A DNA stretch of 64,000 nt from Yuukianura sp. NJ FZ-2021 (taxonomy: Eukaryota). The DNA lies in the NCBI GenBank assembly GCA_046563655.1, contig CM102285.1:10044001-10108000 (forward strand). Reading direction: 5' to 3'. Positions 1-64,000 of the stretch are shown here, in pieces. The notes under the pieces are model-generated. The model was not told where the DNA came from. It did not search any database and saw nothing but the letters and a program-made list of their open reading frames with translations. The translations under genes and the position numbers were made by a program. How positions within the stretch are numbered: position 1 is the stretch's first letter; each line of letters starts with the position of its first letter.

Positions 1-1448
1 ACGCAATTGTTTTGGGCTAGAGGTGGCTTTTAGAATTGAGAATCCAAAATCCCCAATATGCTTCTCCATTTTTTTCGTTTCTTCTGCTGCGAGTTCAAAT
101 GGAAATGGGGAAGGGACTTGGAGAAATTGAAGACGCTCGTTTGGGCCAAAGGAAAAGACGTGTTTTTTGTGTTCAGAATTTGTCTCTTGGAGACTTCTTG
201 GTTGGAGTGGAGATGATTGGATGTGTCAGGGTTGGTACGAAGGAGAAATAAACCTTCAAATTCCCAATGCCCCTTGACAGGGCCCTCCCAAACAGCTGGG
301 ATCTGTCTTGGCCCAATAGAAGTTCGAGAGACTTGGGAAATAAATTAAATAGAATAATTTAGGGTTAGCAGAACTAACGACAAAATTAAGGTCTTTCGGT
401 AGTTTCAGCGGGGAGAAGAAATTGGTCTAAGTACTTGGCAGCGAAACCTAAATCTATATAGATGGATTTGTAGAAACCGGGAAAAATAGGCTGGCCTATA
501 CCCTCTGTTTTTTCAATTCAGTCCGTGTGCTGCCAATAATTTGTGTCATGGATAGCAAAAGATTGCGAGAAAAACATTTCTAGGGAGGGAATTTTGCGAA
601 AGCAGGTGAAAGTTGAATCAGTTGGCGCGAAAAAATCCAGCTGAAATCAGCATAGAATCACTACGAGAATAAACCTTGTCACACGGAGATGACATTTGGG
701 ATGACAAAAGATGTGAGAAAAAGCCTTTCTTCCTGCCTGTCTTCTGCTCTGACTTTTGCCCGTGTTCTCTTGAATTTAACTTTTCTTCTAGAAAGTCAAG
801 AAAAGTTGTCCTCCTGTGTGACATGTTTGAAAAAGTGAGCAGTGTAGGTCATATCCCTTTTCTTTCTAGGAACAACTTTCGTCAAAGTTTGTTGATTTAT
901 ATGTCTCCCGTGTGAGTAGTTATCCCTGTGGTGAGAAAGTGCCCAATTTTAGGCATTAACTGCGAAAGAGAGTCTAACGTAACCCAGAGGAGGAGAAAGT
1001 CTATGCCTGAAAACGTAAAAGTAGTTTGTATTTTGGTGGATTGAAGCAACGAGGGACTAATTAATTTTCCAAAGTTGGTTAGAGTTGTAAAAGAAGAAGG
1101 GAGGTTGCGTGTGTGATGCCTGGAGGAATGGGAAAATGGGAGTGGTCGTCGGGAAGTTTCATTACTATTCTGACAAGGCATCTCTTACGCTAGTAACTCA
1201 AAAGTAAATGCGGGAAAGTTCTTTTTTTTAATAAAGAGAAAGTTTGTTTTTTTCCCGGTGGGCTCTTTGATTGGTAGAGTAAATTGGAGTGTAAAGGAAC
1301 AAACCCTAAACCTGAAAACTTTGAACTTTTCCGCTTTTACTTACACTTTGATTTGATTTTGGAAAATTTATAGACCCGTCTCAGTACAATTTATGAGAAC
1401 TCGAAAGCTATCATCCAAAACCAACTCAAGTCGTCCTTACAACTTCTA

Positions 1449-1521
1449 GTGAAGAAGTAAAAGAAGCTTTGTGAAGTTAGTAAGAAGTAAAAGTAGAAAA
1501 ATTAAAAGTAGTAAAAGTAAA
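1449..1521 (+). repeat. Degenerate AAGTA(A/G)-type low-complexity repeat
   Basis: Repeated aagtaaaagtag/aagaagtaaaag units; produces the spurious Leu-rich minus-strand ORF 1446-1739. Confidence 0.5.
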
Positions 1522-3662
1522 ATTCCTGAAATGTGGAACTTGGAAGACGTTAAAAAGTAACTGTTGGATTGGAATTGGTCTGAGGAGAAAGTGGAGAAAG
1601 CTATAATGTTTATTGGTATGGAAGAGATTCCTTTGGATTGAAGACTTTTTGTGTATCTAAATTGCCAAAGTTGTCCTCTGTGTTTGTACTTTCTTCGGAT
1701 AGAAAGAGTTTGTGTGGATTGGATCCGATTCGGATCCAAGTGTCTTGAGTCAATTAAAAGTGTAATGGATGCAGTGTCTTGGAGGAAAAGCAGAGGATGC
1801 CCTGTCTTTGGTCCTTATTGGTATTCTAGTGGCTGGGATGATAATGTTACTTGAAGCAGTTAAACATTTTCTGGAAGGTTGCTAAGCCAAGATCCAGAGA
1901 AGCCAGAGTGTGTCAGTTGATTTAGGAGTTGGTTGGAGGTAAAAGGCTTTAAAGACAAAAAGGAAATGAATGGTTGGACGTGGGCTGGTGTATAAATTGT
2001 AGTGCTTTAAACTTTTGAGATTAGGGAGAAAGCAGAGGCTTTCTTCCGCTGGGCCAAGGTTTACGTGCCAAGGGAAGGAGAAAGGCTTATAAAATGAAGA
2101 CGTAACGCGGGTTAAAGGTTTCTCCTACAGCTTTGTCTAGAGGTTCTTCTGTAACTAGAAGAGTTTCGTGTGTGTTTAGTCTTTCAAAGTGGACGTACTA
2201 GAGATGGATAGGCACTTAAGTGCGTAAACTGCGAAAGGAGCTTGACCTCAAGCAGATCATTTCCAATTCTATTTCGGCATGGTTGGATACATTTTTATTT
2301 GGGATTTTGAACATTAAGTTTTAGAAGATGCGGAAAATCATTGCTTGGCATCTCCAATTTTGTTGGATGAAAACATTAGGCCCAGCCGGTAAAGGAGTTT
2401 TTGAATCATAACTTACTTGATCTTCCTGTTTGTCGCCCCCGTCATCTTCACGGCCTGCCAAAGCCGAAATTCTCTTTGGAATGTTTGTGATGTTCCAAGT
2501 ATGTCTGTCTAGCAGATGTGTGTCTCGAGATTTATGGGAATGAAGGGAAGGAAGTGAGGTATCCAGTAGTACTAGAAAAAAAAATTCCAGTAGTAAGAGT
2601 TAGCAGAGTGACCTGGGGGAACCGGAGCCAAGAAAATTCGTGCTGCCAAGCATTGGGAGCTTCCGCACTGCTTGCTTTCCGCTGCACACGCACTCAAAAT
2701 TTCACTTTAGCACTTTCCTTGTGCTTAGTAAAGACTCAAGATGGGCAGGATGAAGATGTTCCCAGAAGAAAGTGTAGTAGGTTTCCGCAAATTGATGATG
2801 ATGGGATGATTGGGAAAATGAGGTTAATTCTGCCTCCTGAATTACTCTTTATCGATTGGCGGAGTGGCTGGAGTCGTTGTCTTTTGAACTAAAAAATTAG
2901 ATTATGATCCCGAAGATCTTGCTCCACCATCTTCTTAGCCTTGGAAGGCACATGGACTGAAACTAACCTTCTGATGCTATAACTCTCCCTAATTTTGATA
3001 TGGACTTTGATGCTGCTGGAGAAGCGCTTGGATGGAACTGGACTGACTGACTAGTATGATTACTCAACTGACGAAGTTGTAAGTTTTTAGAAGGAAAAAA
3101 AGGCAAAGGGAGTTTGTGGAACTAGGGACCCATTTACAGACATTTTGTGCTTATGGAACTAACATTTAATGCTCTCGTTGCATGCATAGGTTGGTTTTAG
3201 GCTTGGATCATCCAGAAAAAGTCCTCTGTCCATCTCTCCATCCATTTTTAGCCATGTATCGACTACACTTTTTAACTAACGTATTACAGAGAGACTAGTC
3301 AAGCCTCCTCGGTTTCTGCGGTAGTGGTTGGACTTTGGTGGTTGTAGTCTTCATCGTTAGATTAGGCTTCGTTTAGACTACTTGAAACTTTTTTGAAGCT
3401 CCAGAATGTCCATATAGCATCGCCGCCCTTAACTGCTCCAAACATTTATTTAGAACTTGTTCACGTCTCTTTTCAACTTGAAAAAAATAAAGAATAAGTT
3501 CATGTCCCTTGGAGAGGGAGTCGAGACTAAACTAAACAAAATCGAGTGAATGGTCATTGGATTCAGTACGGGTCTCAACGCCTTGCCTTGGTCCAAGTTC
3601 TTAGAATCCTTCAGGATCCAGGGTGAAGATGAAAAGTTAGGTTTTTGAACTTAGGCTGTGGA

Positions 3663-3682
3663 TTAGGTTAGGGTTAGGTTAG
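3663..3682 (+). repeat. Short TTAGG-type microsatellite
   Basis: ttagg ttagg g ttagg ttag. Confidence 0.5.
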
Positions 3683-6600
3683 TGCCATGAACGAAATGGG
3701 ATCAGATTCTGAGATCCCAGATGCCTTTTGCTTCAGATTTCCTGGAGGGGAGATGTTAACAATGTTTCCTACTTAGTTTACTCATTTCTTTTGTCTTTGA
3801 GAAGGCTTTTTGGGGCATTTTGAGACACATTTGGAGGCCCTTTGGTTCCAATTAGTGTCTCAAAGGGCGGGGGCCCTTGACTTTTTGACCCCAAAAACGA
3901 ACTGAAATGACACGGGAAAATACTTTTAGGAAATTGACTCGAATGGACTCTGAGGAATTGGAATGACAGGCAATTTCTCTTGAAAATTGAAATCATTGCC
4001 AAAAATTGTGTGTGAATTTGGCCTTGTCGAGTGTTGTTGAAGTTGGGAACATGAAACTTCTGTTTGTTTAACCTCGTGGAGACTGTTGGTGACCTACTAG
4101 AAAGAGTCTTCCGCATCAAAGTGATCATGTCGTCAAGTCTGTTTCAATTCTCATTGAAATCTTTTGACGCTGAAATTGAGTGAGATGATGTTATGCGATC
4201 TTTGTTAAGTTGCACAAACTAATATAAGTGTCTGGGTAGACGAAAATGGATTGATAGGGTGTAAGGAATTGGACGCGTCACTCCACTTGCCATGTCCATG
4301 ACGGTTAACCCTCAATTGCGAAAATTTAGATTAGCTAACCTCTTAGGTTTCCTACAAGATAAGCAAAAAGTACCGAGTTACTACCAAAGAAGGCCAAACA
4401 AAGTAAAGTAGGAACTTATGTTGTGGATTCTTATGTTGGGCTTACCCAATTCTCCCGCTTAAGTTACCCTAACCAAGGAAGCCACTTAAGCGAAACCAAG
4501 TGTTGGTCCTGGCAGTGGCTTGAGATCAGTTGGTTTATGGTCATTAATTTAATTTTTAAGGACGGGAGCTCTCTTCTTGCCTTCTTTTGGGCTCTGTGTG
4601 GTTTCGGTAGCAGCAAATCGTTAAGATTAAGGAGGATGGTAACGGCTTACGGCTCATCTTGTAAGCTGCTAATGCTTAGGCTGTATTTATGAATTATAAA
4701 AACGGCTCTTCTGGAGCATGCTTATCCACTGAGTCACGCTTTAATGGTGAAGTGTTAATTATTACAAGATGAAAGTTTTTTGGTAGATTCAAAATTAGTG
4801 CTGTAGTTTTTCTTAGAATTTGTACATGCGCTAGGGCAGGTTGGATTGAAGAGGATGAATCGAAGGAAATAATGAGCCGAATCGTTTGTTGTCTTCCGAT
4901 TCATTTGTGGCTGGACAATAGAAAACCTCTTTCCTTCTCGCTTCGAAGAACGGCAATTCTATTTCGGCAAAAGAAAATGTATTATTCCCACGAGACAGAT
5001 CTTATTTCAAAGTCATTAGATACGAGAGTCTTTAGTCCAATTCATCTAACATAACAACACTTTCTTTTCAAGGGGGAAAGTCTTGAACTTTTCCTACAAT
5101 CATAAAACACGGGTAGTAGAATAGGTAAGGTCGCTGGATTTTGATTTGTTGAATTTGTGTAAGATTGCACTTTTAAAACTATTTTCGAAATATTGAATCT
5201 GTTTTGGACTAAGAGTTTCAGTTTCAGAGATTAAAAATGGTTTGAATGGACTTTAGACTGGATTGGATTAGGATTTGGAATTGGAATTAGCACGAACCAA
5301 AAATTTGGCTAGTTTGAAAAAAAAAATTGAGTAAAAATGAATTGATCGCATGACTTTGGGAGAAAGCGTTTAAATCAGCGCGGCCAATGAAACGCCCATT
5401 TGAGATGAGGCTGGAACCAATCCATTTGTGTAGGTTGAGAGGTCAACGGCCCTACTCGAGATCCATACTCGTGACAGTGTCTTTTCTCGCTCACTTTCGT
5501 TTACTCAAGCACAAGCCCATTTCTTTCTTAGAGCTAATAAATCTTCGGACCAAATTTTTTTGAAAGAAGTTCCAACCAAGTCAAACTAATAAAGTTGTTC
5601 TATTCCCCCCATCTGGAGCTGAAGGTTTTATTCGCCGCGTGGCACAACGCCCCCCACTCTCTCTCTCCTCTTGGGTGACATGAATTGAGTCTCCGACAGG
5701 ATGAATTGTTTGGATTTCGGAAACTGAGTTGGATTTTTATCAAAATTATTGACACTTGAAAAGGATTTTGGAGCAGAGGCGCCGGAGAAACGTAAATGAC
5801 GATCCAGAAAGAAGAAAATGAGAAAACGAGGAGTTATGGAATGGAGCTTCCTAGGTTTCCTCGTGTAGAGGAACCTTAAGGACGCTTATGCATGGAATCG
5901 TTTTCCAATTTAGATGATGGGTTTCATTTTTCCATTGATCCCGTAGCTTCCGTAAAGAGCCCTTCTAGTGCTTTATAAGGCTCCTATTCTCGCCTGTGAA
6001 AAGAAGAGAAAGCTTAGGCTCTAATGACAATATTTTCCTTACGCTTCATGCCTCACCTATTTCATTTTTGGGGTTTTTGGAAAGGTTTTCTTTGTAAAGA
6101 TGAAATGAGTCGTTGCATTTATTTTGAAACTGCGGGAAGGATTTGCAAACTTTGAATAATTTTGACCACGCTCCCGCTTTACGTCGTTGGCTGGCAAGAG
6201 TCCTATTGGTGGGTCTTAGGGCAGAGTGTAGACGCACGTAATTTCCGGAAGTGAATCGATAGCAGGATCACGTTTGCCTCATCTCATGAAAAATGATGTC
6301 AAAGTACAGCTTCGCTTTTATCCGTTTCGAAATTTTGAGCCGAGAATAGAAACAATCTATTTATAAAATAAACTGGGTTTGGAACTCGTGGTAATTCGAT
6401 TGGAGATGTACTGGTAACCATATTTCGATATTCGTTTACTCTCCTCAATATTAGTATGGAGAAAGTAATGCTTCAACTTAATATTAAATGTAAGCACAAC
6501 GAATTTTAAATCGCGAAAACGGACGAGATCAAGAGATCAAAAATTGTTTGCAAATTTTTTGAGCATTGCTCTCAAATTAGTGCAATATGGTGCTAGCTGA

Positions 6601-9600
6601 GGATCCACGTGGTGGAGGCGGGGAAGCAGTCAACCAAAATAGTGCGTAGTGCTTATGAAACTGAAATTCTATTGATTGTGCTCGTAGTTTCAAAATTTTC
6701 ATTGCATTTCATCCTTCCACTTTTCTTTTTGCTTTCTCTACCAATGGAAAGGTGTGCGAAACATTTGGCAAGAGGCTGAATGATGCGCCCGTGTTTCTCT
6801 TACGTGGAACGCAGTTCCACCAAGTTCCACTTCCAATCGAATAATAAAGTGCCTTGCAACAGGATTATCCGCAGCAGAAAAGTCTTATAATACTTGCCAG
6901 TGGTTACGTTTTTAGGAACTGAACAGTAACATTGGGACTTAGTATGTATGGAATCACCAATACGATGGTAGTAAGGTTTTGAAACTTGGCGCAATGCAAC
7001 CTACGTCTATAACTTTCTTCCGTTTTATGGCTTTGTCGTCTTGTGTGAGTGAGAATAAGGTGGAAATGCTGTTTTCAAGTTCCCTTTGGTGGCGACTCCA
7101 AAGGGGTTCTTGGAGCCTTTCCGCTACGTTCCTAACCTAACCAAGAAATGAAATGGTGGTGAAGCGGAGATGAAAAAGGGAAAGTATAATATTAAAGATG
7201 CTGCTGGAATAGGATGGTTGGATGGTTGCTTGGAAGTGTGAGGTTCGGAGGTAGAAAAAGTGTTGTGGGAAATAGTGAAAGGTAGAAAAATTGCTTTTTG
7301 TGACACAGCTCCAATCCGAGAGCTCCGACGTCGTCGTTGTGTCTTGGACTATTTCCTCGGGAGTTCCTGTTATGACAAGATTATGTCTATCGTCAGCAGA
7401 CACTTACTCCCTGGGAAGAACCTTTGTAAATTATTTCCGTTTCCTTGTTGAATTTGGAAGTGGGGGTTGTTTGGCGGGTGACTCAGATTTTGGAAACTGT
7501 TTTCACTTTTCCGTGTTTTTACTCAGTTTCAGTGCAGAGTTGCAAGGTAGCACCAGTAATGGCGAAAATGGTTTTTGGAAATCCAATTTGTAAAATTAAC
7601 CACCAATTAAGAATGGGCGAGAGATTGTTGGTTACAGAGATGATCACAATTTTCGATTAACTTTTCTCTGGAGAAGTTGGAAGGAATTGCCAAGCCAAAT
7701 TTCTGCGGTGGAACCTCCCCTACTACTTTGTCTACTAAGTTATAATGCCTAAGTTCCAGCTTAGTTGCAGCCTCGTGTTCGATTTTTGCATTAGTTGTTG
7801 AGCCATTCCCTGGGCTGCTATCCAAGGCTCGTTTGCCATTTCCCGTGTTTTGAGAGAAAACAAAGAGTTAAAGGGCCTGCCGAGTTGGGAATGGCCTCTA
7901 AGTGTCTACTCATGTTTTGAATTATGGCTCCACTTTAAATGTAAATATCATTGTCAATACGGATCCCAATTCCCAGAGGAGTCACAGAACATACCAGAAG
8001 ACACAGACTTTCCTATCCTAACTTTCCAAATTATGTTTCACTTTCCCATTTACACGAAGAACAAAGGAATGCGTAACTCTGTTAGTAACTGGCTTGGGTT
8101 GACAAGTAAGTTCTTGATAAGCTCGTTTCCTTTAACATTTTAGTAGTCAAGAGGCCAAAGAAGAAAGGGAGCGCTTCAGTTACTGACGTTGGTTAGGTTA
8201 ACGTTGGATTTTGGTGGGAAAATTGAAATGAGTTCTGGTGGAACCAAATTAAAATCGAGCTTCCGTTTAATGTTGGGAAATTAACATTTTGATCTGGTGG
8301 GTTAAAATTGTGTGTAAAGAATTGGAGCAGAAGAGGAATTAAGTTGGCCATTAAGGAATAAAAATCAGGATTAAATTACCACTTTTACGCGAGGAAGGGA
8401 CGTTAGAAAGTGTTGGAAATCTATTCTTGGCGTGGCAAAAATCTTGTGATTCTGCTGAGGCTGCTGAAAATGTCTTCTATTTTGGGAGAAAAAGGAATCA
8501 GTGAAAAGTTGAGTAGGATTGGTGCTTTGCTAAAATATTCATGTCCATGTGCATTTGTATGGAAATGGAAAAGGAAGGCGGAGACTAATAACTATGTAAA
8601 GTCGTGGAAACTTTCTTCATTTTTGAAAAAAAAAGTGAAAAAAAGAAAGTGTTGAAGGTGAAAAGAAAGTAAATGAGGAACTTTGTGTGTTGGGGTGATG
8701 ATGATGAAATTTTGACTGCTCACTTTTCCTTTTCGCCGAATAAATTGGCGGAGGAGGAAGAATATATTAATGAAGAGGCTGAAAGGCGGGAATTGGACGC
8801 TAGAGAAAGTCAGGAGGCACTAAATTTGAAAGATGCTGCTGGGCTACGGAACCAGGGAGTTGCCGACTTTCATGATGAGAATATCTTTTTTATGCTAATA
8901 TTTTTAAAGGAGAAAAGTAGCTAAGTTCCTGTTCCTTTTGAAATAGAAAATTCTTGAGAGTTTTCTTTTTTGGCACAGGCTTTCCCTTTTATAAAAAAAA
9001 AATAGGTCGTTTCGTCGCGGACTTGGAATTTGGAATTCTAAAAAATTTAAGTTTTTTAAGCTTTGGTACGACGCGGTGAAACTTTGTTGTTTGCAAATTT
9101 AACGTCCTAACATAATAGTATTTTGGTAACTTGCTGAGAAGAGAAAGCTGGTGGTGGAAAGTAGGAAAGATGCGTTGGGATTTTAATTTGGATGTGGTTG
9201 AAGTGGGTCTGGAGTTAATTGGGAGCCTGAAATTCATGATGATGCTGAACATCAATCTAAGATCCCACCCCCACTGCGTACTGCCATTACTCCGCCGTTT
9301 TGTAATTATAGGCGAGTCTAGACCTTTGCCCATTACTCACTCTGTCCAAAACGAATCCAAGTGGGAGCAAACCCACCACCAGGACTGGATCAAATCCCTG
9401 GAGGGCCCACCTCCACTCAACAAGAACTACATACACCTGTTCCCCATCCCCAGCCATTCCCAATGTCAAAGTTACGACCAAGGCTCTAATTACGTCCTCC
9501 CGGGGTTACATCTTCTCAGATTTACCAATCTTTAAATTTTGGTGATAAATTGGCAGTTTTTTACGTACTACAGTGAGACAGATGAAGTAGGCAGCGCTTT

Positions 9601-10459
9601 CACCGGAAGTTTCAAATCGTGATTTCACAAATCTATGTCAAACTTTTTTATTTAGTATTCTTGCCGAAAAAAGTTTTTGTTGTAGATACTTCCCATGCCT
9701 CGAGTTCTGGATTTTAGGTTTGGTAACAAGAAAAAAATAATCTGAAAAGTAAAAAGAGAAAGCATGATTTCTTTAATAATTCCCAAAAGCTATCTGGAAA
9801 GCACATTCCTGTTGAATTGGTTCTGCAATGTAGGAAAAATTATGCTTGTGCTTGTGTTTTTGGCTGGTTAGTTACTAAATAGTACTTAAAGTTGGTATAA
9901 GTTGGCCAATGGCCAGATTTTTGTTAATCTAACGCATGAAACTGAATTGTAGTTCGCAATGGTATGCGAAGGGTTTAGAAAAGTTTATGAAGAAGATTGT
10001 TGTAAGGATTTTGGAAGACTAGAAACTGGAAAACGGGAATGATATGCCTGATTGCATTGAGAAAGTGTCTGGGAGGGTCATTTCTGAGTGGCGAATGTCC
10101 TTTTGTCCTTGCAGTTACTTGGTTGTGAGCCTAATGGGCAATCCTTCTATTGTTCTTTCTCTGAAATGGAATGTGTTTAGTTTAAGTGTTGAAGACTGGG
10201 GTTATTATTCTAAATGGTTAGTAGGATCCTTGAGCATTTCCTTTTGTACGAAGAGTAAGAGGCAGTGAAAGAGCACAGTTCCCTGGAAATGTTGAAGGGA
10301 AGACAGAGCTTTTTAGTTCAATTTTGGTAACGTGTAGAATTGCACCTCGGAGTCACATTTGTCAGTCGCTTAAGTTTATTTTCGTAGTGATGGTCTCGGA
10401 TGGGATGGAAGTTAGAGGAACTTCCAACAGAGGAAGATGGGGGAGAAAATAAGCTAGGC

Positions 10460-10862
10460 CTATTCTTTTCTCCAGTACTGCTTTTTTCGGTGAGGTTTGT
10501 CCGTGGAATGAAGATGAGCTGGATGTTGGAACTGAAAAGGCGGATGCTGGAGATTGTCGGTTGCAGCAGCCAGCGTCTGCTGTGACTGCTGTTTCTGGTT
10601 CTGAACTAGTTTTTTTGTAGTTGGCCCTGGCAGAGGACCCAGAGGATTCATAAATGAGAAGTCAAAGTAAACTGAGAGGAGATCTTTGTACTAAGTATTT
10701 CAACAGCTTCCTTCTTTCTGCTTTCTTTTCTGGGAGCCTTCGTTAACATAACTATGAGGCCAAAGCCCTCATCTTACTCGTTTCGGATGAAGACGGAGGA
10801 GGCGGGTCGAATGTCGTCTGGTGCTGGAGGAAGTTAGACTCCGAATCGGGGGAATTGGACAT
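10460..10862 (-). CDS. Speculative two-exon antisense small ORF (98 aa) nested in the mib1 intron
   Basis: caagccATG at 10862; exon 10862-10778 ends at GTAAG; 106-bp intron; tctcctctcAG acceptor; exon 10671-10460 joins in frame (MSNSPDSES...SETIYFDFSFMNPLGPL...YWRKE*). No homology recognised. Confidence 0.25.
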
Positions 10863-11051
10863 GGCTTGAATTATAGTGGAGAGGCTTTTTCGCAGTAGTA
10901 CTTTGGTAGTTGCTGACGACGATTCCTAAGTTTTTTTTAGGGGGAGTAGGCAGTTGGATCCAGCCTACGGGCCATACAACGAAAGAATAGTATTGCGTCT
11001 ATCTATGGAAGAAAAACGCTGCGCGGTTAGGTGCTCTATTTCCGTAGGTGC

Positions 11052-11165
11052 CACGTGCCAGTTGTTGAAGCCGGTTTTAGGACTGGAGTACATTATAAAA
11101 ATTTATTTTTAGCACTGAACTCATCTTCTCCTTTAAAAAAAAAAAGAAGTCACACTTCACACATG
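11052..11165. promoter_or_regulatory. Candidate muscle-type cis-regulatory cluster (MEF2 site plus 3 E-boxes)
   Basis: CACGTG 11052-11057, CAGTTG 11059-11064, TTATTTTTAG (= CTAAAAATAA on minus; MEF2 consensus YTAWWWWTAR) 11103-11112, CACATG 11160-11165. Confidence 0.3.
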
Positions 11166-11857
11166 GTTTTTCTTGAACAAAATTGGTCATGTAACAGGAA
11201 TGCTTTTGAAGGAACATGGAATGCAATTTGTGTTATTTCAAAATGCATTTTAGAATTCTGCGGCCATAAAAATGAGCTGGTTGTTTTGTAGAATGAACCA
11301 AGCAAATTATTATGGAATTGAGTGGTTACAGGATGAAAGTTTTGGAAATGTATCAACGGAAAAACTTTCTATCAATCCTGACTTTCACTTTTGCCTTTGT
11401 CGGAATAAAGGGATTTAATAGAGAGGTTTAATGAAGTGTGGAATGAGATGAGGGATGCGGTCTAAAAGGCGTAATTGCTGTATAGAATTGCTTTCACGAG
11501 TTCCACTAGATGCACTGCATAGTAACTTTATATGAAAGAAAATTGTTTTCCATTGTTTAGATTTTATTGTATACTTTAAAAGTACAATGGAATCTTTGAA
11601 ATTGAAGAAGCCGAGAGGATTATTTAGAGTTCTAGCTTTCTTTTGGAATTGCCAAAGAAAAGAAAAACCGATTGCTATGCTATGGAGAAAGTTATAAAAT
11701 GGTCCTTTTTCTTCTTTCTTCTCTCTATTTACTATAGTATGCACAATAACAAAATCTCATTTTCGACGAAAATATTCAATTTGAGTTCCAATCTGATTTG
11801 AAAAAGGAATGAAGCATAATAAAGTAATATTTTTCTCCTTTGTGTATTTTTTTGCAG

Positions 11858-14800
11858 TGCGATGCGAATTTTGCTACAAAAACTGCCGAGAAGCTGGATG
11901 GTGGATGAAAAGAAAGATGACGGCTACACGGCTTTGCATTTGGCTGCTTTGAATAATCATGTTGAGGTAAGGGAAATCTGTTTCTAAAAAATAGACGATT
12001 GTCGACTTTGAAAAATCTGTTGGGGGAGGTATAAAAAAACAGATTTTGTTCTGAAATCGTAATCTGAATCCGCTTGTGGAGGGACTAAAAAAGAAAATTT
12101 CGGTTTTCAAGAAACTTTTATAAACCTGAACAAGAAAGTAGAGATAGAGAGAAACTTTGTTTTAAAACGTTGGTATTTTTAAATTAACTTTGGATTTCCT
12201 CCGGGGAATGATTCAGGTCTCTACGTTTTGGAAACTTAAAATTGAACCTGAACTTGTCCTGGTAGCGTCAATAACAGTCAACTTTTATTAAAGGTTTTGT
12301 GCTGGGTAAGGCTAAAGGGAATGGTAGAAGTGATCTCCAAAGTATTTTGCATCTCCTTGGATTTGTGATGCGAAGGAAGTTCACTTTGGTGGAGCTTATT
12401 TTGGGTTTGAGGCGTCCTTACATGCTCCCTAGATCTCGCCTCTCGCAAAGGCTTTTCCAGGAAAAGCGCCCTATTTACATTCCTTGAGGGTTTTGAAATT
12501 GAAATTCTGGAAATGCCTTTCACTGATGTTGATGATGAGAAGGAGGACATGGACTTTGGTATTGAATCTGTCCAATCTAAATGTTGTCTTTCTCCGCCTC
12601 TTCCCTTCCACATTTTCCCTGGAAATCCAGGAGGGAACTGCAAATAGTCTCTAGAGCTTCCAGTAAAATTGTCCTCGTAGGTACTGGGGAATGGCCAACT
12701 TTCTCTTGGAGCCTCATCCATTATTAGCACTTGGTCCAATATGGTCCTCTTCCCTCACATTATTTAAATTGTCCAGAATTCCACACTTTCTCGTGGGTAG
12801 TTTAGACTGTCCTGGTAAGTTGTGGACGCTGAAATATTCGTTTTGTGGCCCCACGCTTACGACGATAGTTTTCGGTTATAACCGAAATGGAAGTTTGGAA
12901 TTAGACTGGAAAGTATTGCATGGTAAAGGAGATTTATTTGGATAATCTGCTTCACTGAACAATCCAATGCCCGAGTTGAACCTAGTACGAAAATGCTGCG
13001 TAATGTGTTTGTGTGTGGATTCGTTTGTGGTTGGAGGAGCTGGAGAAAGCAAAGGAAGAGAAAGCTAGGAGAATACAAAAGAAGTTTAGATGTGGACGTA
13101 GAAACAGAAATAGCATCAAAGGCGAGCCCTCGGTTCGGTTTTATTTTATGTCAAATTATATTTAAAATGGGTTTGGATTCGAAATATCATGAAATATTCC
13201 TATCTCTTGTCTTGTTCTTCCTTGCCTTGCAAAAACAGAAAGAAAGATTTTTTCAGTCTAGACTTTATTTGTTGGTTCTATTTGAAGAAAAGATGTTGAA
13301 GACGCGGAGGCTTCCAGAGCTTTGGCTGGAATGTGCTGTTCTGCTGGAGTTTGTCTTGTATGGCATGCAGAATATAGATAAATCTCTGCTAAATCGGATC
13401 GGATTTTTCTTTTTTCGGTGAAGAAGGAGCTCTCGGATATTTCTCCTGTCAAACGCCACCTCCTCCTGTTGTTTGTTGTTTCAAGGGAGTAGTTAGTGGA
13501 CTTTGGTTGTAGCTACATTCCTATTTTGTTCCTTCCAAGATGTTAGGAAAAGAACGTTCTTTGGAACAACTGACTGTAGTAATCTCTAAGAGCACTAAAC
13601 CCTCAGCTTCAGAGATCTTCAACTAACTTTTTTAATCTTATAAAACAACAAAGTTTAACAACAGGGGAGATAACTTTAATTCCAATGAAGGTTCCTGCTG
13701 CTCAAACTCTCAATTTTAGAGGTAGAGCATTTACTTTCTCTTTTTAGAAGTTCAGAGGCCATGAACTGGAGAATGAAGGGAAAGAAAGTGGAGAGCTCTT
13801 GATAACGTCAATTTCGGAACAGGGGAAAGTTCAAATCGTTTCATTCCTAAAAGTTGGAAGAGCTTTTCATTTTAGAGCCACTTTATACTTGTACTAGAGG
13901 AAAAAGTGAAAATAAGTCGAAACATAGGCAAGTCGGTTTGGATTTTAGAGAAGCTTTCTAGTTTATGAGAAAGCTTTTGGAATATTGAGACTGACAAGTG
14001 AAAGGAATAATCCCGGATTTAAATTAAATCAAAAGTACTAACATTAGCTATGACAAAGGAGAAAACTAAAATTTTAATAAACTAATCACATGCAGTTGGT
14101 TTTCTCAATTTGTCAGTGTCGAAACGTTGTGGTGGTAATCGGAGGAATTAAGGCTGGGATTCTGTCCTATGGATTTATTAGGAAAAGTTTCTCGCATACA
14201 CTTGCTGCTCTTTTAGAAAAATGTGTTGCCAAAAACGCTGCTCTAGTCTGGATTCCAGCAGTCCGTTTTAATTTTGCTTTCCCAATTTTAGTTCCCAAAA
14301 ACTTTTGATGTGTTTAATTTGTTTGTTTCGTTGTTCTATTCTTAGGTTGCTGAGTTGCTGGTTCGTGAGGGATCGGCAAGCCTAGACTTGCAGAATATTA
14401 ATCTTCAAACTCCACTTCATCTGAGTGTTGAGCGCCAGCACGCCCAAATTGTTCGGGTAAGTGCTGCATGCTGCTGTGAAAACAGGGCTTGAGAGACAAT
14501 CGAAGTGAACGAATTTTGGTACAAAATGACTATTTCATCCACTTACGAACGGAATGACAGCACGACGGACTAGCGGACTTAGCTCAAAGTCCAACAAAAC
14601 TTTGTAACCCGCCCGACGACTACGAATCAAAAGTCTTCCTGTGGTTTTCGGAACTTGCGGAGAAAACTAATGACGAGTGCCAAACATTTGTCATCATCAA
14701 CTCTTCCTAAAACTTTCCAAATGTTGACTGTCCCAAAGTTGAAATTTTGGCGGTCCTTGGAGATGGGAGACAGAGATGAAAGTTATCTGAAATCAGGAGA

Positions 14801-17800
14801 TCATAAGTTACCAAATGTTGGTGACTTTTAGCTTCAATCGTGGAGGAAGTGACATAGAGTTTAGAACTTGGAATGGAAATGATAAGGAAATTCATCTCTG
14901 TTACTCGCCTCCTTCGAATCATGATTCAGCTTTATCAAATGAAAGATAAAGTTTAGAAAAGAGAAATGTGAAGTCTTGCGATTAATATTAAAACTGACGC
15001 AAGCGGGTGATCATGAAATTAACTTTCTCCTGCTCCACTGAAAGTGTCATCTACAGATCCGTCAGTATCGTTTTGTTTTAGTGAAGCGGAATAGTCTGGA
15101 TTCCTAGAATGTCTGAGCCCGCTGGGCTTATAGCGTTCAAACTTTGTCTTTCTCCAATTTCTTTCGTGTAGTTTGAAAGACAGAATGCGAAAAGAAGCAG
15201 TAAAACGCATGAAGACGAGTCTTGCCGAGAAATGTCGTTGGAATTTAAATAAAAGATGAAGACGAGTAACCACTTTTGTGCGTTAAATTAGGAGCTTTTT
15301 ATGACAAAGGGGACAAATATATTTTGAAAAAGGGCTCCATTTTCTGCTCGGAATTTGCACTCAAACGCAAAATTTTACTTTCTAAAAAGCGTAAAAAAAT
15401 TGGCTTTCACAAAAATTAAAGGTTTCTTTTGGATTGTAGCTTCTCGTTCGAGCTGGGGCGAATTTAAATTTGGTGGACAAGGATGGTGACTCACCGCTGC
15501 ATGAAGCACTGCGCCATCACACACTTTCGCAGTTGCGTCAACTCCAAGATGTCCAAGTTCAAGATGTAGGCAAGGTAAGGCGAGCAAATAAACTTCCGTG
15601 GATGGTTTTGTGGTTTTATTACGTTCACTGAACACTGCAGTCTGCAGGTTTCACGGTATGAGTAGACGGAAAGTCTGTAAGGCTAGGTTTTTCATCTGAG
15701 GCAATTTTGGTATTTTTGAAGCTTAGTATATTTACTCATACTCACGTGTTACTAGTGCTCAAAGTAAAGAAGAGAATATAAAGCCTGTACGTTTTCTCCA
15801 CCGTTAAACAGAAGGCTTTAGAGAGGCAGAAGATGCTTCAATTTGTGTTTTCTTATCATCCGTACGCTTTCTCTCCCCGTGTGCTCTCCCAAATGAGTAT
15901 GAATGAGTCTTTATTAAAGTTTAACTTGAATTTATGACTTAATTTCATAATGTGGAGGACTGGCTTTTCTTGATGGAAAACTCTGTTCATGTCCTTCAGA
16001 AGGAGTCTCTGCTGGGCTCTAGGAAGTCTTAAATGAAGTTTTTAGGAGAGAAAAGGAGCTGGAGGAAGAGCCAGATGCCCTTCTTAAAATTTGGAAGTAT
16101 TACGGAATTTTCTAAAATTATCTAACGCCCTGGCCTAGTTTTCTCTAACTTCTTTTCCCTAAAGTGAGACGAAGAGAAAGTAATCTAGTAGACTGCTTAC
16201 CTGGGAGCCAACACTAAACTTGCGAGTGGCTTCTAATGTGATTTCCACTTTCTCCTAGCCAGCTCCTACTTCTAGCTCGAGATAAAAAAAAGTTAATTTA
16301 GAAAGCGAAATGACTCCTACACTATACGAAGAAATAGACTCGAGGAAAAGAAAAGCTTTTCATCTCATTTCCCTTTTTTGATTGAATTTCTTTCTCATTT
16401 TTTGAGCTTTTGTTGTCTGAAGTGTAATCCTTTTGTGGTTAGTGGGGAAGGCAATTTAGATTTTCATAAGAAAACATGTGGGGAGCTAATTTTTGGAATT
16501 ACTACAATTTGTTTTTGTTTTCATGTTTTTTAGGTTTTGATGATGAAGGGAATGAAGGGGGGTTCTGCGTCCATTGCTTTATTCCTAGCGGCCCATGGAG
16601 CAGACTTGACCATTCGAAATAAGAAGTCACAAACCCCATTGGATTTATGTCCAGACCCAAGTCTGTGTCGTGCTCTTCAACAGTGTCGAAGTGAAAGAAG
16701 TCTCACGTAAGAATTTTTCAAAAACTTTCTCCATTTTCCGCTTGACCAAAGTATTTTACCCTGTCTTAGAAGTTGGAACTCAAGCACTTGGTTCTAAAAC
16801 TTAAGTCTGAGACCTAAAAGTAACAAGTATTTCCAATACCAAAGCACCTTTACGACTCCTCTCGATCAAAATCAAGTATTCCAAAAGTCAGGACGCGAGG
16901 CTAGGGAACTAAAATTTTCTGCTGGGAACGCTCCATTCTTTATCGGCTTTCTCTTGGAAGTGACGCTGGAAACCCAGACACCGAGTATGGTGGACGCCTG
17001 AAAGGCCAGAAGTCAGTGGCACGGAAGAATGAAACTATTTTGGAGAGTGTTCCAACTTTATCCATTAATGTTAGAAGGGTTCTCCGTTAACCTTTTAATT
17101 TAATGTTGAATTATTGGCATGGAAAGAATCCTCTGGAACGAAAATGGCCATCTCGATTTTTTTTAGTTTTTCTTAGGAAAGCTTTTTCGATCCTAGGTAG
17201 TTTTCTAAGTTCAAGTGCCTTTTCCAGCAACAAATCCTGTCGGAGTCTCAGGTTCCTTTTACATCTTAACTTTGAAGATTTTGAAGTGAAAGTTGTTCAT
17301 CTTGACGCTTTCTCTCTGTAGTTCTCTACCCCTTCGTCCTGTTTATTTTAATCGTCTTAACTTTTGTACACTTCCTGGCATGAAAGGCGTTTACTTCTAG
17401 GGTTGAGTCTCCATTTCTCAAATCCTCGTCTCCGTCTTCCGTTCTTTTCTAAATCATGTCCTCAGACCTTCTTTTGATTTAGGAGTTTCATTGAAAGTAG
17501 TAAATAGTGGCTCAGAAGCGGCTAAACTTTCTCTCACCATGTTTTTGTTATGCTTTTGCTTTCTGCGTGAAGGAAATGTATAGTCGAAGAAGGCGACCCG
17601 ATGGACTATGAAATATGTCCAAAACTCTGTAAGAATAGGGCTTGGAGAAGAGTCGTTAGCCGGAGCAATTAAGTTCTGTCACCGTCTGTTTTCTTGGTGA
17701 CTTGGTTTTATTGTGACACTTTGGATGGGAGAAAACATGGAGGAGTGTCATTCCTACGCCTTCGGAGGCCGCTGAATCGCTGCTGAGTGGTTGTGATCTC

Positions 17801-20645
17801 TCTTTGGATTGTAATTCCTGCTGGAACTGGAACTGGAAGTTTTGTAATTAGGTTAAAAGTCGTGCGGACGAGGGCTTGGCCGGAGAGTTAGTTAGAAGTC
17901 AAGACCAGCAGAAAGTCCCTTCCCACGTCCATGATTTATGCAGCGGAAGTTTTGGGAGAAAACTTGAGTTGCTTTCACCCAGACTTTCTCTTTGGGCCAG
18001 ACTTCTCTCTTTCCAGAATTATTTCAATTCCATTATGGTCCTTATATCATGTTCTAATGTGTGGGCTCGGATGTAGTAACTGGATGAATAATCAGAACTT
18101 GGGTTTGTTCAGTTGAGTAGAGAGTGGCCACAGTTTGGGCCTTTGGTTTCATTGTAGTTGGGGAAATGCCTTCTCTTACAAAATTTCCATTCATCTTCCT
18201 TGAAAGTCTCGACAGAGAAAGTCATCCAGTTCAAATGAGCAGTTTCATGAAGAGGATTTTAATGTCAAATGGGGTTGTGTTGTTATTATAAGAATCGCTT
18301 GAGCTAGGAGGCCTAGGAGACAATTGGAGTCTGCCACACACTCTGGCTGCCGAGCTTCGCTATGCTGCTGTCTCCAACTTCACATTCAAATGTTTTATTG
18401 TACTTTTAACAAGAGAAACAGAATGGAGGAAATTACGTTTTATTCTGACAATATACTACAAAAGTTTTGGAGCCTTTTCTGGGTGAAAGTCCTATCCTTT
18501 GTCCTTTCTTTTGAACGCACACTATCTCATGCCCACTGCTCATAATTTCGTTCCGCTCTACTGAAGCCAACGTACATTTTCCTTTGCCTAATTATATTTT
18601 CTTTTGTTTTTGTACTTTTGTTCTACTGTAGGAGTCAAGAGGATGAATTAAATAAAACACATAGTCCTACGCCAAGTTTGGAAACTGGGGACACGAATGA
18701 GGACTGCATTGTTTGCTCGGATAATCCCCGGGAATTAGTGTTTCATCCCTGTAATCACGCCGTTTGCTGTGAGTCGTGTGGGTCAAGAGTGAAGAAATGT
18801 CTCATCTGTCGAGCTCCCGTTGGATCTCGCTCCAAGGTAATACTTGTATTTCTGCAGCATTTGTTGCTCCTCCCCCTTGATTTCCCTAATTTTACAGTGA
18901 AAGCGGAAGGGGGATTAATTGAAAGATGGAAGAGAAAGCCTCAAATGTCAGATTCCAATTTCCATTGCATGGCTGATTTTAATTACCTTCAAGCTCCCAA
19001 GCTCAGTCACTTTCGCTGGATTAGTTCATTTCTCCTTGGCTGGTTTTTGCCTCGACTCAAACTGAGTAAAAGCGGAAATCACTACTCTTGGAAAAGATCA
19101 AGATGTGATGACGCCTTGGAAGTACGCCCTAGCAGCTACCGAACTTGATTTAGAAAGCGATAACTTTAAAGTTTTCAAGTTGAGCCGATCTCGGTTTGGA
19201 TCTAGGGAATACGCCAGTCAGGAATAAAAAAATATGAAGCCAGTTTGGAGATAAAAGTCAAAGTGAAAGTCATTTTCAGATATGCTTTCTCCTATGACCA
19301 AATTCAGCTAAAGTTTTGTTTATCAAATGAGTTTTCTTTGTAGTGTCATTATTGTCAGAAAGGAAAGCTTGTGCTCTATGTCCGTAGCATCTGGTAAAAT
19401 TTTATTTTTATCTTAAGACGAAACTTGGAGTAACCAAATACTCGATCTCGTGTTTCTAAGAAATCAAATTCTTCCAGGCACGGTTTTGTTTTTGTTGTAA
19501 AATAAGTTTTGTTTTACGAAACGTTTAAAAGTCTTGAACTTTTCCTTGAAAAATTCGGAGCGCATTCTACAGTCAGCGCGCTGTTGGGAAGAAATTGGGA
19601 TTGGAATCTGGCAAAGGGAGACAAAGAAGCTTTTTCTTCAAGCGAAAGTTCATTTGTAATGATGATGAATGGGATGGATTCTCTATCTGGTTTGGTTTTC
19701 CCTGCAGGACGTGATTGATTTTTTTTTCTTTTCCAACAGATCGAAGAGTGCATGGTTTGTTCGGATAGAAAGGCTTCCGTTGTCTTCAAACCGTGTGGGC
19801 ACATTGCAGCTTGTGTAAGTTTACGACTCCTTTTTCCTAATGGTTTATTCAGCAGAACTAATTGGATAATAATTTTTGTTTTCGATTTATTTTAGGAGAG
19901 TTGTGCCGTTATAATGAAGAAATGTGTGAAATGCCGAGCTGCCATTGACAAGATGGTTACCATTGTCCTGATTTCACCACAGCAGAATTCAATGGGAGTT
20001 TGTACACCCAAGTCGAACCTTGTCATGCTTTCTTCACCACCGTCGATTCCAGGAGCCAGCGGTGGTTGTACTGTCAATAACCACAATAATAACAATAATA
20101 ACCATCATGCAACGGGCAATAATTCTAGCAACATCGGAGTGGTGAAGACGAATACGCTCAGCTCTGGGCCCAGTAACCTTTCACCAAGCATTGAAGCCAA
20201 TCTCTTTAGTCCGCACGATAGTGGAAGTACGCCGCTGACGCCCTCCGTTTCGCCAGATAATTTGACACATGCCACGAATACAATCATAGCTGCAACAGGA
20301 CAACTGAGCCTCAACTGTGGAGCCGCCGCTGCTGGACTTGTCCTAAATAATGGATCCAAGGATTACAGTGATGTAGAAAAATTGCAACAGCAGTTGCAAG
20401 ACATCAAGGATCAGGTAACCCCCAAGGGAGAGTCAAGGGATTAATGCCTATCACCTCTCTACCAGCCTCGCAAATTCTCACTTTCTCCTTTCACTTTGTT
20501 CTAGACAATGTGTCCCGTCTGTCTCGATCGACTCAAGAATCTCATCTTTCTCTGCGGACATGGAACCTGCCAAGCTTGTGGTGATCGTATTGTCGAATGT
20601 CCAATTTGTAGAAAGCCAGTGGAGAAAAGGATCTTGCTCTACTGA
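11858..20645 (+). CDS. mib1: E3 ubiquitin ligase mind bomb 1, 3' portion (ankyrin repeats, RING1, RING2, coiled coil, RING3)
   Basis: Exons 11858-11966, 14346-14456, 15440-15574, 16534-16706, 18632-18836, 19740-19814, 19896-20414, 20505-20645; all GT-AG and phase-consistent. They translate to [28 protein letters not shown]...[25 protein letters not shown]...TPLDLCPDP...CIVCSD...CMVCSD...[56 protein letters not shown], the characteristic MIB1 C-terminal half. Confidence 0.96.
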
Positions 20646-21045
20646 ACATCCGGACAGTTAAAAAGCATCAAGTTACTCCTGTTATATTGTTAACTTAATT
20701 TGCAAAAGCTGACTCTAATTTATTGTCCAGCAGCACTAACCTACTCCTCAAACTCTTATTCAAAATCAGCCCTTCGTTAGCTTCGGCACAGCAATGTAAA
20801 GTTGATCAATTCGTGTTATTCTTCACTAAAAATGAATGTTACTATAATTAGCTTTTTCTTTAATTTTTATTATATTAAGTTCATTACTGTATAAGTACAT
20901 AGATAAGCTTTTAGGCATCATAATTTGCATTGTTATTATCTAAGTAAGCTGAGTGTTTATCAAAAAACTTTCTCTAGCAGACACAAGAACAATTCATAAC
21001 CAACTGACTCTAGTAGCGGTCTGTATTCGTAAAATAGTCCTCATA

Positions 21046-21051
21046 AATAAA
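21046..21051 (+). terminator. Putative polyadenylation signal of mib1
   Basis: AATAAA about 400 nt after the stop, following an AT-rich 3' UTR. Confidence 0.55.
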
Positions 21052-21185
21052 ATGTCAAAATTATGAAAAAATGTCTTCTTTGAATTTTGAGCCTTAATTA
21101 ATTGACATAAACGCTTGAAAAGTTAAATTTTTAAAACAATTTCTTGATCCGAAGAATCACCGTATTTCAATTTCAATGTGCAAGA

Positions 21186-22514
21186 TTGAATTTGTTAGAA
21201 TTGAGATAGGATATTGTGCAGAGCAAAGCGGCAGATAGGAAGCTTCCTCTGTTGGATTTTTTCCACAAAAAGTCTAGCGGCGGCAAAAGGTTGAAAAAGG
21301 TGAGGAGCCTTTCTGGACTGTACGATCCCCTTGCACCTCCGGTCACTTTTGGAACAGACTCCCCTACTTCCCTATGTTAAATCTCTTTCAGAAAATTTCA
21401 AAAAATCTAAAACTTTTAAAATTCATAACTTTCGAATGGAAAACGATAGAAAGCTAAACTCTTCGAGCCAGAACTCAGAAAAATATTTTCCAAAAAGTAT
21501 TTTCTTAAACTTAAAATTTTTTTTTTTGAAAACTAAAATTGAAATTTTGAAAACTTTGAAAATTCATAACTCAGGAACGGAAAGGTATAGAGAAGTAAAC
21601 TCTTCGGTCCTGAACTCATAGCAGGAAGTAGTATTTTATAAAATTTTAAAAAGGTACCCTAAAATTTTGACTAAATTTTGAAAAAAACCATGGACTATAG
21701 TCCAGGGATTTTTTTGGTCAAAAATTTTTTGTTTCGTTTTTAAGCTTTTAACAATTTTAAAAGATGCTGCATATCTATAGATGTTCCAGACGGGAAAGAT
21801 GAGCGCTGCAGCGCTATCGGTCCCACAGTTATAAATTTTCAAAGTTTTCAAATTTTGCATTTTGAAAATTCATATCTCTGGAACGAAAAACAATAGAAAG
21901 GTAAACTCTTCGCGTCTGAACATCCATTTATATGGTGAATCTTTTAAAATTTTAAAAAACCCGAATTCTAACAAAAAAGTTTTTGGTAAAAAAAAATCCC
22001 TGGACTATAGTCCATGGTTTTTTTCAAAATTTAGTCAAAATTTTAGGGTACTTTTTTAAAATTTTATAAAATACTACTTCCTGCTGTGAGTTCAGGACCG
22101 AAGAGTTTACTTCTCTATCCCTCTCCGTTCCTGAGTTATGAATTTTCAAAGTTTTCAAAATTTCAATTTTAGTTTTCAAATTTTTTTTTTTTTTGAGTTT
22201 TAGAAAATACTTTTTAGAAAATATTTTTCTGAGTTCTGGCTCGAAGAGTTTAGCTTTCTATCGTTTTCCATTCGAAAGTTATGAATTTTCAAAGTTTTTG
22301 ATTTTTTGAAATTTTCTGAAAGAGATTTAACATGGGGAAGTAGTGGGGTCTGTTTCGAAAGTGACCGGAGCTATGCGGAGATTAGGCGACTCGAAAAGGC
22401 TCCACTCCACTCTCAACTTTTTTTCCCGGACTCGGCTTAAGCGCGGAACAAAGGAGGAGAGTGGTAGCCCTTTTTGCTCCGTACATTCCCCTATCTAAAA
22501 TCTTCCAAATTCAA
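21186..22514. mobile_element. ~1.3-kb foldback/MITE-like palindromic element with internal subrepeats
   Basis: 21337-~21716 is the near-exact reverse complement of ~21989-22370. Degenerate symmetry extends outward to ~21186/22514 and inward to a centre at ~21852. Six AAAATTCATA(A/T)CT-type subrepeats. No coding ORF; termini and TSD not resolved. Confidence 0.8.
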
Positions 22515-22754
22515 ACCCGAATCTCTGCGCTCTTCAAAATACGCCAGAGAAACATCAGTTTCGTTAATTTCAGGAGCTGCAAATTCGTCAAAATAACGCA
22601 AAATAAAGCGAATTTCAGTGTTCCAACGGTGCACAAGCAGTGCAAATAATTTATTTGACAGAATTTTGATGGTTAATCAATTAAGATCAATTCCTTTACT
22701 CCCATCACAGAAATAATTCTCGCATAATTTAAAGACGAAGAGCAACCTGGAATC

Positions 22755-22760
22755 TTTATT
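22755..22760 (-). terminator. Putative polyadenylation signal of LRP1
   Basis: TTTATT on + (AATAAA on -) about 870 nt downstream of the LRP1 stop; a second copy at 22650-22655. Confidence 0.45.
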
Positions 22761-23623
22761 TATATACGATAAACTTGAACGTGCATTAAATAATCTAAGA
22801 GAATGTTTAAAAAGCAATTTACAACTACTGACTTAAATGATTTATAAGCAATTTTAGCTGCCTGGAGTCTTAACAGTTCTGGTAATTAAAAATGTCAAAT
22901 TAATCTCTAATTAACAGCATTTTGTACACATTGAGTCTATGAAGCATTTGAGATTTCAAGAATTCAACTAACCTAAAATTTAAATTAAAACATAACTTTG
23001 TACTTTCTACTGTACGTAATTTGGCGAATCCGCCTTAAATAGCTGCCGTAGTTTCTCTGTGAGTCTAATGAAATGGTTAGCTTAATAATATCCTTTTGGA
23101 ATAGTAAATAAGTCGTACACAAAAATAATAAATGCTCAGCCCAGCGTTTCCTTCTCAAAATTGGCCATTTCAAATGGACAGTTTCATACAAATCGCACAT
23201 TGCGTTAGAAATAAGCCTTCAAAAAACAAGTTTTAACAGTGAAGCAAACAGGTACGACAGCTCTAAAATATTTCTCTGAATTAAAACATTTCAAAATGCT
23301 AACATTTAAAATTGGCTAGAAACATTGGAAGCTGATTCTTATCACAACAGCGGAAGATCTCTCATTTAACAGAGTATGTTTAGAAGAACGACGAACAGTA
23401 TTTTCACTTTTGGACAGACATGTTGTGTATAAAAGCTTCCCCTTTCCTTTCCTGGATGGTAACAAATAGGAGTTGAAAAAAAACTTTAAAGCAGACACAC
23501 CGTGTGTGAACGCCGGTGAAAAATATAAGGGTTTTGAAGCGTTGTAGAATACGAAGAATAAATAAAGTCCAATTTTTACACTTTCCTCGACCAGAGGAGT
23601 GTAGTATGTCGCCTTCTCTATCC

Positions 23624-26600
23624 TTAGTCGAGTGGCTCGGCAAGCGGATGGTCACCGGAAGAAAAGTCCTCAACCGCCTGGAGAAGACCTTTCTTTTCAT
23701 CACTGACGCCATGCTGTTCAGCTTCATGGTAGAGTGGATTTGCAAAGTTGGTTCCCTGCAGCAGAACCTGCGAACCATAAATCAAAAAATGAGAAATAAA
23801 AAGAGAAAAAAGTTAGAGCTCTTAAAGAGGACGCTGGGACGGCAACAATGCTGTAATAAACCTTGTCCTTGATTTATAGCGCTTCTAGAAACTGCCCCGC
23901 TGATAAATAACTCTTAGACTGAACTTGTCACCTAACATTTCAGAATTTGCATCTATGCTTTCTTCTTAATGCTGCTGGTCTTATCAAAATAGAAGTATTG
24001 ATTCAAAAATGGGGATAAAGCGTCTCCAAGGAGGTCGGAAAAATATTAAACTTTAGCTTCGTGAAGAGAAGTGGCTCTTGGGAAATTTCCTACTTGGACA
24101 AGGTAATCAATTCTAAGACAGATCGCTTCAGTAACCACCACTTTCTTGGCAGGCAGCGACAGAGTTTCTTTCACTATTTCAAATAACATCAACTCCGCAG
24201 AGATTCCAATTTCAATTTGCAATTTGACTTTCCAAGTAATGAGAAATCGTTGTTCCAAAGTACTAGGTAGTTACGTACCTTGTCTGAATCGAAAGCGAGA
24301 CTTGGCTCAGATCCGTGAACTTCGTCACCTTCCTCTTTCAAAAACATTGGGTTGTGTATTTCAACCGTTCCATGATCCATGCGGACGTGCATAAAGGGCC
24401 TGCCCCTGAAAGATACAAAACAATATCAACGTTTACAATAATATTTTGAATGTGCAATAACTAATTAAAAACCTACTGTTTTCTTCTCATCACAAAATAA
24501 GCAGCGCAACCAGATAAACCTGCCACAGCGACAGCGACGACGATGAAGACTAGCACGAGAACCCATGTAATTCCGCCTTCCTCTGAATCGTCCGTTGCGT
24601 CCAGTTTCCTCATCGTCTGACACCTTGCTCCACTATACGCTTCAGGACAACTAAGAAGAGACAACAAATGTAGCGCCCTGTTGCGAACTCAATCATTCTT
24701 TACTATTTAGCTACTGATACTCACTCGCAAATGGGCTCCATGTTAGGCTCTGGATGCATAATACAAGTTCCGCCGTTGAAGCAGTATTTTAGACAACTGT
24801 TACGTGCTTGACAGCTACAACAAAACGTAATTATTAAATGACTTTTTGACAATTACTGGTCTTTACGAGCGAACTTACCGATTTCCAGTCCATTCTGGTA
24901 AGCAAGCACATGTTGGCTTTTTGCTTGTATTCGTCAAACTACAAATCCCGCCGTGCAAGCAATGATTGTTGCAAGCGTTCTTTTTGGGATCTTCCGGAAT
25001 TTCACAATTCACGCCTATCCAGGAACTCGTGCAACTGCAAACCGGTGCATTTTTTCGGATAAAGCAAGTTCCACCATTACGACATAAGTCCGCCGGACAA
25101 CTTGGGATTTCCAAACATTCTGGAACCAATAAACGCTATTTACAACTGTACACGTAATAGAAGAAACATAAAAATTCAAAACATACCTGGAGGGATTTGA
25201 CCAGGAGGGCAAGGTGTACAACTCCAATCGCTTGGACGACATTTCAGACAATCACATGGATTGATTTCGCATTTCGGACCTTGTAAACACAGCGAACAAC
25301 CATCATGATATGTTTTAAAAAACGCTAGCGTAAGGAATATTGTACCTTTAAATGGTGGAGGGCAACTGCAGACAATTTGCGACGGTTTCTTGAGGCATGT
25401 GCCTAAAACAGAAACGAATTTTGTACAACTTTCGATTCCAAAATCTAACAGACACAATGTTCTACCTCCATTCTTGCAGAAGTTTTGACACAGATCAAAT
25501 TCACAGTTATTTCCAGCATAACCTAAAGAAACAAGAAAAAAGGAAAACAAAATTAGTTCGTTCTGCTCTCCCAAAAGTTAATGTGGTGGTTTTTCAATAA
25601 TTTCTACAAACCAGGATTGCAATGACAGGAAGCTACATCACCCACAATCTTGCATTTTCCCTAGAGAATGAATTCAATATTAGGCTTAAACTGTTTTCTT
25701 AATTCCTCGATTAAAAATTTCAGGCTTACCCTATTGTTACAATCACATTTTGAGGATTGGCATGCTAATCCAGAATACCCGGGCATACAAGAGCAAATTG
25801 ACTTGCCACGCTTGTCCTTTATGCAAGTTCCGCCATTTAAGCATTCAAGAGTATCACACCGTTCGCAACGTGGCCCTGTGATGTTTTGGAAAAATTAGAA
25901 TTCTTGGCAATTTTGAAGGACTGAATGCTTTGACCTACCTGTAAAGCCCTTAGCACACTCGCATGTGTTTCTGCTCTCATTGCAAGTTCCATTGTTTTCG
26001 CATTTTCCACGACATGACACGTACGGAATTTCACATCTGCTTCCGGTGAAATTCGGAGAACAGTTGCATTTCAACGGAATTGCTGTACCGGGCTGAATAC
26101 TTGATATATCATTGGAATGGTAGCAGAGGCCCTTGTTGAAACAGTATCCCGAGCAGCGATATTTCTCGCAAAAAGTGCCTTCATATCTGGAAAAGTCATC
26201 AATAAAACTTTAACAAAGGCACAAAAGAAACTAACTGTAGCTTGCTTACAAGGGATTGCAGAGACAGGAAGGTCCATTTGGTCCAAGCACGCATGTTCCT
26301 TGCTTACAGTCCATTTCACATCCCTCTGCAGCCGTAACGTTACACTGAAACATATTTCGACCTTGGGACGTTGCTGGCTGTGCGTCTGGACAAATACAAC
26401 TGACAGATATGGAGGAATTGATCAAACAAATGCCGGGAGGCATACAGGTAATTCTGTTGCAAGGATTCTCATCTGTAAAACAAACAAAAAAGTAAAACAT
26501 TTGTAATTAACCACACAAATTCTTCATCGTTCTTACTGCGCTTCTGCTTCTTGCTTTGAATTATCAAAACATCAGCGGCATTCATCAGTCCTTGAGTAAT

Positions 26601-29600
26601 GTCAGTGTGGTTTCCCTTTCCGAATTTATTCATCTTCAAAATCCTGCTGCTGTGGTACGTCGTAATGTACAGCGTGTCCTCGAAAATATCCATGTGGTAA
26701 GGTTTGAATTCGACTGTTAAACAAAAAGTTACGGATTTCATTAATTCTGCTCAATTCAGAAAAAAGAAGAACTGGCTTAACCTCCAATGAAGCGGCGGAT
26801 GACACGTCGATCTTTTCCATGCAAGGTGGCAGTTTCGATAGAGTGAGACTTTATGTCTGACCAGTAGATTCTTTTCGGATTTGCAGCGTAGTCTATTGTT
26901 AAGCCCGCAGGGCAAGGAGACGTGACAAAAACCTTCCGATGTGTTCCATCCATCAGAGCAACCTTTTCCAGCAAAAAGTAGTACTATTACATTTCCCGTT
27001 TTTCATTTTTTTTCAAAAAACTGAGGAAAGCAAGCATACCTCAATCCTCCCTGCGAGATCTGACCAGAACATCCGCCTGTGAGTGAAAAAAGGTGATGAT
27101 GACAGAATATTTTTTGAGGGCGTTGCAGAAAAAGTGACATGTGGACTATTAATCAAATGAATGTTGCTGTTACCCGGATTCTGGTTCAACAACGATGTCA
27201 TGAGGTTCATTCATCCCCTTATTTATGAGCACAATTCGATTCTTTCCATCCAAAGAGCTGACAGAAATGGTGTCTTGGGCCTAGTATGTCAAACAAATAC
27301 TCTCAGGCGATGTACATTTCATCAATCAAAATAATGACCATACCGAATCGATAAAGTAGAGACGCTGAGTAATCCAACAAATTGCAATGCCACGAGGCTC
27401 CTCCAGGTCTGTGATCTAAGATATGAAACATTGTTCTTCAGTTTTCATTCTATTTTATTAGTGAAAGTGAACTCCTAATTAGATGCACGTTAATTTACTT
27501 ACAATGTTGCGGACATTTTCTGTGGCTCGCCTCCTTCGAAAAGGTTTGGACACACTCAGACTGTTGCTGCTTTTAGGTTGGTAGAGGCTCTGAATCGCTT
27601 TGACAGACAAACTTGACCAGAATATTTGAACTCCGGCGTCCTTATCCATTATGTAATCCAACGATGTAATTTTTGCCTTATTTGAATGATCAGGTGATGA
27701 AAAAATGTGCGACGTTTCATTGTCGTACGGCTTAAATGGATTTGTCCGTTTCAAGTCATTCTCGCTAGCTACCAGCATATAAGGTGGTTCATCTGAGAAA
27801 AAAATCCAAAATTGCATTGTTACTGTTCGTTTTAGTAATTCAAAAGCTATCATTTAAGGAAAACTTACCAAGTGCTTTACAATACGAGCCGCTTCCTGAA
27901 AGGATCATTCGGTATCCTGGTGCGCATTCGCAAGAATAATTCTGCCTCGAGTTTAGGGTATGAACAGGTTTCCTTATGCATAACTGAGAGCATGTTGCGA
28001 ATGGGCATTGCGCACAATCCTTTTCATCGGAGTTATCCTGTGTATCAGTAAACATATAAATTGGATCAGATTGGGAATCTTTAAGGTCAAATCTTTCTAA
28101 ATTCAATGTCTTACACCGCAGTCATCTTCTCCGTCCTAGAAATACACAAGAAACAAGCTGAATCTTTGGTTTCTTAGTTTTTGGCCATTTCAATTCGACT
28201 ATAAGCTTACACAAGTTAGCGACGAGTTGATGCACAGTTTGTTATTACATAAAAATTGTCCAGGAGCTTGACAACTGTACTTCCCAGCACACATGGGTCC
28301 GAATTCGTCATTTCCGTCTAACAAAACCAGAATTAGAATTGAATACCAAAATTATAATTAGAATGATCATTTACCAGCACAATCCACAACACGGTTGCAA
28401 ACTTTAGTGTAGCTGATACAAGTGCCGTTAGAACAGCGAAACCTTCCAGGTTCGCATGGCCGACGAGCGCAAAGTTCCGGAAGTTCATCCGATGAATCAG
28501 AACAATCATCTTCATTGTCGCAAATAAAAGCCTTCGAGATGCACCGCTCGGTACCTGACTTGCACATAAATTGATCCGGCAGACATGTTAGTTGTGGACA
28601 ATCTTGTTCATCGCTGGAGTCAGCACAATCCTACAAATATCGCAGTACTCAAACTCAGCTAAGCACTTTCGCACAAGGTTTAATAAAAAATACTTACGTT
28701 CTCCCTGTCGCATTTGAAAGCGCTAAAAATGTCAAGTACAGTGTTAATTCAATCGGGAACTTATGTGCGCTAAAAGAGTAATTATAATACGTTTACTCAC
28801 AGTGAAATACAAAATCTTGGATTCGTGCAAGTAAATTCATCAGCACTGCAAGTTAGATTGCAATTTTCCTCATCACTCCTGTCCAGCCCTCCGCAATTGA
28901 ATTCTCCATTGCCTGAGATTCCAACACGTAGTAATAAAAATCACGTTAAAGCATACGAAATACTAAAAGTTTGGCAAGACTTACATCGATACGAGCCACG
29001 GATACATCTGCCATCCTTGCACCGGAATTCAGATTCACTGCAGTTCCTTGGCACACAACCTTGTTCATCGCTTCCGTCTCTACAATCTTCATCGAAATCT
29101 GGAATTTGCAACGACAGTTTTAATATCTACTGCCTATCTTCGTCTTACAAATGAGTCGTAGAACCACTAACCGCATCTCCATCTTCCTGGAATACACTTG
29201 TTATCCGCACATTTAAAGTATGTTGGGTCACATGTAGCAGATTCAGTGCCCTCGCATTTGCTCTCATCCTCGCCTTGTTTACAGTCCTGCCATTTTAGAA
29301 GACAGAAAAAAATCTTAATTTTTGACGAACTCGTAATCGATTAAATCCAGCATACCATTTCGCCGTCACAAATCCACTGAAACAAGTTAGAACATAAATA
29401 GATCAGTAAATCGTCTTATCAAAACTTCTTCACGATTCAAACATCCACTTTAAAATGTTGAATAGGTGCTTACCGCTGTTGGAATGCACTTCCCCGTAGA
29501 ACACCTAAATTGATTCTCCGGGCAAGTACGCATGGAGCAGTTCTGCATCTCGTCCTAAATTCAGTCCAACAATATAGTCAGCGCAAATACACTTGAAGAA

Positions 29601-32600
29601 ATCTTCCCCATAAGATTTAAAATCCTTAAATCCTTTACCTCAGAATTAGGGCAGTCCCCTACTTCATCACAAACCTAATAAAATTTGAAGCAATTTAGTC
29701 ATCCTCTTATGTTGTGCCCTCCGCAAAAATGTGAACAATAAAATGTGTCTAACAAACCCATTCAGCGGAGATGCATCGCGAATTATTGCATGTGAACTAC
29801 AGGTTAGAAAAATTAAATCAAATCCTCTCCTCACGAAATTGTAAATATCCATTTGGTTTAGTATGTACCTGATTGGGAGCACATGATTGGGGTAGACAAT
29901 TGTCTTCATCTTCGCCCTTTGGACAATCATATTTTTGATCACACACCTTGTAACTTGGAATACAAAACGCATGCTGTGTCCCATTTCCGCTGCACTTGAA
30001 TTGAGTACTGAAGCAGGTATGCTAAAATTAAGACAACAAAATATTAACAAAGCACTACCAAGTTCAAATTAGTAACTAACAGGATATAGCCTTACAGCGT
30101 CACAGCCTTGCTCTTCCGTTCCACCCGGGCAATCGGATCTGAAAATGAACAGTTAGAGAATACGATTTCATGGCCGAATAATTGTCTTAAAATCTCACCT
30201 CCCGTCGCAGATCTGAGCGGGATGCAGACACGTCAGTCCATCAGCACATTGATATTGCCCAGGAGTACATTTGAACTCGGGACAATCCTCTCCCTCGTCA
30301 GACCCGTCTCCACAGTCATCCTGTGTAAGAAAATGTATATCAGAAATTACCTCGTCCAGCAAGTCGAATGAGAATGTCATAAAAGCTCATACCTGCTTGT
30401 CACATCTCCACCAGAGTGGAAGACAACGTTTTGTTTTTTCGCAAACAAACTGGGACGACGTACAGTTCGGTTCACAGTCCATTCCATCGGCCGACAAAAC
30501 AAAGTTTTCCGGGCAAGCACATACTCTACCACCACCCGGCTGAAGCAAGCATAACGTTGGACAGCCACCATTGTTGTCACATGGATTTGGAGAAACTGAA
30601 AAGAAAACAAAACAACTCAGGAAACATATAGGTCCCTAAATACTAAATACTTGGTAAATAGTTACTAACGAGGAGGCTGCCTTTGGGGATGAAAAACTTT
30701 GACGTCCATTGGGCGATGAATCGTTTTTGTTACAGTGGAATGGTTCGTTCCATGATATTTGTGGACGCGTTCGATGCTCTAACACAAGTATAATAACAAC
30801 AATTACACTCAACTAGCTGCGATCTTCCTGTGAACCGCTAGTTACACAAACCTTCAACTCCCAATCGCTGTAGTACAGCATATCCTCAAAAATTGACATT
30901 GAGAAGATGTGGTGAACCTTTGCGGATGGATTGTTCCCTGCTTTTCAAATTACAAAACGAAACAAATCAAAATATTTAAAAAATACAGCAAAATAAGAGC
31001 GGCTAACCTCTGCTGTAAACAATTCTACGATTTTTCCCATCCAGATCCGACACTGCAATGTAATCTTCCCTCGCATCAGCCCACCACAATTCTTTCGTTT
31101 CGTAGGACAAAGTTAACGCATTTGGCCATCCCAGGTTTTGCGAAATTAGAACCGTGAAATTTGAACCGTCCATTCCTACTCGTCCAATATGTGGCATTTC
31201 TCCCCAATCCGAATAAAAACAATACCTTGAAAGGAAAAAAGAATGTGCTTGACAGTTATAATTGAAATTCGATTCCAGAACAGATAATCAACGAAACAAT
31301 ACTTACGCGCTGAATGGGTCCAGTGCGATTGCACGAGGTTCTTGCAGACCTTCGCTGACTAAAATTTTCCTAAAAGATCCATCCAACCTCGAAACTTCAA
31401 TGGTATCAGTTCCCTTGTCGCAAAAATACAAATTCCCAGCAACCCAGTCAACTGCCAATCCGTCTGGACTTTGTAACGTGATGTGATGCAAAGTCTGAAA
31501 GAATACGCAACATTGGTTTTCAAAAACAAAAAGTACTTCTTTCAATAATTTTAGATTTCGCTAAAATGGCAGTAGTAAACTTAAGTTCTATGCATTAACT
31601 AACGATTAACAGCAAATTAACGATGTGAACAGGTTCTCACCTCAGGTCCCGTAGTTTGGTTGCTGAAAATATTGCAAATGCGTTTGATGCTGCTTCCAAA
31701 GGTCGTCACGTCACTGTAGTACAAGCAGCCGTTTGCGAAATCGTAATCAAGGGCAACGGCATTCGTCAGGTTGCTGGCCACGATCGTTTCTTGGTTATTG
31801 AAATCCACCATTCGAACATAGTATTGATTTGAGAACAAGACTTTTACCGGGTCGCCTGGAATTTAGAATAACTTTTAGCAAAGCGATGAATAATTTGTAG
31901 TATAGCAGGAAAACTATAAGAAGTGTTAAATTACTTGACATGGACTTGCAACTTCGGTGATCTTCTCTCAACAGATAGCCATTGTTGCAAGTGCAGGTGA
32001 AGGAACCAAAAGTATTCAAGCAGTTCTGAGAGCATGGACGTTCCAAGCATTCATCCACATCCACGCATAGTTGGATACTTACTGGATCCGGTTTGAAACC
32101 AGGAAGACACTCACATGTGTAGCCTATTTTCTTGTCAACACAACGATGTTGACATGTCGCCTCTTGCTCGCACTCGTTCACATTGCACTAAAACCAACGA
32201 AAAGAGAAAGCACTAAAGAAAGTAAACAGTAAAGTTCATAAGAGAAAACACTAAAGAATACTTACCGATACTTCATCCGAGAAATCTCCGCAATTATCTT
32301 CTCCGTTGCAAGCTAGAGATTCGTTTATACAGATGTTATTTTTGCACAGAAAATCTTCAGCATTTCGGCAATAGTTTTCGTCGCCTAAAAACGGAAGTTA
32401 AAATGAAAGTATTTTGAGTATTCGAGTATGCACAGTAGTTTAGTTAATTTAACTTACGGCAATTTTTCTCGTCAGAGCCATCAAGACAATCATTGATTTT
32501 GTTACAAAGAGCAGTCTTTGGAACACAGCGACCATTTCCACACACAAATGAGCTGTTGTCACACTTGTTGTAGTGGCAAGATTCCGGCTCATCTTCTCCA

Positions 32601-35600
32601 TTTCCACAATCGTCATCTCGATCACAGAAATACTCATTCAGAATACAGAGCCCATTTGTACATTGAAATTGAGACGATGGACAATTGGGGACGTCTGGAA
32701 TTCTGGTAATGTTCGAACAGTGTTCTGGATCCTCGTCTTCACCTCCTTGGCATTCTGCATCTCCGTCACAAACCCATTGGACGGGAAGACAGATTTTGGA
32801 GCTGGGACATTGAAATTGAATATGAGGATCACAGGTACGATTTTCACAGTTTGTCTCATCGGAATTGTCTAGACAATCGGGACTGCCATCACAGAAGAAA
32901 AGCTCATTGATACATTCCTTGGAACTGTTGCATTTGAATTGGCCAGGACGGCAGTTGAAAACGCAATCTTCCTCTAAAAATATTTTGAAAATACGGTCAC
33001 ATTATTTCTGATTTTAAAACTGTTTTACGTAAAGGCCACGAAAAACACACGACTTACCGTCTGAGCCATCTCCACAGTCTTTATCGTGATCACATTTCCA
33101 TGTAGAAAGATAGCATCCGTTCGAATCTTTGCATCGAATAGCGTTTGGAGGACAGTCCACCTTCTTATCCCCGTTGGGATCGATGGTATGAATGACTGTG
33201 CAATTTCTCTCGTCACTGCCATCCTGCAAAATTGATTCACCGTAACATTGAAATCTTGAAAAACACGCAACTATGGAAATAAAATATTCTTACATGGCAA
33301 TCGTCGTGTCCGTCACACAGAAAGAAAGCTTTAGAAATGCAACGTCCATCGCCGCATCGAAATTGAGTATCTGTGCAGTTACAGTTCCGTTCATCGTCCA
33401 AGTTACCGCAGTCATTAACGCCGTTACAAACGTCTGAATTGTAAATGCATCGTCTCGAGGGGCATGTGAAGAAGCCCTCACGGCAGGATCGAGTAATACA
33501 GTAATTTTCATCTTCATCACTTCCATCCGGACAATTCGTTACCCCGTTGCACGAGAGAACGTATGGAATCACAGCTCCAGTGCCGCAAATGAACTGTAGC
33601 TGTGGTTTGTAAACGAATCCTTTGGGCTTAACGACACAACGGCCCTCGTCGATCAGCGTTCTATTCTCGTAGCAACTGCACATGATGCTTCCATTGGAGT
33701 ACAAGCTACACAGCTCCGAACATCCACCATTTTCAATTTGGCAAGGATTTGTTATACCTAAAAAAAACATTCAGGTCTCAAAGTACAACCACATCTGAAT
33801 TCCAATATTTTTTTTTACAATAGCCTTAGATTCTGCTTACATTTGAAAGTCTGATTACTGACAGCGACAATTCCCATTGGTTTCGGAATATCCTTTCGCA
33901 GGACGACAACATCATCACCGTTGAATTTATTTGCTCGCAAGATCGACAAGAGAACCCAGTCACTCCAGTACAAATACGCTGAAAATCAGAAATTACATTC
34001 TAAAGAATTATGTCGAATCTTCTACTTAACAGGAAAAATAACTTTAGAAAACTAGTAAACATAGAAGTTGTAAAAGAATTAAAAGATGCAATACAAACTC
34101 AAACTCACCTCCATGAACAGCAATAGCAAAAGCATGTTTAGGTTTGTCTCTTCCGATGACTCTTCGATTGGTTCCATCATAATTGGCCCGTTCGATCTTA
34201 TCCTGATATTCAATGTTCAATACTTTGTACAGATTCTAAAGAATCCTCTCCAAAAACAATTAAAACTAAGTTATTCTTACCAAGCGAGCGTCAATGAAAT
34301 AGAGATGAGCATTCGGATGATCCAATGCTAAACCGTTCGGCATTCGGATGTCTGTTGTAATAATTGACTCCATTTTTGCTCCACTCATGTAACTGCGCTG
34401 AATGGAAGGCATATTCGCATCTACAAGGAAAAATCTCGTGAGTTAATTCTGAACTGACCATTTCCAATAATGTTTTTACTTACCCCAATTTGTCCAGAAA
34501 ATCAGACTTTGACACGGATCGCAAGCAATGCCGCGTGGTCTGTCATTGGTTCCTAACTTGAGAACTTTTTCAACGCGTGGTCTTACTCCATTGATGCGAC
34601 TGTAAGGATTGAGCCGATTGATTGAAGCGTCATTGGAGCAAGTCCAGTAAAGATCCTGGTGTGTAGCTTCAAAGTAAAGTCCTTCCACCGAACCCTGTTT
34701 CTCGGCAACCACCTGAAACATTAACATACATAACATTAAATATGCGCAGATCTTCAACATTAGTGTAGGATTTACTTTACTTACAGTAAAGTTTGTTCCA
34801 TTGAAGAAGACGCTGTTGATTGTTCCGAGTTGCACATCCGAGTAGAAGAGTCTTTGTTCATTGATGTCAAACGCCAGTCCAATTGCATTTCGAATATATT
34901 CGGCGGACTGAATCGGTGGGTACGGAGAATTCGGTGTGATTTCCGCTTGGACATGAATTGTATCAATACTTTGAACACGCGAGTAAGCGATGAAGGCGTC
35001 GTAATTCTCGCAAGATTTTCCATCGCTTCCGATCTTCCCATGAGCGCAAATACAAACCGGATGTGTTCCATTAAAAAGACAAAGGTCAGCACACCCTCCA
35101 TTGTTGACTCCACAGGGATTTGTACCCAGTTGCTTCCCTTTGCTAAACATTGATAAATCTTTGATCGTGACTCCTAGATTCTTTCGAATAGCTCGAATGG
35201 GCGAAAACGATCCCAGCGGAGCCGCCATTACACTTCCACTGTTCTGTCCCATATCGATCCAAAACAGAGTTCCATTTCCAATAATAGGTGAGTGAATATG
35301 AGATTCTTGCAGTCCAGCATAAACTATTCTTCTATCTCCTCCATCATATGAAGAGGATTCAATCTTGTCCGCAATTGAATCTGACCAATAAATTTTGGAG
35401 TTCTGAATATCCAGTGTAATGTCCGTGGCACGCAGTCCTTCCGAATCCACGATGACTTTCCTATTTGTTCCATCAAGTTGAGATCTCTCGATTTGACCTT
35501 TCGCAATGTCACTCCAAAAAAGATATCCCTTAGTTGGGTCAACAGCTAACGACATTGGCTTGTCCAGGCCCGTTGTAATGAGAACGTAACGACTAGATCC

Positions 35601-38600
35601 GTTGACATGAGCAATTTCGATCATTGGGTCCTTTGGATTTGCCCAATACATGTTCCTGTGCATTAAAAATTCAAAAATCAATTATGAAACAGAATACTCA
35701 GGACGTAAATGCGACGTAACCTAAAAATAATGTTATACCCGGCTGTCCAGTCAATGGCGAGACCAAGCACAGCATCCAAGCTCGATAAAACAACCTCCCG
35801 GCCAGTTCCATCCCGTCGAATTCTTGAGATCCGTCCTTTGTCATTATCCAGCCAATACAAGTAAGAGTTTTCTAAAAAAAAAAAAAAATCTCAAATGATT
35901 TTGCAATTTTCCTGAAAAATCTTTTTTCTTTAAATCTCTACGTCATAAGTCTTACTCTCATCAACATCAATGTCCGTTGCAAAACTGACTAGCGGTATAG
36001 GAATAAGCAAATCTTCTTGGCTCTCCGCCTCCGGAACAACTCCGCGAATTCCAGATGAATCCGCATAGAGTAAAACTGTCTCCAGACTGACGCAACGCGT
36101 AGCATTGGCTGGATCCGTTTGAAATCCGAGGGCGCATTTACAAACCTTCTTCGACGCAGATATTGGTAGACAAAGATGCTCACATCCACCCTTGTTCAAA
36201 GAACATGGATTGGTCCCCTTTTGTTCGTCCGGATCATAAATTTGGATTGAGTAGACATTTTCAGTATCGTTCCTCACAATAATGAAATTTCCTCCGGTGG
36301 ATTTGTCTCCTTTCATAATAGCATCACGTTTTTCCGAAGCAAAGTAGATGAATGACTCGTAAATGGATATAACGTTTGGCTTAACTTCAGTAAACGTCAG
36401 TGTCTTCACTTGTCGACTGCTGAACTCATAGTACTGGATCTCTCGGTTCTCGTTGTAATTCAGCCAGTAAACACGATCGCTTCTGTAGTCGTAGGTGATG
36501 CTGATGGGTTTCTCGAGTAATGGGTTATCCCTGTTATTACAAAGAACAGATCGCTTTTGCCCGTCCATTTGAGCTGTCTGGATCGTGTAGAGTCCCTTGC
36601 TGGATCCATCCGGAAAATAAATTTGCCCTTTGTAAGGATTCACTGCAATTGAGTTGACGCCTTTCAGATCACTTTTTCCATTGATAATTGTTGTAAAATA
36701 CTGTCCATCCAAATCTGTCACAGAAATTGAGGTACGAACTGGACTTTGTAGAGCTACAAAGATTAAGTTTGACATCCAATCCACGCTCATTGCTAGCGGT
36801 TTTCCAGATGCCGCATCAATTAAGGTCTTGATTGATGGGTTGCTGATGTTAGCTCGCTTGGTTTCTCCAGATTGAGCGTCCAGGAAAAATATTTGCTTCT
36901 TCTTGGCTACGTAATGAAGATTCGCAGGGTTCACAATTAAGTTTAAGCTCAAGGGTGGAGCGCTGTAGTAGTACGGTTTGTTGAGATAAACAGCACGGAT
37001 TTCATTGAGTCGAGAGAAAAGCAGCATCTTCTCGTAAACTATGCATTTGAAGCCATCGTCATCGAGCGTCATAAGGTGAGGACATCCGCATTTGGAAGTG
37101 GCATTGAAGCTGAGGAGACAGATATGAGAACAGTTTCCGTTGTTAGCTTGACATGGATTGGGAATTCCAGTCCTTGGTTGTCGGCTGGGGTGAATCACTT
37201 TGACGTCAAATGGTTGAGTATACGTTCGATGAATTGTCGTAACATTGGAACCGTTGAATTTGTTAGCTTTGATTATGGAATTGGATCGCCAGTCTGAATA
37301 ATAGATGCTCGATTCAAACATTGTGATAGCGAAAGGGTGTGAAAGAGCTTCGTGCTCGTGTAGAACCGTCTGAAAATCGGATCCATCGTACTTTATCGAA
37401 TGTATTGAGTCCAATCTACAAATTCAAATTAAATGTAATTCAAATTAAGAACAGCGCAAGATACAAGTTGACAAAAAGTTTTCGGCACATGTAAGTGGAA
37501 GAACTCGGATGTTAGCAGTGACTAATGTTAGACAACCAATACTGTAATTACCTGGCGTCGCAGTAGAACACACGCTTATTGATTAAATCCAACGTTAATC
37601 CGTTTGGCCATGACATGTCGCCAACACGAATCACAATTTTTCTGCCATCTCCACTCATGCTAGCGCTCTCAATTCTAGGAGCGTCAGAGTCCCAATCCGT
37701 CCAGAAAAGCATGCTGTATCAATGACAGAAATTGATTTAATCGCACTTTAAGAATTAAAAAATAGGAAGTGCATAAAAGTTTGTCTCACCCTTGACTTGG
37801 ATCTAAGGCAATTGAGCGCGGCGAAACCATTTGTCCAGAAACTAACGTCTTCCGGAAACTTCCATTTAGCTTGGCAACTTCAATCTGGTCCAAGTTGCTT
37901 TCAACCCAATAAAGATTTTCTCCGATCCAATCAACAGCTAGTCCCTCTGCAGTGGCCAGCCCGGTTTGGATAACTACCTCAATGTTGATCAAAGCTATCG
38001 AAGCAAAAATTCATATTGAATACAATCTCTTCAATTAACGAAACTAGTAAAGGAATTATAGTTCGTCAACTTACATCCAGTGACAAGGTTGCCTCTGTAA
38101 ATCCGGTCATCTACTACGTCTGTCCAAAAGACAACGCTAGAGTTCTTTTTCCTATCGTAGTAAAAATCTAGCGCAATTGAGTTACGCAGATTGGAGATCA
38201 ATGAGTTGAACTGAAGGTTCCTGAGATTAATTCCTCTGAGTTCGTGACGATTGCTGAACACGAGGTATGGAATTTCGGGATCCGAACTGACACAAGAGAA
38301 TCCATCATCCTTCAAGTCGTATCCTGGAAGACAGAGGCAGTGATGTCGTGACCCAATCCGTCGACAAATCTGGGAACATGTTCCCCACTGGTCGCAAGGA
38401 TGATCGTCAACACACAAAGATCTGTTGGCAGTTAGATGCTTCCCTTGAGGACAATAGCAAACATGGCCATCCGGAGTATTTTGACAACTGTCTGAGCACT
38501 GACTCTGGTTTGTTGAACATTGCTTCTCGTCTGCAAATCACATCAAAACATTCATTCATACATATTCTTTCAATTAATTTCTATGTGATTTTAATAAATA

Positions 38601-41600
38601 CTCCTTACGACAAAGTGAAGTATCCCTTGCACCTTCATCACTCCCATCAGCACAGTGTTTCACACCGTCACACAATTTACTGATTCCAACGCAAACTTTG
38701 TTGTTATCACACAGTCTTGACGGAAATTCACAACGAGGCGTTTTCGCCGGGCATCTCAGCTCATCACTCCCTAATTTTAAACAAAAATTAATAATTTCCG
38801 TCACAAAATAACACTATTGGACTGATAATTGTTGATTGATGATTGATTATGTACCGTCAATGCAATCAGGAGAATTGTCTAACAGAATCAAATCGAAATT
38901 AATTATCTTTTACTTTTCAAGAATGAAATTGAAATTGTATTTGCCGTTTTTAGCTGAAAGGTTAGGCTGGTTAAAAAGCACAAAAGTCTAAATTTCGAAG
39001 CGCCGACCCTCTCAAAAACTTATTTTTTCTATAAGAAAAATTTCAAAAAAAAAAAATTCCCAATTTTCCAACGTTAAAGGGTCGCTCAGATCACTTAAAT
39101 AAGCTTACATTTAAATTTTTCAATCAGCTGCAGATGTGATCAAAGTTTCATTAATTAGTGTCAATCATAATTCAAATTAGTAATTGGTAAGTGCAAATAC
39201 CAAATTTACTTTTGCTGTGTCTAAAATTTCGAATTTGACATATTGGGAATTCCGGTGTTTTGAACACTTTTTCTAATTGCAGTTAGGTTTAACGGTTGTC
39301 ATTGTACCCGTTGTTGTCCCAACTCGGTAGAGAGTTATTTTGTGTAACAAAAATGGGATAATTAATTATTTAAGTTAATTATGAAATAATTAAACACAGA
39401 ATTTGTCACATGGTGCAACCATCCAACGGAAGATGAAAAGTTGCCACACCATGTGGGTACAATGAGGATTTAAGCCTTACTGTAGACTTCGGACACGTTG
39501 AGCGACCCTTCATCGTTAAAAAATTGAACTTTTTTTTTCACCAAAATTTTTCTTTCGCAAAAAATTTTCATTTGAAAGGGTCGGCCAAAAAATTTAATTA
39601 GCATTGTTCTTCCCATTTGCTTTTTAACCACCCTACTGAAAGGTCTTACCGCAGCGGAAATAATGCGGAATACATTCACCGGAGGTGATACACCGCCAGC
39701 TATTCGGTGTGCAGGTGATGTTTGCTGCAAAGACAAAGGGAATACATTTCAGCTCATCTTGTATCGAAAAAACGTTAAAGTAAAAGCAACTCACTGCATT
39801 CTTCGTTTGAAACGTATAGGTCAAAATATGATGCCAACTGGCAGTTATCCGTGGGAACATTGTTCAAATTGTAAGCACATGGCGGAATTTGCCCACCACA
39901 GTTATACTCATCGGAAGCGTCTAAATAAAAAATTTAATATGAAACCATTATCTAAAGAGGGATTAGCTCTACGGTTACTCACCAGAACAGTGGCATATTT
40001 GATCGCAAATCTGTGATTGTTCCAAGCATTTTGAATCAGCTGCACAATAATACTTATTTGTCAGGTTGCAATGAGTTTCGCAATCTCGTTCATCAGTCAT
40101 GTCTGTCCCAGGACAATCCTGAACACCGTTACAGACGTTTTCCAGAGGGATGCAAAATTTTGTGTCACACTCAAACTGCAACGGAGTACATTCCGGATGA
40201 CCTATATAGATTTTTAAAAAACAATTTGCACCATAAAGTGAATGCCTCCGATTAAAAATTAACTTACTGCAACTCTCGTGTTCGTCGCTTTTGTCATCTC
40301 TCCCGTTCGCTGAACAATCCACAACTCCATCTATAATAAAAGATACACAGAATGGAGTGTTTAAATATTAATAAATCGTTAGTTGAAACAATTAATACAC
40401 ACCACAAACCCAAGATGAAGGGATACATCGCTTGCTAACTTCACACTGAAATTCCGATTCATGACAAGTGATGGTGGAATTACTGCAGTACTTATGTTGC
40501 TCTATCAGTCAAAACAAAAAATCAACACCTCGCTTATTCTGTAAAACTTAGTACCGGAATCAAAAACCACTTACCGTCACTGGAATCCCCGCAGTCATCA
40601 GCACCATTGCACAACAATGCTTTGGGTATACATTTCCCTTCTCCACAATGAAAGTAATTTAGTCCGCATAAACCCGGTTCATACGCTGCAAAACGACCCA
40701 ACCAAATAAAACCCACGTGAAAAACGTTTACCAATGCTGATATTCGAATCCCAGAATTTAGCAAAACTTACAGCATGGTCCATCTTCAGAGCTTTCCTCT
40801 AAATGGCAAAACATAGTTCTTCACATTTAAATAACTTTGAAAAGGTAGTAATTATGGAAAAGCGCAAAACGCTTACCATCACTGGAATCTCCACAGTCGT
40901 CTATGGAATTGCAAACCAAGCTAAAACAAAAGGAGAGATCAGTCACTAACTAAAATAAATTGAGTAAGGTCAATGTTCAATTAACTAAAAGTACCTGAAT
41001 GGGATGCATTTTGGAAAATTGGTACACTGAAATTCTGAGGCATTACATGCGAGAGGATGTCTGTAGTTGTTGATCTTTTCACATACTTTCGCGTCTGCAG
41101 AAATCTTATAGCCATCTCGACACTCACAGGCTGAAAACGGCGCTTCTGGAATACCAAAACACAGTTCCGGACATCCATTGTTTCCAGTGCAGCGATTCCC
41201 CTCTGCGAATAAAAAATTAATTATTACGTTGTTTTTTGTTTTTACATTACTTTTATATGAATATTACATTACAAGGATCTGAATTTTCCGAAAACAAATT
41301 TTGTACAAAAAAAGCGTGAGGAAATGGCTTAAAAAGTACTAGGAAGGAAAAAAATCGGCAAAAAAGGTTGTTGCTTTTTTCCTTACCTCTTTGAAGACTA
41401 ATGTCGTACACCTTAATTTGTGCAGCAGCATCAATAGTGGCCACGGTTTGTGTTGTAGATACGTTCCCAAAATCCACTCGAAGAATTGTCCCAGTTGGGC
41501 TACTCGCATAGTGGGTATCTCGAAAAATGTTGCTGCTCATACTAACGTAGAGAGCATTTTTGAAGAATGTCATTCCGACCGGGACGTGGCTCTCTTTGTC

Positions 41601-44600
41601 TGAGAACTGATGAATTAACTAGAAAGTAAAATAGAAATCAGCACTTTGATCTCGCTGAGAAAATAAATTCTACTCACTTCAGTCCGACCAGTTTTGATGT
41701 AGAGGCGTTCGATCTTGAGTGTAGCGAGGTCAACCCAGTACAAGAAGTTGTTCTCATGGTCTAGGGTCAAACCAAGCGGCCAAATAAGGTCAATCACTGC
41801 TCTCGACCTTCTCTCGCCGTTCATCCACGCTTTTCCAATCCAACCCGCCTTGTCTACCACCGTCGTTGACCAGCAAGACCAAAATATTAAACTGCAAAAG
41901 ATATTGTTAATAGTGGTAAACGAGAAACATTTCGAAAACATATTCTCGGAAAAACCATACCCGGCTTTCGGAAATACGACGATAGACTTCACATTTTCCA
42001 AATCAGTGTTAACAAGAAGCTTCCGATACTCAGGATGATCCAAATGTGCTACGTAAATGACCTTCAGATTCTCGTCCGTCCAATACAAGTTCCTTCCAGC
42101 CCAATCCACTGCAATTCCTTCAGAGTGTGAAACTCCACCGTCCAGAAATACTTCGCTTGTTGTGTTATATAGGCCCTTGGATTTGATTCTGAATCTTTTG
42201 GAGTCCGTGTAGTAGATCTTGGAGGTTGTAGAATCGTAATCAATTGCAGAATTCACAACAGTATCAATAATGGGAATTGTTGCATCCGAAGTATTTGTCA
42301 GAAGAGAAAAAGTTCGAACTCCACCGGGTCGAGATTTTGAGTACAAAATGAACTGCTGTGCAACTTTCTCTAAAAGTTTCAACGAAAACGTACACATTAG
42401 AACTGAAATCGCTAAAATAACGACTATATGAAAACAAAAATATGAAACTGAGAACCGATGCCACCTTTCAATGAAATTCAAAGATTCATTCTTACGTTTG
42501 CATGACCTCTGGTTGCTTTCCAGTACAAATCCTTCACGGCACAGACATTTCCCATCGGGTTCTTCACTTGATGTCACAAAAAAGTCCGTGCATCCTTTGG
42601 AAGTGGACAGCAACGCTAAAGACAACAAAACATTCAACGCAATTTCGCACTACTTTCACTATACAAAAAAAACTTACACGTTGGCTGGATTTGTCTATGG
42701 TAAACTTGGATTCCCAGAGGGCTGGTCAAGTTCCTCATAAGCGTTGTATGATTCTTCCCACTGGGATTGAATTTGTGGAAAGTTAGGAGTTCCTTCGAAG
42801 TGAGGACGTACAGCCAATTTTCAAAGACGCTGATTTGTCTCAAGTGCTGAATCTGTGAAACACAAATACAAAATTTTAACGGCGATGCCGTTACTAAGTA
42901 CAACAATTTAGCTTTTAGCATCACTTGCACCATACCCCTCTGTACATTGTCCTCCTATTTCCACCATTGTAATTGATTCGCTCAACAGCATCAAGGAAAC
43001 GGTCCACCCAAAATATCTCCGACCTTGGTAGGTCAAGAGTAACCCCCTCTGGGTAAACGATTTTGGAAAACACCAAATTCCGACGATTAGTACCGTCTGC
43101 ATTTGCCCTCTCCAGTTTCGCCCCGCTTCTTCCCCACACCGTGAAGAACATTAATCTGTTGAAAACAAAGCCAAGTTCATAACAATTACATAGGCATTTC
43201 AGATTTCAGAATAAGTTATTCTGGCGTACCCCCTATTGCTGTCCATTGCAATCGACCTAGGTTTGGACACATCAGAATCTACCACTGTTTTACAAAGTTC
43301 AAGCCCATTGGTACACATGTAAATGATTTCCAGTCCACTGTCCATGAAGTAGTAGTTGAAGGTCACCCAATCGTACACGACTTCATATACATCTAAAAAA
43401 TGAAACATTCATAAAAGAACTGACATTTTCATGAGAATTTCGATTTGAGCTAACCCTGGAGGGAGTACAAATATGGCTGCCTGTTATCCCAGTAATTTTG
43501 CAAGTTGTTTGCCAGCGCGCATCGAAACGTTGAGCTGCCTCCACCCTTTTGACTGTGATTTATCCAACAAACTGTTCTGTTGAAATGGTCAAAGGTGACG
43601 CCGGGAATAACAGTAGCGGAATCTGCTGTGTACGGAGCGTTACGCGAATAGACGGATCCATTTTGATATAACCAAGATATTCCACGCAAATCGTGATACA
43701 AAAGCAGGGGAATTGACCCTCGTGGAACTAAAAATAAAAACAGTCAGTTTTAACTATTCCTAAATTCTCTTCTTTTGATCAAAAGTGAATTTACGTCTGG
43801 CTTACCATCGAGAGCTTTGCATTCCCGTCCATCCACCAAATCGTAGCCTTTGGCGCATTCACAAGATGGAGGACCATTAACATTTGCGTGACAAATGTGA
43901 TCACAAGTATCATCAAACAAGCATTTGTTCGTAGCTGTCGAAATAAGTCAATTACATATTTATAAGGAGATTGTTCAGATAAACGCCAATTTCAAAATGA
44001 TGTTTGCAGTCTTACCTACGCAATCACTTCCGTTGTATTCCTTCCCTAGAAGAAAAATTGTATGCTTGAATCATGAATCAGATCTTATAGTGGTTGCAAA
44101 ATATTCTGCTAACCTGCTGCGCAGTAGCAGATAGGTCCCTTCTCCGATGGTTTGCATCCATATTTGCAATGAAGCGCGTCCAAGCAAATTGTTGTGTTTC
44201 TGCAAAATTGGTCTGTTTCATCCGAGCCATCCGGACAATCGGAAATCTGGTCACATAGACTCGAAATTGGGATGCAAGTGAAGCCATCTTTACATTTGAT
44301 CCAATTCTTCGCACATGGATTTGCGGTCGTGCCTGAAATATAAACAGACAGTTTTATTTATTTGTCTTTGCCAATGTGTTACTGCTCACAATTCGCACAA
44401 GTTTTATGCTTACATTCTTCGTCTTCCTCGTCGGATAAATCTAGCAAGAACCCTGCCTGGAAACCACAGTCCGGTGTAGAATCGCATTTGAATCCAGCTA
44501 CAAGGAAGAAACAAGAAATGAAACCAGAAGATGTTAAAGTTGCTAACTGTATTTTTGAAAGTTGTGGCGAACCTGGAATGCATTTTTTCGATTGTTTACA

Positions 44601-45504
44601 CTGAAATAGTCCGGGACGGCAAGAGACGTTAGCTGGAATACACAATAATCAGTTAGTATTTGGCTTGAGGAAGGGATTTGAAAATAACAAACTGAAACAG
44701 GTCAAGGGTCAAAGAACAAAACTTTTGACTTTTACCGCAATTGTCTTCATCGCTGCCATCTATACACTCTTCTACTCCGTTACAAATTTGATCCTTAGAT
44801 ATACATTCCAGTTTATCTTTGCACAAATATTCATCGAGTCCGCAAAAAATACCTCCTGCAAAATAAAATTATAAACATTGTAAATAGGAATTACTAGCCT
44901 GAAACCCGTGATGCTAACGCATCACGAAATTCACTTGAAGCACTAGGTCATACTCGGGTCAAACGAAAAAGCTAGTGGATTTTTGACATGAAGGAAGGAT
45001 GATTTGAAACATTTTGTCAAAAATCCGCTAGCTTTTTCGTTTGACCCGAGTATGACCTAGTGCTTCAAGTGGGTTTCTGGCTAGTTGAATAGAAAATGTA
45101 TTGTAAAGGCGGGGGGGCAAGCCCCCCGGACCCCCCCCCCTGCTTTTGAGTTGAGATGGAATTTGTGGAAGTCTGTGCTTGGAGGAGTAATGTAAAAGGG
45201 ACACACCAGGATCGTTCCACTCTTCCAAGCAGAGCGTTTTTTCTACATACAGTTTGCTTTGGCATGGGTTTTCCCATTGTGACGGAGGGACACTCGTCAA
45301 TTAGAGTATGATGAGTTCGGTTACTTATGCTTTGTTACGCTAAAACTTTTACAGACGTATAATTTCCATACCCCGAACAACGCCATCGTCCTCTCGTAAA
45401 GTTTGAATGAGATCATTTCCGAAAACGCTGACGAAAATCTTCAATAAAGTAAGTAAAACTCCTAAATACTGTACAGGAGGTAGCTTCAATTGTCGCTGAG
45501 CCAT
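23624..45504 (-). CDS. LRP1: Low-density lipoprotein receptor-related protein 1 (giant LDLR-family endocytic receptor), ~80 exons
   Basis: First coding exon 45504-45372 ([29 protein letters not shown], signal-peptide-like). Four LDLa clusters (3, 8, 9 and 11 units by my count) are separated by EGF and YWTD beta-propeller modules. Furin-type RRRR site at 27527-27538 in the last propeller; ~10 C-terminal EGF repeats; TM helix ([28 protein letters not shown], ~24490-24573). The cytoplasmic tail with [11 protein letters not shown] and DEKKGLL...DHPLA matches LRP1 rather than megalin. Stop TAA at 23626-23624. Confidence 0.93.
38963..39635. mobile_element. 673-bp MITE with TAGG...CCTA termini and 9-bp TSD (Mutator-like TSD length)
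   Basis: Left end TAGGCTGGTTAAAAAGCA and right end TGCTTTTTAACCACCCTA (17/18 inverted match). CTGAAAGGT directly flanks both sides (38954-38962, 39636-39644). Subterminal inverted blocks ccgaccct/agggtcgg and gggtcgctca/tgagcgaccc. Confidence 0.85.
44894..45311 (-). mobile_element. 418-bp non-autonomous Helitron in the first coding intron of LRP1
   Basis: Minus strand reads host A | TCATACTCTAAT... and ends with hairpin CGTGATGC-gtta-GCATCACG, 9 nt, CTAG | host T. There is no TSD. Removing it leaves a 98-bp intron, typical for this gene. Confidence 0.8.
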
Positions 45505-48500
45505 GTCAAGTTTAAGCTACACTGTCTTCACAACATTTTCACAACAATTTTTCCGTACGTAGGAAGTCCATGTTTGAAGTTCAGTCTTTGCAGTTGATAG
45601 TTTTAAGAGAGCAGCATCAAAATCACAACCACTGTTTTCTAATAAGTCGGAATTAAATCTTGTTTCACTGGTTCGTAACACTGTTTAAGCGCGTTCGGTT
45701 CGTGGTAAGCAGATGCCACATTTGAGACAACGATTCTGGATCCGCTGTGGACGGCGAGAAATTTTCCAGTTCTAGCGACGGTCTACGATATTGAGATTCT
45801 TGTTATGATTTGAGAGAGCGACGTCTGAGTACTAGAATTTGAATAGCTTATTCATCAGTTTAAATGCAATCTTCGCTGATGCTGATGAGGCGCTTTTCAG
45901 AAGGGATGAATTTTAGGTCTGCAACGCATCTTCAATTGAATCATTTCGCTTGCTCCAACCCCATCATCTACAATAACATTCAAATAATAATAAAATTTTA
46001 AAGTAAATCTTCGTAGTTAGATTCCCATACCACTACACACTGCACACCGATGCGGATAAGTAAAAGTAGCGCAATAAAGATAACAGCGAAATATCGCTTC
46101 AGAAATCAGAACACGCCCAAGAGTTGCCATAATTCTGTAATTCGCACATTAGATTAGTGGCCCACTAATAGTGGGTCAATGATCACATTTCGGTGGGGCC
46201 ATTTATTACCCGGCTCGGGCCAATAAAAGTGAAAGGGCTTTGGCATTGGCTTCGCTTTAATCTGCAACAAAGCATCATGAAAACCTATCTGACATGTACA
46301 ACGGCGACATCATATTTTCACCATACGAAAGTACGTCAAAGTATCCCTCCCCATCGTCAGTTTAGTTGGCTTCATCTGTTACTCATTAAAATAGATTGGA
46401 TGAACTGTCGAGAAAAAAACCAAAGTCAGCACTCAGCGGCATTGATTGACAGCAGTTGGTGCTTTTTATCTGGACCGGCACTTGATTCAACTTACATACT
46501 TAAATTAAGGAGTTGAAAGATGATGAGATGCAATGATCTTTCATCTCCTTCATAAGTAGTTACTAATACATACGTTGTTTAATCTATATACATAAAAAAT
46601 ATATTAAAATGCTTTTGTCGTTTCAAATTATGATTTACTACAGATTTAAACCAACCAGCCAGTTCAACTGGATGTTACTTTGTTACACTTCCGATTTTTG
46701 GTCATGTTTTGGGAGTGTCCAGCAAGGTCTGCCCGTAGAAACGAATTCGACAAATGAATTATTACAAATCCCATCCCTCTCCCTCATAATTTCTCTGTCA
46801 ATCGTAACGAGTTCCACTTTCCGCTAAAAAGTACGTGGATACTGGACACTGGACAGATAGTATTGAGTGTTACTTGGAAAAAATGGCTAAACGGGTTTAC
46901 CGGATTTAAAAAACTGCATAGCATCCCCTCCGTTCTGCTCCCAAATTAAAGTGAGATGTTGAATGTGAGTGGCAGGCAACTGGCAAGGCAAATGGAAGAT
47001 TTGTAATTAAACACCCCACAATACTACGCACTCGCCCCAATGAGGATTTAGCTCCAAATGGACAAATGGAGCATTTAACTCCACTGGGACATAGCCTGAG
47101 AATGAATGACAATAGAGACACACAGAGTAACGTGCCAGTTTCCCAGGTTGCTTTGTTGTTGCTTTCACTTCGAATGTAAATACATCACCGACTGTTATAA
47201 CTATAACTGCTGCTGCTTTTTTTCTTACCTGAGGTATGTTGTCAAATTCTGAAATTGTTCCGGAGAATAGGAGAAAGAGATAAACAAATCTCCGTCCTCC
47301 GTCGTCGTTGTCTGCGTCTCTCCAGAGGTTTTGTGCGCGATGACAAGAGGATCTTTTAGGTGAAGAAAGTGAAGGGTGCTCCTAGTAATCACACTTCTGG
47401 GAGATTCTGAAGACAGAAAGATGCGATGTTATGAAGGAGTTTGTGCACTGTGCTTTGGATGGGGCTTGGGACTCGGGGAGACCAAAACAAACACATGATC
47501 ACAATGCTAAAAAGAATGCATCTTCTCCAAATCCCACTCACTTCCACTTTCACTTTTCTTCGTCGGGAGATACGAGATTGAAGATAAGCGAGATCTCCCA
47601 TTCTCCAGCAGCATAACAGGACCTTTTATCAAACAGCGGTGAGACAAAGGATAAACAAACGCAGTCGCAGCACAAAAAAAAACGTTTATTCCTAGCGAAA
47701 AGAATTGACATTGGCAATTGCGAAATACTAAATGGCACTAGAACGTTTAAGAGAAGGTTGAAAATAAAATCAAAAACAGTTGGACTATTGTAAGTCTAGG
47801 TATTTGGTTTCATTTAAATAAAGTATAAATAATCAGTGATTAATTACAATTTATTGTTTTCTAAGTTAAACTTATAGCTGTTGCTCATCTCTCTAATTCG
47901 GTGTTAATTGATTTATTAGGATTACTAAATATCGTTTTGCTTTTGCAATGGCATTTTATGTTTAGCAACAACTGGTAAATGAATAAAGTAGAAAGCGCGA
48001 AATTCAAAAAAAAAATTATCCGTCCTGAAATATGGAAAGAACTCACCACCCTTTCACTACCCAAAAATTTCAGAGATGTGCAATATGCTAATTAATTTTT
48101 TCACACTAACGTTACTTCAAGATATACTACAAAATGCTAATTATTACCTTTAATTACTGTTGAATTGATACTTACTCTAACTTGATTTTTGATTACAAAA
48201 CCTCAGCACAAATAAATACTGATGTAGATTTAGCCCAGCTTAGAACGTATGAAGTTCCTGCACACGTTTGTTCTGCCTTGCTTCAGTTGACCAGCTGAAA
48301 TTTTAATTTACTTTGCACGGATCTTTTATCAGAGATGAATGAATAACATAGCACAGGAACAGGTGACTCATTTTTACAGTTTTAGGAAATTTGCAAATTG
48401 GGATTTGATTTTAATAAACAGTGGTTCTGGTTAGCGCAATTTTAATTGTGTGTGGATTGCCAAAATTGATCGTCGCTAAAGAACGACGGAGGGAAAGGAA

Positions 48501-48651
48501 ATAAAGGGAAGTACAGAAGACCCACCCAACCCATTGCGTCGAGAGGGAGGGGAACCTTTAGCTCCAAATCGTCAATCCGCATCTCCAAATCGTTTACATT
48601 TCCAGCTCGGTTAACATAAGCTTTGACTTCACTGTTTGCGTAAAATTGACT

Positions 48652-50446
48652 ATGGCTTCGGGGAGTACTTTACAGGTTAGTCTTGACTCCGTTTCTGTTG
48701 CTTACTGTAAAAGTAGATACGCTTTACAAATTTTTGTATACTATTTTTTTAGAAAGCCATTGACTTAGTCACGAAAGCGACTGAAGAGGATAGAAACAGG
48801 AATTACGATGAAGCCCTTCGTCTTTACGAACATTCAGTGGAATACTTTCTGCATGCCATAAAGTGTGAGTTTCATTTTGCTCGTTTGATCTAAAACTTTT
48901 GGAAATAAGGTTTTTCAAATGTATTTCGACGTGTCATTTCAGATGAGGCGCAGAATGACAAAGCAAAGGAAACTATTCGACAAAAATGTTTGCAGTATTT
49001 GGAACGAGCTGAGAAAATTAAGGAGTACATTCGGGAATCGTCTAATAAAAAGAAGCCAATGAAGGCCGGAGAATCTAGCAAGTAAGTACAGCCTGGAACC
49101 CTGCAGAACCGCACTGCATATTCTTTTGTTATTAGGATTACTTTAGTTGCTACGTTTTGTTTTAACCCAGGAAAAACGGTGGCAAGGACGATAGTGACAG
49201 CGATGAAGATCCGGAGGCAAAGAAGTTGCAAGCCAAGCTCGAAGGAGCAATTGTAATTGAGAAGCCCAATGTCAAATGGTCAGACGTTGTCGGTTTAGAA
49301 GGTGCGAAAGAAGCCCTAAAGGAGGCTGTCATTTTGCCTATTAAGTTTCCACATCTTTTCACTGGAAAACGCACTCCTTGGCGTGGAATTCTTCTGTTTG
49401 GCGTAAGTTTGTTTGTCTCATCTCGTCAGTAATAAGTAGAAAATGATTTCATGATCTGTCAATAGCCACCGGGAACTGGAAAATCCTACTTAGCCAAAGC
49501 TGTTGCGACAGAAGCGAACAATTCAACATTCTTTTCCGTATCGTCATCTGACTTGGTCTCTAAATGGCTGGGAGAGTCTGAAAAGCTTGTCCGGAATTTG
49601 TTTGATCTGGCCCGAAGTCACAAGCCATCCATTATATTTATTGATGAAGTGGACTCTCTCTGCTCGTCTCGATCTGATAATGAATCCGAGAGTGCTCGTC
49701 GCATCAAGACTGAGTTCCTGGTACAGATGCAAGGAGTTGGAAATGACACTGAAGGAATCCTTGTCCTTGGGGCTACGAATATACCATGGGTCCTTGATTC
49801 TGCTATTCGTCGTCGATTTGAGAAACGAATTTACATCCCACTTCCAGAAGAGCATGCTCGAACAGGAATGTTTAGAAACAATTTAGGAAGTACACCGAAT
49901 ACTCTTACTGAGGAGGACTTCAAAACACTAGGAAGGAAGACAGAAGGGTAATGACAACACATACTTATGTTCACGCGGTCTCCCAGTGCTGTAATTCGTG
50001 TTAAACTTTGCAGTTACTCTGGAGCTGATATAAGCATTGTCGTCCGAGATGCCCTCATGCAACCGGTGAGGAAGGTACAAACGGCGACTCATTTTCGAAA
50101 AGTCAGTGGTCCTTCAAGGACAGATCCAAATGTCATTGTGGACGACTATTTGACTCCATGCTCCGCGGGTGTACCCGGTGCTATTGAAATGACATGGGCC
50201 GATGTGGCAGATGGGGACAAGTTACTAGAACCGCCAGTTACAATGGTGAGTCTTATAAAAAATACACTGATTCACAAGAGTACTTAACGCGAACGCGATT
50301 CATGAATCTACCCCAATGCATTGCTTACTCTTGTTATATTTTAGAGTGACATGCTAAAGTCCCTTGAGACTTCAAAACCCACTGTGAATGAGGAAGATTT
50401 GAAGAAGCTGACCAAATTCACAGCCGATTTCGGACAAGAAGGATAA
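48652..50446 (+). CDS. VPS4: Vacuolar protein sorting-associated protein 4 (MIT domain plus AAA+ ATPase), 440 aa
   Basis: Exons 48652-48675, 48753-48864, 48943-49081, 49171-49402, 49466-49947, 50014-50245, 50345-50446. MIT helix [13 protein letters not shown], Walker A GPPGTGKS, Walker [28 protein letters not shown]-terminal FTADFGQEG*. Confidence 0.97.
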
Positions 50447-51002
50447 ATGAGCACTGTAATGCTGGAGTAACCTTAAGGAAAGTGCGAAACGCAAAATTGC
50501 CTATCCAACTTAAGATTTACATCAGATAACGTTAATTCAATTATTTCCTTACTAATATTTAAGTTCAAAGTGTTAAAGAATGCCGCTGAACCATTTCTTC
50601 ACCAAGTTAGCCTTTAAGATTCTTTCCGGACAACACAAATATGTGATGCACTAATTATAAGTTCAACCTTAATTGCAAACGAGGTCAAGGCTCTTAGTAT
50701 TTTTTCCTACCCAAATGGCATACAATCATGAGCAAAAGTTTAATTGTTTTAAAGTCTTCTGAGGTCAAAATTCAACCGAATTTGTCATTTTCAAAAAATC
50801 TAGGTTACTTATTTTCAATTGTGGGAATGCAAAAGGCTACATGACTTTCCCACACAAGCATCTTAAATACACTTTGTGTTGTATGATTTTAAAAAGTTCA
50901 GCAGTGTAAATGACGCTCCTTTTTGTTAGGAGTTTGGCACACAAAAGTTATGAAACTTTGAATTTTAAGTTAAGCTGGGGGCCGGAAGTTGAGTATTTCT
51001 AG

Positions 51003-51008
51003 AATAAA
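51003..51008 (+). terminator. Putative polyadenylation signal of VPS4
   Basis: AATAAA about 560 nt after the stop. Confidence 0.45.
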
Positions 51009-51902
51009 CAAGATAAATCAATACGATCCCAAAGTTTCTTATACAATTTTTTTTTGCTTCATCTCATCACATATTACCGTATTGTCTCGCAGATACTGCG
51101 CTTTAGTGTATACATGTTTCATATCCTCAGAAACAAATAGTATAGCAGGCAAAATTTGGGTTAAAAATAGAATTAAAAATTAATATTAAACTAATTATTA
51201 AGAATTAGTGTGTTAAAGCGCATATAATTTAAGTTTGCTTTTAACTAAAAACACTTTTTTTAAATTTTCTTAAAATTCACTGATAACGCGCACTATTTGC
51301 GAAAAAATACGGTAAATGGAGTTACATTTCTAAAGCATTTTAGGTGTTGAATTTATTTGCTGAACAAGGAACGTGAACAAGGATGAAGTTCGGAGTGGAT
51401 AATATTTCGGGGGCTTTCTTCCATGTCAGTACTTGTGCGGAGATCCTATCATAGAAGCACTTCTTAGATGCTTGTCTCCTAATACTACACAGTGCATCCC
51501 AGCAGTTGCTGTTGTCTATAAATGGTGTTCTTGCTCTATAGTAATCTGAGATTTGCTGAAAACTGAACATTTCATGAATTCATTCTGCAAGGCTAAACGA
51601 AAAGAATTTTTGGAAGGAGGAAGGATGACACCGATGCCAAGAATAGGACAGGAGACTACGCTTTTTACTCAGAGAAGATTCGTCCCGGACCAAAATAATA
51701 CAGGGACGCCTCCTGAATTCCTGCGCCTGCGCGGTCCAAGGAATTCGGATCTACTAGCGCTGTTCTAAAAATTCTAGAACAGGGAGTTCTGCAGGGATCC
51801 TCCTCAATTCCCGTGGTCTGAGTCACAGTGAGCAGTGGAACTGAAAGTACTGCTGTGTTGGCTGTGGTGATTATTAGGACGGAGACCACTTTGCGGAGGT
51901 AG

Positions 51903-52009
51903 TTAGTTGGGACACACGTCATTGTCAGGACTGTCACTGCGAAGACCTCTTTCTCGGGGGTGGTTTCGGAACGTTATTTGGATTTTAATATAAGTTACCC
52001 AGGACCAAG
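51903..52009 (+). promoter_or_regulatory. Probable initiator and non-coding first exon of paramyosin
   Basis: Inr-like TTAGTT at 51903-51908; AAG|GTAGG donor at 52010; tttttgcAG acceptor at 52211-52212, 20 nt before the ATG. MEF2-consensus TTAAAAATAG upstream at 51161-51170. Confidence 0.45.
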
Positions 52010-52232
52010 GTAGGATTCATTTCTAATTCAATCCTTGCAGCGTAAAACCGAGGACTTTGAATATTCCATTTTTTGAAACACGAACGAATCGGTTGTGTTG
52101 TTGGCTCAAGCTACTTTTTTGAAACTGTTTGAAAAGCTGAAAAGTTTGAATTTTGAAAAGCTGAATTAATTTTTTGAGTTACTGAGTTAGTGGAGTTGAA
52201 TTGTTTTTGCAGTGCCAATTGCTGAAGGGAAA

Positions 52233-55200
52233 ATGGCTTCAATGGCGAAGCAAACGACAAAGAGCTATCATTACTCGAGCTCTGGTGGTGGACGCGGAGA
52301 CGCCAACGTTACGATCGAGTACTCCGCCGATCTCTCAAGCCTCCACCGTCTCGAAGTAAGTTTGGATTCAATTTTTTTAAAATATATTTTCCAAAAATCG
52401 AACCGAAGAATTTGGATTCCTAGCCTAGTCCTTCAAATCATCAAAATCGAAATTTCTCAGCGAAATTTTGAACGCATAAAACAGTGCCAAAATATGCAAT
52501 CGGATGTAAACGCAGAAAGTTGCCGGGTCTTTATACATTCCACTTTCGGTTTTTAGAAATGGAGCATCCGAAATACATGCGTTGAAGAAAAAAAAGTTTC
52601 AAATTTTTTTTTAGAAATTCAAAAAATTAAAATTTTTGTTGCTAAGCAACCCAAGTCATCTTCAGCCTACACCTGTCTTTCATCTTGCTTCCCATCTCTC
52701 AATCCTCCGTTTTTCTCTCCTTCCTCTGTATCTTTCCTCTGGAAAATTTTGAGAAGATGCCAAAAACCAAAATCTATTTAAAATCCTAATCTCACCTAGC
52801 GTCCCCCGGATTAGGTCCCAAACTTGTTCCTGTTTTAGATTTTTAAAATTGCCATGCTCAAATAACGGAAACCCTATGTTTAAAAAAACTACAACACCCG
52901 TGAGTTAAGAAACCTGGAGATTAAGATGACTGAAATCAATTTATTATTTTAGGACAAAATCCGACTTTTGCAAGATGATTTGGAATCGGAACGTGAAATT
53001 CGTCAAAGAGTAAGTAAAATTTCTCTTATGGCTTTTTTCTAGAAAGGAATTTGATATTTTAGTTTGTTAAGATATCGTCCATTACGCCTCAAAACTTTCA
53101 CTTTTGAATGAAGCGTGACTTGACGCTTGACGGAAAAATGAAGGAAGTAGAACTGTGTGCTGTCAATGTCATGTTTGCACTTCCCAAGCGCATGACGCAT
53201 GTCTGTCATTTTTAGTTTCGAACTTGCATTTCCCAATCTAATTTTATTTTTAAACACTGAAATTCAATTCCTATGATTAAGTGGATGTTGTCAATCTCAG
53301 GGCTCACTTTCGGAAGAAAAAGAATTATGGAGTATTGCCAAAAACTTTTTTTTCACACTTTAAAGTTTTGGAATAAATTCGGATTGATTTGGAATGATAT
53401 CATCGTAGGCGTGAGTCAGTAGACAAAATAAAGTTCTACTTTTACGATTTAGTGAGCAAAGCATTCGAATGTATCCAGCATAACCATAAAGTATACTACA
53501 CAAGTATATATATTTGCATTCGTTTTTGTTTCAAGATAACGTATAGTTTATATTTAAAAATAAATTCGGGAAGAGATTTTTTTCGGCTCGACAGCTACTA
53601 AAACCAAGCCTAAGAAACGAAAACGAGCCTTTGCGTTTGTGGGCGAAAGCGCATCGTGCCAGTTTTATTTTTTATTTGCCGTAAAATCAAAGCGAACCGA
53701 GATTTATCGAGGCGACGCCCCTATTGGATTAGATTTGGAAAGTAAAAATGTTGGACTGTAGAAATATCTTAGACATGTCAACCTACGCATGGCTTTAAGA
53801 GTCAACGAACTTTATGATTCTATGATATCTCTAAGCTAGTTTTTTAAACAAGTTTGTTTTAATATAAAAATTAATATTTTAAATATTTGCATTGTCAGAT
53901 TGAACGAGAGAAGGCTGATCTGAGCGTCCAGGTTATCCAGTTGCAGGAGCGACTGGAGGAGGCTGAATGTGGTGTTGAGGGACAAGTAAGTTTGAAATCT
54001 AAGATTTTCTTTTAAATATTACAAAAGTTGAATTATCTGAAATAATTTTACATTTTATTGTTTTAGTTTGTTATTAACAAAAAGCGAGATGAGGAACTGG
54101 CCAAACTCCGACGACTTCTGGAGGATGTCCATCTTGAATCAGAAGAAACCGCGACAATTCTTAGGAAGAAGCACCAGGAAGCTATTGCTGACTACCAAGA
54201 TCAACTGGATCAAGTTGCCAAATCAAAAGGAAGGTAACCATCACCTTCATGTTTTACTTTACTTCCAGTTTTTATAAACTCTGCTTAAGGAAATGTTAGT
54301 TTTGAAACCATAATACCAAGTTTTGTCACACCAATTACTAGCGTAGTGAAAGTGAGTTATGGCTCTTCTCCATTGGTGAATCTCTTCCAACTGATAGAAG
54401 TGAATCGAATCTTTCAAAGGGAAATCTAATTTTAGACTTTTGAATCTCTCAACGCCAAGAGTTTAGTTTACTTTTCTGCTTAAAGGGTGGTAACAGTTAC
54501 GCTACTTTTCCTTTTAGAGATCTCCGATTCTGCTACATAACTATTATTTAGTCTGTCACTATTTCCTTCGACAGCCGCATTTTCCTTAAAATGACTTCCC
54601 ACTTTCTTAGAAACTGTTTTAAAAACGACTTTGGAATTTCAGCGAAGCCTGAAAAAAATGTTGTTGATGAATTTTCATGCAGAACATTCTATTTTTGCAG
54701 AGCTGAAAAAGAAAAGCAGAAGTTGCAGCAAGAAGTTTTTGAACTGATGTCCCAAGTTGAGTCAGTCAACAAGGAAAAGGTGAAAATGAAGATCCAAATT
54801 CTTAACTGAAATTTGAAAATTATGAGTTATGATTAATTTTACACCAAAACTGATTTTTATGAATTCGGATCAAACCTATGATTTCCACTTTACAGCTTAT
54901 TAGCGATTCGATTTTGCAAACTATAGCGGGATTTTGACTAAAATTTTAATACTTTTTCAAAATATAGTTGATCAGCATCAAACAAGTCGAGAAGTTGGAA
55001 ATCGTTGTGCATGAGCTGAACATTAAGATTGAAGAATTGCACCGAACTGTCTCCGATGTCCAAAGTTCCAAACAACGCATCTCTACAGTACTCTTTTATA
55101 AAATGTTAAAACAAAATATCGAAATTGGAGAGTAAAAGTTATTGACCTTTGACCTGTTCTTAGGAAAACATCCAATTGACCAAGGAGGTTCAAGAACTCA

Positions 55201-58200
55201 AAGTATCCATTGAGAACGTAACTTACTTGCGAACGCAAGCCTTGACGCAACTGGATGACGCTCGCCGACGCCTTGAAGATGAAGATCGACGACGAGCTAC
55301 GTTGGAAAGCAATTTACATTCAGTCGAAATGGAATTGGAATCTTGCCGAGTCCAACTCGAGGAAGAGTCCGAAGCTCGCTTGGACCTTGAGAGACAACTT
55401 CAGAAGTCAAATGCTGACGCTCAACTGTTCAAATCTAAATACGAAACTGAAGTTCATGCTCGAGCTGAGGAAATTGAAGAAATTCGGTAAATTGATGCAA
55501 CCATCGACGTTTTTGGTTTCCCCAAAATTTATTTTCTCAATTTTTAACTTTTTCTTATTCATTCCAGACGCAAGTTCCACATTCGAATTTCCGAACAAGA
55601 AGAGCAGATTGAGTCGCTTATGGCCAAATGTGTTGCACTTGAGAAGCAAAAGTCTCGTCTCCAGAGTGAAGTCGAAGTGCTCATCATTGATTTGGAGAAG
55701 GCCAATGGAACGGCTCGCGAGCTTCAAAAACGTGTTGAGCAACTCGAACGCATCAATGCTGACCTGAAGGCCAAATTAGACGAATTGGCTGCTCTATACG
55801 AAGCTTCTCAACGCGACAACCGAGCCAAGCAGCAACAAATTCAACAATTGACGCACGAATTGGACAAAACTCGTGAAGCTCGAGACTTCTTGGCCCGTGA
55901 GAACAAGAAAATCAGCGATGAGCTCCACGATACCAAAACTTCTCTCAGCGAAATCAATCGTCGCTATCACGAACTCGAACTGGAGTGTCGCAGACTCGAA
56001 AATGAGCGTGAAGAACTCACTGCTGCTTACCGTGAGGCCGAAGCGGTACGAACGTCTTCATCTTTTTTTTTTTAAATTTTGCAATCTTTTTGGAATTGAA
56101 GCATTTTCAACTCAAAATTTTTGACATTTTGTGTTTTCAACTTAACAGGGCAGAAAAGCTGAAGAGCAACGCGCACAACGTTTGGCTGCTGATTTGGCTC
56201 AATATCGTCATGAGATGGAACGCCGTCTCCAAGAAAAGGAAGAAGAAATTGAGGCTATTCGGTAATTTGCCATTTTTTTCAGTTTTTCCTATTTTGCTCG
56301 GATAATTTAGATACAATGCCTTTAGCAGACGCCTAGAATTCAAGTGCTAACGCTTTTAAACACTTCAGAAAAAGCTTGGCCTCAATTTCCTACCCCAAGG
56401 CCACTACCGCACTTGACCCGACCTTAATTTTGAACACATATGGTTTTTTAAAGCGCTGTCGATACGTTCTGGTTCACAAAGTCCAAAAATCCTAAAATTC
56501 AAAGATAGCACGCACAATCTGCATTTGGCACCAGCTAAAAGCTGAGATCTCTGCGCCAAACAGTTTCATTCCTCGTGCAGTTCATTATTTTGCTAAGATG
56601 GCGGCGGCAAAAGCGCGAAAGGTCATGGGGTTCATCCTGAAAAAAATTGATTCCTATGTAGCTCGTGCCTTAAACGGTTGATCCTGCCGTTCCTTGCCGT
56701 AGAAATGCGACATGCTAAAATTACATCAGGAAGGAGACACACGTTTTGTTCATCTAGAGAGATACTCAAGAATTTGGCACACAGATCTGCAACAAACTCC
56801 GATTTCGCAAAGCGTTTCAGATGCTTCTTGTTTTCCATTTCAATTCAGCAGGCATCTGGTTTCTATTTTATCTCGTCGTTTGAGCGTGCAGACCACAATT
56901 TCCTAGACACGCTTTACGATGGTCTACAGTTGTCTAATTCCTGTGGTAGATGAAGTATCTTTTTCAGTTGTTGTGTGTAGTTCAGTGAAAGCGAAGCATG
57001 AACAGCAGTAAACTGTAGGACAACTTAGGGCCTTAAGGCCGCATCTTCAACATGGCTGGCACTTCAGCGATGGCTCTCATCGCTGCGTCCTGTTGGGAAT
57101 CGCAGCAACAAAAAGAGACTCAGCCCCAGCGAGCGCAGCGTCGTCATGTTAGATCGGCCTCTTCAATGTACGAAGACAACTTCCGATATGGGTTCAACGT
57201 CTACCAGCCAATGATCGACTACTTGGACAAGAAACTAAGCGGCTTGTCAACATCGGCTGACCAAAAGCCGCATCTACCTTACTCTGACGAAATGGCTCTC
57301 ACTAGTAGTCACAGTCCGCGAAGAGTCAATTCATACACGAAATCACAAATACAACAAGTGGTAGACAAAGCTGCTGAACGTGGGCGAAGTCAGCTTAAAG
57401 TTAGCCAAAGTCTATCATCGAGAATTCCAATTGAGGTCAAAGGGCATTCTAGCCTCGAGCGAGCCAAAGCTTCTGCCTTTAGTTCTTCCTTGAGCCAGCA
57501 GTATTCCTTAGGAAAGGGGTCACTGCTCAGGGAGGTCATGTCTAGTTCTTTGGTTTTAGACGCAGGGAGGTCACGCAGCAGGGTTCACTTTGAAGATGCT
57601 GGGTCACAATCACAACAAATCGGGTCATATGTATCAGGCATGCACATTTCATCGACTGTGCCCCATAGACGGACGCGGTCATTTGGAGGGTTTCCACGTC
57701 TAAAGGAAGCGGAGACTCCAAGTACTTCGAATGTCGCTGACTTTTCAAGCAGTACAATTGACAGGCACAAAAAGTATAAGTTGCTGCCTTTTAAAACGTT
57801 TGAGCCATCAGGTCAAACCGCAGCAGGGTCAACTGCAGTAGCGCTAGCGTCAACTAAAACGGCTCCAAATGAGGAATTGTTGTTTTTCCAGGGTCAATGG
57901 TAAACATTCAATGGTTGAATTTCAAAAATCTAAGTTTAGGTTTAAATTTTCGAAATTTCGAAAATTTTAACCCAAAGTAACTAAAAGTGTTCAGTGATGA
58001 GATTTGTATCATAACCTAGAAATCGAAATAGTTAACTAAATTTGTTTCTATTTTTTCAGTAAACAAATGGCTATTGAAATTGAGCAACTGAACTCTCGTC
58101 TCGTCGAAGCTGAAACACGATTGAAGACGGAAGTCCAGCGAATCAAGAAGAAGTTCCAGATTCAAATTACAGAAATGGAAATGTCGTTGGATGTCGCCAA

Positions 58201-59512
58201 CAAAACGAACATCAGCCTTCAGCAAACGATCAAGAAACAATCAATCCAAATTAACGTAACGTTCAGAATTTTTAGAAGTGAAAACATGAGATTTTAAAAA
58301 TTAATTTTTTAAATTGATTTGATTTCAGGAACTCCAAGTCCACTACGAAGAAACTCAGCGTCAACTTCAAATTGCTTTGGATCAATATGGTGCCGCTCAG
58401 CGCAGAGCCAATGCACTTCAAGCAGAACTGGAGGAAGTCCGAAGCTCACTCGAGGCTGTTCGTGATTTCATTTTTTAACTGGCTAGATTTCTGCTCTTGG
58501 GGGAAATTAGATTTGAATTTTTTGAATTTCAGGCTTTGAGGGCTCGGCGCGTGGCTGAACAACTCTGTGAAGAAGCTCAAGGACGAGTGAATGAACTGAC
58601 CACCATCAACATCAACCTTGCTTCAGCCAAGACAAAGATTGAACAAGAACTTTCAATTCTCAGCTCAGACTATGATGAAGTTTCTAAGGAATTGAAGGTA
58701 AGAATGTCACTGTGAAGCCAACCTATTTAAAAATAAACATTGAGTTATGGAGTTCCTCGATTCTGTTTTAGATGGCTGATGATCGCTTCCAAAAAGCTCA
58801 ATCCGAATTGGTCCGAACAGTTGAAATTCTTCACGAGGAGCAGGAACGCATCGTTAAAATTGAAAGTATTAAGAAGACACTGGAAATTGAAGTGAAGAAC
58901 TTGACTGTTCGATTGGAAGAGGTTGAAACGAATGCTCTTGTGGGAGGAAAGAGAATCATTTCCAAATTGGAAGCTAGAGTAAGTTAGAGTTTCGAAATCA
59001 GCATTTTCCAAAATGCTACAATTTTTTTTGAGAATTTCAGCTCCGAGATTTGGAACTTGAATTGGACGAAGAGAAGCGACGACATGCCGAAACGACCAAA
59101 ATCCTACGCAAGAAGGAACGCAGCGTCAAGGAACTCATGATGCAAGTTGAGGAAGATCAAACCAGCGTCACTCTTCTGCAGGAAGCTCTTGACAAAGTCG
59201 GACAGAAAGCCAATGCTTACAAGAGGCAGTTGCAAGAAATGGTAATCGGTTACTTCAATTTTTCAATTGATCAAATCGTATTTTGGCGCTTAAATTTTGA
59301 TTACCTCACAGGAGAGCGTCTCTGCCACCAGTGTCACCCGAGTCCGACGCTGTCAGCGTGAATTGGAAGCTGCAGAGGAGAGAGCCGAGGCTGCCGAGAG
59401 TAACTTACATCTTATCCGAGCCAAACATCGATCCTTCGTGACCTCCTCCGTCACTCCAGGTCAAACAGGTCAAATGTACGTCGTACAAGAGACGAGAACA
59501 ACCGAGTACTAA
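52233..59512 (+). CDS. Prm: Paramyosin, long form (881 aa)
   Basis: Exons 52233-52355, 52953-53009, 53899-53985, 54067-54233, 54701-54779, 54968-55087, 55164-55486, 55568-56045, 56149-56261, 58060-58255, 58329-58457, 58533-58697, 58772-58978, 59041-59241, 59312-59512 (2646 nt, in frame). Short non-helical head, then [18 protein letters not shown]...; myosin-rod-like coiled coil ending [12 protein letters not shown]; no motor domain. Confidence 0.96.
56964..56969 (+). promoter_or_regulatory. Candidate initiator (TCAGTT) of the internal miniparamyosin promoter
   Basis: Arthropod Inr consensus 88 nt upstream of caacATGg at 57052; E-boxes CAGATG (~56818), CATCTG (~56853) and CAGTTG (~56927) just upstream. 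Confidence 0.35.
57052..57899 (+). CDS. Prm: Miniparamyosin-specific alternative first coding exon (paramyosin short form, 648 aa when joined to exons 58060-59512)
   Basis: 283-codon ORF inside intron 56262-58059. Ends TG|GTAAAC in phase 2, matching the phase-2 acceptor at 58060 (T AAA CAA ATG). This is the EIEAIR|KQ junction at which the insect miniparamyosin exon joins. Confidence 0.85.
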
Positions 59513-59835
59513 ACACGGCACACTCAACTTAATTCTTACCTTGTAAAAAAATCAAGTCAGTTGACCGTTTGTGACAGTCCTGTTAAAGATCCCAACAAAA
59601 ACTACGCCTACTGATCATCTTCTGCTGGTCCTGTCGCTTCCTTAATTTGTTTTGTTAGAGTGAACGAATTGTCAATTAAAAGTTCTTCGGCATAAGTTAT
59701 CCAAAAATGCTTTGATTTCAATCGGTGCTCTCATTTTCAAAAAAAGTTTGGAGCTTTTCGATCAAATTGTGCCAAAATTTTAAACATTTGTGTTCAAATT
59801 GTTCTAAACCTCGAGCCCACCTTGGCCAGATCTGG

Positions 59836-60171
59836 AATAAATCTCAATTTTATTGTAACCAGTGTAACCTCTTACTTTTAAGCTTTACCCTTTAAGCGTA
59901 ACCTTTGACCCACAGTGTGAATTATTTAATTTGAAGATTGTTTAGCTTACAAAGTATGGAAAGCCCTTATCAGACTATCCTGCCACTTAACACCTAGCGC
60001 TATAGCGTTTAAGCTTTTAGATTTATGCCAATTTCGTGTTCAAGACACGAAAACTTGCCACAAGTGCCTTTAGTCGTGCTAAAATTTGTCAGTTGTGTAC
60101 TGTTGCAAATTCTATACTAAAGAAATGAAATTACTAAAGTATTGACCTAATGAGAGTAAATACTAAATAAA
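59836..60171 (+). terminator. Two putative polyadenylation signals of paramyosin
   Basis: AATAAA at 59836-59841 and 60166-60171. Confidence 0.45.
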
Positions 60172-63100
60172 ATGTAAAAATTTTGAAAACTAGAGAGAAA
60201 GTATTGACGAGGAATGACGAATTTTTGAAATTACGAAGTATCATTTAGTCCTGAATTTTCGTTTTTAGTGCCTACCATCCGCATTGTAGCTTTGATGTGT
60301 AATGAATCAATATTTTTTTGAGTTGAAGTGACGGTGGTGGGACAGGTATCCTTTTGTAGTGAAAATGACGAAGGAGGGGAAAGTTACAATGGAAAAGGCC
60401 TCGGTTGTTTGGAAAAGTTCTGGCACCACGCCTCGACTGCTCCTTTTGCCTCTGCCCTTCACACAAAATAGGATGACATCCTTCGGCACGTGGCACTTCG
60501 GAGCCCTTAATTCCACTGGCAGACGCTCAGAGTCATTCTGAACATCCACTTCCAAATGGATTTCCACTTGGAACGGAGATGATGCAGCCTAGGAACAAGA
60601 ATTGACCTTTGACAGGCGTAAATGACTTGCATCATGCAACCTGCTTTAACAAAACTTCTCACTAAAACAACCAGTACACTTCCAAAAAAGTAATGGCACA
60701 AATCCTACAAAAAAAAAGAATCCAACTGTGTGAAAATGAACTTCAGAAGCATTTAACAGAAATAGGTTAGTATTATTTGTTGTTAACTTCGAAGCAGGTG
60801 AGTGAAAGCAGAAAAACTTTGACGTTGTATAGTTTAGGATGCATCAAAAAAAATTGTGCTTGGATTTGCTAATCATTATCAAGTGACAGTTCCGTTTTCA
60901 CCAATTCATTTTCGTTACTATGTTTCACTCTCTCAGCTTGTCAGAAATTGAAGAGTTTCCGGAAAATGCTGTGGGAAGGAAATAGGAATTGAATCTTGGC
61001 CTTCCTTTTCATTTCTTACTTTAGCTTCACATGCAAATGCAAAAAAGTACAATGAAACTGGGGAAGGAATCAAGGAAATCCTGAATAGTTTCCATATTGG
61101 CATAATTTCTGTTTCTGCAACACCCAATTTATGACAGAAAAGCACAAAGTTGGTTTAAAATTGTCTCCTAAGACTCAACACACTCTCCAACGTAACTTTC
61201 TCCACTTCTTAAACTCAACTTTTGCATTATCTGAGTTAGAAATCTGTTTGGTGGTGCTGATGATGGTGGCAAGTGGAATGAAATATTGTGGGGTCGTTAT
61301 CTGAGCTAGACGAGAGATCACTTTCTTTTCAATTGAATCACTTTCACTTTCCCTATCCCTCGCTCCTCCAATAGGCATCGAGCATCCCACTTTCCCCGTT
61401 TTCGCTGTTTGGAGAAATGGGGAAAGTGGGATGCTCAAGCCCCATTCTCCCAAAGACAGCCAATCCCTCTCCGCTCTTCTTCTGGTAGAACCATTTTTAC
61501 AAAAGAGGGAAAGTGCCCATGTCAAAGTCAAAAGGTTTTTTTCTCACTTTGCGCGTCTTTCTGTGCTAAGAGGGACAGAAAACTCTACTGAAAGAAATTC
61601 TGGATCAAACAAAAATTAAAGTCTTTGAGTAGAGGTCAAAGAAACTTTTGACTATTGACATGAATTTTAGTTCAAGTCCAATTCAATTGAATTTGTTTCT
61701 TGTAAATTTCTCATTTCAAGTAGAACTTGAGTGTCACACTTCTTAAAAATTGAAGATGATTCCTTGTTTTATATTTCAATACTTAATTTTGGGGGATTGT
61801 GATTTTTCTGGAATGGAATTCATGTTAGCAAGCATTGAGAAGTAAATTAACGGAAAGCTTTACTTTTCCCTTCATTCAGAGTGGAGATATCAAGTATCAG
61901 ATTCGTATCTTTCCTCACTTCCACTAGTGAAAATGGAGAAAACGAAAAAGTCAAGCTAGGAGAAAGTGTTTTCTGTATACCAACAGCAAAACAAAGTCTG
62001 AAAGTCTAAACGTAAAAACAAAGGAGAGAAAGCGAGTTTTTCTGTAAGAAAATACGAAGAAAGTGGTTTTGGTCTTAAGAAATTGAAGACAGAATGGATT
62101 TTGTTTTCGACTAAGGAAAGAATAGCGTAGTGAAAGTAAGCTAGAGAGAGTCCTAATTATTATACGAAGGGAAGGGAGTGTTCCGTGGGTGGAGTTGCGA
62201 GATGAAGCTCCTCTTCCCGGGCTCTTTTCTCCCGTCGACTACCGTGGCCACTGCCCTAGTCTCTGTTGGCGTCGTTGCAAAGGCTCCCACGTTCAGGTTC
62301 TGCTGTGTTGTGTGTATTTTTTAAACTAAAGGTTTCAACTGTGACTTTCTACGACTAACACTACTGGCTTCCCAGAAGAAATTGGAACCATATTCAGGAA
62401 GAACGGAACAGGAAGGACGTACTTGTCCTCGACGGACGTTTGCAGGAAGTTGAAAGAGTTTCCTTCTGTCGGTGCATTATCAACACTCTACCAAATTACT
62501 ACACCACCAAAGACGAAATCATTTCCCTAATCGAAACATCGTCACACAACTTCAAAGTTCCTTGTGCTTTCTCCACTCACTTCTCACAGTAAGGTAAAAA
62601 CCATATTCTAATTCTTGTTTCTACAAAAACTTTCACTAGACGAGGTCAAATTGGCAAGTAGGGAAACCTGTAACTTAGGCTAGAGAAAGCTTTGGTGCGT
62701 TGAGTCAAAGAAAATGTGTGCGTTTGCATGAATAGATTTAAAGTAAGATTGGAGTGATGCGTGTTTGTTAAAGCCGACGGCTATTTCCGCAGGATGCGGG
62801 CACACTACTTTCACTTGTAGCCGGAAGTGAAAGGGCTCCCCGTCCAGGAAAACCTGGATCCTTATGATAGGAACTCTGATGGTTATCGTGATGAAATAAT
62901 TTTACATTCCAAGGTCTTATTTTGTCTACCTATAAAGAGGATTATAATGGTTAAGGAATAAGGAAAGAACGCTTTTCAATTCAAACTTCCTTCCTCACCA
63001 TCGATTTCTCTGGATATATCAATTAATCGTAGCTTACACATCCCAGATTCAGTACAGTCATGTTCAATTCAATTAGATTTACATCAGGTTATGTTTGTGT

Positions 63101-64000
63101 ATGAGTAAAAGTAAGTTGGGTTTGCCAGAAAGCTGGAATTTGAGGAGAAATTGCCAAAATTGTCTAACTTCTTTAGATATTGAAATCTAGAAGATCTCGT
63201 GAGCTTTAAAAGTAAAATTGACGTTCTGGTAAAATGCTAAAACTTAAACCAGGACTGAAGTACTGCAATTTTGAACCCGCCAATTGCCCCGTTGGTTGTT
63301 TTCCTAATTGGCACTGTTAAGTACTGCTTAGGATTTGAATAGAAGCTGACGTGAGTATGGTCTGTATTATTCCATAGTGAAAGTAGTGAAAGTGTGTGTG
63401 GGTGTTGCGCTTGAGGTTGGGTTAAGTTTTGGTTACGTGGGTATTAGGGTAATAATTTTGAGTGTAATAGGAATATAATAAGGGGAAAGTAGTCCAGTTA
63501 CCTCCAAGTCTAGCAATAGCCTTGGTTTTATGGAGGATAATCGACTGAATGGGCATGTCAAGGTGACATTTTTCATTTTGAGTGTTGAGACACCTTTCAC
63601 TTAAGGCTGACCTCAGGGAAAAGCTCACAAAGCACCTGAAACATTCACATAACCTAGCAAAACTGGTTCTAAAACTTAGAAATGATAACTTATAAAATGA
63701 TTGTTAGGCTAACTAGAAATATTGATTTAGAAATGGAACTTTCGTTTGAATTTGAATGCACTTGAAGGAAGTATTTCACTGTCAAAAAGAAGTCTAGCAG
63801 TCATTAATTTGTGTTTGTTCTCTTAGGTTTAAAAAACTGCCAAAGACTTTCATAAATTTGTATGGAGAAAGTTTGGTATATTGGATCGCATGTGCAATGC
63901 AGTGCCGTGACAGGTCGCAAGTTGCAACTCCCTACTTTGTCTTTTTTGACAGCAAATCTCACTGCATCACGCACCAAAACCCTTAATGAATTGTTTTACA

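Follow-up and report, generated by a model that had tools for sequence, protein, structure and literature searches.

The window, by which we mean the whole 64-kb stretch of Yuukianura sp. DNA analysed here, contains an exon that probably serves miniparamyosin (mPM) as an alternative first coding exon; its residues ~31–83 probably form a divergent WYR module that shares its ancestry with flightin. In Drosophila flightin, the WYR domain extends from W85 to R131 (PMC10573858), binds light meromyosin (PMC8301185) and has been described as confined to flightin and ‘without homologs’ (PMC8301149, PMC8301185). A relationship between the mPM head and flightin was first suggested in an initial annotation of this sequence, which also supposed that it had not been described before. 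This agrees with the literature that we searched, in which we found neither a statement linking the mPM head to WYR nor the term ‘paraflightin’; the study that defined WYR (Soto-Adames et al., 2014) lies outside this literature. If homologous to WYR, the mPM head would add a member to a domain family that is already known.

The structure of the gene provides the framework for this reading (Table 1). The exon is located within a 1.8-kb intron between paramyosin rod exons, and the exons on its 5' side, which are specific to full-length paramyosin, are matched by the Folsomia candida model P0110 with 66–85% identity (tblastn). The last codon of its 849-nt sequence takes its final base from the following exon, and a predicted splice from the donor at 57900 to the acceptor at 58060 joins its frame in phase onto the C-terminal rod exons. 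Since the exon thus combines an ATG of its own with an in-frame donor onto rod exons, all within a paramyosin intron, we take it to encode the mPM head, and we predict from the sequence that it is spliced onto the rod and expressed in this animal. After splicing, the rod would account for the last ~370 paramyosin residues, as estimated from the tblastn matches. The head/rod junction (...L/CKQM) recurs in P0110, and the models P0034 and P0054, for which the rod was read from the sequence, as well as P0061 and P0068 comprise both head and rod, with Pfam Myosin_tail_1 matches in P0061 (1.7e-30) and P0068 (1.1e-28). Furthermore, some relatives of the head exon are annotated as ‘paramyosin, short form’. 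Both the gene structure and these database models support the proposal of the initial annotation that a WYR-like module is fused to the C-terminal rod of paramyosin. As for regulatory sequences, the MEF2-type pattern YTAWWWWTAR is matched 19 times in the 64-kb window, compared with 10 expected matches, and none of these falls within the intronic sequence 5' of the head exon.

Table 1. Features of the miniparamyosin region, in window coordinates
Feature	Position	Strand	Basis and remarks
Exons of full-length paramyosin only	52233..56262	+	5' of the head exon; tblastn with P0110, ORF list
Putative promoter-proximal region and 5' leader	56964..57051	+	from reading the sequence
TCAGT initiator-like words (two)	56964–56968, 56982–56986	+	read from the sequence
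Upstream ORF	56998–57018	+	6 codons; read from the sequence
mPM-specific first coding exon	57052..57900	+	849 nt, 283 codons, ATG at 57052
WYR-like module, residues 31–83	57142..57300	+	aligned to flightin W85–L133; phmmer, hhalign
Predicted kinked helix, residues 38–47 and 49–62	57163..57237	+	AlphaFold2; holds the conserved Y/N/Y, IDY and DKK
Ser/Thr/Arg-rich linker of the head	57301..57900	+	conserved islands, e.g. RRTRSFGGF; alignment A4, 14 window-like heads
Head-exon donor, TG/gtaaac	57900/57901	+	read from the sequence
Intron between head exon and first shared rod exon	57901..58059	+	gtaaac ... ttttcag
Six shared C-terminal paramyosin rod exons	58060..59512	+	tblastn with P0061 and P0110, ORFs, translations
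Individual rod exons	58060–58255, ~58323–58466, ~58539–58700, ~58772–58981, ~59032–59238, ~59300–59512	+	inner borders approximate
Paramyosin stop codon TAA	59510–59512	+	in the last rod exon

Many database models end where the head exon ends, as would be expected if the exon were a nested gene of its own or a relic without use, with no connection to the rod of paramyosin in this animal. We consider this very improbable. The open frame runs precisely up to a consensus donor whose phase fits the following rod exon, and the head models of the subfamily finish with W and a stop, the equivalent of the TG/gtaa donor of the window (11 of 14 rows in alignment A4); moreover, head-plus-rod models are known from four species, and the module is clearly constrained.

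The peptide that had drawn attention in the first place is indeed encoded at 57142–57291, where the translation yields exactly the quoted 50-mer ending in PHLPYSDE (residues 31–80 of the frame). The 34 residues of Drosophila flightin with which it had been compared are correct as well: they are present in the target row of 8u8h_A in a phmmer alignment, the midline of which displays the same 13 ungapped identities over 34 positions (VR, Y, Y, N, Y, IDY, DKK, G). In this search with the product of the head exon against 177,635 distinct PDB sequences, flightin (8u8h_A) was the sole match at E ≤ 10 (E 0.013, 18.7 bits). The aromatic residues of the module in the window are Y40, Y46, Y51, Y57, F44 and F48, and N49 occupies the position of flightin N102, a conserved residue (PMC8301185). 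The window retains an arginine at the position of flightin R87, together with the central Y/N/Y-IDY-DKK-G core, while the residues that bound WYR are absent, with H32 at the W85 position and M81 at the R131 position. Judged by these residues, the window lineage is a degenerate copy of the module, in which both name-giving residues, W and R, have been lost.

By sequence, the window head is an unambiguous member of the mPM-head family. Its closest homologues were found with E-values of 1e-39 to 1e-21, and 57 representatives at E ≤ 1e-3 each match query residues ~30–120. The named relatives of the head come from Hymenoptera, Diptera and Collembola, and all named carriers of the module are hexapods or malacostracans; most matches are nameless and may include other arthropods. 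In Pfam, hmmscan assigned no family to the head at E ≤ 10, and eight relatives yielded nothing except Myosin_tail_1 on the two full-length rod carriers P0061 and P0068. We also considered the head as a member of the Myofilin family and rejected this candidate, as hmmscan gave no Pfam Myofilin match at E ≤ 10.

The alignment of the module across this family covers the entire published WYR domain (W85–R131). The Tyr/IDY pattern, on which the original comparison relied, is conserved among miniparamyosins, the position of flightin Y104 being occupied by tyrosine in all 75 aligned sequences. Among 55 other heads, 47 have I, 50 have D and 51 have Y at the IDY positions, 53 have N at the N102 position, and 52 have a basic residue at the R87 position. 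The bounding residues are common in a redundant, Hymenoptera-heavy set of 82 other heads, of which 58 have W where flightin has W85 and 67 have R where it has R131, and W is retained in 2 of 20 members of the window-like subfamily, both in one cluster. In every mPM subgroup, flightin D105 and D106 are replaced by Q-P, such that Q-P-M stands for D-D-V ahead of IDY. Within the window-like heads (A4), the module is under clear constraint; the members of this subfamily, Folsomia candida among them, also have a conserved N-terminus of the SAMA[LI] type. The linker that follows the module is, by its composition, probably disordered.

For comparisons on the profile level, we used an mPM-head-only profile of 29 sequences (A2), a further mPM-only profile (A1), the 14 window-like heads (A4), and seven flightin WYR translations that represent only about four distinct sequences (A6). 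The flightin sequences were obtained by scanning metagenome contigs with a degenerate motif; word-indexed searches of the protein collection for flightins gave only mPM heads. Against the 177,635 PDB sequences, A2 produced two matches at E ≤ 10, both of them flightin chains (34.1 bits, E 1.9e-7; 23.2 bits, E 4.8e-4), and the best match of A1 was flightin, too (E 1.2e-5). In hhalign, A2 and A1 matched flightin WYR (A6) with 96.9% (E 1.6e-10, 61 columns) and 97.1% (E 6.6e-11), respectively. Values for the window itself are lower: its subfamily A4 reached 67.5% (E 5e-5, query residues 31–83) and its 50-mer 83.6% (E 8.2e-6, 35 columns), and in the PDB the full-length A4 profile did not match flightin at E ≤ 10, its single match being an unrelated PARP1 fusion (0.13). 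The reverse search, with a flightin HMM, detected 51 of 91 other heads at E ≤ 1e-3, with a top score of 38.0 bits. None of the 20 window-like heads reached this threshold, and four of them remained below reporting; the window head itself (P0001) scored 21.4 bits (E 0.0017 at Z = 177,635), with a maximum of 19.8 bits for random sequences. At the level of the family, the profiles thus relate mPM heads to flightin WYR significantly, whereas the relation of the window subfamily by itself is borderline. The shared origin with flightin that the initial annotation envisaged is accordingly supported by a significant profile–profile relation of the family, with weaker, moderate support from the window’s own subfamily.

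These scores were compared with those of two kinds of controls. Among 400,000 random sequences of 182 residues with the Tyr-rich composition of the module, the maximum score with A2 was 18.4 bits, and none reached 23.2 bits; with the flightin profile, composition-matched random sequences yielded the maximum of 19.8 bits given above. Furthermore, the mPM profile was applied to 36 metagenomic loci, all with the 9-residue core motif: the 10 in flightin context scored 22.4–51.9 bits, while 17 of the remaining 26 were reported with at most 7.6 bits and nine fell below reporting. A mere chance resemblance of the head to flightin, for which the marginal E-value of the single-sequence phmmer match might speak, is contradicted by the A2 matches in the PDB, by the hhalign results for A1 and A2 and by both controls, so that we regard its probability as negligible.

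Structural comparisons were less informative. An AlphaFold2 model of residues 20–110, based on a 75-sequence alignment, has a mean pLDDT of 74.5 and shows two helices (19–28 and 30–43 in segment numbering), the modelled helix being broken at residue 48 of the head. A Foldseek search of the PDB with the module model gave no match at E ≤ 0.001. With VIA-align, flightin 8u8h_A was ranked third among 48,161 chains, at a Z-score of 2.8 and an rmsd of 11.1 Å over 66 residues that is level with unrelated chains, and it was not among the best 50 rows obtained with a second model (P0057). In the ESM Atlas, the best scores (0.77–0.80) went to myofilin, a nameless arthropod cluster and, at rank 5, flightin; shuffled proteins score alike, and we therefore treat these hits as leads only.

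The failure of structure searches to connect the mPM module with flightin would be compatible with convergence, that is, with the independent gain of a Tyr-rich helical peptide that docks on coiled-coil rods in both proteins. Likewise, the module spans no more than ~50 residues and is biased in composition, tyrosine making up 10% of A2, and the window subfamily attains just the 67.5% mentioned above. We nevertheless find convergence improbable, given that the two are collinear over 54–64 columns with at most one short gap, that the correspondence extends to residues other than aromatic ones (P, N, I-D, D-K, G, P, E-R), that composition-matched random sequences stay far below the observed profile scores, and that chance carriers of the core motif do not exceed 7.6 bits. 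Based on these sequence comparisons, it appears likely that the module of the mPM head is homologous to flightin WYR.

Homology does not necessarily imply the same function. The mPM module might bind paramyosin itself, or a partner at the M line or at filament ends, and not myosin tails. The reported localization of mPM, chiefly at the M line (PMC2120917) and additionally at the filament tips (PMC4929530), is consistent with this idea, as is the replacement of D105/D106 by Q-P in every mPM subgroup, which implies that the binding surface differs from that of flightin. On the other hand, flightin R87 pairs with myosin E1554 (PMC10573858), and it is the equivalent of this residue that is basic in nearly all heads and an arginine in the window. 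We consider such a divergent function rather unlikely, albeit a serious alternative, and favor myosin-rod binding by the mPM module, as the analogy to flightin suggests.

If so, the domain order of mPM, in which the WYR-like module is followed by a Ser-rich linker of ~200 residues and by the paramyosin coiled coil of ~370 residues, would lend itself to a simple model. By analogy to flightin, the rod would co-assemble with paramyosin, and the kinked helix of the module would pack on myosin tails at the inner face of the myosin annulus. With its rod among paramyosin and its module on myosin tails, mPM would tie the paramyosin core to the myosin shell. A WYR domain at the end of a paramyosin rod would hence give the poorly understood mPM a concrete role, as a covalent tether between core and annulus, and would make its head a possible source of densities that are as yet unassigned in reconstructions of thick filaments.

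A broader scenario is more tentative, and we offer it as a possibility that we hold to be somewhat doubtful. WYR may be a thick-filament module that occurs in at least three architectures, namely free flightin, the mPM head and a malacostracan protein of ~540 residues; flightin may have originated by duplication of an mPM-type head exon, or the reverse may have happened; and flightin and mPM might compete for one site on the rod of myosin, in the region of E1554 and Skip 3. The relationship bears on the published view of WYR as a flightin-only domain and on the origin of flightin. If true, competition for the same site would explain the flight-muscle damage observed on miniparamyosin overexpression, and mPM would fill a flightin-like role in muscles without flightin.

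The arrangement in the window resembles that of Drosophila miniparamyosin (Becker et al., 1992; Maroto et al., 1995, 1996), whose 5' coding exon is likewise an alternative one that lies within the paramyosin gene. There, and by prediction in the window, the head exon joins the common 3' exons, presumably under the control of its own promoter. The first Drosophila isoform has a head of 114 residues and shares 363 C-terminal residues with paramyosin (PMC2289305); the shared part is thus similar to the ~370 residues estimated for the window, whereas the window head is considerably longer, with 283 residues.

The same module is also carried by malacostracan proteins of 517–613 residues without a database name, for example in Meganyctiphanes norvegica (CAL4093658.1) and Oratosquilla oratoria (XP_076068258.1), and these retain W in 9 of 9 cases. 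In hhalign, they match mPM heads with 99.7%, the window subfamily with 99.1% and flightin WYR with 88.7%, and their best PDB match is flightin (1.5e-4). Their conserved region is longer, extending over ~115 residues through RTHTNWSM, and the C-terminal part of these proteins differs. Unlike mPM, they have no paramyosin rod, and no Pfam family is assigned to them.

Flightin itself differs from mPM in its architecture. Whereas the mPM module is N-terminal and its chain runs on into the paramyosin coiled coil, flightin is a free protein of 150–180 residues, and no Flightin_C-type tail is seen in the mPM head. Within the domain, flightin WYR (PDB 8u8h chain A and 8ew5 chain A) and the mPM heads are collinear over their full length, with an aromatic ladder, the asparagine at N102, and the common pattern I-D-Y-[IL]-[DN]-x-K-x-x-G, followed by P...E-R-x-L. 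A break is predicted in the middle of the mPM helix; in flightin, the WYR of which folds as a helix-loop-helix, helix-1 is described as kinked mid-way (PMC10573858). Both flightin and mPM are non-myosin thick-filament proteins of Pancrustacea.

The 283-codon frame opening at the ATG at 57052 lies in the paramyosin gene, as placed by tblastn with two queries, a paramyosin model of Folsomia candida (P0110) and P0061, the 'paramyosin, short form' of Eupeodes corollae. The 50-residue peptide in which the initial annotation saw a flightin WYR-like motif is the exact translation of window 57142-57291 (+) and forms residues 31-80 of this frame. At the predicted splice downstream of the frame, the joined codon encodes Cys and the rod sequence follows in frame; the head-rod junction is identical in P0110. 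Because of this position and the in-frame junction, as in the Folsomia model, we take the exon to be the predicted head of miniparamyosin (mPM), the short form of paramyosin. P0110 itself (OXA62379.1, 1292 aa, database name 'Paramyosin') shows no break at the head exon, which is kept between rod exons, and therefore fuses two alternative isoforms in one protein model. Two TCAGT initiator-like words stand just upstream of the short ORF in the table. The whole window contains 19 matches to the MEF2-type word YTAWWWWTAR, versus 10 expected from shuffles (19 was reached in 0/100); five of these are at 53244-58736, within the paramyosin gene.

Features of the paramyosin gene and its neighbours (window coordinates)
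Feature	Position	Strand	Basis
Large gene with LDL-receptor class A, EGF-like and YWTD-type repeats	~39975-44870	-	
Multi-exon AAA-ATPase gene, VPS4-like (MIT-type N-terminus; Walker A motif GPPGTGKS), directly upstream of the paramyosin gene	48750-50290	+	
Exons of full-length paramyosin only	52233-56262	+	tblastn
Six-codon upstream ORF (ATG...TAG), located in what is presumably the mPM transcript's 5' leader	56998-57018		
Predicted mPM head exon, in the next intron	ATG 57052 to donor 57900	+	open frame
Donor after head frame, TG/gtaaac	57900/57901	+	sequence
Acceptor of following exon, ttttcag	exon start 58060	+	sequence
Six rod exons	58060 to TAA at 59510-59512	+	tblastn

Searching the whole set of 1.84 billion representative proteins with the head exon product (P0001) yielded 57 at E<=1e-3, each aligned over query residues ~30-120, i.e. 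the module and what comes after it. Named relatives are 'paramyosin, short form' from many Hymenoptera and one syrphid fly, and Folsomia candida XP_035705683.1 belongs to the window's own head subfamily. P0034 and P0054 run on from the head into the paramyosin rod, and P0061 (1.7e-30) and P0068 (1.1e-28) contain Pfam Myosin_tail_1; the head module, checked in the window's copy and in relatives, is covered by no Pfam family. The consensus of 52 full-length heads comprises a 33-residue stretch, five variable residues and then P-H-L-P-W-x-N-E-R-G-L.

Several features vary between groups. Three features recur in fourteen aligned window-like heads (here in window 57052-57110 and 57670-57700): the motif SAMA[LI][IL]A at the N-terminus, a basic RR-T/S-RSFGAF island, possibly a kinase site, and an aromatic C-terminal end, YW-x-x-x-W. 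Insect heads lack all of them. The hymenopteran heads P0063-P0101 differ in their second half, which reads PELPWSDGR-x-LWEDK. Databases list many of these heads as proteins in their own right, rod-less and ~100-300 residues long, under the name 'paramyosin, short form-like'; they are probably truncated gene models. The same module occurs in malacostracan proteins of 517-613 residues (P0032, P0037, P0042, P0044, P0049, P0053, P0106), within a longer conserved block of ~115 residues through RTHTNWSM. Its named members are CAL4093658.1 of the krill Meganyctiphanes norvegica and XP_076068258.1 of the mantis shrimp Oratosquilla oratoria. The class has neither a paramyosin rod nor a Pfam family, and by hhalign it is nearer to mPM heads, at 99.7%, with 88.7% for flightin.

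At E<=10, the exon product matched a single PDB sequence, flightin 8u8h_A, with E 0.013. The alignment contains the flightin string given in the initial annotation and bears out its 13/34 identities. Profiles built solely from mPM heads sharpened this match: the 52 full-length heads gave 1.2e-5 for 8u8h_A and 0.14 for 8ew5_A, and 29 module-only segments gave exactly two matches at E<=10, both flightin (34.1 bits, E 1.9e-7, residues 83-146; 23.2 bits, E 4.8e-4). Flightins were collected from metagenome contigs, in which a degenerate 27-nt motif encoding the nine-residue core common to both PDB flightins picked out 36 loci; ten of them had flightin context, and one of the ten (L012) aligned to the two flightins of the PDB with E-values of 9.4e-19 and 4.9e-18. 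Against seven complete translations from such loci, hhalign gave probabilities of 96.9% (E 1.6e-10, 61 columns) for the module-only set, 97.1% (E 6.6e-11, 60 columns) for full-length heads, 67.5% (E 5e-5, 54 columns) for the window-like subfamily and 83.6% (E 8.2e-6, 35 columns) for the window 50-mer. In the reciprocal search of the 120 collected proteins (Z=177,635), the flightin HMM reached E<=1e-3 in 51 of 91 other heads (best 38.0 bits), 1/9 of the malacostracan class and 0/20 window-like heads, four of them below reporting; P0001 scored 21.4 bits (E 0.0017).

Among 400,000 random sequences each, the mPM profile peaked at 18.4 bits for the module's composition (10% Tyr) and the flightin profile at 19.8 bits for that of flightin WYR. 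The 10 flightin-context loci scored 22.4-51.9 bits with the mPM profile, whereas 26 chance carriers of the core lay far below (17 reported, <=7.6 bits; 9 below reporting), so the relationship is not based on the IDY-type core alone.

The alignment spans the published WYR, W85-R131 (excerpt of PMC10573858), flightin residue n corresponding to P0001 residue n-53. In redundant, Hymenoptera-heavy sets, other heads have W at W85 in 58/82 and R at R131 in 67/82, where the window has H32 and M81. R87, which pairs with myosin E1554 (PMC10573858, in excerpt), is basic in 52/55 (window R34), N102 is N in 53/55 (N49) and Y104 is Y in 55/55, or 75/75 over all groups (Y51). Thus, the window retains R87, N102 and the Y/IDY/DKK/G core, and has lost both bounding residues.

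An AlphaFold2 model of P0001 residues 20-110 (75 aligned sequences, mean pLDDT 74.5) has predicted helices at 38-47, 49-62 and 97-109 in P0001 numbering; flightin helix-1 is kinked mid-way (PMC10573858, partial text). Foldseek found no match for this model, and VIA-align placed flightin at rank 3 of 48,161 chains, but with Z 2.8 and rmsd 11.1 A; with a second model, flightin was absent among the matches listed. The fold searches on these models lend the relationship no added support.

The function is inferred. In flightin, WYR is located close to Skip 3, at the inner surface of the annulus of myosin tails; it co-sediments with light meromyosin (PMC8301185). Because of the homology with WYR, we lean towards a head module that binds the myosin rod, along the lines of the link initially proposed: the mPM rod would co-assemble with paramyosin, the N-terminal module would dock on myosin tails, and the Ser-rich stretch would be a flexible linker between them. 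The main alternative is a different target for the module: paramyosin, or a partner at the M line or the filament ends. This would fit the mPM location reported in PMC2120917 and PMC4929530.

At the family level, homology between the mPM head module and flightin WYR, the shared origin suggested initially, is well supported by sequence comparison; the degenerate copy in the window draws its support from family membership and moderate direct scores. Soto-Adames et al. 2014 defined WYR, and their abstract reportedly mentions a decapod 'paraflightin' and a chelicerate motif of unclear affinity, either of which could overlap with the modules described here. A full-text literature search on miniparamyosin, flightin and WYR found no link between the mPM head and WYR, nor do the available parts of PMC11509062, PMC10573858, PMC9820631, PMC4929530, PMC8301185, PMC8301149, PMC2120917, PMC7391215 and PMC2289305 contain one. 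WYR papers describe the domain as exclusive to flightin and Pancrustacea. The mPM head module would be a newly recognised member of this known family. In the flightin loci L011, L028 and L033, the open frame begins only mid-WYR, at ...RKNYY, and the first half seems to lie in a separate exon, whereas the window's module lies within a single exon.
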